Part shown: positions 1 through 64,000 of the stretch, one piece after another
How positions within the stretch are numbered: position 1 is the first letter of the stretch
Layout of the letters: each line of letters opens with the position of its first letter
Assembly: GCA_024704765.1 (NCBI GenBank)
Contig: JAKMXF010000295.1
Location: 124,001 to 188,000, forward strand
Length of the DNA stretch: 64,000 nt
Source of the DNA: Oopsacas minuta
Taxonomy: Eukaryota > Animalia > Porifera
Direction: 5' to 3'
The notes under the pieces: model-generated
Database searches by the model: none
What the model saw: only the letters and a program-made list of their open reading frames with translations
What the model was told of the DNA's origin: nothing
Position numbers and translations under genes: made by a program

Positions 1-491
1 AACTTGTGTATCCGAAGGAGGGGGTTACTTGGAATAAATTATGTTGTGAATGCGTGTATTTAGTGTTTGTACTCCCTTCTATGTTACCACCCGGAAGTAT
101 TAATGAACGTTCTGGTACAAATCGAGTGATTTTACTAGCTATGTTGTATCTCTAGTAGATGAAAAGAGCGGGAGCGAACCCCAGCTCCGAGGATCACAAG
201 AGTCTACAACGTATCTGAACCTACATTTCTTATTTAGTAAAGTATGTATTACCTGTTTTGAGTTAGTCAAACTTCCACTCTCGGCCCGTACGAAAAGCTT
301 AGCTCAGGAAAAACTGTGCCTAATGTATATATCATCTGATCTAAGTCACTTTCTCAGAAATTTCAAGATTAGTATACTCTCCTACTCGGCCATTGTTTAA
401 TACAAATCTGGCCGATCGTTCTTTTACAGGTTGATATTTGTGATGATATTGTATAATTGACGAGAATTTGCAAGCTACAAGAATATAATAA

Positions 492-2739
492 CCCAGCCCA
501 ACAGAAATGAAATAAATTTTGGTGCCTCAGAATCTAGGCCTATTTTAGAGTATACTTGATCTGCTGATTTCAAAACTACCATCGGCTTTGCTCCATCAGC
601 TCTAGTTTATAAGATAGACTATATTTCTTAAAATTCTGATTCGCCTTAATTGTGGTACTCCATTTGGGATTTTACACTGACTATTTTATGTTTCTTTAGT
701 AATTCATAACAATTTTGTGCCTGACTCAAGTCCTGAATTATATTATCATTTATTATTGATTCCATTTCAGATACTAAGTAGTTATTATTGTATTTCATGG
801 CTTCGTGGCGAAGAAGTTGTTTGAATAACCCAGATGTATTCTGTCATATTTGTGGTAGCTATACTATGTGAGACAGCGGAAACCTATTTCTGAATTTGTT
901 AAGAAGGCATATCTTGCTATTTTGGAGTCAGGCTTGGAGACCAAGATAGACTATGGGCCCCGCACATAGTATGTAAAACTTGTACATAGCATCTGCGGCA
1001 ATGGGCAGTTTGTACGAGAAGAAGTCTGAAGTTTGTTATACCTATGGTTTGGAGGGAGCCAAAACAACATTATGATGATTGTTACTTCTGTATTGTGAAC
1101 ATCAAGGGTATCAATCGAAGGAATAAGAACAATTGGACATATCCTGACCTAGAATCAGCGAAACGACCTGTTCCACACTCAGAAGAGGTGCCCATTCCGG
1201 CTTCGAACTTTCATCTAAATGATTCAGATATTCCTCATGAAGCAGAAGTAAATTCGAGTGATAGCGATTTTGAAAATACTTCATCAATGGCCCCTCCCCC
1301 CAACATTTTGATCAACTTGAACTGAATGATCTGATTCAGGATCTCGACCTCTCGAAAGAATCTTCTGAAGTGCTGGCATCCAGGTTGAATGACAAAAATT
1401 TACTTCATCCTGGAGCCAAGATTACATATTATCGTAACAGAGAAAAGTCCTTACTGCCATACATTTCCAACGACAATGGTCTAGTTTGGTGCAATAATGT
1501 TAGAGGTCTTTTAGGAGTAATGGGCGTACCAGAATACAGGCCAAATGAATGGCGTCTTTTTATTGACAGTTCTACTAGGAGTTTGAAATGTGTTTGCTCC
1601 ATAATTAGAACAAATATACTTCTATTCCAATTGGTCACTCAACCAACATGAAGGAGGAGTATGAGTCAATCAAACTGGTTCTGGAGAAACTGAAATATCA
1701 TGTCTATCAATGGGTGATTTGTGTTGACTTAAAGATGGTTAATTTCCTCCTTGGTCAGCAGAGTGGCTACACAAATACCCATGCTTCCTTAGTCTTTGGG
1801 ATAGCCGAGCAAGAAATGACCACTGGACGAGAATGAGTGGCCCTTGAGAAAGAATATGATAATGGGAGAAATAAAGATCACTAACAAACCTCTGATTAAA
1901 ACAGGGACTAGATCATTCTGCCACCACTGCATATCAAACTGTGCCTCATGAAACAATTCGTCAAGGCTTAGAATAAAGATGGTTCCTGCTTCCATTACTT
2001 ATGCAGTTCATTCCCTGAACTTAGCACCGAAAAACTCAAAGCTGGAATATTTGATGGCTCCAAGATCAGAAAGTTCATGAATGACACATGTTTTATTTAT
2101 TCCATGAATGACACTGAATCTGTTGCTTGGTCCGCATTTCTTTTAGTTACACAAAGTTTTTTGGGCAACTATAAAGCGGAAAATTACGCTGAATTAGTAG
2201 GCTATATACTATAGAAATTCAAAAATATGGGCTATAAGATGAGCATCAAGGTTCATTACCTCCATAACCATTTAGATCATTTCCCCGAAAACCTTGGTGA
2301 CGTAGGGAAGAACAAGGAGAAAGGTTCCATCAAGACATCATGGTAATGAAAGAGATGTACCAGGGAAGGTGGGATATTCACATGATGGGAGATTACTGCT
2401 GGAAGCTTCAGCGAGATTTTCCAGGCAAATCTCATTCAAGGGTGTCCCGAAAAATACGCATTTTATACGTTGATTGATTGTGTCTATTGTTTATGGAATC
2501 TTCTGATAACAATATTGTCCTTATGACAACGTTTATCCTTATGGCAAATAATTTTTACAATCATTATTCTTATATGTATATGCACGTATATTAGAATGTT
2601 AATTAGTTGAAGTCAATCGTGGATATATTTCACTAACAAGAGGTGATAGATCAAAACTGAGGGCATTTTCGAATCTACGCACAAAATTTACCCCAAAATA
2701 GGTATAACTTCCAAGGCAACAAATATGTGATGACCAGTG
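492..2739 (+). mobile_element. Chapaev3-type DNA transposon, old decayed copy (copy A)
   Basis: Right end ...TGACCAGTG (2731-2739; reverse complement CACTGGTCA). Left end degenerate, CCCAGCCCAACAG at 492, after TAA. The internal frames are homologous to the near-intact copies at 41.4 and 59.9 kb. Confidence 0.7.
797..2478 (+). pseudogene. Chapaev3-type transposase pseudogene (multiple stops and frameshifts)
   Basis: ATG 797 (MASWRRSCLNNPDVFCHICG). ORFs 1044-1325 (PMVWREPKQHYDDCYFC), 1370-1651 (EWRLFIDSS) and 1648-1836 (WVICVDLKMVNFLLGQQSGYT). C-terminal FHQDI/YQGRWD-like remnants near 2320-2400. Confidence 0.85.
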
Positions 2740-4032
2740 TCATATGTAGTTTGAATTCATTGATGACGCTGTACAGCCGTATCATATTTACCCCTACCAT
2801 GAACCCATTTTCTGAGTGTGCAATAAGGACTATCTGAGCCTGACACTGGAGCATTTGTACCTCCTATGGTATATATCCTTAAGTCTTGGGTTCATTTTAA
2901 TGGTATCTATCCCTTGTTTCAAGTATTTCTCGTAATTTGCCTTACATACTCAGGCTGGAGTAATAAGAGTCTACGAGACGGGATGCGGATCAATATTCAG
3001 TTTGTGTCTTATATGTGGATGGCAGCGCCATGAATTATGTATCTTTGGTGGATTATTTTTCGTGTCTCCGATTTGCTATAAGAATATTGGATTCGAACTA
3101 TATAGAGTAATACTTATACTAGATTTAAATGCTTCCCTGGGGTGTTCCGATACCCTATGTGTGTCATGATCTTATTGTCTTTCATTACTCATATTATAGA
3201 GTACTTTACTGGATTTTACCATGCCCTTCACAATCTTGTTATTCTACCAATATTTTTATGATATGTTCGTTTTAGAATGTCAGGAAAGGCATTGGCGATC
3301 AATTACTTGGAATTTTGCTACTTTCAGACGTCAGCAATATATTCTTGACGATAAGAACATGCTATTCTTATGTGAGTTATACCTATATGTCATACTTTCA
3401 GGAGATTTGCAGAAATTTAGTCCAAGGTGCACTGATCCACTTCCACAAAATATTTGTCTCGCATCTATGAACAATCTGAGTGTAGTATAGAGGGTATTTC
3501 TAACAAAGTGACACGCAGGGGCGAAATTTGGTGGGAACCAACCCTGTGCACTCCAGGCCTGGGTGGATACACCTCTCTACCTGTGCCGGATTACTTCCTG
3601 ATTATTTCGTAATCTATCACGTCATTTCGAAATGGAAATGTTTTCTCACGTGGTCTTTTTCGTAGGACATCATATCAACAAAACATTGATTCGGATGACA
3701 TTGCGTTTATGATTTCTGCAGGGCTGATAGAACATCCATTATATATGTAATACTTCCTTCCGCATTCACTCGTCCCTATTTTTGATAGAGTGCCCTCATC
3801 AAGAGCGTAGATCCATAAATAAAGTAGGTGGAGGCTCAAATTTAATTGAATTTGGTGTAAAATCAGTTATAAATTACCATAAAATATCCCAAACTCTTCA
3901 AAGTGGGGATGTGACACAGCAGCCCCCCCTCCGATATTAACGCTCATGACAGTGCATTGTTGTATAGAATGCTACTTGTATATCTATTGTATTAAACCGC
4001 AATGAATCTATGTGTATGTATGTGCACATATA

Positions 4033-5375
4033 CAGTGCCGGTCAAAATGAAGTGCTCAGAATTACTTTCCCAAATTCTTATCTCTATGACTGATTTCACT
4101 ATAATGCTATATTATAATCAAGCGAATTGTCGTTAGTCTTTAGTGAAACTTTCTCTTGCTTGAAATACGGCTTTACATCTTTGCGGTATACTCTCGATTA
4201 GAGTATGGAGCCAGTTAATGTCGATGCAATCTCAAGTGCTAATTATGGTATTCCACAACTCTGAGTAGCCGGATGGGGTTTTCTCTTGAATTTTGAGGGA
4301 AATGTGATCCCAAAGATTCTCAATCGAATTTAGATCAGGTGACTGAGCAGACCAATTCATAACCTCTATTTTTTGCTCACCAAACCATTGCTTAGTACAC
4401 TTTGACCTATGGCATGGGGCGTTGTCTTGCAGAAAGGTCCAGTCAGAATGTAGAGAATGCAAATCAACGCTTGGGATTAGTGCATTTTCTAGTATATCAA
4501 TGTAGGAAGTTGTCTTAAGGTTCCCAGATACTTTCCACAAGAGTCTTGCGCCACTCCAACAAAAGCATTCCGAAACCAGTATGCCATCCCCACCATACTT
4601 GCAAGTTTTTTGATGACACCTCTCTGAGAACTCCTCCCCTTTCTTCCTCCTGACGTAGGCTCTCCTGTCATTAGTATGCAGAAGGAACCTAGATTCGTCA
4701 CTGAACATAACTCTTGTCCATTCTTCTGTATTCCAATCCTTGTGCGATCTTGCGAAGGAAAGTCGGTCTCTTTTATGCTTGGTAGTAAGGCGGGGCTTCC
4801 TTCGCGATTTTCGTCCGAACAGTCCAGCCCCTCGTAATCATCTCTGGACTGTTGAAGTGGAAAGTTTTATCGAATATTCTAATACTACTTCAGCATTGAT
4901 CAGAGTAGCAGTCTTAAATATATCCTTTTTGCACTTTCTGACTAAAAATTGTCTTGCATTTTGGTTGTGACACGAGGCCTACCCGGAATAGCAAGGTCTC
5001 TTACCGAGCCAGTCAGCCTGTGTTTCAGGATCTCGGCTACACTTTTGGGGCTATACCCAACCATTTTATCTACTTCCCTCTGAGTATGGCCACTTTCTGA
5101 AAGCAGCATTAAGTTGGGATTTTCATTGGAAATCGTGGTTTCGATGGCATTGAAAATTCGATAAAAACGGATAAATTAGAAAAATAGAATTCAAACTGAA
5201 ATCGGAAAGTTGTGCAATTATTATGAGTGGAATAGCTGTGTTGGTGTGTTACTTGTCAGAATATATATGGCTGTGTATGATTTTGGAAGAATTCAAGTAT
5301 CTGAGTCAATGAACACAATTTGATATCTACTATACTGTATACATTCATTTAAGCAATTCTTTTTGACCGGCACTA
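4033..5375 (-). mobile_element. Tc1-family transposon (DD34E), full length, frameshifted transposase
   Basis: TIR CAGTGCCGGTCAAAA after TA (4031-4032) and TTTTGACCGGCACTA ending 5375. ORF 4232-4708 has FSDESRF, FLQDNAPCH and WSAQSPDLNSIE with 34 residues between D and E. The N-terminal HTH part runs up to an ATG at 5150. Confidence 0.92.
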
Positions 5376-5699
5376 TTTATATATGTTATCTTCCCAATTT
5401 AGTTTCCGCCAAACTAATTATTTGACCCGCCACACTGAGTATGTGTATTCCTATAGAAAGTTTGAGATAATATATTTTGATCTGCTAAAAAACATTAAAT
5501 ATCAAATTCTAAGATTGTTATTATATCTAGATTCATTCTACTAATAAATTGCTTCAATTGACTTGAAAAAAGTATTTGTATGGTTTAATCCAATTAATAT
5601 TTAAATATGTACACAATATACTATAAAACCATACCAAAGTATGAAATACTGTAGTAAATGTACTTCTAGAAACTCTATTAGGTTTCAGTGAATTTTTGT

Positions 5700-7080
5700 C
5701 CTAAATAGATAACCAGTTGATCATAAGTTTAGGCGACAAGGTGATTATATGGATAGGTGACCAATTGATTTTGAAGTTAGGTAACCAGTTGATTGCGGCG
5801 GTTTTTAAAAATAGTTTTTACTGTTGGTGGAGAGAGAGAAAGGAATGGGATTATACGGGGTTACAGAGAAGACAATTGCAATCCAAACAATCGCCTTGGA
5901 GCAGGACAAGGTTCCGCTATTCGTGGTGGACTTTGAGGGCGTAACGGTCCTATATGTGAAAGAGGGTGAGTTTGCTCAGTTTCAGTGTCGTCTGGTGGCG
6001 TGTCCTCCAGCTCCTGGGAGCGAGTGAATGATGGGTAGGTATTGATAACGTGGGGAGAGCAAGGATGTGGTAGAGCAGTGTCAGTGAGTGTGGCAATCGC
6101 TGCAATATCTATTACATCAGTAGGTTCCTGTAGAGATAGAGTGCTTAATGACATAGGGCTGGGAGGTGGTGGTGTATGCATAATATGACCATATTCAGAA
6201 ACCTGTCTGGTAACTAGCGCCTGTTCCAGCTGGTCCTTATCATGAAGTATGTTAAGTGCCTCGCTTGACAGTAGCATATCCACACTGTTATTAAGTGGCG
6301 TTCTCCCAAAGGTGAATAGTTAAGTGCGTCGCCTTAATACCCGAGTGCTATGCGTTATTCTTACTATACTGAAGAAATTGTAACTCACTGCCAACTCATT
6401 GGTCTCTTTAACCGAATCCATGAATCGGGCGAATAATTGTTTCTTGAATTACCATTAGCTCGCTCCACACATCCTAGGTCTTTTGAGTCTTTTAGCCACT
6501 CATGCATAAGGTGTGTACTATCCAATGTCTCTGAACAGGAGTGAGATGTATGATTATCCACAAAGTCAACCTGCCCACGCAGCCCAACATTCCTGGGTAT
6601 GATAGGTCTGTGAATGACTTTCAGTGTATAGTTCACGCCCTTGTTAGCTTGGTATATGGGGCAGAGGCGTAGAAAGAGGACAATTACTGCGAGAAGTAGT
6701 TGATAGTCGTGGGCTATGAAATATTCGTACATCAAAACAAAATCATTATATTTCATTTTGTCTACTGGTAGGAAATATATTTTAAACAAAATTTCAGAAG
6801 CTCATGTAGCTATTGTTGGGGAGATAGGAGAGAGATAGAACTATAGAGAGCGAGGGTTATAGAGAAGACAATTGTAATCCAAACGACAGCAATTGTGGCA
6901 AGATCAGGTTGCACTATTCTGTGGATACTTGAAAGGGGGTAATTTCGGGCACTAGACGGAGCAAACTATACGTAGTGGCTAAGAAAGAGCAGTGGGACAT
7001 GTTTGTGGCCGCACATCACGGGCACAGTCATAGGGAACGAGACAGGATAATGGGCATCATGTAGAGGATATTTAGCAGTT
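5700..7080 (-). pseudogene. Ginger2/KRBA2-like DDE integrase remnant, internally deleted
   Basis: ORF 6385-6789 has LCPIYQANK, PIIPRNVGLRGQVDFVD and GCVERANG. The next frames read QFLQYSKNNA*HSGIK and TFGRTPL...LEQAL, running into ORF 5861-6283, as in KRBA2/SCAND3-type integrases. Repeated TRACCARTTGAT motifs at 5710-5795 resemble subterminal repeats. Confidence 0.65.
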
Positions 7081-8897
7081 AACCAATTGTTTTAATAAAG
7101 ATCAGATATCTCTCTCGTATCTGTGTCTAAATTCACAATGTCAGATTCTGGTTATGGCCCTTTTCATCCCACTAGTACAGGTCAAAATTTGCAGTTATTC
7201 CCATTAGGCAGATACACCATCTTTATCCCTCAACCACTAAAATATTACTGTAGACCCTCATAAGTGTCCCAGCGAGTTAATCGAACGCATATCACTTTGA
7301 AAACGACAAACTTTGGCTCATACCGGGATCTGAAAATTGATCTTTTGAATCACCCTTAAATACTAGTGAGAATTCGGACAGTATCCAAATGAGCATAATT
7401 CTATCATATATTTGTCACGCTTCCCACAATTAGATCTGGATTAACATTGTACAATTGGATAGAGGAGACATGGATCTCTATGTCACCGCTATTATATATG
7501 ATAATTACTACATTGTGTTTAAGTTTTTGGGTTTTAACTGAGCATGTCAAAAAATCAAATTGCACTTGCTTTTCAAAATTGAGAATTTCAGAACAACCGA
7601 AACTTTTTTAAATGTTCTGACTAAATGGCTTTTGTTGTATCTACACTTTGTTCAGAACATCTTCCTAAGAGATTTCATTGCTAAAGTTTGGCACTTATTC
7701 ACTGATTTTCAAGAGTACCCCTTTCTATTGATATTCAAATGATCACTCTTCTTTAATATTTTCACTCTTCGCCTTATTTCATCTTGAAAATAATGGTAAC
7801 ATTGTAATTAGGATGCATCGATGTTTTTGTTTTCAAGATAATATATATAGATTTTTATTTCCAACTTTTTGTGCAATATTCACTGATTATAACAGGACTC
7901 TTTTTCTAGAGGGTTCGAATTTATTCTCATTTTGTGATAATCTTGAGATTTGGTTGTCAGTCTGCCACTAACCCTGGACATACTCTCTAATCCAGGGGTT
8001 CCAAACCTTTTTGTAGCCCATGCTCTACTTTGCAAAAAACTCACCATGTACACCCTATTGTAAATTCCAAAATGAACAACTTGATGTAGTTATGACAAAT
8101 CATTAGATATCTTTTAATTTGTTTTGACATTGTAGAATATATGTACATGTACTAAAGTTGAAATATAGCTAAAATTCATGATGTTTTAGTGTGAAGGTTG
8201 GTGTTGCTTATTATTCACAAGCTTTGCAAATCTCGGTCCCATTGTGGAGATAGCCCTCTTAGGTCATCTTCAACATTTAGACGAGACCTATATTAGTTTT
8301 AATATTCAACATCAAGAAATCCCGATTCAGGTAAATATATTGAGCAAAGAGTAAAAGAAATTTTCACAACACTTGCAGCAATTCTTTTGTAAAAGTCAGC
8401 AATTTTGAACCAGAAGGATATCAGTGAATTTGAATCAAATGTTTCACGAACAGCGGAGCCATTCACGAAATCTAGAAATTCTTCTTGCAAAGAATCTGGA
8501 AGAAATGACAAATGAGTATTCAATGGATTTCTGATCAACTTCGTATCCAAGTCATTAAAGTCTGAAAAATCTACCTTAATTTCATCTCGTAAAGAACTCT
8601 GATGCAATTCCACCAAATTTTGGATATTTTCTTTCATTTCCGTATCAACAGCAGTATTAATGAAAACCTCACTCAGGGTTTCAAACACATATCTATATTC
8701 CATCTTTAACCTTGGTTTCCCATAATTTAAGTTTCATAAGAAAAGCTCTAACTTTGTCAACAAAGTCAATTATAGTAGCGTCACGACCTTGAAGAGATTT
8801 ATTTTGTATGTCTATTCGAGTGAAAATATCGTCCAAGTAGGCTAGTTTAAGCTATCATCCCTCATTTGACAGTATTCTAAGAAAATCTTTTGAAATA

Positions 8898-10973
8898 CAG
8901 TCAAACCTCCAATAGTGAACACCTCTCATTAGTGAACACCTCCAAATAGTGAACACTATATTCTGGTCCCAAATATTTCCCTATCAAATAATATTTATAA
9001 GAACCTCTCTTTAATGAACACCTCTATACTGTGAATAGTGAAGACCTTATTTGAACATTTCATAAGTATCTCAATTAGAATGAACCTCCAATTAGTGAAC
9101 ATGGGTCAGGTTTCTGAATACAAAATAAACAGTGTTATATGAAAAGCGTGAAAAGATAATGTCACATATGCATATACTACTAATAAGTTATCAATTGCCA
9201 ACGTATAACGTACTAATACGTAGTTTAGAATTACTCTACCAACTCAGGTTATTTTAGCCATCTATCCGTGATGTCACTAAAAAGGAAAAATCTTACAATA
9301 TCCGAAAAGCTCAATGTAATAGAATTTGCCTCAACGCACAGCCAGCGTGATGTAGCTGATCGATTTGGTATATCTGTGGGAGCCGTAAATAACATTCTTA
9401 AGAAGAAACAGGAAATCCAAATGGCTTGCGAAGAAAACTGTAACCCACAAATGAAGCGAGTTAGATTGTCTAGTCATTGTGAAGTTAATGATCTTATTTG
9501 GCAGTGGTTTGTAACAGCTAGATCAAAGAATATACCAATTTCAGGACCTATCTTACAAGCAAAGGGCATAGATTTTGCCGAACAACTAGGTATACCATTC
9601 AAAGCCTCTAATGGCTGGTTGGAAAAGTTCAGGTCAAGGTACAATATAGCATTCAAGACACTATGCGGTGAAAGTGCCAGTGTTGATCCGGGGACTGTTG
9701 ATACATGGAAGCAACAATTACATACGATAATAGGTGGTTACAGCCCTGAAGATATTTCAATTGTGATGAAACAGGTCTCTACTATAAGGTTTTGCCAACT
9801 AAGTCTCTTGTAGAGAAAAACAAAATTTGCAACGGAACAAAGACGTCAAAGGATAGGTTGACAATTCTTTTGTGTGCGAATATGTCGGGTACGGAAAAAT
9901 TGAAACTATTGATGATAGGGAAAAGTCAGAATCCTAGGTGCTTCAAACACATGGACTTTAGTCAAATGCCGGTGCAATGGAAAGCAAACAAAAAGGCTTG
10001 GATGGATAGTAGTATATTTGGAGAATGGTTGAAGGATATCAACAATAAAATGAAGCGACAAAAGAGAAAGATTCTTGTATTCATTGATAATGCTACAAGT
10101 CATCCTCATTCAGTATTTAGTAATATTGAGTTAAAGTTTTTTCCTGCAAATTGTACATCCCAATTACAGCCAATGGATCAAGGAATTATACAGTCTATGA
10201 AACTTTCTTATAGGAAGATCCTCTTAATGGATGTACTAAGCAGAGTTGAATCTTGTGATTCTGGGCAAGGACTAATTAAATCGATCACAGTTAAGCATGC
10301 GTTGTATTGGGCAGCTCAAGCTTGGGAAAATGTCAAATCTGAAACTATTCAGAAATGTTTCGCAAATGCTGGATTTGGTTTCTATGAACACGCAAATCTT
10401 GACCATGAAGAAAATATCCAAAATATGATTGATGATTTGTCTTCCAGTCTTGGAATCGAATGTTGTTCAGGAATTAACTTCATGAATATCGATGAAGAGG
10501 AACAATTACTGCATGCATATACTGATGATGATTGGGAAACACAGCTAATAGAAAATTATTTATCACCAGCAGACAATGAAACATTAGAATTGGATGAAGA
10601 AAGCGACTCAGATATTCCAATCTCAAAAGCTCCAACAGTAAAAGAAGTACTGTATTCATTGGATGTAATAAAGACATTCAGCAATAACGACAGTAAGGTG
10701 TTTGGAGCTGTAATGAAAGCTGAATCAGCAATCAAAGAGCTAATATCAGAAGGAACATGTCAAAGGCAGTCAAAACTTACTGATTATTTGGAGAAAATTA
10801 ATTAATAGCTAAAAACACATTAACATTGCATACTTAAATCATAATACATTTCATATAACTTATTGAAATTTCATTGTTATACTATTTCAATGTAACCTCT
10901 CATTAATGAACACCTCGCTATAATGAACAAAAAAATCGGTCCCGAGGGTGTTCACTATGGAGAGGTTTGACTG
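8898..10973 (+). mobile_element. pogo/Tigger transposon, complete ends
   Basis: TA-flanked TIRs CAGTCAAACCTC... (8898) and ...GAGGTTTGACTG (10973). Several internal GTGAACACC repeats near both ends. Confidence 0.95.
9271..10805 (+). pseudogene. Tigger/pogo transposase (CENP-B-type HTH + DDE_1, DD29D) with a single 1-bp frameshift
   Basis: ORFs 9268-9813 (HTH, ASNGWLEKF) and 9792-10805 (IDNATSH...QPMDQGII). Adding one T to the TTT run at 9755-9757 restores DIFNCDETGL and gives a ~511-aa ORF. Confidence 0.92.
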
Positions 10974-13104
10974 TAGCTCTATTATCTCGATTATGAAATT
11001 CCTTAAGCTCTATTTGTAAATTACAATGTCTGGATATGATATTTATTTTGATAACCACCATACTTCAGTGTCGAATAAGACTTTTTCATATCCAGAATTA
11101 AATTCTTGATATAATAACTTAAATACTTGTGTACTCTTTATGAAGTTCGCCATTTTCACAACATCTCAGATTATATGCATAAGTTCCTGAGGCATTGTCT
11201 TTGAAGCAAGGGCATGTCGATGTATCATACATTGTAAAATCTTAATATCGGGGTTTAGTTGTCTTACTTTAGTTTGGGACACCAATCGACAACCTAACAT
11301 AGCAGGAGCACCATCACCTGTACTTCTACGAACATTATTCCATAGGATGCCTTCAGTTGGGAAAAGTTTGAAGCTTTCTCAAATATATATCTTTTTTCAG
11401 ACTCTTCTCCAAGCATTGTGCGGACAATTTCTTTGCAGGATGGGAGAATCAAGTCTTCAGCAATAGTATGTAGCTCCTTTGCTTTAGCAACTTTATAGGA
11501 GACGAAGTATGAGGCATGAACAGCAGATTTATTTTGTCTGTACAAATAACCTTCATTATCTAGGCGTATGCGTTTCAGACTTTCATCTTTCCTTTTGAAA
11601 ACGTTATATCGTTATCTTTCAAATCGGGATGATTACTAAAGAAATGGCTCTTCAATAGGCTTGGTTTCAAGCTACTGTCATTCAAAACCTTCAAACAAAT
11701 GACGCATGGAGGATATTCTAGGCCACCTTTCACTATTGATGTGGGGCCATAAGCCTTGTACATGTTGGGATATGACGTTTTTTTGATAAAGTATTATTTG
11801 TTGTGCTGGATACCATCTTTCTATGGTCAATGCTAGAGTTTTGCAAGAGTACTGATTGATACTCTCATTGCCATTGTATATTTTCTGAAGATATACAATT
11901 TAGGCTTCTTTAGTATAAATTATGTAACTTCATTTGTTAGTTCACAGGTCTAATACTTGACAAAAATTAATATTAAATTGTGTGTTAGACAGAAAAGTAA
12001 TTAAATCATACGCCTAAGTTCACATTCTACCTAATATGATTACTATTCAAATCTTCTATCAAAGAATATATATAGATTAATTTCTATTACATCGTATCAC
12101 ACTTACAAATTAGAAAATAATATTCGTAAGTGACTTAATTTTCTCGCGTATCCCCTGGAATAGTCCTGGCGTATCCCCAGGGTACGCGTACCACAAGTTA
12201 GGAACCCCTGTTCTAATCCCTTCTGCCAATATTCACTTTAAGAAACCCTGTTTGTAGGCAAACCAAAAATATGACATTTAAATAGATTTCACCCCACACT
12301 GAATGATTAATAATAAATTTTGTGAAATATCAATAATTTATATTTTTAAAATTCCCTTTCTTAAACCTTCCTTCAAATTGGATGTCTTTTCACTGCAACC
12401 AAACCAGAACAGCTTCCTATATTTAAATAATATACTCAAACGGCATGCCGTATTTTCCTGAATATGCTCAGGGTGCATATTCTTTTCGTATCCATTATTT
12501 TTCTAAGTATCCTTTCATTTGTCGAAAATGCCAAAGATCTGCGTCCTTATTGACTAAAATTCTTAAGTCAAATTCTTAGAATTTTATTAACCTTAAGTGA
12601 AATTCTTAGAATAATTCTAAGAATTCGAACAATTCTAAGAAAAATATTTTGTGAGGTAAAGAGGACACCTAATTTATAATTTATTCTACTTTTCTATGAA
12701 ATTATACTCAATACGCATTTATTTACAAAGAAGATTGTTAATCGCTTAAGACAATATGTTTGATTATCATATCCACATGTTGTAATGCTCAGCATAGAAC
12801 TGTAGTCGAATTACATACCAACTATATTTAGATACTATTTCTTGACGTCACTCTGAATTGTATTTTTACATCAATAAATGTATTTATGTAATTGAATTAT
12901 ATCTCATATATTTTGAAACATAATAGCGTTGTATCTAAACTTAGGTAAATAAAGTCAATGTCATTTGAGTGACGTCCTGCAAAAATATACGCAATCTATG
13001 CGATTTTATCCATTTACGTATATATATTATCATCTTTAGTTATAAGTATAAATAATAAAAAAAAGTTGACTAATTATGATAATATCTTACCAATCGCTCT
13101 CATT

Positions 13105-13900
13105 ATGACCATTGAAAAATCGAAAACTCGTTCAAAGAATGTTATTCAGGAGGAGGTGATGTCACTCGTGGATCTCATTGATGATCAAAAACCGAAGTTG
13201 TTCGGCGCTCTAACATCAACTCTGAATTTCGATGATAAGAACAAAATCTGGGGAGAAATTTCAGGGAGACTGTCTGAATTACATGCGAATATAAGAACAA
13301 GAGATGATGTCATGAAAAAATGGTCTAATATACTACCAAAGCATAAGTCTCTATTGCAGATAAGTTAGCATCAGTAAGAAAAACTGGAGGAGGTCCTGCA
13401 GACGCTGATTTGAATGAAATAGAAACTAAAATCAGTAGCATCAAAGAGAAGGAAGCCTTTGAAGGCATTGAATCGGTATCGATCTCCCTCTTGAATCCCA
13501 AGGTGCAAGTGATGAAACTGAAAGGATGCTGATAAGGCCAGTTCCCTCTGAAGATATTGAACAAATAAAGTTTTTCCAACAAGCTCCAAGAAAACGTCAT
13601 CGTTTGGAAAATGACGAATCGGAATCGACCAAACGTGCAATTTTAGGGAAAGAAGATAAGAAATTGGAGATTTTGGCTAACATTGATTCTTAGCTACATC
13701 GGCTTGAGAGTAAATTCGATCGAGTGATCCAGATTTTGCAACATACAGCAGCGGATCAATCAAAGACACTTTCTCTTCTGATGGCTAAAACTATGCCTCC
13801 TCGGTCGCATTTTCAGACATTACCCCCTTCATTTCCTACTTCTAATTTGTCTTCATGCCTCATTACTTTCAAAGTCAAGATTAGAATCCATAATTAAGAC
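13105..13900 (+). pseudogene. Harbinger Myb/SANT-like DNA-binding protein (frameshifted)
   Basis: KTRSKN...KNKIWGEISGRL...RTRDDVMKKWSN, followed in another frame by RKTGGGP. The 3' limit is approximate. Confidence 0.8.
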
Positions 13901-13988
13901 AATTATGTTGTAAGTAAATCAGAGCCTAATTCATTCATGTACTCAGTTAATTAATTAAACTTCCTATATCATGTGAAATAATTTATAA

Positions 13989-15009
13989 TTATATTTTCTT
14001 GAACCAAAATCCCACAACTGAATGTTCAGTGTCTTCTGTTTCGATGTAGGGTATGTCATTTTCCAAGTTTTCAATTTCAATTTGAAGACCGCAATCAATA
14101 CACAAATTATGAAGTATCATGGAGGATAAGATTAGTTTGCTAACCCTCTCTGGGCTATAGCACAAACTGCCACCAGTCTTGTCCATTGATCTCTATCTGC
14201 TCTTCCATATTCCAAAGGTACATTCAATTGTCTTTCGAGTCTTCAGGAAAGCACGATTATACCTTCTTTCGCGAGGTATAACAGGAGATAGTAGTGGAGT
14301 CATTAAATTTGGGCGCAATGGGTAACCACTATCGCCGAGAAACTACCCGTTAAGAATTGGAATTTCTTTGCTGGCGATTTTAAGAATGATTCCTGATTGC
14401 CTCCATATGAACGCGTCATGTGTGCTGCCTGGCCACTTCACAACTACATCAATAAACTTGAGTACATCGTCACATATCGCTTGGACGTTAATTGAATGAA
14501 ATCTTTTACGATTAACATAAATTGCTCCGTTGGTGCTAGGTGCAATAATTAGGATGTGTGTGCCGTCTATGCAACCTAATACTTTAGGAAACCCGAACTT
14601 TTCAATAAATCCATGCTGCATGCTCATCTGTCTAGCAGCAGTTAGAAACTGTATATAGTCTTTTGCAATTGAGCACAATGCATCTGTTACACCTCTAACA
14701 CAGTTGGACACAGAGGGTGGGAAATTCCATGAGCTGATGCAACCACAGTTTGGAAACTACCCGTAGCTAGAAACTGAAGAGTGACCGCTAATTGAGTTGT
14801 CACCGAAAGTGAATGAGATCGGCATGTAGATCTAGGCATGAAAGTCTCAATTTTATCATATAATTCTAAGAACATTTCTCTTCTGATTCTATAACGAGAA
14901 ATAAATTCTATATCTGTGTATGCATCAAGAGGGTTAACCTGTCACGAAATATTCTCTTGCGTCGTAAACTATCTATTTCCAGCTCCAAAAGAACAAAAAG
15001 CGAGGCCAT
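13989..15009 (-). pseudogene. Harbinger (HARBI1-like) DDE nuclease, frameshifted
   Basis: ATG 15009 (MASLF...RRKRIFRDR), LQFLATGSFQ, FPKVLGCIDGTHI, YVNRKRFHSINVQAICD, WPGSTHDAFIW, IILSSMILHNLCI. Confidence 0.92.
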
Positions 15010-16139
15010 GAGTTTATACAATAGTACACAAATGAGAACTGCAATGAATATCCTTTTCTTGGGTGGGGTAATTTATCTCATTAATGATAAATGAAGTATA
15101 CAAGTAGAAGGATTTTATTTTCTACTATGCGCATATCTTCTCAAAAATCGATTGAAGTCGAATGAATTGGCTTGAATTTTGTTAATCAATTGCAAGAATC
15201 GATCAAGTAGAATTACCCAATTCTAAGAATTTTTCTTAGAATTGGGTAATTCTAATAAATTTTCTTAGAATCCGTTAAGTATAGCCAAGTTAAGAATTCT
15301 TAACGAAAAAGAAGGATATTTCATGAATTCTTAGGATTATTCTAGAATTACACTTAGAATTAAGTTAAGAATAATTCTTAGAATTTTAGTTAATAAGGCT
15401 CATGGGAAATATTTACCCTTATTTGTTGCATGGTTATTTGTTACTTGAATTTCTACAATATTTTCTTTTTAACGTTAGTAATACATTGTATTCACAGAAT
15501 TTGATTCGATTTCCTAGTATCCAATGATTCTTCAGGAATTACGGTATATATATATTACTGCTACACAGTATTAGTTCATTATCGTGACTTCCAATTACTC
15601 TTTCGCAATTCTAACTCATTGTCTGTAATGCTCTGCTAGATTACTATGTTGCAATATTTGAGTTTTTGTAGAAAACTCAGGAGTAGTTAATAGCGTTCAA
15701 ATCTGACGTATCTCAAATATTTCTAATATTAGTTACATTATACATTTCTAGAAGTACCTTAATACTAAATTAGATGGCAATAAGTTAGATTATGACCTCT
15801 AACATTTCATTACATAGGTAAAAATGAGACCGCTCTTTCTTGATTTAAATATAGGGGTGCATGAAATATAGGGAGCAAGTATCCTCAACTGAATACTTAA
15901 ATATCTAGGGAAAGGTCACGCTTTTGCTGAGCGAATAAAGTGGTTTACTTGAGCACAACTTGGGAAATGTATTATTTTTTCTCCAAAGTTTATCCCAAAT
16001 ACGTCTATTAGTCTGTAACATATGTAATAGGTTAAGCCCGCTTGCCGCTAACTATCCATTGTTGAATTTCGTAACCAAACGACTTTATGCATGTTTGATG
16101 TTATCCTCCTCTTCTGACTGACTGATCTATTATAAATAC

Positions 16140-16341
16140 TCACTTGCCAACTGTCCTGATATCAGCAGAACGTCCCGCTTTTGGAGATGTGTTGAGGGCA
16201 AATTAGGCCAAAGTCCCGCAGAGACTTTCCGAAAATCTCAATTGTATGGCATTTTGTAGTTCTGTCAAATCTAAATACTTCCCATGTCCCCCTCAATTAA
16301 TACATTCGTCGAGCTTTTTCTTCACTCAGGTTGGCAAGTAT
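16140..16341. mobile_element. hAT-type MITE (~200 bp)
   Basis: TIR ACTTGCCAAC / GTTGGCAAGT and flanking 8-bp ataaatac/acaaatac duplication (7/8). Confidence 0.65.
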
Positions 16342-19300
16342 ACAAATACGATCAAACCCCTTTTATAGAGCATCTTGAGAACAAAATTCTATGAGTTCAA
16401 TAGTCCTCATTTATAAATATAAATGTCCCATAGATACCGACAATTGCCTTTAATAATTAAAATGCTTAGGATCAATAAATTGTCACCTACAAATCTCATG
16501 TATTTCAATCTAGGCACCTTGGCAAGAACAAAGGTTATAATTTTGACTTCGGTACCCTCGAAGATCTGCCAAAAACCGGAATCCACAATGCTCAACAAGA
16601 AAATTATTTGAAGGATATTTCTTCAATAATTCTTATTCTACTCCAAATTATTTATTCCTTCGCAAAAATACTACTCAACAATTTCAGAGCTTATTATCGA
16701 GTCTGTCTTGAATGTTGATTCCCCTATTTCCCAAAACCTATGTTTATGGATACTTTATGACAAAACGATTTGAATACAATATTTTGTGGCTCCTTCTAAA
16801 TTTTCGTGATATTTTGTGCTAGTAGAATTTGTTACATGAAGCTTTACATTTTCCTATGAGTCTAACTCACTTTCTAACTTTCTCAAATACAACAAAATAT
16901 CCTAAAATAATCTTGTGTCATGATGTCCTTTTCACACTGGGTATTATAGAGATTATCAGATGTTCAAATTTTAGAAAATAACTATGTATATATGCGTGAA
17001 AGATTTGTGTGATTCAAGCTAAAGAAAAATTAGCACCATTTGATTGATAACAGCTGATTATTTAGAATATATATTTTCATAGACAATATGGATTAGAAGT
17101 AATTTGAACCCGCGACCTTGCATTATATATTCTGTGCACCCGTCACAAGGTTTGCTAGTATCAATGAGAATATAGTAATAATGTCAGATATAGGTATATT
17201 TTCGAAATTTTGGTAGTTAGTCCGTTTTTCGAACAAATAATACTTCACTTCAATGAAAATTATTGAACCAAAACATCTGATCAATTCAAGAATTATTGTA
17301 TATGTGAGTATGATTCAAAATAACCCATTAGTATTCCAAAATTTGCACAAATGTCTTCATTAGCAACCTCAATTTTGGAAACATGAAAATGTAAGTATAC
17401 AAGTAATTTGAGATGCAAAATACTGTACTAAAGTAGGATTTTAATATGCAGTCAACCTTGCTTAATATCTAGTGACAATGGTTTGATTAGAGCATTAACT
17501 AACTAGGCTGCAGCATAGGGACCCGAATATTGAATTATAATTTGGGTATATAATAAGCAATTTCATATTTGTATGTTGGCATAATTCCAAACCAATTTAA
17601 CAGTTTCGTTTTCCCCGAAATATCAAAGATTTTCGAAGATAACTAATTATACGTATATCAAATAATATTGATTTGAGCTCATTTATGAGGAGAATGCCAT
17701 AAATTGCTGTTTCTTCCCAGAATTGAGCATTTTCCCTTCGCGCAGGTATCAAATCCTTGGATAGGTCATAGGCGATCCTCAATTACAGCATCTAGATCCA
17801 AATCCCTATCCTGGCTCAAATATGATTGGTGTTCCTAAACTTCTGAAAGGATCTCTGATGCGATCACGATCCACTTTACGATCCTCTAATGATCCAATTT
17901 ATGATGGATTTTTTCAAATATAGTTGAATATTTTGAACACTGGACGTTTTGACTATAAGTTATTGTATGATTATCTATTTATTCATTCATCCATGTGCGG
18001 TACATGAATTCTAAAAGTGCTACCATGTATTACTGTATATTTGTGGATCCTATGTAGCATTGAACAACCATTTTATAAGTAAATATTGTCAGTTTATAGT
18101 AGTAACAACTTTGATTCTGTATACTGTGGAAACGGTATTTCCTAACAGATATTTACAGGGAAATGTAGTAATTAAATACGATCGGAACTTACTATTACAA
18201 TGGATTAACGATCCTCTTCCTATCCTCAAACGGAATCTAGATCCGGATAGTACGATGTTTGATCGAAAGGTTCTAATTCCCTATCCTTTGATAATAATCT
18301 AGGCTTCATGGTATGTTAGCAAGTATGAGTCATCATCTTCGTCTACTCAAGGTACATTTTCTAATGCGCCTATATTCACAATATTGTCCTAGAAATTAAT
18401 TGACAAAATCTGATGTATTTATTCAAAATTAAATTTATCAATGAGCCACTTTCTGTTACAAATATCAACAATACTTTCTGATATAATTGTAATACAATAA
18501 AAAGATTATATTTGCAAAGGTTTTAGGTAAATTTGAGGTAGAGGACAATTTCATTATATTCTTCTTTGGAAAAAGTATAGCTGAAACTTCCTTTCTGCAT
18601 TTTCTATTAAGCGATACGGCATGGATAATATGTGATATTATGACAGCAAAAAGATGCTAAAATTGTTGCTTTTTGTGCTGTAATATTTTTGGGCCGAATT
18701 ACTCCCTGGAAACTAGAAATTCTCCAAGGATTTCTCTTGTTTAACGCTCCCGTATAGTGCCAATACATTAGAGGGCTATCACAAAAATTCAATTTATATA
18801 AAATCAACATTTTCGTTCTAACAGGGGTGTCTAGCTATAGATTGTAAGTTTTCTAAGTTACTGCGTTTTCAATATTATTGTCTGCTGTATATTTAAAATA
18901 TTATTTTACGATTACCATAGACTGATTATCATACAATAAATATCGATATTTCCCCTTATATATCCTATGTATGATTTCTTAATTTCTAACCCTTCGTTTT
19001 TATTACCTAATACATTTACGAAAGGATTTGCCTACAAAACTCAGACCTCAATTATGGGGGGTTTTTTGGCGATTTGGAAGAACATTACCATTATATCAAA
19101 ATATTTGATAATTCAAAATTCAGCACGGTAAAACTATCATCAAATATGAGTTACTATATGCATAATCTGTGACATTCTATCTCAATAGAGTACTGAGCAA
19201 TTAGATATTATATAATTGGGTAAAAGTATTTTTACACAAACTATACTAATGAATTTTTCTAGCCAATTCCTGCCCCTGCAGCAAGAAAATTGGTATCCAT

Positions 19301-20846
19301 TTTGCGTATCAATTCGAGATTTTTTTGTATATCAAAGCTTAGTTTCATCCAAAAATATGATTTTGCCACAAACTGTTGGAATTGGTTTGCTATTACTAGT
19401 TTAAGAATTTGTTGTATTTACTTAAACAAGAAAAAATGAAAATGAATAGACATTTCGTTGTCTGACACTATCAGTAATGAAACATTTCCCACTAAATATT
19501 TAAGGTGTGTATCATTTTCTGACTATATATTTACTTTCGTATAGCTCTCATGATTTCATAAATATATTCCCACTGAACTTAACATTATGTTGTGTATTCA
19601 ACTTCATAGCATTCCGATATGTAAATCAACTAATTTATGAGAATGCAAGTACGTTGCCAGTTAATTATTATCAGTTTATATATCTGAATGATATATTTCT
19701 GTATTAGTGTGACAGTGGATATATCTGCTCGAGAGATATTTGTACCTTAGCCAAGGCTTTTTAGAGCAGAATTTTGTAGCTCACAATGTGTATAGTGTTT
19801 GTCATGTAAGTAATTTCAATCCAAAAATTTGGGTTAAAAATATCCATGATCCTGAAACACAATTTGAATTATTTCAATATGTGTAATATATTACTTCTGT
19901 CTATGAAAAAATAGTACCAAATTTCGCGATATCTCAAATTATACAAAGTACAAATTTATTTTAATTTTCCAAAGGTGGAATTGTGTCAATAATTGACTGT
20001 GTTGCATTACAATGACTCATGTTGAACATGTACCCTATTGTGTTTTTCTATATGATCTGAAGGATGGAAATAACGAATATATTCCTAATATGCTGTTCTC
20101 TCATCGAACATTTAGATAATGCATCAAGAAGGTAATATATATTACGTCAAAAGCTTATTAAAGTGTTTGTTGAGATATTTTTTATCACTTTCAACAAAGG
20201 ACGCAGGATGTTCTAAATTGTGTAAAAACCTGCTTTTTCTTGCTGCCCTGTGTAATATGTCAAAGATTGATTTATTTGCGAATAAGATTTAAGAGATCAA
20301 AGTCCATAAAATATATTGGATGCTAAATATTGGAACTATAAGTAGTCTACCATTTGATTATTACAATTTTGCTGTTTAAAGGATGGTATACCTCCAATAT
20401 TGATAGGTTATATGAATGTGGTGTTATGTAATCATGTGACTCTCAAAAATCGAAATCCCAGGAAGATGCAGTTCTTTTACCGTACTCAACATTGTTATAT
20501 ATATAAAGATATACAATGATATTTTGACATTCCAATTTATTATTGCTCTGAAATTGAATAAATTTCTCTATGTATATCGGTATCACCCTGATAATTCTTT
20601 ATGATACTGTTAAGTGTCTTCTCATGTATTGTTGATCCATTGGTAGAATCTAATTATATTTAGTTATTTATCGTGTGGGGATGTAAATTTAGCTACTCAT
20701 AGATATTATTCATTCAATACAGGAGTTATTGTGATCTAGTTATTCCAATTTACGTTGTACAAATGCATCTTTCCAATCTAATAATTAATTCTATAATCAT
20801 TTTTTGTTCTAAATGATCAAATTCTATTTACAGCCATTGCCTCTAC

Positions 20847-20960
20847 CAGAGGTCTTCAACCTTTTCCTTGTGAGAGCTGAATGTAAGTTGTATATCCAAT
20901 TAGCGAGCCGCATTAATAATTTAGGATCTAGTATTCTATACTTAATATCGCACTGTAGTC
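20847..20960 (-). mobile_element. Terminal fragment of a SPIN-like hAT family related to the element at 34385-36671
   Basis: Minus strand reads TTAATGCGGCTCGC...AAAAGGTTGAAGACCTCTG, matching the 3' end at 36600-36671. Confidence 0.6.
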
Positions 20961-22159
20961 TGGTGAATATTTTATTATCTTATATTTTCACCAGTATCGA
21001 TCCTTTTGATTTATGCAAGATTGCATCCAGAGACATGCTCCAAGAACTCATCAGGCCATTTACTACGAAATCAATATAGCAGTATTCAACATCACATACT
21101 GCCTACACAATAATACTATTGTGCCCTTTTCGGTTGACATAATTGCCAATATGTAAATGGTACAAGTATTCGTATTTGCGAGCTATTAACACGTCCTATT
21201 ACTGTGGTAAATCTAATTTTCTTCGGAAATCGATGCTGCATCCTCTTTTGCCCATCCACATTCGGAAGAGATATTAATTTCTTTGCTCAAGCTAGCAAAG
21301 CATCCATGATTGTTGCTATTCATCACGATACAGGACAAATGTAAAACCATAGAAGAATCAAGTAGTGTTTGAAATTCGCTGTAGCTAAACTTTGTTATTT
21401 AACCCCTAGTTTCCATGGGTATCAGTATAAAGTGTTATCTATTCCTGTCTCAAATTGTAGCCACTTCCAATCTATCAAAACTCGCGAACATATTCCCGGG
21501 GTTACTGTAGCGACCTATTTAGCATGAAAACTGTATTATAAGACTCAATAGGATTGAAAAGATCGGGAAAAAATTTTATGACGCAACATACTACTTTTAA
21601 TTGAGTTAAGGGAATTCCTTAATATGCATTGATGTATGTATTGTGAAGAGTTAGTTAATAATATCAGTGAAGTGAGATGTAAATATTGTTAAATTATGAA
21701 GCTTCATCTGTTTTTATATATTATCAAGAAAAGTATGTAGTTGTTTATGAATACTTCCATAAATATCTTCTCAATTGTAGAATGTATCTAGAAAATTCCC
21801 AGAATTGTGCCAACCTAAGAATTATCCTTAGACTTGTCTAATTATTCGAAAGTTTAATAGGAATGTTCTTAAAAATGTTAGTGAAAACTGCTCCCTTTAT
21901 CTAACATTCTTAAGGCTGTCTGGTTCTTAACTATCGTTCCGAATCAAAGACAAAATAGTATTTTTAGCCAAAATGGACTGAAAAGAAACCCCCAAAAGGA
22001 AAATATGCCAATTTATTCTTTGGTGCAGAAAGTATTTTCGTTAATCCATATAGTTCATGCTGTGCAGAGACAACAAATATCTATAAGTAAAGTACAATAT
22101 CTATACAATTATAATCATATTTATTAATTTAGGCAATGCAAATTGCACTCAAAATGGGG

Positions 22160-25051
22160 CACAGTGTAGCAAAAAGGCGAAAATGAGGGATTAGCCAAAT
22201 TGTGACTTCAAATCGATAATATTTGTATTATACATATATATGAAATCGACCTCGTACATTTCACTGGACAAGTCAAATTTTTGATTATCTCACTCAAAAT
22301 ATGTGAGGATGACGTCATCACTAAAATCACTATTTCAAAATTTTAATAGATTATCAGGGATTCATAAAGTATGCTATCTTCGTTTGATTTAACCTTTCTA
22401 ATACTTTTGTGACGATTTAAAACCAATACAGGGTCACTGAAGCACAAAAGTCTGACTAAAATATCACGAAAGTTTTCAGAAAAGGATGTTTTTCTTACTA
22501 AATTTTCTCTATACCTTCTGACATACTTATTGCAAGCCTCTGAACATTCTTCAGAAAGGTTTTGTAGTCCATAACCATGATTATAGCAATAAATTATTTG
22601 AAAACAATGAGCAAGCAGTTTATGAAGAGAGGGAGTGATGCTTACCCAAGGAAAGTGATTCAAAACAATTTCATACGTTTCCTTGCAAAGATTTTCAAGA
22701 CCATGACAATTAATGTGGTCTTTGCTGTTAACTATCCTCAAAATCACCGAGAGGTTGTTTTGAATCATTTTAAGGGTTGGTTTATCAACTGGGTTAATAG
22801 TGGAGGTAGCGCATCTGAAGAAACCTCTTTTATCTCGGAAACAGTCTCGTGCAACATTACCAGTTGTTGAAGTCCCCCCTTGACTAGAGGGAATATCGAT
22901 TTTGATACTACATTTGGCTTCTATAATTGATCTTATTCGTTTCAAAGAATCCTGTACTTTTGTGCATGTAGGTGATCACTTTTTACAACCTGCGTCTAAG
23001 TGATATATGAGTAACATATACCACCTAAAGGCACAGAGATACGCATACAATGGAGAAGCTGCTAAGATGTTTATTTCGGAAGTAGGGTGGTGGGTAATGC
23101 CACAGAGTTTTTGGGAAGGTAGGGCAAATATTTCGTCCTCATTAATATCGTCAAATACTTGATTAGCATCAGTAATGTATCTATTAATTGGAAAACCTGA
23201 TCTGGCCCACTCTAAACTATTGATTTCCTTTCCTGTGGCCGTGTAAAGATGACATGATGCACCACCCGCTCCATCTAATAGACCTGCCATTTTGGTATCA
23301 AATATAGATTGAATAATTTCTACTTTTATGTGACGATTTTCAACTGCAATTCCTTGTTCTACAATTAATTTAGTTGCGGGATTTATGAGTGTACCCATAA
23401 TAAATTTAACGTTTTCGTGATTTTCCTTCAACGCAATTAAGCAGACTGCTCGAATGAAAAAGGTGAATTGGGGGAAGTATTGACGTATGATGAGAAACCT
23501 GTGTTATCTGTTATACGAATATCTGTTATAGATACTGTGTGTATCTAAACCTGGATTTGAGTTCACTTGCTTGTAAGAATTGTGTGAGCCTGATCCATCT
23601 AGACCGTCTGCAATTCGAATTGACAAGGATATTGTGAGTTGTTTACAATGGAATCGAAGCTTTTATTGATGTCGTTGAATTGTTAGTTCGAGTATTTCGA
23701 AATAAGGAACTGATACACCAATAGAGTTACCTTCAGGGTTAGTGACAAATAAAACGCTTCGTGAAAGGGAAATTTCTTGACGGTATTGCGATATTACTTT
23801 ATAGGATGGGAATACGATATCTTGTTTCAGTAATTTCTTCAACTGTGTGTATTTGAATGTTCCAATTTCGAGAAGATCTATTATATAACTTGACATAGGT
23901 ATCGAAACTTTCTTTACATTTCCGTACGTGCTTGTTGCGATTATTTCTTTGCATATACTGGAAGTTTCTCGATCATATTCCTGGTTAGAAATTAATTATA
24001 GAGCTCAAGCTGCAACTTTCTTCTCATCAACCTGCTCCCTTTGGGCAAGGAACTGAATATGCTTTAGCAAAAACGTTCAAACAGTTTCGAGCAGCTTTCA
24101 TTGTGAGTTTGAATAATGGTTTTCTGATCTCTGTTAGATTCTCTTCAATAAATGAGTGCTGCTCAGGGATAGAATCGACTGTGTCAATCGACATTTGTGA
24201 TCCAGAGTTACAAGTAGTGACTGAATAAAACTCCATACCCTCCCAAACGTTTAAGTTGTAAATCTTCTGGCAATGATCTCTGGATTTTCGAAGATTTCTT
24301 AATTTCCAACGAATAGTTTCAAACAGATCATCTGTCAAGGAATGAACTTCAATTATCTGACGAGCTGCACCAGAACAATTCCAACCATGTGATTTATAAT
24401 TATCGTATGCTTCTTTTTGTGAAATAAATGTTTTATCTATTGAACTGGTGGAAGGAAGTAATGTCTTGTAAGTATCAATAATGGGATAAATAACACAAGT
24501 TTGAAATTGAGCCGATCCCAGGGAAATTTGGATTGAAATTCGAAATGGGTGGGGAATGGGGCGCTAAAAATTGTATAAAATTTAGGGTAGTACAGTACTT
24601 TAACATTGTTAAAAATATAGAGGCCCCATATTGTACCCATTTAAAAATCTACCTCTAAGTATGTCGAAATACATCCCGAAATTTAGTCATTTTTCGGGGT
24701 TTCGAAAAAGAGTTCACTCAAAAATTTCTATTAAGTTTGGGGGATATTAATGTTCAAAGTTATGATAGTGACTACTTATAAATGAATCACGAATTGAATT
24801 ACTTGCAAGTAGGTATTTGATTGCATCTACTGTTAGAATTTATGATAACGTAATTATAGTTCGGAAAATGTTCTAAACCTTATAAAATTACGTCATTAGA
24901 CAATGAGAATTTAAATTCACAAATAGAAGCTGAACCACAGTAAACACAATATAGTTGTATTCTCGACAGACTATTGAACAATATTAGAACAATTATAGAT
25001 ATTTATGAGACCACAAAAATATTGGCTAATTCTAGATGATGCCACACTGTG
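22160..25051 (-). mobile_element. Transib (RAG1-like) transposon, both ends intact
   Basis: CACAGTG at 22160-22166 and CACTGTG at 25045-25051. Perfect 5-bp TSD TGGGG (22155-22159 / 25052-25056). First 12 nt of the two ends are 11/12 identical. Confidence 0.93.
22343..24440 (-). pseudogene. Transib/RAG1-core-like transposase, several frameshifts and stops
   Basis: ADGLDGSGSHNSYKQ (~23560-23620), PNSPFS/RAVCLIALKENHENV, IFDTKMAGLLDGAGGASCHL, GGTSTTGNVARDCF, ITPSLHKLLAH, LSEECSEACNKYVRRYR, LLCFSDP. The 5' limit is approximate. Confidence 0.9.
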
Positions 25052-25399
25052 TGGGGAATCTTTCATTCCTTGACAGTGGCAAAATATTCCAAAAGCAAAT
25101 GTTAAAAATCTATACTATTCAATGATCAACCTACCCAAAAATTCTTAGTGGAAAAAATCCCTATTGCCAAATTCTCAATAAATTTATTATTTGAAATTGT
25201 ATTACGGAAATAAATGCAATTGTAATGAGTACAGAATCTCGGGGTGTCTTAAGTACTCAACTGCAAAGAATTCTGATTTATAAAGTACAATTTTTCTAGC
25301 TGTACGCCCATGTTTCGCGTAATCATATCAATTCTTAATAATCAAATATTTCGGCACGTTCGTTGAACACGTTTCCATTCAACTTAATGGGTCACGGAG

Positions 25400-26320
25400 G
25401 TTTGTAGTTGTGCACAACTCCTGGTAAACGCACAGTACATCGATGATGGGGACTTCAAATATAGAATGGGACATTACGATCTAGACTTGTTCTTGATAAT
25501 ATTTTCACCATGGTCAATTTTATCAAGTCCAGTGTTCTGAATACACGTGTGTTCCGCCCATTGTGCCACGGATTAGATATTGGCCATGAGAATTTGCTAT
25601 TCTATACTGAAGTTTGTTGGCTTCACAAGGGAACATGCTCTCTCGAGTATATCCATCCAAAAACCAATTGTTTGGACGCGATGGGAAAGAGAAGTCAAAT
25701 TATTTTTCGGTAAACTCTCAAACATAGAATTGCAGAATATCTGGCCTACTTAGATGATTTTTTCATCCACATCAACTTGTTCAACAAGTCCCTCCAAGGA
25801 AGGTTCAATCCCGTGATTGATTTGTGGACATGATTCGGGTATTTATTATGAAGTTAGATTTCTGGCAAGCTGAAGTAAGCGTGGGAAAGTTCGATATTTT
25901 TGCAAATCTCGTATCTGCTGTTGGAGACAGATTAGAGTATATGTGCTCTAGTAAAGTGAAATCTCTCCACATTGTGTGATGAATTTTAACTTGTTTCCAG
26001 ATCTAAGTGATATTGACATGAAAAGGATTCGAAATTCATTTATATTGATGTAACTTTTATCTAGAAAGTGTCCAAGAGAATTTGTTGAATCAATAAATGA
26101 TTATCATGCCTGAGTTAAATTTGAAAGACTTGCACTCACAAAGTTCAGGTGTGAAATGAGCGTGATGTATCCCAAAGTGGTAAATATAGCAGTAAAACCT
26201 TTGTGATGTTTCAGTATACTAACCTTTGTGAGCAAGGATTTTCAGAACTCTTGCAAATTAACACAAATATTGAGCTCGGATGTTTGTGAAAGTTGATCTC
26301 CGTCTGGCCCTGTCATAAAC
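25400..26320 (+). pseudogene. hAT (ZBED5/FAM200/Buster-like) transposase fragment
   Basis: MVNFIKSSVLNTRVF...LLFYTEVCWL (25510-25713), LAYLDDFF, SLQG and LCEQGFS (~26225). No ends found. Confidence 0.8.
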
Positions 26321-29300
26321 GATGCCACGAATTGATGGCCTGGTACATTATATCCAAGCACATCCTTATCATTAGTCAATTATGTATTGTATTCATACTG
26401 CTAGATGAAAAGACAGTATTATTTTCAAAACTGAGTGAAAGGGACAGTGAACATAATATTTACATTGTACGCAATTTTAAGGTGTACATGATACATAAAA
26501 TCCTGCTTGAAGGGTACGCAACGAGATAAAGTCTGATACCCACTTCTCAAATTCACATGTCTACTAAATAACGTTTCCTTCTTATCAAGAATGGCAAAAA
26601 CCATACTTTGAACTAATTTTGCATGCTGATTCAGAATCTGATGTACAATTACAGATTCTCTAAATAGGATTGCCATGTTCATATTTTTATATACGACTAA
26701 ACGATTCTAGATTGTAAAAACCTACTGAGAAAACTAGCAATGACACAAATTATCTTGAATTTCATTAAGGCCTTACAATTTCGAGCATATGATGGAACAT
26801 ATGGTATCCAGCCCTCTCCTACAGCAGTTGGTCTGGAATATCTGATGGTTCTTTACCAATCACCCAACATTCAATTGCATACTATGTTTGCCAGTCTCTC
26901 AAATCACATCGAATATAGACACATCCCTGTATCGCAGTACTTCCCAACCTTTTCTCGTCAAGTCTCAAAGATAATCTGCAACTAAGTTTATTGCCTGACT
27001 AGTATAATATGATAAGGTATATCAGAGAAATATTTGAAAGGTTACTCTATAATTTTTTTAGAACCTTTGTTTCAGAATCTTTGTTTCAGTGAGAACATTA
27101 GCGAGGTTCTAACTTCCATTAGACGAATTTCGTGATGAAGATCACAACAATTTTCTTACTTTTTTATTTATGTTCTTAAGTCAAGCTCAACTCCAGGATT
27201 GTCGTGAAGGGTAATAGAACCACATGAATGATTATTCGATTTTCCTTAGAAATTGTCTAAAATGGTCCAGACTTGCTGTCTAGATGACAATCTTATCCAT
27301 ATCCATATCTATATCGATGGGAATTTTGTGAAGATATTTGCAGCCACCAAGATTTCTATAATTTCGATTGATTCTAAGTACTTTATTCGTACTTTTCAGA
27401 CAAAATTAGTCTAGGGCACTTTTACACCTTGCGCTAGCATTTATGGTTTGGACATTGGAGCAATTCAACTTTAGCCTGGCTAAAAACATGAACAGGGTAT
27501 TGAAGTCGCCTATAGACTACTTACAATGTCTTGAATCTGATATCTATGAATATGCATAGATGTTACTCCATGCTTCTTCATGTGCTAAGATATCTACAAA
27601 ATGTCCCTAACATTTTGCTTGTAAAAATATGGCGAGCATAGTGCAGGATATATTGTGTACAGTACAGGACTTTAGCCAAATTCCTATTAGTTCAGGATTT
27701 TATGTATAAGAATAGAACTCTCGATAGTGAAATTGAAATATATGTATTGAAAACATACGCCCAAAAACTTTGTGGAAATTTAGTATGTAACATTGTTACT
27801 TATAATTATAATTTAGTCAGGGGCGTAATACAGTGTGTAAAGAGTGCAAAATACACCGCCCAGTAACATGAGTGATATATCAGGAGCCCCGACGCATTTG
27901 GCATTGTGAATTCTTTACATTAGATACGCCATCTATGAATAATTCTGAAGAAGGGACAGAGAAGATATTTTGTATCCCATCATATAAACTTTGAGTTATA
28001 AGAGCTTTGTGAACCAAGGAATATATCTGATATATCATTATTTCAGGGTTCAGTCCCTTGATTCTAATCGAGCGAGATCATCCTAGATTACATTATCATA
28101 TGTATGATCAAATACATAAAATACGTGGTTAGAAAGTAAATTACAGCTTAAGGTTCAATGAGATGGCATGCCTGCTTCATTATTACTAGTGCACTTCGCT
28201 TGCTCGATAGCTTAGGTCCTCAGGTCAGCTTAGGTATTAATCAGCTACATTTCTTGATGCTCTAGGTCTCTTTGCAAAGGGAGATATACTGCACTACTTG
28301 CCTTGGGCTTAATCTTTTGTAAAAATATAGATTTTTTATTTCCATGGTCTATCCAAATTCCATTTAATGGCCTTCTGTGGAAATACTTGAACTCTTACAT
28401 GACTAAGTTATTAAGCTGGAGACTTCTTGTCTGAAATAATATGAAAATCAAAAAATCTCGAAAATTTGGAGAATTTTGATCATTTTGTGCATTCATGATG
28501 ACTTAATAATCCCATGATGAGTTACCTCTCGGACAAAATCATGACTTATTAGATTTGTGATATTAAGACCTGATTCAATATCCAAACTTCTATCATGCAC
28601 ATTGACTGAGCAGTGTTTCTTATTGTGAATTTTGAAATTCTATAGTAACAATGACATCATAATTTCGTTTATGTGTGAATTCTCGTCCGAGGCATGCCTA
28701 TCATATCCCGGTATACCCAAAATCAGCCTTGGGGCTTCATTTTTCTTTAATCATTTCTGTACATACAAACATATATCCATGCACATAATATATATATCGA
28801 TTAATTGCGTTAAATTTTATAGACAAGCTGATCAATTCTTAGTTCAGCTTTCTATAAAGCTACAGGTAGGTCAGGCTCTATGCATAAACATGCACGATAT
28901 CTGTTTATACAACATAGTGCCGAGAATCCTTGTTCGCAGATATCTGTGCTTGGAAACATTGACAGCCTACTCACGGCCCTATCAGCCACCCGAAAAACTG
29001 TTAACCGATTCTAGACCAGATCTTCATCATTGGCATAGTTTCGAACGTATCTTGTAGTGTCTAATCGTTTAAAATTCAATGAATTATTCTTGTATATCTT
29101 TGGGCAATAAACTCACGTGCACTATGGATGTATTTCGAACCAACAAAAGATCTAACTCACTCAGGTCTGGTATTTATGATTTGAATTTGTATTTCAAGCA
29201 GGATAGTTTCACTTGAACTAGTCAATGATATCTGTTTTCATTTCTTCTCTTTCGAGAGCCGTTGTGAGATTTACAAATATGTCGAGATTTCGTCCTTGGC

Positions 29301-31619
29301 TTTTCTTTCCCATTGTCCCAACTTCATTATGAATACTCAGAACCTATCAATGAAATGAACCACAGTTGTGAATTTTGGACTTGACGTGATTAACCACATT
29401 GATCACATCGTCGTTGGTTGCTTTAGCCCTGGCCTGGTGGTAGTGTTTTTGATGCTATTGCATATCGGTGTATCATACATTGGATATGCTTAGTATCAGG
29501 ATTGACTGCTTTCACTCATCCCCGGAATATGGAGTGAATTCCAAGCTTGGCAGGAGCACCATCATTGATTCCTGCCACGTTGGATAATTCCCTCTTCGTC
29601 TTACCAAATTCCCGAACCCAGAACGAGATTTAGCACGTTATATCGTCATAAATTAACACATTTTCGCGGCAGTATATCGTTAATAGAGTATGTTGTGACA
29701 AAGTCTCAGTTATGTATTTATAAAGTAATTTCCAATGAAATTATTCAAAGGCCAATTTTCCCCAATATAGTGGCTTTTGTTGTTTAAATTGACTGATAAT
29801 TTTCCAAAATCTATTTTCATTATCCCAGAAATATTTTATCTTGCTGATATTTTCACTGAAACCTCTGCATTAATTGAATTAATTTTCAAAATTGGGAACA
29901 ATACCGGCGGAACGACGGTATTGTCCCAGACCCAGTTTTTGCCGCTTGAATACCTTTTGTATTTGATTTGAATATAAATAATCTTATTTTTGCACCCTAT
30001 TGTGATTTTGAACGCCAAAATCAAAACATCGTTATAAGTATTAGTTTCCAAGTTGCTAAATGTGTGAATTTCCATAGAGGGTTTTTCGATTTAATATTAA
30101 GTAGTATATTTTGGAATAAATTAGCTATAAGTAGGACTTATTTTTCTTAGTTGATTTGGGGAGTAATATTACAAAATTAAGTGGGCATAACTCTCTTAAC
30201 TTTGCAAATCAGCCCCCGCATATCCAAACCTAGTAAAGAGATCTGACTCTGCATACCTAGATTTCTTCACGTTGGCAACGCAGTAGAATTATATTCGAAA
30301 ACATTTCAAGATCGATAGAAACCCCAGACTACTTCAGGATAACGTATTTCAATAGTTCTAACCACTAGTGTTGAAAATGAACTTTCCAGTTTACCCAAAC
30401 TTAGTCACTCGATGGAAGTAAATAGTGTCTGAAGGAACAAGTTTGTCGCATAGAACAAATTTTCATTCAAATTTTCAGGCCAATATTTCTACTAATAGAA
30501 TCTAACTCATTTCAAGCTTATAGACATAAATTTGCCTTTTTTATGCCCATATACGCGAGTTTCACTAGCTTGAATAAGACCTTGGTGTAGAGTGAGGTAT
30601 ACCATTTTCTATACATTCTGAATATCATTTATTAGTTACTTCCGTTTAATCAAGGGAAAAACATCAATTTGTATAAGAGGGCCCAAATATTTGGTCGATA
30701 CAATGTGGGAAAAGTGGGGTGTATTGGTTGAGTGGTTAAACAGTTGAAAATAAGGATTGAGAAACATTTGGGGAAGAATTGCAGTTTTTGTATGTTATGT
30801 CGGAGTTGGATTGATTGGAATTCTTCATGGCTTTCACGCAACTGTAAGAGTTACAAAGGAGGAAATGGGTGAGGTCATACTATTCTTTAGACATTTGGTG
30901 CAAAAGAGGATATGATTGTCAAGGAAGTGTCAGTTGAAGGACAAGTGGTGGGATTCTCTACAAAATGATCTATCTCTAATCCAAATACAATATAGCTTGG
31001 ATAGTCAATTAAATTTGAATATTCAAGTACTACTACTATACCCTTTGAATATGGTATCATGTAAATGCGACCTTATCCACTTACTGATGGTTAAAATTCT
31101 GAGTGTTCTTCGGGCAGATCTTTAATCATCAGTGATCTCTTTATTTTATTGTCTGACAATAGCTTCTGATATGTTTGGATACGATATGTTAATATAACCA
31201 GATCTTTTCCATCACTTTATTCATCGTAGACCCTGATATCGACAAGTCTTGACACAACTTTCTAGTTGAGTCATGACACTGGAAATAAATTGAGGCGTGC
31301 AGAGACTCTTCATCGGAGAATGAGAGTGCCTGTCATTGGACCTACAGTTGAGATTCTGAAATGTTCCCTCACTCTGGAACCTGATGACCATCTTGAAAAT
31401 AACGAGCTTTGTTGAAGCGTATTCTTTTTCAAAGGAATTTAATATCAGTATATGTTTTTACAAAGGATTTCTTTCGAAGGACCGCTGGATATCTCATGGT
31501 CTGTCATTCGTGGACCATTGCCTTATCTGCGAAACCCTGATATATTATCTAAAATATTCCGAAAGTATTAGCGATATCGTTGAAAAGTGATAATTAGGAG
31601 TGAAATCAATAAGATTTCC

Positions 31620-31920
31620 ATTTTTGAATGACACTGCGCTTTGTTATGTTGGAGAGAATGATTTAGTTCCGAATTAAAAAATGATCCAATTGTCAAAGAA
31701 TACAATTGAATTTCGAATTATTACTTGATCAGAAGATATTTGTCATCACATATTTTCAGAATTCAATTTGCAACTTTGTAGCCTTCAACTTGATGAATCT
31801 ACAGACTGATCCAATGATGCATAACTGTGATTGGTCGTTTGAAGATAATTTTTGATTGGTTGAGCTTTACTATCTGTATGATATATTTACTTATCTAAAT
31901 TGATTAAGTACATGAACACA
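31620..31920 (+). pseudogene. Short hAT transposase fragment
   Basis: LQLDEST motif (~31785-31805) with Buster-like context. Heavily decayed. Confidence 0.45.
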
Positions 31921-34384
31921 GGGAAACAATTTCGCTCTTTTTGATTCATCTAATAAATCACGTGTTTGTAAATATGTCAACTTTTCAGAGGTTGAAATTT
32001 GAACATAGCATAACAACAGCCTACCCGAGACTATAATTATTTGTGAAGAAATGGATTGGTTTTGCTACCTAGAAATGATTTATGAGAAATTGTAATCATC
32101 ATAATGCCGAAATTAGTTCGTATTTTTCGGTTTTTGATTGCCGTATATATGGATATCCATGGAGATCTAATGGATAGCCTCTGGGTTTTGTCTTATCCAT
32201 AGATATCGTGGATATTCATTTCATTCCATGCTTTATTTTAGAACAAAGAACACGGTATTTTACCACTTCTTTCAAACCAATTCACGCACTCAAATTGAGT
32301 TTTCAGCAATTCTAGATCTCATAAAATCACACATTTTTCCAGCCGTTTCGGTTAAATGGTTAATATACTATAATATATAGGGTTTTATTAAAATATTATA
32401 ACTGTCATATTTTAGTGCTATGTTAGCTGTCTCGTTTAGGACATAGTTTGTCAGAATTTATTAGTCAGTTTTTGAAGTTTTAGCAATTTCACCTTTGGCA
32501 GTTATGATCATTTATATTATATCGCTTAACAAATTATCAAGTCTCTACTTGAAATATAGATCCTGTATTTATACCAAATAATCACTCAATTATATTTCAT
32601 GATATATTCTCTATAATCTCAGACTGATTGCTATAGTCAGCTTAATCCGAAGTGTCAGTTAAAAACCGATTCTTTTAGCGGTTAAGACATACCGTTGGAT
32701 GGGCATGACCTTTGGATAGGGACTTGATAATGATGACTATTTCAAATAATGTCAATCAATTCTAAAAATAATAGATGAAGATGCATATGTTGTCATGCAT
32801 GATTATGGGCCAACCACCTAAACCTATCATCGGGAGCTATTCATGATATTTTGAGGAAAGATATTGATAAGATGGATATCTATTCCCGCTGAGCTCGTTG
32901 ATTCTTTTGACTCATATATATATATCCTCTAATAACTCCCTAAACGCTCCCGGAATCTATAGCATGGACGATAATACAGTCTATATCTTATTCAAAGTAT
33001 ATACAGGGTGGCTCTAAAGTTCTGATACAAACCATTTTGTCTGTAATATTTTTCAGCATGACCTACATCATTTATTTTCAATATATAATTAATACAGACT
33101 ATTAGGAAGAGATTGCCTAGTCATTTATTCATATAACCACCCTTTTTGGAAGTGACAGCACTGAATCTGTTCTGGAATCCTTCTACTGCGGCACGCAGAG
33201 TTTCTTGGGTTACTTCTCCCATTCTCCACACAAGGATATCTTTAGAGAGCTAACTGTGTTGTGTGACACAGAACAAGCCTTGTTTTCCAAGATAGACCAT
33301 ACAGAATAGTCTATGGGATTTAAATCGGGACTGTATGGTGGCCATTCATCCTTGTGTATAAGACTCGGAATATTGTGCTTCAGCAAAACTTGGGTCGTAT
33401 TGGCCGTATGGGTGGAGCACCATCTTGTTGGAAGACAAATAGCTGCCCAGAAAACATGGTCTGGCTCAGACTTTTACCACAAGTTCTAATACAAGCACTT
33501 GGTATGTTTTGGCATTGATTTTCACTCCTGGGGGATGAAAATCAGTGGTGTCTAGCCAACAGCAGAGACCCAAGCCCAGACCATCACCGACAGTGGTTTC
33601 TCCATCCGACATGTATCTGAACTTATCAGAGATCGCTGAAACTGAGCTCGAGATTATTCTGTCGTTTTGGATATTTGTAGCCCCTTCAATGGTGAAAGTT
33701 TTCCCAACTGAGATAAGGGCATTTTCGAGAACCCCAATAGCGTGTAGTGCAAGTAGGCTCTTGCTCTAAGACACTCCCTTTTCTTTCACCGACCCAGATA
33801 GGAATTTACCTGTTTGCGTTTAAAAGAGCGGATTCCTAGGTCCCTTTTGACAACCTTTAGTATTGTCGGCGAGTTATATTGAGCTCCAAGGCCATTTTCC
33901 TCGTCGAACGGTGTGGGTTCCTCTGAATCCGTTCTCGAACCACTTTCTTGAAAGCTGGGGTCGTTACAGAGCATGGATAACCAGATCTCGGCTTGTCTAC
34001 AGTGTCCCCAGTTTCCTTATATCGATTTATCGTCCTGTAGATAAATGCCCTACGTCCTTTTGCAATTTTCAGCAGTTTCAAAATTTCTGAGGGACTTTTC
34101 CCCGCCACATGCAACTCAATAATTCCTGACTTCTCAGATTCCATGGCCAACACACAATTTTTTCTAAATACTGCACTAAATTGAAATAATATTCGTTAAG
34201 AAGCTATAAAGCAGTGGTTCTCAGCCTTTTCTGGCCTCCCCCCCCCATTAGGTTTAATCTCCCTTTTGTCCCACACCCTCTCCTCAAATACTTTGAAATT
34301 TAGTTTTTTTATTATATCAAATTAACTGTAATTAATGCCAGCCTTGTAATTGCTTATTAGATGCTAATATTTCAATATCTGGAC

Positions 34385-36671
34385 CGGGGGTCTTCAACCT
34401 GCGGCTCCTGGGATAATTCTTGTTTTTGTTTATTTTGTCTTCACTTTGTTAATTTTGAAATTTGTTGTATTTTATTCAACAGATATTGTGAATATACTTA
34501 AGTATTAGCACATTTTGTTTCTCAATTCTGGAAACCTTGATGGTGTTTAAACTGTATGGAAGACCTTTGATGTCTTCAGTAATTAATTTAAGTCTTCAGT
34601 CAATATTCAAATACTTACAAAAGTATAAATCAGAAGTATTTGACAATATACAATTTCATTTTCGGATTTCAAATACACTCCAAATACACATTTTTTATTA
34701 TTCATTAATTATTTACGTATCCACTATGGCTACTTCTATGTCGAAAAAGCGGAAGATACAAGAAGAAAATCGGTCATTTAAGATAGAATGAGAAATAAAG
34801 TATTTTTTCGCGGAGGACAGTGGCAAGTTCATTTACCTAATATGCCGTGAAACAATAGCTTCCGCTAAAAACGGAAACTTTGAAAGGCATTACAATACCA
34901 AACACCAATCAAATTTTGTGGGAATTCTTTGGGAATCACGAAAGACTAAACTAGACAATCTTAAAAGAAACTTGAAGAGTGAACAATCAATCATTTCAAA
35001 AAATGATAATTCGGTTAAGTCTATCACAGCAGTTAGCTTTGCTATCAGTAATATAATCGCGAAACGCATGAAACCATTTACGGATGGTGAGTTTATAAAG
35101 GAATGCCTAAATGAATTCGCTGATCAATGTTGTCCAGACAAAAAACAACTAATACAGCAGGTATCCTTGAGCGCTACGACAGTAATGCGTCGAGTGGAAT
35201 CAATTTCAAAAAAATATTCATACACAACTATTGGAAAGACAAGTTGTTTTAGTTTCTGTAGCTTCGCACTTGATGGAAGTAAGATGTTTGTGATGTTGAG
35301 CAATTGGCAATCTGGATAGGAGGCGTTGATGAAAACTTCAACATTACCGAGGAATTACTGTCTCTGCGTTCTATGCATGGAAGAACTCGTGGCATTGATA
35401 TTTTCGAAGAGTATCTTAAGATTGTGTCGGAAAAACAATATTCCTTCCTTAAAGTTATCTGGCATTTCAACAAATGGAGCTTCATCAATGCTTGGTACAG
35501 GTACAGCGTTTAAAGGTCAAGTTCTACGATGGTTGACAGAAAATAATGTGACAGAAATATCATGGTGTCACTGTATTATTCATCAAGAGGCCCTATGTGC
35601 GAAAACACTTGGACTGGAAAATGTTATGAAGTTGATAGTAGACGTTGTGAATTTTATCAGATCAAAGGAGTGAATCATAGAGAATTTAAAGAATTTTTGA
35701 AAGATCTCGATTCAGATTACGGAGATGTATTATATTTTACAAGTGTTAGGTGGCTGAGTGAGGAGTAGTAGTTCTTAAAAGAGTTTGGGAATTACAAGAT
35801 GAAATATCAAGTTTCTTAGCCTCAAAGGGCAAGAAAGTTCCTGAATTCGAAGATACAAATTGGATTAGCGACTTTGCCTTCCTTGTAGATATGACTACAC
35901 ACCTAAATATTCTAAATTCCACACTTCAGGGAAAGAACAAGTTGATTCATAAACTATATGCCACAATTCGAAGTTTTAAGATGAAGCTCGCTCTATTTAA
36001 GTTACAGCTTAAAAATAACAATTTTTCTCACTTTCCAGCACTAAAGTCACAAGATAGTGCCGATGGAAACAAATATGCCGAAATTAATTCAAATCTCCAA
36101 GAAAACTTTGATACTCGATTTGGAGATTTTAGAAATCAACAACAAAGCTTCAAGATTTTTGCACAGCCTTTCAGTTTTGAACTGCAATATGCTCCACAGG
36201 AGCTTCAACTTGAACTCATAGACCTGCAGTCTAGCATAGATCTCAAGGCAGACTTCAAGGATGTTGGAGTAATTAGTTTCTATAAAACTCTTCCTTCAGA
36301 TATCTATCCTGCTATTTTACAACACGCAAGAAGGATAGCTAGTTTATTTGGAAGCACTTACACTTGCGAGGTATTTTTCTCCAAAATGAAATATATCAAG
36401 AACAAATATAGAACTAATTTGACTGATGACCACCTCCAAGACGTTCTTCGTATTTCATCGACTGATATGAAACCTAATATAGATGGCATCTTAATACAAC
36501 AACAAAAACAGTATCAACCTTCACATTAATATTTTACTCTGATAAATTACTCATAATAATACAGTACTATATTAATATATAGAATACATGATCCTTAACT
36601 TTTAATGCGGCTCGCCAATCTAATACGAAACTAATATTTGGCTCATTGAAGAAAAAGGTTGAAGACCCCTG
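34385..36671 (+). mobile_element. hAT element, SPIN/GTF2IRD2-like
   Basis: TIR C(G/A)GGGGTCTTCAACC and a perfect 8-bp TSD ATCTGGAC (34377-34384 / 36672-36679). Confidence 0.93.
34726..36529 (+). pseudogene. SPIN/GTF2IRD2-like hAT transposase, frameshifted
   Basis: MSKKRKIQEENRSF, KPFTDGEFIKECL, FALDGS, HCIIHQEALCAK, FTSVRWLS, LFGSTYTCEVFFSKMKYIKNKYRTNLTDDHL. Confidence 0.92.
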
Positions 36672-37722
36672 ATCTGGACTATAGATTGCTGCTGATATCC
36701 TTAAACCTTCTCTTAAGTCAAGTTGCCTGAGGTGTTTTGACCTATGAAATTTGCTGAAGAAAGGATTTTTTCACAAAAATTTATTGTTGGAAATGGAAGC
36801 AAAAACAATCTTTCAGCTGTTTTGAAAAGATTTGGCGCTACCCCCTTCACTAAGAACCAGAATTTAGTTTTGTTAGCACAATAATATTTATCTCTCACCT
36901 CCTCATTTGCCTGTAAATATAACAACTCGTCTACTAGTATGTTGTCTCAGGCCATCACATCTTCCCAGTGACATATCCATCAGGGTTAGCAGGCATTTAG
37001 GGATTGATGGAACGTCCGAAAAGCAATTAGAACAATCAGTAACTAGATTCATCAAATGTTCTGCGACAAGGCTAGTAAATTTAACTTCAAGATGTGGTGA
37101 AAGAGAAAGAATTGCTTCTACACTTGGGAACCGGTTCAATTGGTTTGCTCAGTATGTGTAAACGAAAGAATTCCAACTTATTTTGAAATGTAGTCACATT
37201 TTCTATAGCCTCTTGAAGAAAAATCCCATCTCCCTGCAACCTAAGATTACTCAGGTTAGAGTAAGAGAAGATTTCAGTAAGATAAGCTAATTTCAGTTTG
37301 AAATAGACCGATGAAAACTCTTCTGTCTTAAAGAAATGTTTCTGATCTAGAAATTCACATAGCTGATAATAAATAGGATATACTCGTTCAGGAGCTTTTC
37401 CTCAACTAAGCCAGCGAACTTCTGTGTGGAAAAGGAGGACGTCGTGTTCTACTTCCGAATCTTCACATAGTTTTCTTAGTATACGTTCGTTCAAAGGACT
37501 TGATTTGACAAAGTTCACTACTTTGATGACAAGGTTATTAAAAGAGCGAGGAACTGAATACAATGATTAAAATAAGTAGCGATAGCGAAGAGCCTCCCCT
37601 GACTAGATTATTTACGCACCCCCCAGGTATAAATGGTTCTCTCCGAATATGTACCCCATTTATCCCCCCTCTTGCGTTCATCCTCCCACTTCGGTTTGCC
37701 ATCCCCCTGGTTGAGAAGCATT

Positions 37723-40638
37723 CTCGGGTAACTGAAAAAACATTATGACAAAAAAATAAGGTCGTTAAGATTTTTTCACTTTCTTATACAGAATCTTATG
37801 AAGAATCCGAATATACGCTCCAAAAAATTTTCCTACCATTAAAATCTTTTTACACATTATACAAAAATTTATGAAATCAATAAAATTCTGGCTACAATAT
37901 AATTAACATATCCGCATTTTTAATATATTATCGTAATTCTTCGCCGATATACTTCTTTCTAGAATTCAATTTAATTACTAGTTACCTAATAGAATTGATG
38001 TTTTTAACGAATTCCTATCCAAAATGTCATTACCATGGCAACAAAATGAAACGTAGGAATTTACGCAATAGTTTTCAATCTAGCTAAGTAGTACTTGTAT
38101 GATATTACATTTAGGATATATACGTGTAATTATTGATTAATTCAGTTAAAGCAAATGAGTGAAGAAACGAAACATGAACATGCAAAAATTAGAATTTGTC
38201 CTTGGTGTTGTTCGAAAGTTGGCAAAATTGTTTTGAGGAATAATCACCTAAAGGACACTAAGTTAGGTGAATTATACAACCAATATTTGGAACCAATCAA
38301 TATTTTAGAAGATAATCACCCTTACATCGTGTGTAATACTTGTAAGCTCTACTTGTTTACTCAGTCCTCAGGGGATACGACGAGGAAAACACCTGCACGA
38401 TATGATTGGCCCTTAATTCATAACACGCGCTTAAACACCTGCCGCATTGGGAACTTATGTTCAATGTGTACCGAGAGTTCAAGGTTCGGTCGCAAGAATC
38501 AAGCTTCATCTTCGATAATCCATATAAAGCCAGGAAGACCAACAATCAATTCACCTCAAAAGACAATCAGGATATGTAACAAATGTGCGAATCGTGTTAG
38601 TCCTGGAGTTAGTCATATCTGTTTGAAAAAGACATTGATTACCAACGCACATAATATGTTGGAACACCATAACGCTATTGATGCATTCGTTGGTGATAAT
38701 GTATACCAAAGATTACATGAATGTAGCCACAACAAATATTCAATTCAGTTGCCTAAAACTTCAGGTGGGAATTCGTTTCATCTCTCTGTCTCCTCTTCCA
38801 GTACTGACGAACGTCCAGCTAAATTATCATAAATGGACTTCTCTCACATCGCGAATTTGAAGTGTTCAGGAATGTCATTGTCTAAAAACAGTTAAAGGTA
38901 GTAACTCGAATTATTAGAGATGTTGGAGTACCATGTCCATCAATGGATAGCTACTATAGAGAACGACATTGTTGTGCGACGAAATATTCGAATGCATCCA
39001 GGTTGAGCTGGACTATGGTAAAGAGAGATACAAGTCAGAATATAGGAACTCAGGGATAGTGAGAGGTTGCAATATCGATGCCCTGATTGAAAAGATCTTT
39101 AATATCAGCGGAGAAATATATCGGTACTTGATCTTCATTTCAAGCTTGGATTAGACTTTGGTCGTGGTTTTAATAAACTACTTATGTGTGTACAGAATAA
39201 TAATTCTGTTGATAACCTGGTTTATCTATGGGTTACGAGTGCCCCAGAGTGTATTATAACTTCTCCGTTATGCTTCAAGATGACCAGATAAAACGGCTGA
39301 TGGAAGAATACAACGTTTGATTTGCAGTAGATTTGAAAGCTGCAATTTATTGCCTGGGAATAATGAACGGACGTCACCCTTGTATATGGTGTACTTGGGC
39401 AATAAAAGGGGTTTAGATAGTGTTCAATGGGAAGAACGATTATCTGCTCACCATCAAGAGATGTTTCAAAAGTTTCAAGATATGTATCAGGGAGATTCTA
39501 AGAATCATGCAATTGACTGCGATGGTATTGAGGATCGCCAAGCAGTAAATGTATGGCTGGTAGATTTCATGCTAATGTTTAATCTTCCCGAGTTACATCT
39601 GTTTCTGGGATAGGACAGAAGTTATACGATGCCATCCTCATCACAATGTCTGATGACGAAAAAGAACACCATAAATCAATCCTAAAAAAACTGAGTATTC
39701 ATAGAAGTACTTACCATGGAGGGGCATTTGAAGGTAATGCAATGAGGATAATCACAAAGGAGGTATTGGAACTCGGGTTTCCATAGAGGAATTCGTCTTA
39801 TATCGCGCTTGTAAAATTCAGAGATGTTGTTGATTCAGGCTTCGGGAAACACATAAAGGGAGATTTCAAAATGGCAGTAAATCAGTTTGAACAATCATTT
39901 AAACAATCAGGACTTTCGTGCTCTATAAAAGTTCATGTTCTATGTAGGCATCTAATTCCGTTTATCACGAATTATCTTCCAGATGGAATGGGTTTGGGAT
40001 CAGTTTCAGAACAAGCATTTGAATCTGCCCATTCTAGATTTCTTAGAGTTTGGGAGGCAAATATATAAATGCCAAGAGGAAAATGAAAAATTTCCAGAGT
40101 GCTTATTAAACATAGTATCAGAGGTAAACTTCGTCAATTTCATAAATAAATCATAGTATGGTAAGCAAGGTCATGTTCTACATTATATTAGAAATAAAAA
40201 TAATTGGTTAATTATGGTTAGGCATCAATAATTACACGTATATATCCTATATATAATAACATACAAGTACTACTTAGCTAGATTGAAAACTATTGCGTAA
40301 ATTCCTACGTTTCATTTTGTTGCCATGGTAATGACATTTTGGATAGGAATTCGTTAAAAACATCAATTCTATTAGGTAACTAGTAATTAAATTGAATTCT
40401 AGAAAGAAGTATATCAGCGAAGAATCACGATAATATATTAAAGATGGGGATATGTTAAAATTATTTGTGGCCAGAATTTTTTTGATTTCATAAATTTTTG
40501 TATAATGTGTAAAAAGTTTTAATGGTAGGAAAATTTTTTGGAGCGTATATTCGGATTCCTCATAAAATTCTGTATAAGAGAGTGAAAAAATCTTAACGAC
40601 CTTATTTTTTTGTCATAATGTTTTTTCAGTTACCCGTG
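37723..40638 (+). mobile_element. Chapaev (CMC superfamily) transposon with ~415-bp TIRs
   Basis: Ends C(T/A)CGGGTAACTG ... CAGTTACCCGTG. 4-bp TSD catt/cact. Inverted repeats at 37723-38137 and 40224-40638. Confidence 0.88.
38155..40160 (+). pseudogene. Chapaev transposase (N-terminal Chapa zinc finger), multiple frameshifts
   Basis: HEHAKIRICPWCC...EDNHPYIVCNTCK...C...CSMC (38155-38832), PELHLFLG, YHGGAFEGN, SIKVHVLCRH, GSVSEQAFESAH. Confidence 0.85.
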
Positions 40639-41388
40639 CACTGCTATAAGGTATGTCATGGAAGAGCAAACCATTGTGAATACTTCCTGATAATGGTTGT
40701 ATATGAATTGTGTTTAGGTTCTGAACTTTGGAGCCACCCTGTATCTGATATATAACAGTATGTAGGCCTTTTTACTACTGTCTTCCTGTAAATTCCACTT
40801 GTCAACAAATTTAACTTTTATTTCTCATCAAGTGTGAAATTTATTTTCTTCTGACCAATTTCTGTATTAATTCCGAATCTGATGTCCGATTTTCTTTATT
40901 ACGTTACAATCTCACAATATCTGACTTGCAAAATGTCCAAATTGTAATGTCTGATATATTTTTTCTGTTTTGGTGAGTAGTGATCAAGAAATTACAAATA
41001 TTTGATAGCAATATGGTATTTGTGACACATACTTTTTGGAGAAATCTCTGTATAACTGAAACTAAATTTATGGATGGAAATCAAATAATAAGTATAATAG
41101 TGAATATATATAATGCAAAATATGAATTATTGGGTGTTATTTACCAGTGCCAGTTGTACATATCTCCTTTAGATTTAGTGAGACATAATTAGACTAAGGT
41201 CGATAATACATTGAGGTTTGAGATATCACAATGATACTCAGGAAATTCATTTCTAAATTAGCAATTTTCCTATTTTTCATAATGAATTTAATAAATTGTG
41301 AAGTCCTGTAGTATACTTATTGGACTACATATTCGGAATCAGCAGATCAAACTTGATACAAAACATTAGATAATATATCTGATGATTA

Positions 41389-43701
41389 CACAGCCCTGCG
41401 GAGAAAAAAATTTATTTGCAGATAGTTGTTGCAAAACATTTTCTAATCCATATTTTAATGCTGATTTTGAAAATGTTGTAAAATATACGTACCACGTCTA
41501 GTTTTTTTGCAAAATTATTTTTAAATAGTGGTATATTTATCGATGAATGCATGATACCTCTACAAGTAAATAGTGAAAATCTGCCATTTATAAATTTTTA
41601 CTAAGAATTACAATAAAATTTTATTGATAATATAATCTTAGTTAATAAATAAATTTGAATATATTAGTCTGTATCAGGAGTATATTTCCGTTTTTTTGAC
41701 ATTCTAGCATGAATAACATTAATACAATCTCTCTTGAGGCACCAGCAGTAATCAGCCATCAAATGAATGTCCCACCTCCCCTGATATCGTGTTTCCATTG
41801 TTTCTATGTCTTGGTGGAATCGTTCACCTTGCTCCTCGGAAACAGCTCCAAGATTCTCTGGAAAATAGTCAATATGAATGTGAAGAAAGTGAACTTTTAC
41901 ACTCATATTGCAGCCGAGATTCTTGTAAGATTCAATCAACTCACTCACAAGTATTTTATAATTAGGAGATTTCGTATTTCCCAAGAAGTTTTTCATGACA
42001 TCTACAAATGCATTCCATGCACATTTTTCTTTGCATATCATAGAATTTGAAAAATTATCATCTCGAACAAGTTGTCTTATCTGAGGACCGTCGAATATAC
42101 CGGCTTTTCTTTTTCCATCACTTAGGTAGTAAAATTTCTCGGTAATATATTTGAAACAATTTCCTTCTTTATCTAATGCCCTTACAAACTGTTTCATCAA
42201 TCCTAATTTAATATGAAGTGGTGGAAGCAAAATCTTGAGGATCCACTAGGGCTCGTGAACAATGTTCTTATCTCCAACACCAAGATTGGTTCTAGCTGGC
42301 CAGCTCTGTCTAGAATAGTGTTCGCTCTTTGCACGACTGTCCCATAAGCATAAAAAACAAGGGTATTTTGTATATCCTGATTGCTGTCCCAAAAGAATGC
42401 ATATGATTTTTAAGTCACCACAGATTACCCAATTGTGCTGGTTATAATTAATTTTATGAAGCACAATTTTCATGCTATCATATCGTTCCTTTAAACTTAC
42501 TGAATGTCCAATTGGTATGGAACTAAATTTGTTGCCATTATGAAGTAGAACACATTTCAAACTTTGTTTTGAACTATCAATAAAGAGTCTCCAATCATTA
42601 GGTACATACGGACATCCAAGAGCATTAACTAGCGGTGAAACATCATGACAAAACACAAATCCGTCTTCCATTATGAAATATTTCAAAAATTCGATCTCTC
42701 TGTTCCTATATGAGTAAAATTTTGTTTCTGGGAAAAGCAAGTTTTTTTCTTTTAGCCTAGAACCTAACAACTCCGCAGATTCTTTAGGTAAATCTAAATC
42801 ACGTGCCAAATCATTTAATTCAGACTGATTAAATAACTGTGGAGAATTAGAACGAGATAATACACACGGAATAAAATCCTCATCTTCTCTAATTAATGAA
42901 TCTCTAGTTTCACAATCATCAATTTCCGAGATAACATCCAAATTAGTAAATTTTGGAACAGGTACATCAATAGAATGGGGAACGGGTCGTATTGCTGAAT
43001 GTAAATTTGGATACTTGATCAATGACTTAGTTTTAGCATTGAATCCTGAAATATTCGCCATACTAAAGTAACAATCGCTAATGTGATTTTGTGGCTCTCT
43101 CCATATCATTGGAATTCCTAAACTTAAACTCTTTCTGATTCCTTTTGTCCATTGTCTCAAATTTTCTACACAAGATCGGCACACTGTATGTGGAGCCCAT
43201 GTTTTGTCTTGATCACCTAATCTCATTCCAAAATATTCTAAATATGCTTTTTTAACAAATCCTGTTATTACCGTAGTTTGTTTAGAAGTAATAAAACTCC
43301 CACAAATATAACAAAAGACGTCTGGATCATTACTGCACCTTCTCCGATAAGCCATATGATAATAAAATATCAAAATAGTAGACTATAGTACAATAAAGCT
43401 GTATATAACAAAAATAAAATAAAACAAATTATGTAGAAAAGAATGGAGTTAAAGAGACTAATTAGAAAATACAATTAAGCACGCATCTGTTTATTTCAAA
43501 AGACAAAAATTCACACATGTATCAAATATAATCATTAATTCTAGGGAAGTGTACTTAAAAAAATCGACTTACATTAAAATGACATTAGAGTAAAAACGAG
43601 ATGTGATAGGGGAATTCTGATGACAGATTGGGAATCAGTATACTCAAGTTAACTAAAAACAACCCATGGATAATAATCAGCAAATTTGACGCAGGGCAGT
43701 G
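41389..43701 (-). mobile_element. Chapaev3-type transposon, young copy B
   Basis: Ends CACAGCCCTGCG (41389) and CGCAGGGCAGTG (43701). 3-bp TSD TTA/TTA. Near-identical to the inverted copy at 59876-62167. Confidence 0.9.
41664..43355 (-). pseudogene. Chapaev3-type transposase, ~563 codons with one in-frame TAG
   Basis: ORFs 42246-43373 and 41664-42230 lie in the same frame. The stop at 42246-42248 arises from a -1 and a -2 deletion relative to copy D. Motifs: FCYICG, WAPH, WREP...H...CYF, GDLK, PLHIKLG, SEEQGERFHQDI. Confidence 0.9.
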
Positions 43702-44949
43702 TTATTCACTGTTGACTTGTGTTATTTTTCGGGAGGGCGTCGATTCGAATATTTATTTGGCGACAAGTTATGTCTTATCTATCTCCCTAAATTGTTGGAT
43801 GAGTCAAGTATTTCGCCTAACCCAAAACTCGAAATTTGGGTATGGGAGTCGGAATCTTTCTCTTCAATTATTTTCATTGAAAATTTTAATAGGCACCATA
43901 GATGTATCGCTTGGTCCACTTATTCCTCTCATAGCAGGATAATCTATAGATGCTGCAACATATACCTTATGGGAGTACCCGCTTTTAGCCTGACCACATA
44001 TTAATCGGTGCGATTTAACTGGATTTGTGGTGAGGTCAGGAGTCTATGAGGGGTTTATTGTACCAAATTTGGTTTATATTAGCCTTAAAATTCGCAGTTA
44101 TGAATTTACCACTCATTGGACAATACAACAATTAAGATATTTAAAATTTTCTACAATATACTCAAATTTCAAAATTTCGAATGCTTCCATAGTCCAATAT
44201 AAAGTTGAACTCGGATAAGACGTACCGCCACGGGAAACCAATATTAGTAAGTATTTCCGATCTTAGTCTTGTTCCTAGATATTCAAGAAAACCTGAGGGC
44301 CAATTTTGAAAAATGTACATACCGAACTAGTTCTACTTGATCTTTTGTACTATATCATATAGTCCAATGGAATTTATTTTCATTCTTGATAAAGAAAATT
44401 TTACAAATTTGTGTTTTCTATATTAGTTTCAGTTTCTCACGTCCTGTAACATTTAGCTGGTATCTATATATTTCTTATATGTAAGTGTGCATCATTTTAC
44501 CATTCCTTGCATTTCAGTTTATCAATTCTTTACAAAAAGACTATTTGTATGCCAGTATATAAAAACTGAGCAATCATGACAAAAATTCTTATTATCAAGC
44601 AAAAGATTAGGACTTACGTTAACCGAGTATTCATAATGATCCCGTTTAATCCAACACTTATGTATATATGCAAGTGCAATATTCTCATTGGCCATTAACT
44701 CTACCTATTTTGTTTATGGAAATCTGATAAACAGTTACTGTTGTACGAATGGTAGTCTCATGTTTAAACTATAAACTTTAACGGCAACACAAATATTACA
44801 ATTCAGTAGGATTTTATTGCTACAAACGGTGAAAATTTATTCACCTCTTCCGGAGTTAGTATTAAATGGTATAATACTAATTGGATATCTATTATAAGGA
44901 AATGATATTGTGAAAACATTTTTCGGCTTATTCGGAAATTCATATTAAC

Positions 44950-46010
44950 TATGTTCATGTTAAGACGGTTCTACAGTTCTATTGTAAGTTGTTTACAATA
45001 TAATTATTAGAACCAGCATATTCCACCAGTCTACAATGAACCATAATGCTCCAGTAAGGGCAGTTCATTTTCAGCAGAATGTGAAGACTCCTGAATTAAG
45101 AATATATACCTGTTTCACGAAACAATCAGCATAAGAAGTGAACATACATGTCTTTGAACAGTTTGTTCTGGCACTAGAGTTTTTGGCAAAGCAGTCCTTA
45201 TCTTTCAGGAGTCATCGTGTAGACAAACTGGACTTTACAAGATATGATACCAACAGAGGAAACTTCATATATAAACACCATTTTTTCATATAAACAGACA
45301 TACTGATTATCATCTTTTATGCTTGCCTAATGTATGCGAATCCGTCAAGAGCTTCAGGAGCACAAATTGCTTTTAGTAAAATTCTTATGAAAGCACAGAT
45401 GCACATTTCAACTAGTTGATTCTTTTTGTTTGCCTCAGTTTTGTAGATTTATCTTCAGGGCAACAACCTCGCATTAAGGAATCTTTTTTACATTTGGACT
45501 GAACTATGGCCCTTACTATGACTATCATAAGGAATTGGATAAATCTCTATATTTTCGTATATCTAAACTCAACAAACATCAGAAACAAAGCTTAAGATAC
45601 TGCTGCTGTAATGTTTTCTGAGATAGCAGCCGTGCACAAATTTATGATTTTTTTCGTTTGTTATGTTCCTCCGACTGCTTCCATCACTGTCTCAACCTAT
45701 CTGTTGAAGCAGCATGCAACTGTCAAGTGCTTAAGAATTTATTTGGCCTAATGAATGATTCATATATGTTCCTTGATAACAGTCACAAGCGTCATAGGCT
45801 GTTTGAGTTGGTTATGACGGTCTATCTACCTTTATCTTCTCGTAATAGGATTCCAGGGCTGTTTAACAACGATGGGTGGATCGGCCCACCTGCAGGAGGC
45901 GTCCTTAAAGATTTATTAAGTATTTGTTACATTCCTGAAGCTATAATTGTTCATCATGAATACACAGGTAAATCATCCTGTGCTCTAAGTTAGTATTGGG
46001 ATAGGAAACA
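44950..46010 (+). pseudogene. ZMYM1/PRKRIR(THAP12)-like hAT transposase fragment
   Basis: EFLAKQSLSFRSH, NRGNFI, CFHHCLNLSVEAAC...FLDNSHKRHRLF (45658-45993). Limits approximate. Confidence 0.75.
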
Positions 46011-46559
46011 AGATTAATCATGAATTCTCAATTTTTAGGCTGAATTATTTCAGGCCGATTTATTGATCAAAGTTATTTATCAATATGTATACAGAGTTCA
46101 ATTCAGCATGTGGTACTTCATAAAATGTTATGAATTAGAAATATTTACTACAATTATCAACGAGAATTATATTAATCGAAAAATACCTTTCATCCGAATG
46201 GGTAGATCAAATACATTCAGGATAGTACATTTAGCGCCATTGGGTAGGTCTAGATATTATTGAGAATGAACCTGGAAATATTATATGCAAAGTTGTTGAT
46301 CATTAAACTCAGAATAATTTGCATTGTAAGATCGGGGATATTTAATTGCTGGTCAAAGAGCTGAATTATGTAAAAGAATAGACGTCTAGCATCGCAGAGC
46401 GTCACAAAATACTTTGGAAGAAGTTTTCTAAGATTTTCTCATAAAATTTTTATATTTCAAAAACAAAGAATTGTGATGTGGTATCGGAAAATTATACAGA
46501 TGTTCGAAATATATTCATATACTTTCTACAATGAATTCAACATAAGTATCAAATCTTTA

Positions 46560-47030
46560 TGCATTTTTGTAGTTTTCAATGAGTATTTATCTTAGGTATT
46601 GATGGAACGACCATCCGAGGCTATTACGATCCTCGAATTCCTGCCCACATAGGTGATCTTTATGTCATCTATATAGGCTAAAGTCACTGGGGCTAAGTCT
46701 GGTAAATATAGCGGATATGCAACATCTGCGATCCCATATCCAATATACTTCCCTTTCGGGTGGTAATTTATGTGATCTTGCGGTATAGTGAAGTATTTTG
46801 GATGACAAGTTCCACTCTTTCGATCTCGCTTGGCATGAAAGTTTTCTACTTCTGGTAACACAGCTGTAGTGCTAAAGATTTCCTATAAAAGTCTCCTTTT
46901 GGGCAAAGGTATTTGAGATACAGGCCCTAACGCATCGAAAATTATGAGGTGGACAACCTTTTCATCCCGAATATCGGACGCAGTGATTACAGGTGGTATT
47001 TCTCCTTTGCCTAGCGATAACTTCGCATGT
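46560..47030 (-). pseudogene. mariner transposase remnant
   Basis: KVVHLIIFDALGPV...VLPEVENFHAKR...AYPLYLPDLAP (degenerate HPPYSPDLAP). Confidence 0.65.
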
Positions 47031-49059
47031 TTCTTCCTTGTTGGTATATTGATTTGAAACCATTTTCATCTCCTGTTACAATTCATTTAACGCCTTGCCT
47101 CATATCCCCAATAAATTTCCATGTTGCCATGTTACTTGTTTTCATTGTACAGTTTGCTTCATCGATGAGTAGGGTAATCTCCTGCCGACTTGAACCTTCT
47201 TCATTTGTTGTTTAGTTGTTATAATAGTATTTATCTTGCAGAGTTCCAGGTGAGACATTTAGCATGGGAATGCATATCTTTTATGAAGATTAGGGACGTA
47301 TCAATTAATATCTATATTCATTTGGAATGCAATTTATGCGACATAGATCAAGCAACTTACACGGATAAATACATAGCAATTGGAACATGTCCTAAAGTGG
47401 TTCCAATCTTTATTTTTATCTAACATGTGTGATGGTGTTAATAACCCTAAATAGACATTTATTTACTGAGATCGCATTTTTTGCACAATTTATATGCTAC
47501 AGGTTTATTATTTTTGTTTTGATAATAACGCCTCTTTCTAGTACACTGAGGTTCTCTGGATACCTAGTCCCTACTCACAAATTTATTATGCCACCTCTGG
47601 TTTCATTGTAATTATTCTTGAGTTGGTTTTAAATTTCTAACAAATTGGACTTAATTTAAACTCAATTATTGATTTTACATTACAACATTGTTTAATCATC
47701 ATATTTACTAATCAGGCAAAAATTTCTAGATACTCTAAAACCATGCTGGCGTACCCCTGAAAAGGCCTTCCTGTACCTTAGGTATATTGTCCCTGTTTAG
47801 TCATCTTCCTCATTATTTGACTTCCACTGAAATATGGCAAATTTTTTATTGAGTTTTTCTCTAGTTTCCTATTAAGAACAATCGATTATATTTTCTCAAT
47901 GAAATTACTTTCATTTTGAGCTTTTTCATATTCAGGATCCTTTCAATTCCTTTCATATTTATCCGTTTTTCTAATAATTATCAAATATCTATTCTAAAGA
48001 TCTTCTCCAAAGTTCCAGATGTATGCTTTTACTTTTCCTTTCTTATTGTTTTATTTCAAATCTTGTGGCTATACAGGGTTGTTGTTCGCTTCTTTCAGAA
48101 ACTCAGAGAGTGATATTTTATCTACTTTCACATTTGTTATTCAAAAATAATTGAATTAATCAATTCCTTTCATGTATTTTATATAGTCTTATTTATATTT
48201 TACGTTTGGGATTCTCCATTTATGATAGAGTTCACTCTATTGCTGTTTTATCTTTTTGATTATATATGGATTTTCAAGGCCTCATCCTCGCTACCCTTAG
48301 TGCGGCGAGCGCAGTACAACTTTATAGTGTAGTACAGCTTTGTTATTGAATTCTCTGCTATACCACTCTATCTGAATGAAATATAAAATTCGATATTTTG
48401 TCATGGGTCTGTGTTAAGAATCTCACCATAAGTCCAAAACTGGATACCCACTCTATGAACAGTATCTTATGTATAGGTTGTCTACGTTGATTGATAATCG
48501 GTCACTAAAACAGTACTTTTCAACCTTTGACATACTGCCCCACATCCTTCAAATTCCCCTTTTCAAGACACACCTGTATTTTCTCACTTGGACTTATGTT
48601 CAACAACGGTGTAAAATTTTCACAGTGTTATACCAAATATACTCCTCTACCAAAGTAAGCGTACACCAAAAAATCCCATTTAAAATAATATTATTTTTCT
48701 TGTAATATTCTCAGTTGTGAGTTTCAATCTTAGTGTCACAAAAACTACTTCTACAAGAAATGTGGAGAAGTTAATGAATCATAACACTTCGGCAAAATTT
48801 TTACCATTTAACGTTTGTCATGTTTTAAGATTGTTTCTCACTAATTTGTACCCAAAGATTCCGAATATCTAATGTAATTTGTACAAAATCTTTTGTTTCA
48901 AGGATATGTGTTAGTTAAATATTTTCAATATTATTTAAGAGTTCTCATTCTCTAAGTTATATTTTATTTAATAAGATGTGTAAATTGTAACTTAAGCTTA
49001 TTTTAATTAAATATTCACTGTTTATTTATTGATAAAGTAAATACAATGCCTACAAGAAG

Positions 49060-49830
49060 TTTATTTTTTTGACGATATTTACGTTTAAACACGTGATTAC
49101 CATCTCGAAAAGCCACTAAACGTAATCACCCATCATTGGATCTTTCCATCCTCCTATATTTCGTGCTCCCTTCTCTTGAATATCTTGGTGGATCCATTCA
49201 CCTTGTTCTTCACTTACTTCCCCGATAGGTCTAAAAATTTCCACATTGAATTGTGGTAATGTAATTTGAGTGACAATCTACAATCAATTTTTTCATAATT
49301 TTATACGAGTTCATTTACGAGATCTCTTAAACTCACAGAGGGAATATTTCTAAGCAACTCTTCTACTACTCTTCGAAATGTACACACCAAACATTTCTTC
49401 TCTAAAGTTGTCATTCTTGCTTCTAACTTATCTAATCAGCATTATTGTGGTCCTGTCAAGATCCCAGCTTGTACTTTTGCTATGGATAATCTGGGGTGCA
49501 TGGATAGTATATGCATAAACCGTATCTGATTGAAATCAAGAGCTTGGGCAAATCTGAGGCCATTCTACCATTCTGAAGGGATTGTATTGGATTTAAATTT
49601 CTTCGAAAGTCCGCTGACATAATTACAGTAATATAGTGCAGTTGAAACATGTAATCAAGAGAAATTGTTTTTACCTATTTTGGATTTAGCTGAACAACGC
49701 AGCTCAGATAAATTCCATCCCTGTAGACGAGTAGCCAGAAGTTTGGATTTGCCTTTGGAATTATCTCTTGCCAGATCATCTAAATCTTGTTAATTAATAA
49801 CATGCGTCCTCGATTCTGAACAAGGAGATA
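49060..49830 (-). pseudogene. Old Chapaev3-type transposase remnant (copy C)
   Basis: PRLSIAKVQAGILTGPQ (~49445-49500), GEVSEEQGEWIHQDIQ...GGWKDPMMGDY (~49110-49225), LARD...KLLATRLQGWNL. Confidence 0.7.
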
Positions 49831-49914
49831 TAAGTTATTTGATATATTTGCTTCTTCCCAAAGTTCTTATAACTCATTATTTTAACCGTAGGGAATACAC
49901 TGTATATGTATATA

Positions 49915-50156
49915 CAGGGTGGCTCCAAAGTTCTGATACCAATAACTTGTTGTTTTTTCAGCATGACCTACATCATTTATTTCTAAATACAATTAATGCA
50001 TACTATTAGGAAGAGATTGCCTATTCATGTTTCACTTTGACCACCCTTTTTTGAAATGACAGCCCTGAGTCTGTTCTGGAATCCTTCTACTGCGGAACGC
50101 AGAGTTTCTGGGGTATCTTCTCCCATTCTTGACACAAGGAATCTTTAGAGAGCTAA
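49915..50156 (-). mobile_element. Truncated 3'-end copy of the maT element at 33004
   Basis: TA + CAGGGTGGCTCCAAAGTTCTGATAC, colinear with 33004-33255, ending at ...TTTAGAGAGCTAA. Confidence 0.85.
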
Positions 50157-50375
50157 GGAATATTGTCTTATGCTAAACCATGTAAGACAATATTCCTCAG
50201 TCCCTTCTCCCGAAGTTTTCTTAGCTTTGTATCTACTATAGTGACTTCATGTCACCAAATGATTCGGTAGCCCGTAATTTATTCCCTTGCTCGGTGCCGG
50301 TGGGGTTTCCCCACCCTTCAACACTCTGATTGTGGGCCCCTAATCCTAAAGTAATACAGCAAATTTTTATTATTT

Positions 50376-50441
50376 CACTTGACAAATTTACTTCAGCAAT
50401 CACTTGACAATTTACTTCAGCAAATTTGCTTCAGCAATCAC
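50376..50441. repeat. Short imperfect tandem repeat (TTTACTTCAGCAA core, three copies)
   Basis: CACTTGACAAATTTACTTCAGCAAT / CACTTGACAATTTACTTCAGCAAA / TTTGCTTCAGCAATCAC. Confidence 0.8.
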
Positions 50442-50573
50442 GAATTCCAGAAAGGGAGATATGGAATTCCGAGTTCTAGACCCTTACAAGGACATATTAT
50501 TTGTTTAGGAATTAATTCTTTTTATGTTTGGAAATTGAATGATTTCTTTATATATTTTCGCATAAATAGTGTA

Positions 50574-52746
50574 TATAAAAATTTTCTCCCTCTCAATCGC
50601 GTTAATTTCATGAAGGGTTATTTTCTATAGTAAGGTCTTGTTAGAAATATCTGGTTAGTTGGGAACTCGGCTAAATGGTGACAAAAGGGCTGGAACTGTC
50701 CCGATTATGCGTTGTTGACTATATTTTTATAGTCGGGGATTAATTCGATTTTTTCCAAGTCATTATTCACAAACGAAGTGGTGCACACATATTGTATATT
50801 TTCCACTTTTCCATGTGGCACAAATATGAAAAGACTAATGAGTCACCAAGATGTACTGTAATCAATTCGAATCAGGCTACTAGGGTACCATAAGTTCCTT
50901 GCGCTTTAAATGCATCCAGATTAATAAGAATTTATGATCTCTTCCGAGACCAAGTTCTTCCTTAGTTTGTTCGACATATGGTTTTAGTACTTTCATTAAT
51001 AGGGATCTCGTTTCCTTTTCATTATAGCTTAGAAGAAATCCATCGGGAAAGGGAACGGTGGGAGAGATCTTGCTGTTTTTCCATGATAAATTATCTGAAA
51101 TGGTAACATTTACCACTTAGCGTTTCAGCCAGGGTTATCTTCATGCCTCTTTCATTGTTAGATCCTTTCTTTGCTACTTGTTTGGAATTAGTTCCCACCA
51201 TAGTTAAACTGCCAGTGGACACAAATTTTGACGGTGTCTGATCTACAGTTATAATGAGTTTATCAGGAATATTATGCAGAGCGACTGTTGTTACAATTTC
51301 GTTTAAAAATTGGTTTCTTACTTCATTCCAAAGGGCTCCCGTCGCTATAGGCCTAGGCGTTGTCACCATACGTCTGGACATAGTCATGCGAGCATACAGA
51401 GATTGTATCCAGCTGTTCGTGATTTTCAAGTCCAGATAACCTCCATGTCTCCCTAAGTTGCTTTTGATGATACCCATAAGCACTCCATGAACGGAATGTC
51501 GATCAACAGTTCCTCCAGCGATGCGAAGATTCGTAATGAAGGTTGTGAGTATCGTATCTAAATCATCATCTAATAACAATGGTCTCCCTCTCTTCGATGA
51601 AATTTGTATTAAGTCTGGGGTTATTTTCTCTTCAATCCAGCACGAAATTTCGACAACCAACCTCGCAAGGTACTTTCTGTCAAGTTGTGGGATCTATTTC
51701 TTGTATTGCTGTATAGCATTTGTTGTACCACTCGATTCGCACAAATTGGAATCCGTACTTTGTCTTTTTGTATAGCTGCAACTTTTCTTTTTTTCCCCTG
51801 ACACGATCTGCTGCTCAATTACTTGACCATACTGTTCTTTTGTTATCCCGCTATCTTCAGCAGAAGGAATCACAAGCTCATGAGAATCACTCCTATATTA
51901 TCATCATTTCTTTCAATCGAAAATAAGCTAAGATCGACTTTTCAGCCATTCAAATTGGTAGTATACTATTATAAAAACTTGATTAGGTATCCTAACTTGT
52001 TTGAACGAGGCAACAAATTTAGGATTATTGAGATCGTGAGAAATATTTATGAATATGAATAATGAAATATATTCCTGATAATTACACCAATTTATTATAG
52101 TCCTACATCAAGGATACGTAGCCTATTCTACGAAACAGCAGTCACTGCCATTGTCACTTTCAAAGGAAGCTTCTAGATAATGAGTTTCACTTTCCGAAGA
52201 GTATTCGTCAGCAACCTTTTCATTAAATATTTCTTGCAAATATATTTCGTAGAATCAACATATTCCATGTAATTATCTTCAAGAAATCTACAAGCGAATA
52301 CCTATTCCTTTAGGATGTGTAGTGCTTCTGGTCTGCTCCATCAGACTGTAATAGAAATAGGTATTTCCAGACCACCTTGCAAAAGCGCAGAACTTCTAGG
52401 CTTCACAAAGATGATATTCCCGAAATACAAGCTCCATTTTTAGTGCGTACCAAAAATAATGACTGATCTCTCTTGGAATATACCCAACCGTCGTTATAGA
52501 CAACTTCCCAAGTAATTTTGTTTGTTCAGCCACTGCAAAACTTATCATAAATATGGTTATTCTCCTGTTTGAAACAATGTCTTGTCCCAAAATAGTTTTT
52601 CAGTCCACTTGATAGACATGGTATCCTCTCGAACCAGTCACGCTTCGGAAACATGTAAATTAGGAGTTTGCCCATTCATGTATAAATTTGCTAAGTACTA
52701 TAAATTGCGGGAAATTAACGTCATGGAGCGTTAATTTTCAATAGTA
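50574..52746 (-). mobile_element. pogo-like element containing a DDE_1 transposase and a HIRAN-like ORF
   Basis: Degenerate inverted ends: CGTTAATTTC at 50600-50609 and GAAATTAACG at 52711-52720, each ~26 nt from a terminal TA. Transposase: ESTLRGW, KRGRPLLLD, IPDKLIITVDQTPSKF, AETLSG. Confidence 0.65.
52170..52680 (-). pseudogene. HIRAN-like domain ORF
   Basis: FRSVTGSRGYHVYQ...FAVA...TVGYIPREISHYFWYAL...QGGLEIP, which is the motif order of stand-alone HIRAN-like proteins. Contains stops and a frameshift. Confidence 0.7.
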
Positions 52747-54017
52747 AGCTAATACTAAAGAGCAATATTATTCAATTTTTCAGTTCCAGAGTCGTTTAGC
52801 ATTAAATAAGTTTACTATTCTGAATTACCTTTAAAATTTATAATTAATAGAGAATATTAAAATATAACAACAGTGCTGCATCTATGTTCTGCTCATGTAA
52901 TGCACTGCATTAGTTACAATTTAGACAAAGAATTTAAAATAGATAAAAGAATAAAAGAAGAATTTACATGTATTTGGTCGCATCTTGAACAGTAATAATA
53001 TTCATGAAATTTACCATCTATTTAATTATTATGTTATGTTTTGTGTTCTGAAAAACAATTTGTTGTTCTTCAAAATAAAGTAGTTGAATTAAAACTGTGT
53101 ATTAAGGGAGAGGTTGTATTTAGTAATGAATTTCCAGAAGATTTCGAAGAGGATAATTTTGCAAAAGAAAATGGCTTAACTTATAGACAGAAGTCACCAT
53201 TCGGTAAGCATTTGAACAAATTTATAATAATACTCTACCTACCATAATAAATAATGAAAAGAAATATAAGGTTAATGAAATTAGTATTTGTCATCATCTA
53301 AAAATAATTGAGTCTGTTTTAATATACTACATGCCACTATTACCTTTATGGAGTGGAATAATCCTGTCTACTATTGACCCAGCTAGTCATATTTGAACCG
53401 ATAGTAATGCTAGTGAAGAAAATTGGGTTAGAATTGTGAAACATAGCATTTACAATTCAGATGACCAATTGAGAGGAGCAGATTACATAAGAACTATATA
53501 TAAATATTGATGATAAGATTGCTGCTTTAAAATTCGTTTCACCCCGTTTGTACACAAAGTATTTAAACTAAAAAGAAAATTACTAGTTGAAAACGAAGAA
53601 GATTGTAAGGAGGAGTGGTCTAAAAGGAAAAAGAGTAAAATAAGTTATGTTAACAATTCTAAAGATAGCGTTAGTGGAGTTTTCGAAAGTATATTACCGA
53701 ATAAAGAAGTTGTAACATGTCCCAGTCTAGTAATCAGCAAATTATTAATAATTCTAGTTTGCCTGTTAGTATTAAATTGGAAACAATTGTGTTACCTGAT
53801 AGTAAAAATAATATTTCACAATCTAAAGATGTAGAAATAATTATAGACTGGATGTCATATAAATGGCTTCTTTAGATTGTAAGTTACATAAATTTAATCT
53901 CCCACTTATAGAGAACAAAAGGTATTATGTAAAAGATTATGTTTAAATTTATATAATTCTATAGATTGTTCTAGAAGTCCTGAGAATTCAAATCTAAGAA
54001 ATTATATTCCATCTAAG

Positions 54018-54450
54018 ATGCTGCATATTCTTGGAGATGGAAATTGTTTATTTTCTTCTCTCTCATATTGTTTCACGGTAGTATTGACAATTTCTATAAA
54101 AAATTGTTCTTTAATTGTAGAAAATATGGTTGGAAATTTGAAGGAAGCTGTAATAAGTGTATTTTGCAACAAATTTCCACAAACTGTAATTAATGATAGG
54201 AATGTTAACGATTACATAATTAAATCTAAAATGACCAATGACTCAACATAGGGAACTGATGTTGAGTTATTCGTACCAGCACTGTTGTTACAAACAGATA
54301 TTTGTGTTTTACTTCAGATATGGGAAATAAATGGATGCTATTTTCTGTGGAGTGGTAAAAAATTGATCGATACGCTAGAGTCACCACCTATTAACCCATT
54401 TGGATCAATATATATAAATCATAACGGAGTTCATTAAGAGCCAATTGCAA
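54018..54450 (+). pseudogene. OTU-like cysteine protease domain
   Basis: ILGDGNCLFSSLSY (catalytic D/C box), ST*GTDVELF (W-G box) and NHNGVH*EP (His box). Confidence 0.8.
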
Positions 54451-56324
54451 AGGTAGATTTAGCTAAGTTTAAGTAATAAATACTTCCTAATAATTCAATT
54501 ATTATATTAGTACATGTAGTCATAATTAACTGATGCCTGAAGTATATTACCTAATTTATTTGTGCAACTAATTTCGGCAATTGGCTGCAACATATACATT
54601 AATAGTAGCCAAGTGAAACAAAAATATTTCGGATCTTTTATCGATAATTGTTATGAATTAAATACGATATAACTCCGATAAGACGTACCCCTCGGGGGGA
54701 AAATATAAGTATAAATAAACGAAGTACGTCTTATCCGAATCTTTTCTTATACAATTAGTACAAGAATTGATAATCTGTTCTAGATTATTAATTCTTGTAC
54801 CAATTGTACAAATAATAAAATTTCCATACAGTAGAAGTCATACTAACCGAGTTCTATTGTATGTGAATTTTATTATTTGTTAAACTAGTTAAATGCACAA
54901 AGCCAATCAGTATTGTGCGATATATAATAGGAAGAAGTTTAGAATGAGGAACCAGTAGTATAATTTTAAACTACACCTTTGTATCCATAAACTGGAATTA
55001 TTCCTAAATTGTATTATTAAAGGGATCTTGTACAAGTACGAGACATACTCTGAATAGGGAATCTAGAATCAGAACCTAAGGAATCTGTAGTTGATAATTT
55101 TACTTCATATATTACTTATATGTCAGTATTCATTTATTGGGTGGAATAATATTCAATGCCATGCTTAACGTATAATTAAGTAACAAATAAGAAATCTGAA
55201 TTTTCAACTGCGCTCATCTTAGTAACCAGTCTCGTATATTAGAATTTAACAATATTCAAATTTAGTAACAGTCATCGAATTAGTATTTTATACGGATTAC
55301 CGACAATTCGCACCTAATTTGATCGGTCAATTGATTCCGAATATGATTTTTAGCATTGTATGATCAGTTTTTGTTGTTATTTATGTACATAAAGTAAAGA
55401 AATTTCAAAAAGTTCGTATACTTTTAACGGCTACAGAGGTAATCGAGTGTTCGAATAGCATATCGTGAATATTCGACTTAGAGAGTGACTTTCAAAATAT
55501 ACATGGGATACTTATTAATACATAAGACAAATTACCGGTTGATTAGGAGTAACCTAGGCGCCCGAAAGGTGCCTATTAAGGACGCTTCGTGTCCGCAACC
55601 GCGTACTGCAAGGAAGAGTAGCTTACTTGTATATATTGAATTTTTGAACTATACAAGTAGTAAAGTATGGATTCCACAATCTGTGATCAAAGAATTTATC
55701 CATACATTTGAAGAAAATGTAAATAAAATCATTCCGGATTTATCATAATATAATTTGAAGCTGTTCTTCTATGGAAAATCTTTCTTATATTTCCCCACAT
55801 TGAGCTGACCTAACTCAAAATTGCCACTTAAATTCCTTTAATAACACGGTGGACTCCGCTTAATAGACCCACCGGTTAATTTGGCCAACACCTTTATCCA
55901 ATAAATATAGGTGATAATTTCATCTCTGGATGGGTACTGTTTCGGTTAAGTAAACTAGCCTTCCACTTTTAAATATTGGCCTTGCTGGGATAGATCGGAA
56001 TGATATCTGTAACAGATATTTTGTTCATTTAACTTATAATCATGATATTACGTAGGTCATGATTAAATGAACTTCATACCACCCTATCCTTAGAAGTACT
56101 TCTAAAGATAGGGTGGTATGAAGTCTAGTTATACCCCTACACAATTATCCTACAAAATACTGAATAAAAATAATATATATAATAGAGTCGTGTTGTAAAT
56201 AGTGTTGTAGGGGAAAGATCAAGAGAGGTGCAGCTACCGCATCATAACCACTGTCTTCTTCCATGGTAGCTGCACCTCAATGGAGATGATAGAGGAGAGG
56301 AGAAGAGTGGAGTGAGAAGAGAAA

Positions 56325-57663
56325 GAGATGTGACGCATTGGTTGTGTGAGCAAAGAGGGGTCTGCAAAGCTAGAGTTCATACCAAAGGGATGGTGATAGT
56401 CAAGCGCACGAATGAGCACTTCCATGGGCCTGACGAGCAGGCAGCGGGCTGTTGTGAAGCGAAGGCAGGCATGAAGAGGAAAGCACGAGAGTCCCAGGAT
56501 AGCACATACCACATAGTGGGCGAGAGTTTGCAAACAGCATCAGAGGGTACTGCTGCTAAACTCCCCAAACTGGACAGCCTGAAGCAGACGATACAACGCC
56601 AGCGTACTAGTGTACTTGCAGCTCCAGCACAGCCTACTCTAGCAGAGCTAGCTCTACCAGCAGTCTACCAGCAAACAGCCAAGGAAGAACAGTTCTTACT
56701 CTACGACTCTGGTGCAGACGATGTACACAGATTCCTCATCTTCGCGACGCAACACAACCTCGGGATGCTGCAGCGAAGCAAGATCCGGCTAGCTGATGCA
56801 CCTTCAAGACGGCACCTCCCTCTTCACCCAGGTGTGTGTGGTGCATGGACTCTGTGTAGGAGATGATCCTATGGAGACCGATCATCTGTTACCGAGCCTG
56901 TTCGTGCTACTACCCAACAAGACGGAGGCTGCCTTCCTGAGGATGTGGGAACAGATCCGCCTACTCTGTCCACTTGCCCAGCCTCAACAGATGCTCCTGG
57001 ACTTTGAAAAGGGCGCGATTACCAGCCTTGAGCCTAACACAGTAGTGAAGTGCTGCTTCTTCCACCTCACACAGAATATCTGGCGATATGTGCAGTCTAC
57101 CTACACACATGACGAAGAGTTGGCTATGCGCATCCGGAGAATACCAACCCTTGCTTTTGCCCGACCAGCAGACGTACCCGATCTGTTTGATCAAGTTGCA
57201 ATGGACCTCCCCCTACGCCTGAGGTAGGCGAACTAGTCGACTACTTTGAGAGGACGTATATCGGCCGCACAGGTGCCAGCGGATACCATGTAGCGGCGAC
57301 GTACCCTATTCACCTGTGGAACAACCACATCGGCACGCCCTTAGGACTCCCCTCGTACAACCAACACCGTAGAGGCATGGCACCGCAGCTTCAATGCCAC
57401 TGTCGACTGCCATCACCCTACCATATGGAAGTTTATCCTATCCCTCAAGCGTTAGTAGGGCCTAGAGGAGGTGCGGCATACTAACTACCTTGTTGGCAAA
57501 CCAGCAACCAAGCGGAGGCGGTCCCAACAGAATGAGGAAGAGTTGAAGACTCTAGTTCGTGAATATTATTCTCCAGATCGTTCTAAAATGGAATTCTTGC
57601 AGGGTGTAGTACATCATTTCAGTTTGGGAGCCGATTAACATGCTAATCAAAGCATTATTTCTA
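56325..57663 (+). repeat. Inverted copy (5'-truncated) of the MULE transposase, left arm of a ~2.7-kb palindrome
   Basis: Reverse complement of 57682-59018. The ORF track shows identical 143-aa, 77-aa and 63-aa products on opposite strands. Confidence 0.97.
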
Positions 57664-57706
57664 ATCAATGTATTTCAGGGCTAGATAATACTTTGATTAA
57701 CATGTT

Positions 57707-59127
57707 AATCGGCTCCCAAACTGAAATGATGTACTACACCCTGCAAGAATTCCATTTTAGAACGATCTGGAGAATAATATTCACGAACTAGAGTCTTCAA
57801 CTCTTCCTCATTCTGTTGGGACCGCCTCCGCTTGGTTGCTGGTTTGCCAACAAGGTAGTTAGTATGCCGCACCTCCACTAGGCCCTACTAACGCTTGAGG
57901 GATAGGATAAACTTCCATATGGTAGGGTGATGGCAGTCGACAGTGGCATTGAAGCTGCGGTGCCATGCCTCTACGGTGTTGGTTGTACGAGGGGAGTCCT
58001 AAGGGCGTGCCGATGTGGTTGTTCCACAGGTGAATAGGGTACGTCGCCGCTACATGGTATCCGCTGGCACCTGTGCGGCCGATATACGTCCTCTCAAAGT
58101 AGTCGACTAGTTCGCCTACCTCAGGCGTAGGGGGAGGTCCATTGCAACTTGATCAAACAGATCGGGTACGTCTGCTGGTCGGGCAAAAGCAAGGGTTGGT
58201 ATTCTCCGGATGCGCATAGCCAACTCTTCGTCATGTGTGTAGGTAGACTGCACATATCGCCAGATATTCTGTGTGAGGTGGAAGAAGCAGCACTTCACTA
58301 CTGTGTTAGGCTCAAGGCTGGTAATCGCGCCCTTTTCAAAGTCCAGGAGCATCTGTTGAGGCTGGGCAAGTGGACAGAGTAGGCGGATCTGTTCCCACAT
58401 CCTCAGGAAGGCAGCCTCCGTCTTGTTGGGTAGTAGCACGAACAGGCTCGGTAACAGATGATCGGTCTCCATAGGATCATCTCCTACACAGAGTCCATGC
58501 ACCACACACACCTGGGTGAAGAGGGAGGTGCCGTCTTGAAGGTGCATCAGCTAGCCGGATCTTGCTTCGCTGCAGCATCCCGAGGTTGTGTTGCGTCGCG
58601 AAGATGAGGAATCTGTGTACATCGTCTGCACCAGAGTCGTAGAGTAAGAACTGTTCTTCCTTGGCTGTTTGCTGGTAGACTGCTGGTAGAGCTAGCTCTG
58701 CTAGAGTAGGCTGTGCTGGAGCTGCAAGTACACTAGTACGCTGGCGTTGTATCGTCTGCTTCAGGCTGTCCAGTTTGGGGAGTTTAGCAGCAGTACCCTC
58801 TGATGCTGTTTGCAAACTCTCGCCCACTATGTGGTATGTGCTATCCTGGGACTCTCGTGCTTTCCTCTTCATGCCTGCCTTCGCTTCACAACAGCCCGCT
58901 GCCTGCTCGTCAGGCCCATGGAAGTGCTCATTCGTGCGCTTGACTATCACCATCCCTTTGGTATGAACTCTAGCTTTGCAGACCCCTCTTTGCTCACACA
59001 ACCAATGCGTCACATCTCCAATTCTCCTCTGCACTCCAAACATATATCCATTCTCAGGCAGCTTATCTCCTCCTCTTTGTGACTTGATCAGCCTAAAGGT
59101 CGGCTGATCAAGAGGCTCCGCCATCAA
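57707..59127 (-). pseudogene. FLYWCH + MULE transposase, full-length arm, frameshifted
   Basis: FRLIKSQRGGDKL...WLCEQRGVCKARV...EHFH, AD(G)TFKTAP, LLDFEKGAI, CCFFHLTQNIWR, DYFERTYIG, TNTVEAWH. Confidence 0.9.
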
Positions 59128-59875
59128 AGATTGTTAAATTTCAAAGACACATGTAATATGTAATATTGAGAAAACGAATCTGAGTTTGGACTGGATCATT
59201 TTCTATTTATGTCGAGGTTGCAAATATCACAGGTGATCATATCCTGTTTACTACATTCCTCTTACCAAGTATAGCCCTGAGAGCATTTACTTCGTGCGTG
59301 TTTACTTAATACTTATTATAGCAATCTTTGGAATTCATATCATTAAATGGATTCATGGAATCATGTCATCTATAATTAGAACTATCTATCCAATTATGAC
59401 TTTCCGTGTGCAGGTATAATTATTAGAAAATTGATAATTTATGTGTACTTAGATTAAATTTATTAACTAATCTCATAACAAATTGACCGATCAAATTGGG
59501 TGCGAAGTGTCGTGGTGCGAATTGTCGGTATCCGTTTTATACAGGTCCCAAATTAGTAAACACTGTTGTAATAAGAAATTGACAATCGTTTAAATTTAGT
59601 AACAACTCATTTTAGGAAGTTTCAACATGTCTCATCTTAGTCACTACCGTATTCTGAATTTTTCAATCTTTTGTCAAAAATAGAAAATGCATATTTCGCA
59701 AAATATATATATATAGCTACGCTTTTCTCACTTTTTTATTTTCCTTTCTCACTTTTCCAATTCTCCAACTTCCACTTTTTTTTCTCATGTTAAATAAATT
59801 TTAATGGCAACAGAAGAGTTTCAAATCTCTCCCTCACAAACACAAATCATAGCCCTCACTCTTCACAATCAATAG

Positions 59876-62167
59876 CACTGCCCTGCGTCAAATTTGCTGA
59901 TTATTATCCATGGGTTGTTTTTAGTTAACTTGAGTATGCTGATTCTCAATCTGTCATCAGAATTCCCCTATCACGTCTCGTTTTTACTCAAATGTCATTT
60001 TAATGTAAGTCGATTTTTTTAAGTACACTTCCCTAGAATAAATGATTATATTTGATACTTGTGTGAATTTTTGTCTTTTGAAATAAACAGATGCGTGCTT
60101 TATTGCATTTTCTAATTAGTCCCTTTAACTCCATTCTTTTCTACATAATTTTTTTATTTTTATTTTTGTTATATACAGCTTTATTGTACTATAGTCTACT
60201 ATTTTGATATTTTATTATCATATGGCTTATCGGAGAAGGTGCAGTAATGATCCAGACGTCTTTTGTTATATTTGTGGGAGTTTTATTACTTCTAAACAAA
60301 CTACGGTAATAACAGGATTTGTTAAAAAAGCATATTTAGAATATTTTGGAATGAGATTAGGTGATCAAGACAAAACATGGGCTCCACATACAGTGTGCCG
60401 ATCTTGTGTAGAAAATTTGAGACAATGGACAAAAGGAATCAGAAAGAGTTTAAGTTTAGGAATTCCAATGATATGGAGAGAGCCACAAAATCACATTAGC
60501 GATTGTTACTTTAGTATGGCGAATATTTCAGGATTCAATGCTAAAACTAAGTCATTGATCAAGTATCCAAATTTACATTCAGCAATACGACCCGTTCCCC
60601 ATTCTATTGATGTACCTGTTCCAAAATTTACTAATTTGGATGTTATCTCGGAAATTGATGATTGTGAAACTAGAGATTCATTAATTAGAGAAGATGAGGA
60701 TTTTATTCCGTGTGTATTATCTCGTTCTAATTCTCCACAGTTATTTAATCAGTCTGAATTAAATGATTTGGCACGTGATTTAGATTTACCTAAAGAATCT
60801 GCGGAGTTGTTAGGTTCTAGGCTAAAAGAAAAAAACTTGCTTCTCCCAGAAACAAAATTTTACTCATATAGGAACAGAGAGATCGAATTTTTGAAATATT
60901 TCATAATGGAAGACGGATTTGTGTTTTGTCATGATGTTTCACCGCTAGTTAATGCTCTTGGATGTCCGTATGTACCTAATGATTAGAGACTCTTTATTGA
61001 TAGTTCAAAACAAAGTTTGAAATGTGTTCTACTTCATAATGGCAACAAATTTAGTTCCATACCAATTGGACATTCAGTGAGTTTAAAGGAACGATATGAT
61101 AGCATGAAAATTGTGCTTCATAAAATTAATTATAACCAGCACAATTGGGTAATCTGTGGTGACTTAAAAATCATATGCATTCTTTTGGGACAGCAATCAG
61201 GATATACAAAATACCCTTGTTTTTTATGCTTATGGGACAGTCGTGCAAAGAGCGAACACTATTCTAGACAGAGCTGGCCAGCTAGAACCAATCTTAGTGT
61301 TGGAGATAAGAACATTATTCACGAGCCTCTAGTGGATCCTCTCAAGATTTTGCTTCCACCACCTAATATAAAATTAGGATTGATGAAACAGTTTGTAAGG
61401 GCATTAGATAAAGAAGGAAATTGTTTCAAATATATTACCGAGAAATTTTACTACCTAAGTGATGAAAAAAGAAAAGCCGGTATATTCGACGGTCCTCAGA
61501 TAAGACAACTTGTTCGAGATGATAATTTTTCAAATTCTATGATATGCAAAGAAAAATGTGCATGGAATGCATTTGTAGATGTCATGAAAAACTTCTTGGA
61601 AATACGAAATCTCCTAATTATAAAATACTTGTGAATGAGTTGATTGAATCTTACAAGAATCTCGGCTGCAATATGAGTGTAAAAGTTCACTTTCTTCACA
61701 TTCATATTGACTATTTTCCAGAGAATCTTGGAGCTGTTTCCGAGGAGCAAGGTGAACGATTCCACCAAGACATAAAAACAATGGAAACACGATATCAGGG
61801 GAGGTTGGACGTTCATATGATGGCTGATTACTGCTGGTGCCTCAAGAGAGATTGTATTGATGTTATTCATGCTAGAATGTCAAAAAAAGGAAATTTACTC
61901 ACGATTCAGACTAATATATTCAAATTATTTATTAACTAAGATTATATTATCAATAAAAATTTATAAATGGCAGATTTTCACTATTTTACTTGTGAGGTAT
62001 CATGCATTCATCGATAAATATACCAATATTTAAAAATAATTTTGCAAAAAAACTAGACGTGATACGTATATTTTACAAAATTATTCAAAATCAGTATTAA
62101 AATGTGGATTAGAAAATGTTTTGCAATAACAATCAGCAAATAAAATTTTTTTTTCCGCAGGGCTGTG
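59876..62167 (+). mobile_element. Chapaev3-type transposon, young copy D
   Basis: Ends CACTGCCCTGCG / CGCAGGGCTGTG and 3-bp TSD TAG/TAG. Transposase from ATG 60222 with TGG>TAG at 60984-60986 and -1 frameshifts near 61598 and 61885. Confidence 0.9.
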
Positions 62168-62319
62168 TAGTTACTCCTATTTCCTATCAACCAACCATAC
62201 CTGGCTTGACATCACCCATGTTAGCAATGGAACTATCTTCACATGAGTCTGATATCTTCTTCCAAACTCCTTCTATTACTCATGTACTACTACTTAAACG
62301 TGGTCCTAAATCCAAAAGA

Positions 62320-63640
62320 AGTAAATTTCATGGAAATCAATTTACATCAAAATGTTTCCTACAACTACCTCAGGCGAGTCTTCAGATACTGATACTCCAT
62401 CATGCGTAGACCTTGGCAATTTCAATACACACTTCCTCGCCGTGGATATACTTCGAAATTATCAGCCTCGTTTCCTTGCAGTAAATACAATGTACAATTC
62501 AAAAGAAGAATCGGCACGACATCTAACAAAGCAACTATACCATCTGGATGAGGCTGCTAGATATTGGCATAAAAGCTGAAGCCGTGAAAAGAATTCGATG
62601 TCCAAATTGCTCTCATGGATAGCTATCTCCCTATGAATCCGAATTCTTGCAGGATTGGCAAACATTTCCTATATCAAATGCGCTGATTGTTACCACCTAT
62701 AAGGAGAATTTCTCTCCTCTAAACCAATGAGAATGCCTTTATGCTCTAAATTCAACACCGCATTACCAAAGTCTGCTCAGATGGAGTTACAATGCTTTCA
62801 GTACTTCTATGAATTGATCTGGTTTCTCTTGGCGGGACCTTCACAATTTTACCACCATTCTGGATATGCCACCCCACTTCGAGCATTTGCCGCAATCATA
62901 TCTTAAAAAAGCTTTAACTCCACCTGAGTGATAATTACTGGTCAACATCAATCCCAAACTGCATCAATATTGCACTGAACTTTGATAGTTCATGGATCCG
63001 CTATATCTGCCAACACAAAGAAGGTTTTGGACTATGTACTGTACAATCGTTTCCAATTATTCGACTATTGTTTTACACCGCAGGGGAAAATCACCAGCTG
63101 AAATGACAAAAGGTCTCGATATCTTCCTATCCTGTACTGGTGGGATCCATACGACTTGTGAAAATGATACTTGGTGTAGATGGAAACAAACACCTACTAC
63201 GGCTAAACAACTTCCAGCCCACTTACCAACTTGAGTCCAATTGGTAATGAAAAAGTTCTCGAGGTATTCCAAATCTATGCCACAGAAGAGATCTGCAGTC
63301 ATCTGACCCTTGGTTTAACTCCATATGCTAATGATTCCTTGTACAATGTTATCTGGAAATTCTTTCCAAAGTGCAAATATCTTTCTCCACAAAGCGTGCG
63401 AATTAGTACTGCCATTGCGATTACAATGTTCAATGAGGGTGAACTGTGTCTCTACAATATTATGGATGACCTGAAACTTAATTCTTCCTATATTCTTTCC
63501 ATTTACAAGCGCGAACGAACCAAGCAAAACACCAAAACTACATCAAAAAGGTAATGTCTATTGACGACTTCGCTGACAGAAGAATGCTAAACTGCATCGT
63601 GAAAAACAATTTCTCATGCTAGAGGATGGAGACTGCTATC
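62320..63640 (+). pseudogene. Kolobok-like transposase remnant
   Basis: CADC zinc motif (~62680), IHTTCENDTWCRWKQ and GLTPYANDSLYNVIWKFFPKCKY...IAITMFNEG (degenerate TQNxNES...W...PK motif). Ends not found. Confidence 0.6.
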
Positions 63641-64000
63641 TTGTCATAAATAATGATGGAATTGAAGACCCAGATCATTTTCCTCATAAACCTTCGATCA
63701 TATTATCGATCGTTTTGGTAGGACAGAATTTGAAAATTTGCGAATCTGCCAATCTAGCCCTAAAGATTTTGTATGAATACTCATGACAATCAGTAGATTT
63801 CTAATGGCCGCGTGTAATAGAGCTATTCTCAATATGAGGTGCTATTTATATCATAAAAGTGATCAGGCATATTCGTGATTGTGATGGCGATCATTTTTGC
63901 CCGATAGATGGGGAATCACGATCACGGAACACTTTATAATGAATGATCGTGATTATCAATTTGGTGCTCGTCCCTTGTAAGATCATATGATATTTTATTC

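Follow-up and report, generated by a model that had tools for sequence, protein, structure and literature searches.

The element at positions 55294-59533 of the window, a 64,000-nucleotide stretch of the Oopsacas minuta genome, is best explained, with a probability of about 0.72, as a member of a fold-back subfamily, present in many copies, of a FLYWCH+MULE transposon of this sponge, in which the transposase gene was duplicated in inverted orientation once, spread with the element and had its two arms homogenised within each copy. The 4.24-kb element is bounded by terminal inverted repeats (TIRs) and carries its palindrome internally, with parts ordered as TIR, about 1 kb of non-coding sequence, an inverted partial transposase gene, a loop of 18-26 nt, the full transposase gene, its 5' region and TIR. 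The features are listed below in window coordinates; L numbers designate other loci.

55285-55293, no strand: left target-site duplication ATTTTATAC, with 8 of 9 bases equal to GTTTTATAC at 59534-59542
55294-55332, plus strand: left TIR, an inverted match to 59481-59533
55333-56324, no strand: non-coding left region of about 1 kb, belonging to the fold-back subfamily and collinear at 94-95% identity in L002, L003, L004 and L009
56325-57663, plus strand: secondary arm, the inverted partial transposase gene, running from codon ~38 to its stop (57636-57638) plus about 25 nt, delimited by repeat search and base-by-base comparison
57664-57681, no strand: palindrome loop (spacer), with homologous loops bearing copy-specific variants in L002-L005, L007 and L009
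57682-59018, minus strand: primary arm, the body of the transposase gene with the C-terminal part of FLYWCH, the MULE domain and the C-terminus (Pfam matches), stop at 57705-57707
59019-59124, minus strand: first ~36 transposase codons, outside the palindrome, with the ATG at 59124-59122 (in ORF 58477-59127)
59125-59480, minus strand: 5' untranslated or presumed promoter region, AT-rich (32% G+C) and collinear in other copies
59481-59533, minus strand: right TIR with a tandem 15-nt motif, an inverted match to the left TIR
59534-59542, no strand: right target-site duplication GTTTTATAC, pairing with ATTTTATAC at 8 of 9 bases

The original prediction described a near-perfect palindrome of about 1.34 kb with an 18-nt spacer, and base-by-base comparison agreed, the arms at 56325-57663 and 57682-59018 differing at three positions (57466/57877, A/T; 57643/57700, C/T; 57653/57690, C/T) and in the few bases closest to the loop. 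An inverted-repeat search returned arms of 1345 nt (56314-57658 and 57685-59029) that were 99% complementary and separated by 26 nt. The fold had been placed about 25 nt past the transposase stop codon, and the stop indeed lies ~20-25 nt from the inner arm end. Outside the palindrome are 1031 and 515 nt of unlike sequence, so that it stops short of the element ends. When the two sides were compared for traces of a palindrome that once spanned the whole element and has decayed in its outer part, they were unmatched apart from the TIRs and a weak, purine-rich likeness between the sequence left of the secondary arm and the first 36 codons. The left region has no homology with the right subterminal region past the TIR, nor with canonical relatives of the element, and contains a small palindrome with 34-nt arms (56064-56131). 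The TIR pair differs by one indel within the terminal 21 nt, and the terminal motif GGxATACCGACAATTCGCACC was found in every copy as well as in L010 and L012, which are canonical relatives. A single MULE with intact TIRs and target-site duplication had been correctly recognised as to the element and its TIRs, but its 9-bp duplication is not fully intact.

MULE/Mutator elements are recognised by a MULE (DDE) domain (PF10551), a 9-11-bp target duplication, TIRs and, in animals, a WRKY/FLYWCH-type N-terminal zinc finger. The family examined here has 9-bp target duplications, TIRs, a FLYWCH domain and, in relatives of the window copy, PF10551 above the Pfam cut-off. FLYWCH (PF04500, E 3.8e-11) is encoded by the right arm on the minus strand, its match beginning at residue 14 of ORF 58477-59127. 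The PF10551 match of the window copy is weak (E 9e-4, 20 bits, under the 27.6-bit cut-off) because its gene is broken, and the same domain scored 38.3 bits in P0122 from L009, a close relative within the fold-back family, and 45.9 bits in the canonical P0127. The primary arm contains frameshifts and in-frame stops, and seven indels relative to the family majority, frameshifts among them, are common to both arms, as had been claimed. The window copy is a decayed pseudogene incapable of moving by itself, and all sampled O. minuta copies have broken open reading frames, the longest of 450 aa.

The same fold-back is present at seven of the nine O. minuta loci examined, the window counted (six of the eight others), all taken from one assembly and sampled via N-terminal protein matches, by which a canonical copy in the genome may have been missed. 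Four loci (L002, L003, L004 and L009) are collinear with the entire window element at ~90-92% identity, centre and outer junctions included, and L005 and L007 carry partial versions. The outer junction, where the arm start at about codon 38 meets the left region, is identical in the window, L002, L004 and L005. The copies diverge by 3-11% and have unrelated flanks, and 9-bp target duplications were found at three loci (window, 8/9; L003, CTTTTCCAA, 9/9; L009, ATTGTACAG, 9/9); those of L002 and L004 were looked for and not found. Shared junctions at different insertion sites, together with the target duplications, indicate that the fold-back architecture was inherited and transposed. In short-read k-mer contigs, word depth was hundreds to thousands within the element versus ~35 in its flanks, and exceeded 100,000 over the arms in X1. 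Metagenome contigs searched for the loop sequence gave no match.

The proteins closest to those of the window element are O. minuta gene models, and the element shares its contig with LOD99_3958 and LOD99_3959. In the O. minuta gene set the two arms of such elements appear as different proteins, labelled "hypothetical" or "FLYWCH", a practical warning for its use.

It is extremely improbable that the window holds a unique inverted-duplication allele of one decayed MULE copy, acting as a single-locus silencer in the manner of maize Mu killer. The nearly identical arms and their common frameshifts would suit such an allele, but the same junctions lie at six other loci and are multi-copy in the reads, and these loci are unlikely to be assembly duplicates since their flanks and target duplications differ. 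The decay also postdates the spread of the fold-back, because the majority reading of the arms over copies is nearly open, being interrupted only at one alignment column where many copies have an extra base. The proposed likeness to Mu killer stands as regards a MULE transposase gene duplicated in inverted orientation within a TIR element, and falls as regards a single self-made allele, given its presence at seven of nine loci.

The assembly is a hybrid one, built in SPAdes from Illumina reads and Canu-corrected PacBio CLR reads and then polished with Pilon (PMC10280926). From such CLR reads and SPAdes, a spurious second arm could arise through palindromic PacBio reads with a missed SMRTbell adapter or through the de Bruijn graph, the loci really being single-arm MULEs; arms that are 99.5-100% alike in several copies, and contigs of L001 and L008 that stop at or near the palindrome centre, are what such an artefact might leave. 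The figure of 99.5-100% may itself be overstated, as de Bruijn bulge removal can erase sparse inter-arm differences. We nevertheless consider an artefact very improbable, since the same centre and outer junction recur at seven loci that are 3-11% diverged and have copy-specific loop variants, which random chimeras cannot produce, and since the arms of L002 retain a 3% difference. Read evidence was drawn from Logan k-mer contigs, comprising runs of one project and one other sample. Both element/flank junctions occurred there without difference and at single-copy depth (three public runs, one sample), the outer-left junction was bridged by a multi-copy contig of the second sample (X5 record 26, 56216-56361), and loop variants and the L005-type centre were also present; no single-arm joint 56324->57682 was reported. 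Recurrence of the junctions in diverged copies and in short-read contigs led us to reject a PacBio missed-adapter or amplification chimera, in agreement with the earlier view that the structure is real, and the described methods include no whole-genome amplification (PMC10280926).

Within a copy the arms are 96.8-99.9% identical, versus 89-97% between copies, and in a tree the two arms are sisters in all six two-arm copies (the window, L002, L003, L004, L007 and L009), with support of 100/100 or 100/99. Derived substitutions occur mostly in both arms rather than in one (both/one: window 42/2, L003 19/3, L004 25/1, L007 56/4), and copy-specific indels are likewise present in both. L005 has a symmetric deletion beside the loop, the junction of which (joint 57694->57850) is multi-copy in short-read k-mer contigs. 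With the primary arm as reference, both loop orientations were found, also in L002 and L009, which have distinguishable arms; where the arms are identical, the orientation of the loop is for that reason not settled by the assembler. A short stem, CTAAAG..CTTTAG, borders the loop in most copies. The likeness of arms within copies and the two loop orientations point to arm-to-arm recombination or gene conversion, and on this comparison of sequences the frameshifts common to both arms are copy-specific changes that spread to both, not relics of the duplication of a dead gene. The copy-specific changes present in both arms comprise 99 non-synonymous and 65 synonymous, against an expected 76.5% non-synonymous, a mild depletion that fits in-place conversion and homogenisation in a source lineage alike.

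Copy-specific mutations in both arms would also be expected if each diverged copy had been duplicated independently, by a site-specific template switch or hairpin-primed synthesis, primed at a short natural hairpin immediately past the stop codon, with arm identity reflecting the youth of the duplications instead of gene conversion. The stem bordering the loop is compatible with such recurrent folding, as is the ability of MULE transposase to form hairpins on flanking DNA when it cuts (PMC5499845). A mechanism local to the loop, however, leaves the shared outer breakpoint unexplained: in the window, L002, L004 and L005 alike, the arm adjoins the ~1-kb left region at this junction, the entire asymmetric element is collinear across copies of both clades, and a single-arm precursor with the left region was not seen among the sampled loci. 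We regard independent duplication as unlikely. The common junctions, the differing insertion sites and the 9-bp target duplications show a single origin of the inverted duplication, in a relative of the compact canonical MULEs of ~2 kb, and the later spread of the fold-back subfamily via transposition. Arms of one copy remain nearly identical while the copies drift apart, and are probably kept alike by inter-arm recombination or gene conversion, whether at the insertion itself or among the source elements from which the copies descend; the same process would flip the loop.

Related elements from further assemblies have a compact 2-kb MULE form and lack the fold-back. L010 is 2.0 kb long, with 196-nt TIRs and an intact 482-aa open reading frame, and neither it nor the canonical relative L012 has the fold-back; a long inverted repeat was also absent from L011. 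The TIRs of canonical relatives contain at least seven tandem 15-nt motifs, versus one or two in the window element. Between the two fold-back clades dN/dS was ~0.33 (Fisher p 1e-6 to 1e-9), which indicates that the transposase was under selection while the fold-back was carried, although this low value could instead result from conversion by unseen canonical autonomous copies and not from selection on the fold-back elements. It is conceivable, if rather doubtful, that the fold-back is a working design of an autonomous MULE lineage, in which the spare arm repairs the transposase by conversion and/or small RNAs from a 3' hairpin limit the element's own family. If true, this would explain the persistence of the subfamily under purifying selection and the displacement of the canonical 2-kb form in this sponge.

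Folding prediction for a read-through RNA gave a hairpin of ~1.33 kb (MFE -2978 kcal/mol) with 1333 of 1334 arm positions paired with their mirror position, and neither AATAAA nor ATTAAA occurs from the primary stop codon to position 55842, beyond the antisense arm. A transcript starting at the 5' end and passing through the loop into the antisense arm would thus be predicted to form ~1.33 kb of dsRNA, and a Dicer pathway, if present in the sponge, would process such dsRNA from many loci simultaneously into small RNAs specific to the family. Dicer, Argonaute and Piwi are not mentioned in the O. minuta genome paper, and a literature search gave no usable result. We tentatively entertain the possibility that the element is a functional hairpin silencer or self-regulator, its read-through RNA being diced to siRNAs or feeding piRNA production and repressing in trans as a dispersed Mu killer equivalent. 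The predicted intramolecular duplex, the missing polyadenylation motifs and the broken state of every sampled O. minuta copy agree with such a function, as does the silencing triggered in maize by inverted duplications of MuDR and Ac (PMC3440606; bioRxiv 10.1101/2020.01.07.897926). Amplification of the fold-back subfamily and purifying selection on its transposase would, on the other hand, be unexpected with efficient silencing, and the subfamily's success means that amplification went ahead despite any silencing of this kind. A silencing role is compatible with the structural explanation, to which it adds a function.

Mu killer (Muk) belongs to the same superfamily and is likewise an inverted duplication of part of the transposase gene, present here as 1.34-kb arms. 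Muk, however, is a single, non-mobile rearranged locus that is transcribed by read-through from a neighbouring gene and silences MuDR in trans, whereas the O. minuta fold-back is enclosed by two TIRs of working type, has transposed, occurs in many copies with differing flanks and target duplications, has its arms kept alike and has a predicted hairpin RNA. The maize Ac inverted duplications are also transposon inverted duplications, made by alternative transposition with the element's own machinery and giving hairpins and siRNAs (bioRxiv 10.1101/2020.01.07.897926), but each of them is a separate rearrangement of a chromosome, not part of a mobile subfamily, and they concern a hAT element, not a MULE, in a plant with RdDM. 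Mobility and long inverted repeats are shared with Galileo (P superfamily), Muta1 and Tm1 (MULE/Foldback). Within a single Galileo copy the two TIRs are 98-100% alike, duplicated and inverted internal segments can extend them, and long TIRs have been proposed to attract recombination and conversion (PMC3573991). The inverted repeats of these elements are terminal and non-coding, whereas the O. minuta palindrome is internal and covers nearly the whole transposase gene; the window element, with only ~40-55 nt inverted at its ends, lacks the long terminal inverted repeats, usually composed of subterminal tandem repeats, that define Foldback elements (FB/Galileo/Muta1), and has one or two copies of the 15-nt motif. 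Such repeats are found in L010 and L012, with TIRs that are Muta1-like and made of subterminal tandem repeats (PMC5499845).

Primate Y-chromosome palindromes are large and gene-bearing, with arms that evolve in concert and a spacer that can invert through inter-arm recombination. The O. minuta elements resemble them in their concerted arms and invertible spacer, and differ in that the Y palindromes are part of a chromosome, span tens of kb to Mb and do not move.

Transposon inverted duplications that form hairpins are known from Mu killer and the Ac rearrangements, as rare accidents at single loci by which a family is switched off, whereas in this early-branching animal a structure of the hairpin type is mobile, abundant and concerted within each copy. 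If the hairpins are not expressed, the subfamily would provide a compact model in which to study gene conversion within short palindromes, the inversion of their spacers and the effect of a palindrome on MULE transposition. If they are expressed, the sponge would harbor tens to hundreds of dispersed dsRNA sources directed against one transposon family, offering a natural system for the early animal interplay of RNA silencing and DNA transposons.

The element at 55294-59533 of the window is a FLYWCH and MULE transposon that carries an internal palindrome of its transposase gene, laid out as follows.

55294-55332, left terminal inverted repeat (TIR), inverted match to the right end
55333-56324, non-coding left region of about 1 kb
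56325-57663, secondary arm, inverted partial copy of the transposase gene
57664-57681, loop
57682-59018, minus strand, primary arm, transposase gene
59125-59480, 5' region, presumed promoter
59481-59533, right TIR, inverted match to the left end

A repeat search of the window recovered an inverted repeat of 1345 nt (56314-57658 and 57685-59029; 99% complementary), and base-by-base comparison of the arms 56325-57663 and 57682-59018 found three mismatches (57466/57877, 57643/57700 and 57653/57690) besides a few unlike bases at the loop-proximal ends, confirming the near-perfect palindrome of the original prediction. An ORF starting at 59124 on the minus strand runs on into the right arm, which encodes on that strand a FLYWCH zinc finger (PF04500, E 3.8e-11) and a weakly matching MULE transposase domain (PF10551, E 9e-4). 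The frame is interrupted several times and, as had been predicted, the breaks are identical in both arms. The G+C content is 52% in the arms versus 30-35% in the surrounding sequence. ATTTTATAC and GTTTTATAC border the element as a 9-bp target duplication in which one base is mismatched, so that of its predicted ends the TIRs stood but the duplication is not intact.

The near-perfect arms and the PacBio/SPAdes origin of the sequence raised the question whether the second arm is an artefact. For the assembly, SPAdes 3.9 was run on Canu-corrected PacBio CLR reads together with Illumina reads, and its output was passed through SSPACE, Pilon and GapFiller; no whole-genome amplification was involved (PMC10280926). 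Several observations argue against an artefact: both the centre and outer junction of the palindrome repeat in copies 3-11% apart that have copy-specific loop variants, the arms of one copy (L002) still differ by ~3%, and the structure is backed by k-mer contigs of public short-read runs (X1, X2 and X3 from one sample, X5 from a second; X2 and X3 were judged to be Illumina libraries from Nextera adapter remnants in loose ends). Both window element/flank junctions were present in these contigs at single-copy depth and without differences, the outer-left junction was found at multi-copy depth in the second sample (X5 record 26, 56216-56361), and the contigs also contained loop variants and the centre typical of another copy, L005 (57694->57850 joined through AGATTAAC, at depth 584). 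A joint of the single-arm kind, 56324->57682, did not appear among the k-mer contigs of the runs. In X2 and X3 the words of the element were hundreds to thousands deep, and in X1 those of the arms reached a depth of as much as 166,000, compared with ~35 in the flanks; the fold-back MULE family is clearly multi-copy. The prediction that the palindrome is real DNA is thus upheld by its recurrence in diverged copies and in short reads. Relative to the flanks and the rest of the element, summed arm depth in X1 was ~15-fold above that in X2 and X3 from the same sample, which could reflect a library effect or additional transposase-only copies.

Two features may still owe something to the assembly. 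Bulge removal fuses sparse differences between inverted arms and so could have distorted arm identity in its final percent, and wherever a copy has identical arms, the orientation given to the loop could be arbitrary. Contigs were also seen to end at or near the palindrome centre: L001, which opens contig JAKMXF010000177, is broken exactly there, a few bases from the stop codon, and in another assembly (ENA ERZ25072740) the contig of a relative, L008, ends ~120 nt ahead of the stop codon. Assemblers may break at the centre, so that fold-back copies would be under-counted. The O. minuta genome paper puts DNA transposons at 15.4% and does not mention fold-back MULEs (PMC10280926).

Eight further O. 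minuta loci were retrieved via protein matches. Four (L002, L003, L004 and L009) are collinear with the entire window element at ~90-92% identity, from left TIR, ~1-kb left region, secondary arm and loop to primary arm, 5' region and right TIR; L005 and L007 have the fold-back in partial form, and L006 is a truncated 5' half. The fold-back is present in seven of the nine loci, window included, and none of the nine was a single-arm copy with its 3' end intact. Flanking DNA is unrelated between fold-back copies, the 9-bp target duplication is perfect in L003 and in L009 (CTTTTCCAA and ATTGTACAG, respectively), and the outer junction, joining an arm start at about codon 38 to the left region, is common to the window, L002, L004 and L005. 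The inverted duplication therefore formed once and was then carried along within a moving element. The original interpretation holds for a real inverted transposase duplication in a TIR element, but the single Mu killer-like allele it proposed is contradicted by fold-backs in seven loci with unrelated flanks.

Individual copies had further peculiarities. The window copy and L003 share a small second palindrome without spacer in the left region (56064-56131; 34-nt arms, 88% complementary), where L002 and L004 depart from the window sequence; the majority of family reads jump 55 nt at it (joint 56075->56131). The right end of L003 (L003:9071-9124) is 15-16 nt shorter than usual, stopping at the inner copy of the 15-nt TIR motif despite the perfect target duplication, and may result from transposition using the inner repeat as an end or from a precise terminal deletion. 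L009 has a pogo/Tc5-like element (CENP-B_N, HTH_Tnp_Tc5, DDE_1) inserted in its left region (L009:10731-12746), equivalent to window position 55633. Separate protein-coding gene models lie on each arm in L002, L003, L004, L009 and the window (e.g. LOD99_5516/5517 and LOD99_7410/7412), bearing the names 'FLYWCH-type', 'General transcription factor II-I-like' or 'hypothetical', and represent pseudogene fragments of transposons. LOD99_3958 and LOD99_3959 are on the same contig as the window transposase protein.

Arm-arm substitution identity was 99.8% in the window, 99.6% in L003, 99.9% in L004, 99.5% in L007, 98.4% in L005 and 96.8% in L002, and identity between copies was 89-97% (substitutions). 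In a maximum likelihood tree of the arms of the window, L002, L003, L004, L007 and L009, both arms of each copy were sisters (support 100/100 or 100/99).

Derived substitutions in fold-back copies of O. minuta (copy: both arms; one arm)
Window: 42; 2
L003: 19; 3
L004: 25; 1
L007: 56; 4
L009: 13; 8
L005: 13; 5
L002: 19; 39

Copy-specific indels were mirrored in both arms (7 of 7 in the window, two or three each in L003, L004, L005 and L007), including a ~150-nt deletion adjoining the loop on both sides in L005. Relative to the primary arm, the loop has orientation A in the window, L003, L007 and L009 and orientation B in L002, L004 and L005, and is trustworthy in L009 (A) and L002 (B), whose arms are sufficiently different. 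Within-copy identity, sister arms, mirrored indels and two loop orientations indicate that the arms have probably undergone recombination and gene conversion, in place or in the source-element lineage. Read by majority over the copies, the arms have an open frame save for one column, where the extra base is still in many copies, so the frameshifts postdate the spread of the fold-back and would afterwards have been copied from arm to arm. Copy-specific changes in both arms (99 non-synonymous to 65 synonymous; 76.5% expected non-synonymous) are near neutral, which fits conversion in place and in the source lineage alike.

Between fold-back copies dN/dS was 0.28-0.69, and ~0.33 between the two clades (L005/L007 versus the rest), with non-synonymous changes significantly depleted (Fisher p 1e-6 to 1e-9). 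Within the divergent clade, L005 keeps the shared centre and outer junction, and the primary arm of L009 retains a 450-aa ORF. The simplest reading is that fold-back elements themselves encoded a functional transposase for a substantial time; alternatively, the low dN/dS could come from conversion by unseen canonical autonomous copies.

Relatives in ENA ERZ25072740, ERZ25071281 and ERZ25072730 are ordinary compact MULEs with 66-73% nucleotide identity. One (L010), 2.0 kb long, has 196-nt TIRs made up of tandem 15-nt units; its FLYWCH and MULE ORF of 482 aa is intact and stops ~55 nt before the 3' TIR. L012 is laid out alike and shares its terminus, GTCGGTATCC, with the sponge element. Neither L011 nor L012 contained a long inverted repeat. 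The fold-back, and the 1-kb left region in place of a short 3' end, are therefore derived and, in the loci sampled, confined to O. minuta. MULE transposase cutting leaves a hairpin on the flanking DNA (PMC5499845), and the inverted copy might have arisen from cleavage at a cryptic site immediately beyond the stop codon, or from a template switch during gap repair at a short stem beside the loop.

A transcript that starts at the 5' end and runs through both arms (2831 nt) is predicted to fold into an almost perfect 1.33-kb duplex (MFE -2978 kcal/mol), with 1333 of 1334 arm positions paired with their mirror position. Neither AATAAA nor ATTAAA occurs from the stop codon to 55842, past the antisense arm, so transcriptional read-through is plausible. 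Comparable MuDR and Ac inverted duplications set off heritable silencing in maize (PMC3440606; bioRxiv 10.1101/2020.01.07.897926), and a real small-RNA role is conceivable here, if rather unlikely. The subfamily's abundance and its history under selection speak against the hairpin having prevented its spread.

We consider a real, inherited fold-back architecture, with the full structural account, to have a probability of about 0.7, and we are more confident still that the fold-back is real and multi-copy. By domain, TIRs and 9-bp target duplications the element belongs to the MULEs. The window element resembles Mu killer structurally but, unlike it, is not a single non-mobile locus; it differs from classical Foldback elements in that its palindrome is internal and coding. 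Galileo, a Foldback-type element, likewise has within-copy identity of its inverted repeats, for which conversion was proposed (PMC3573991). What would be new in the O. minuta family is a transposase palindrome that is mobile, amplified and concertedly evolving.
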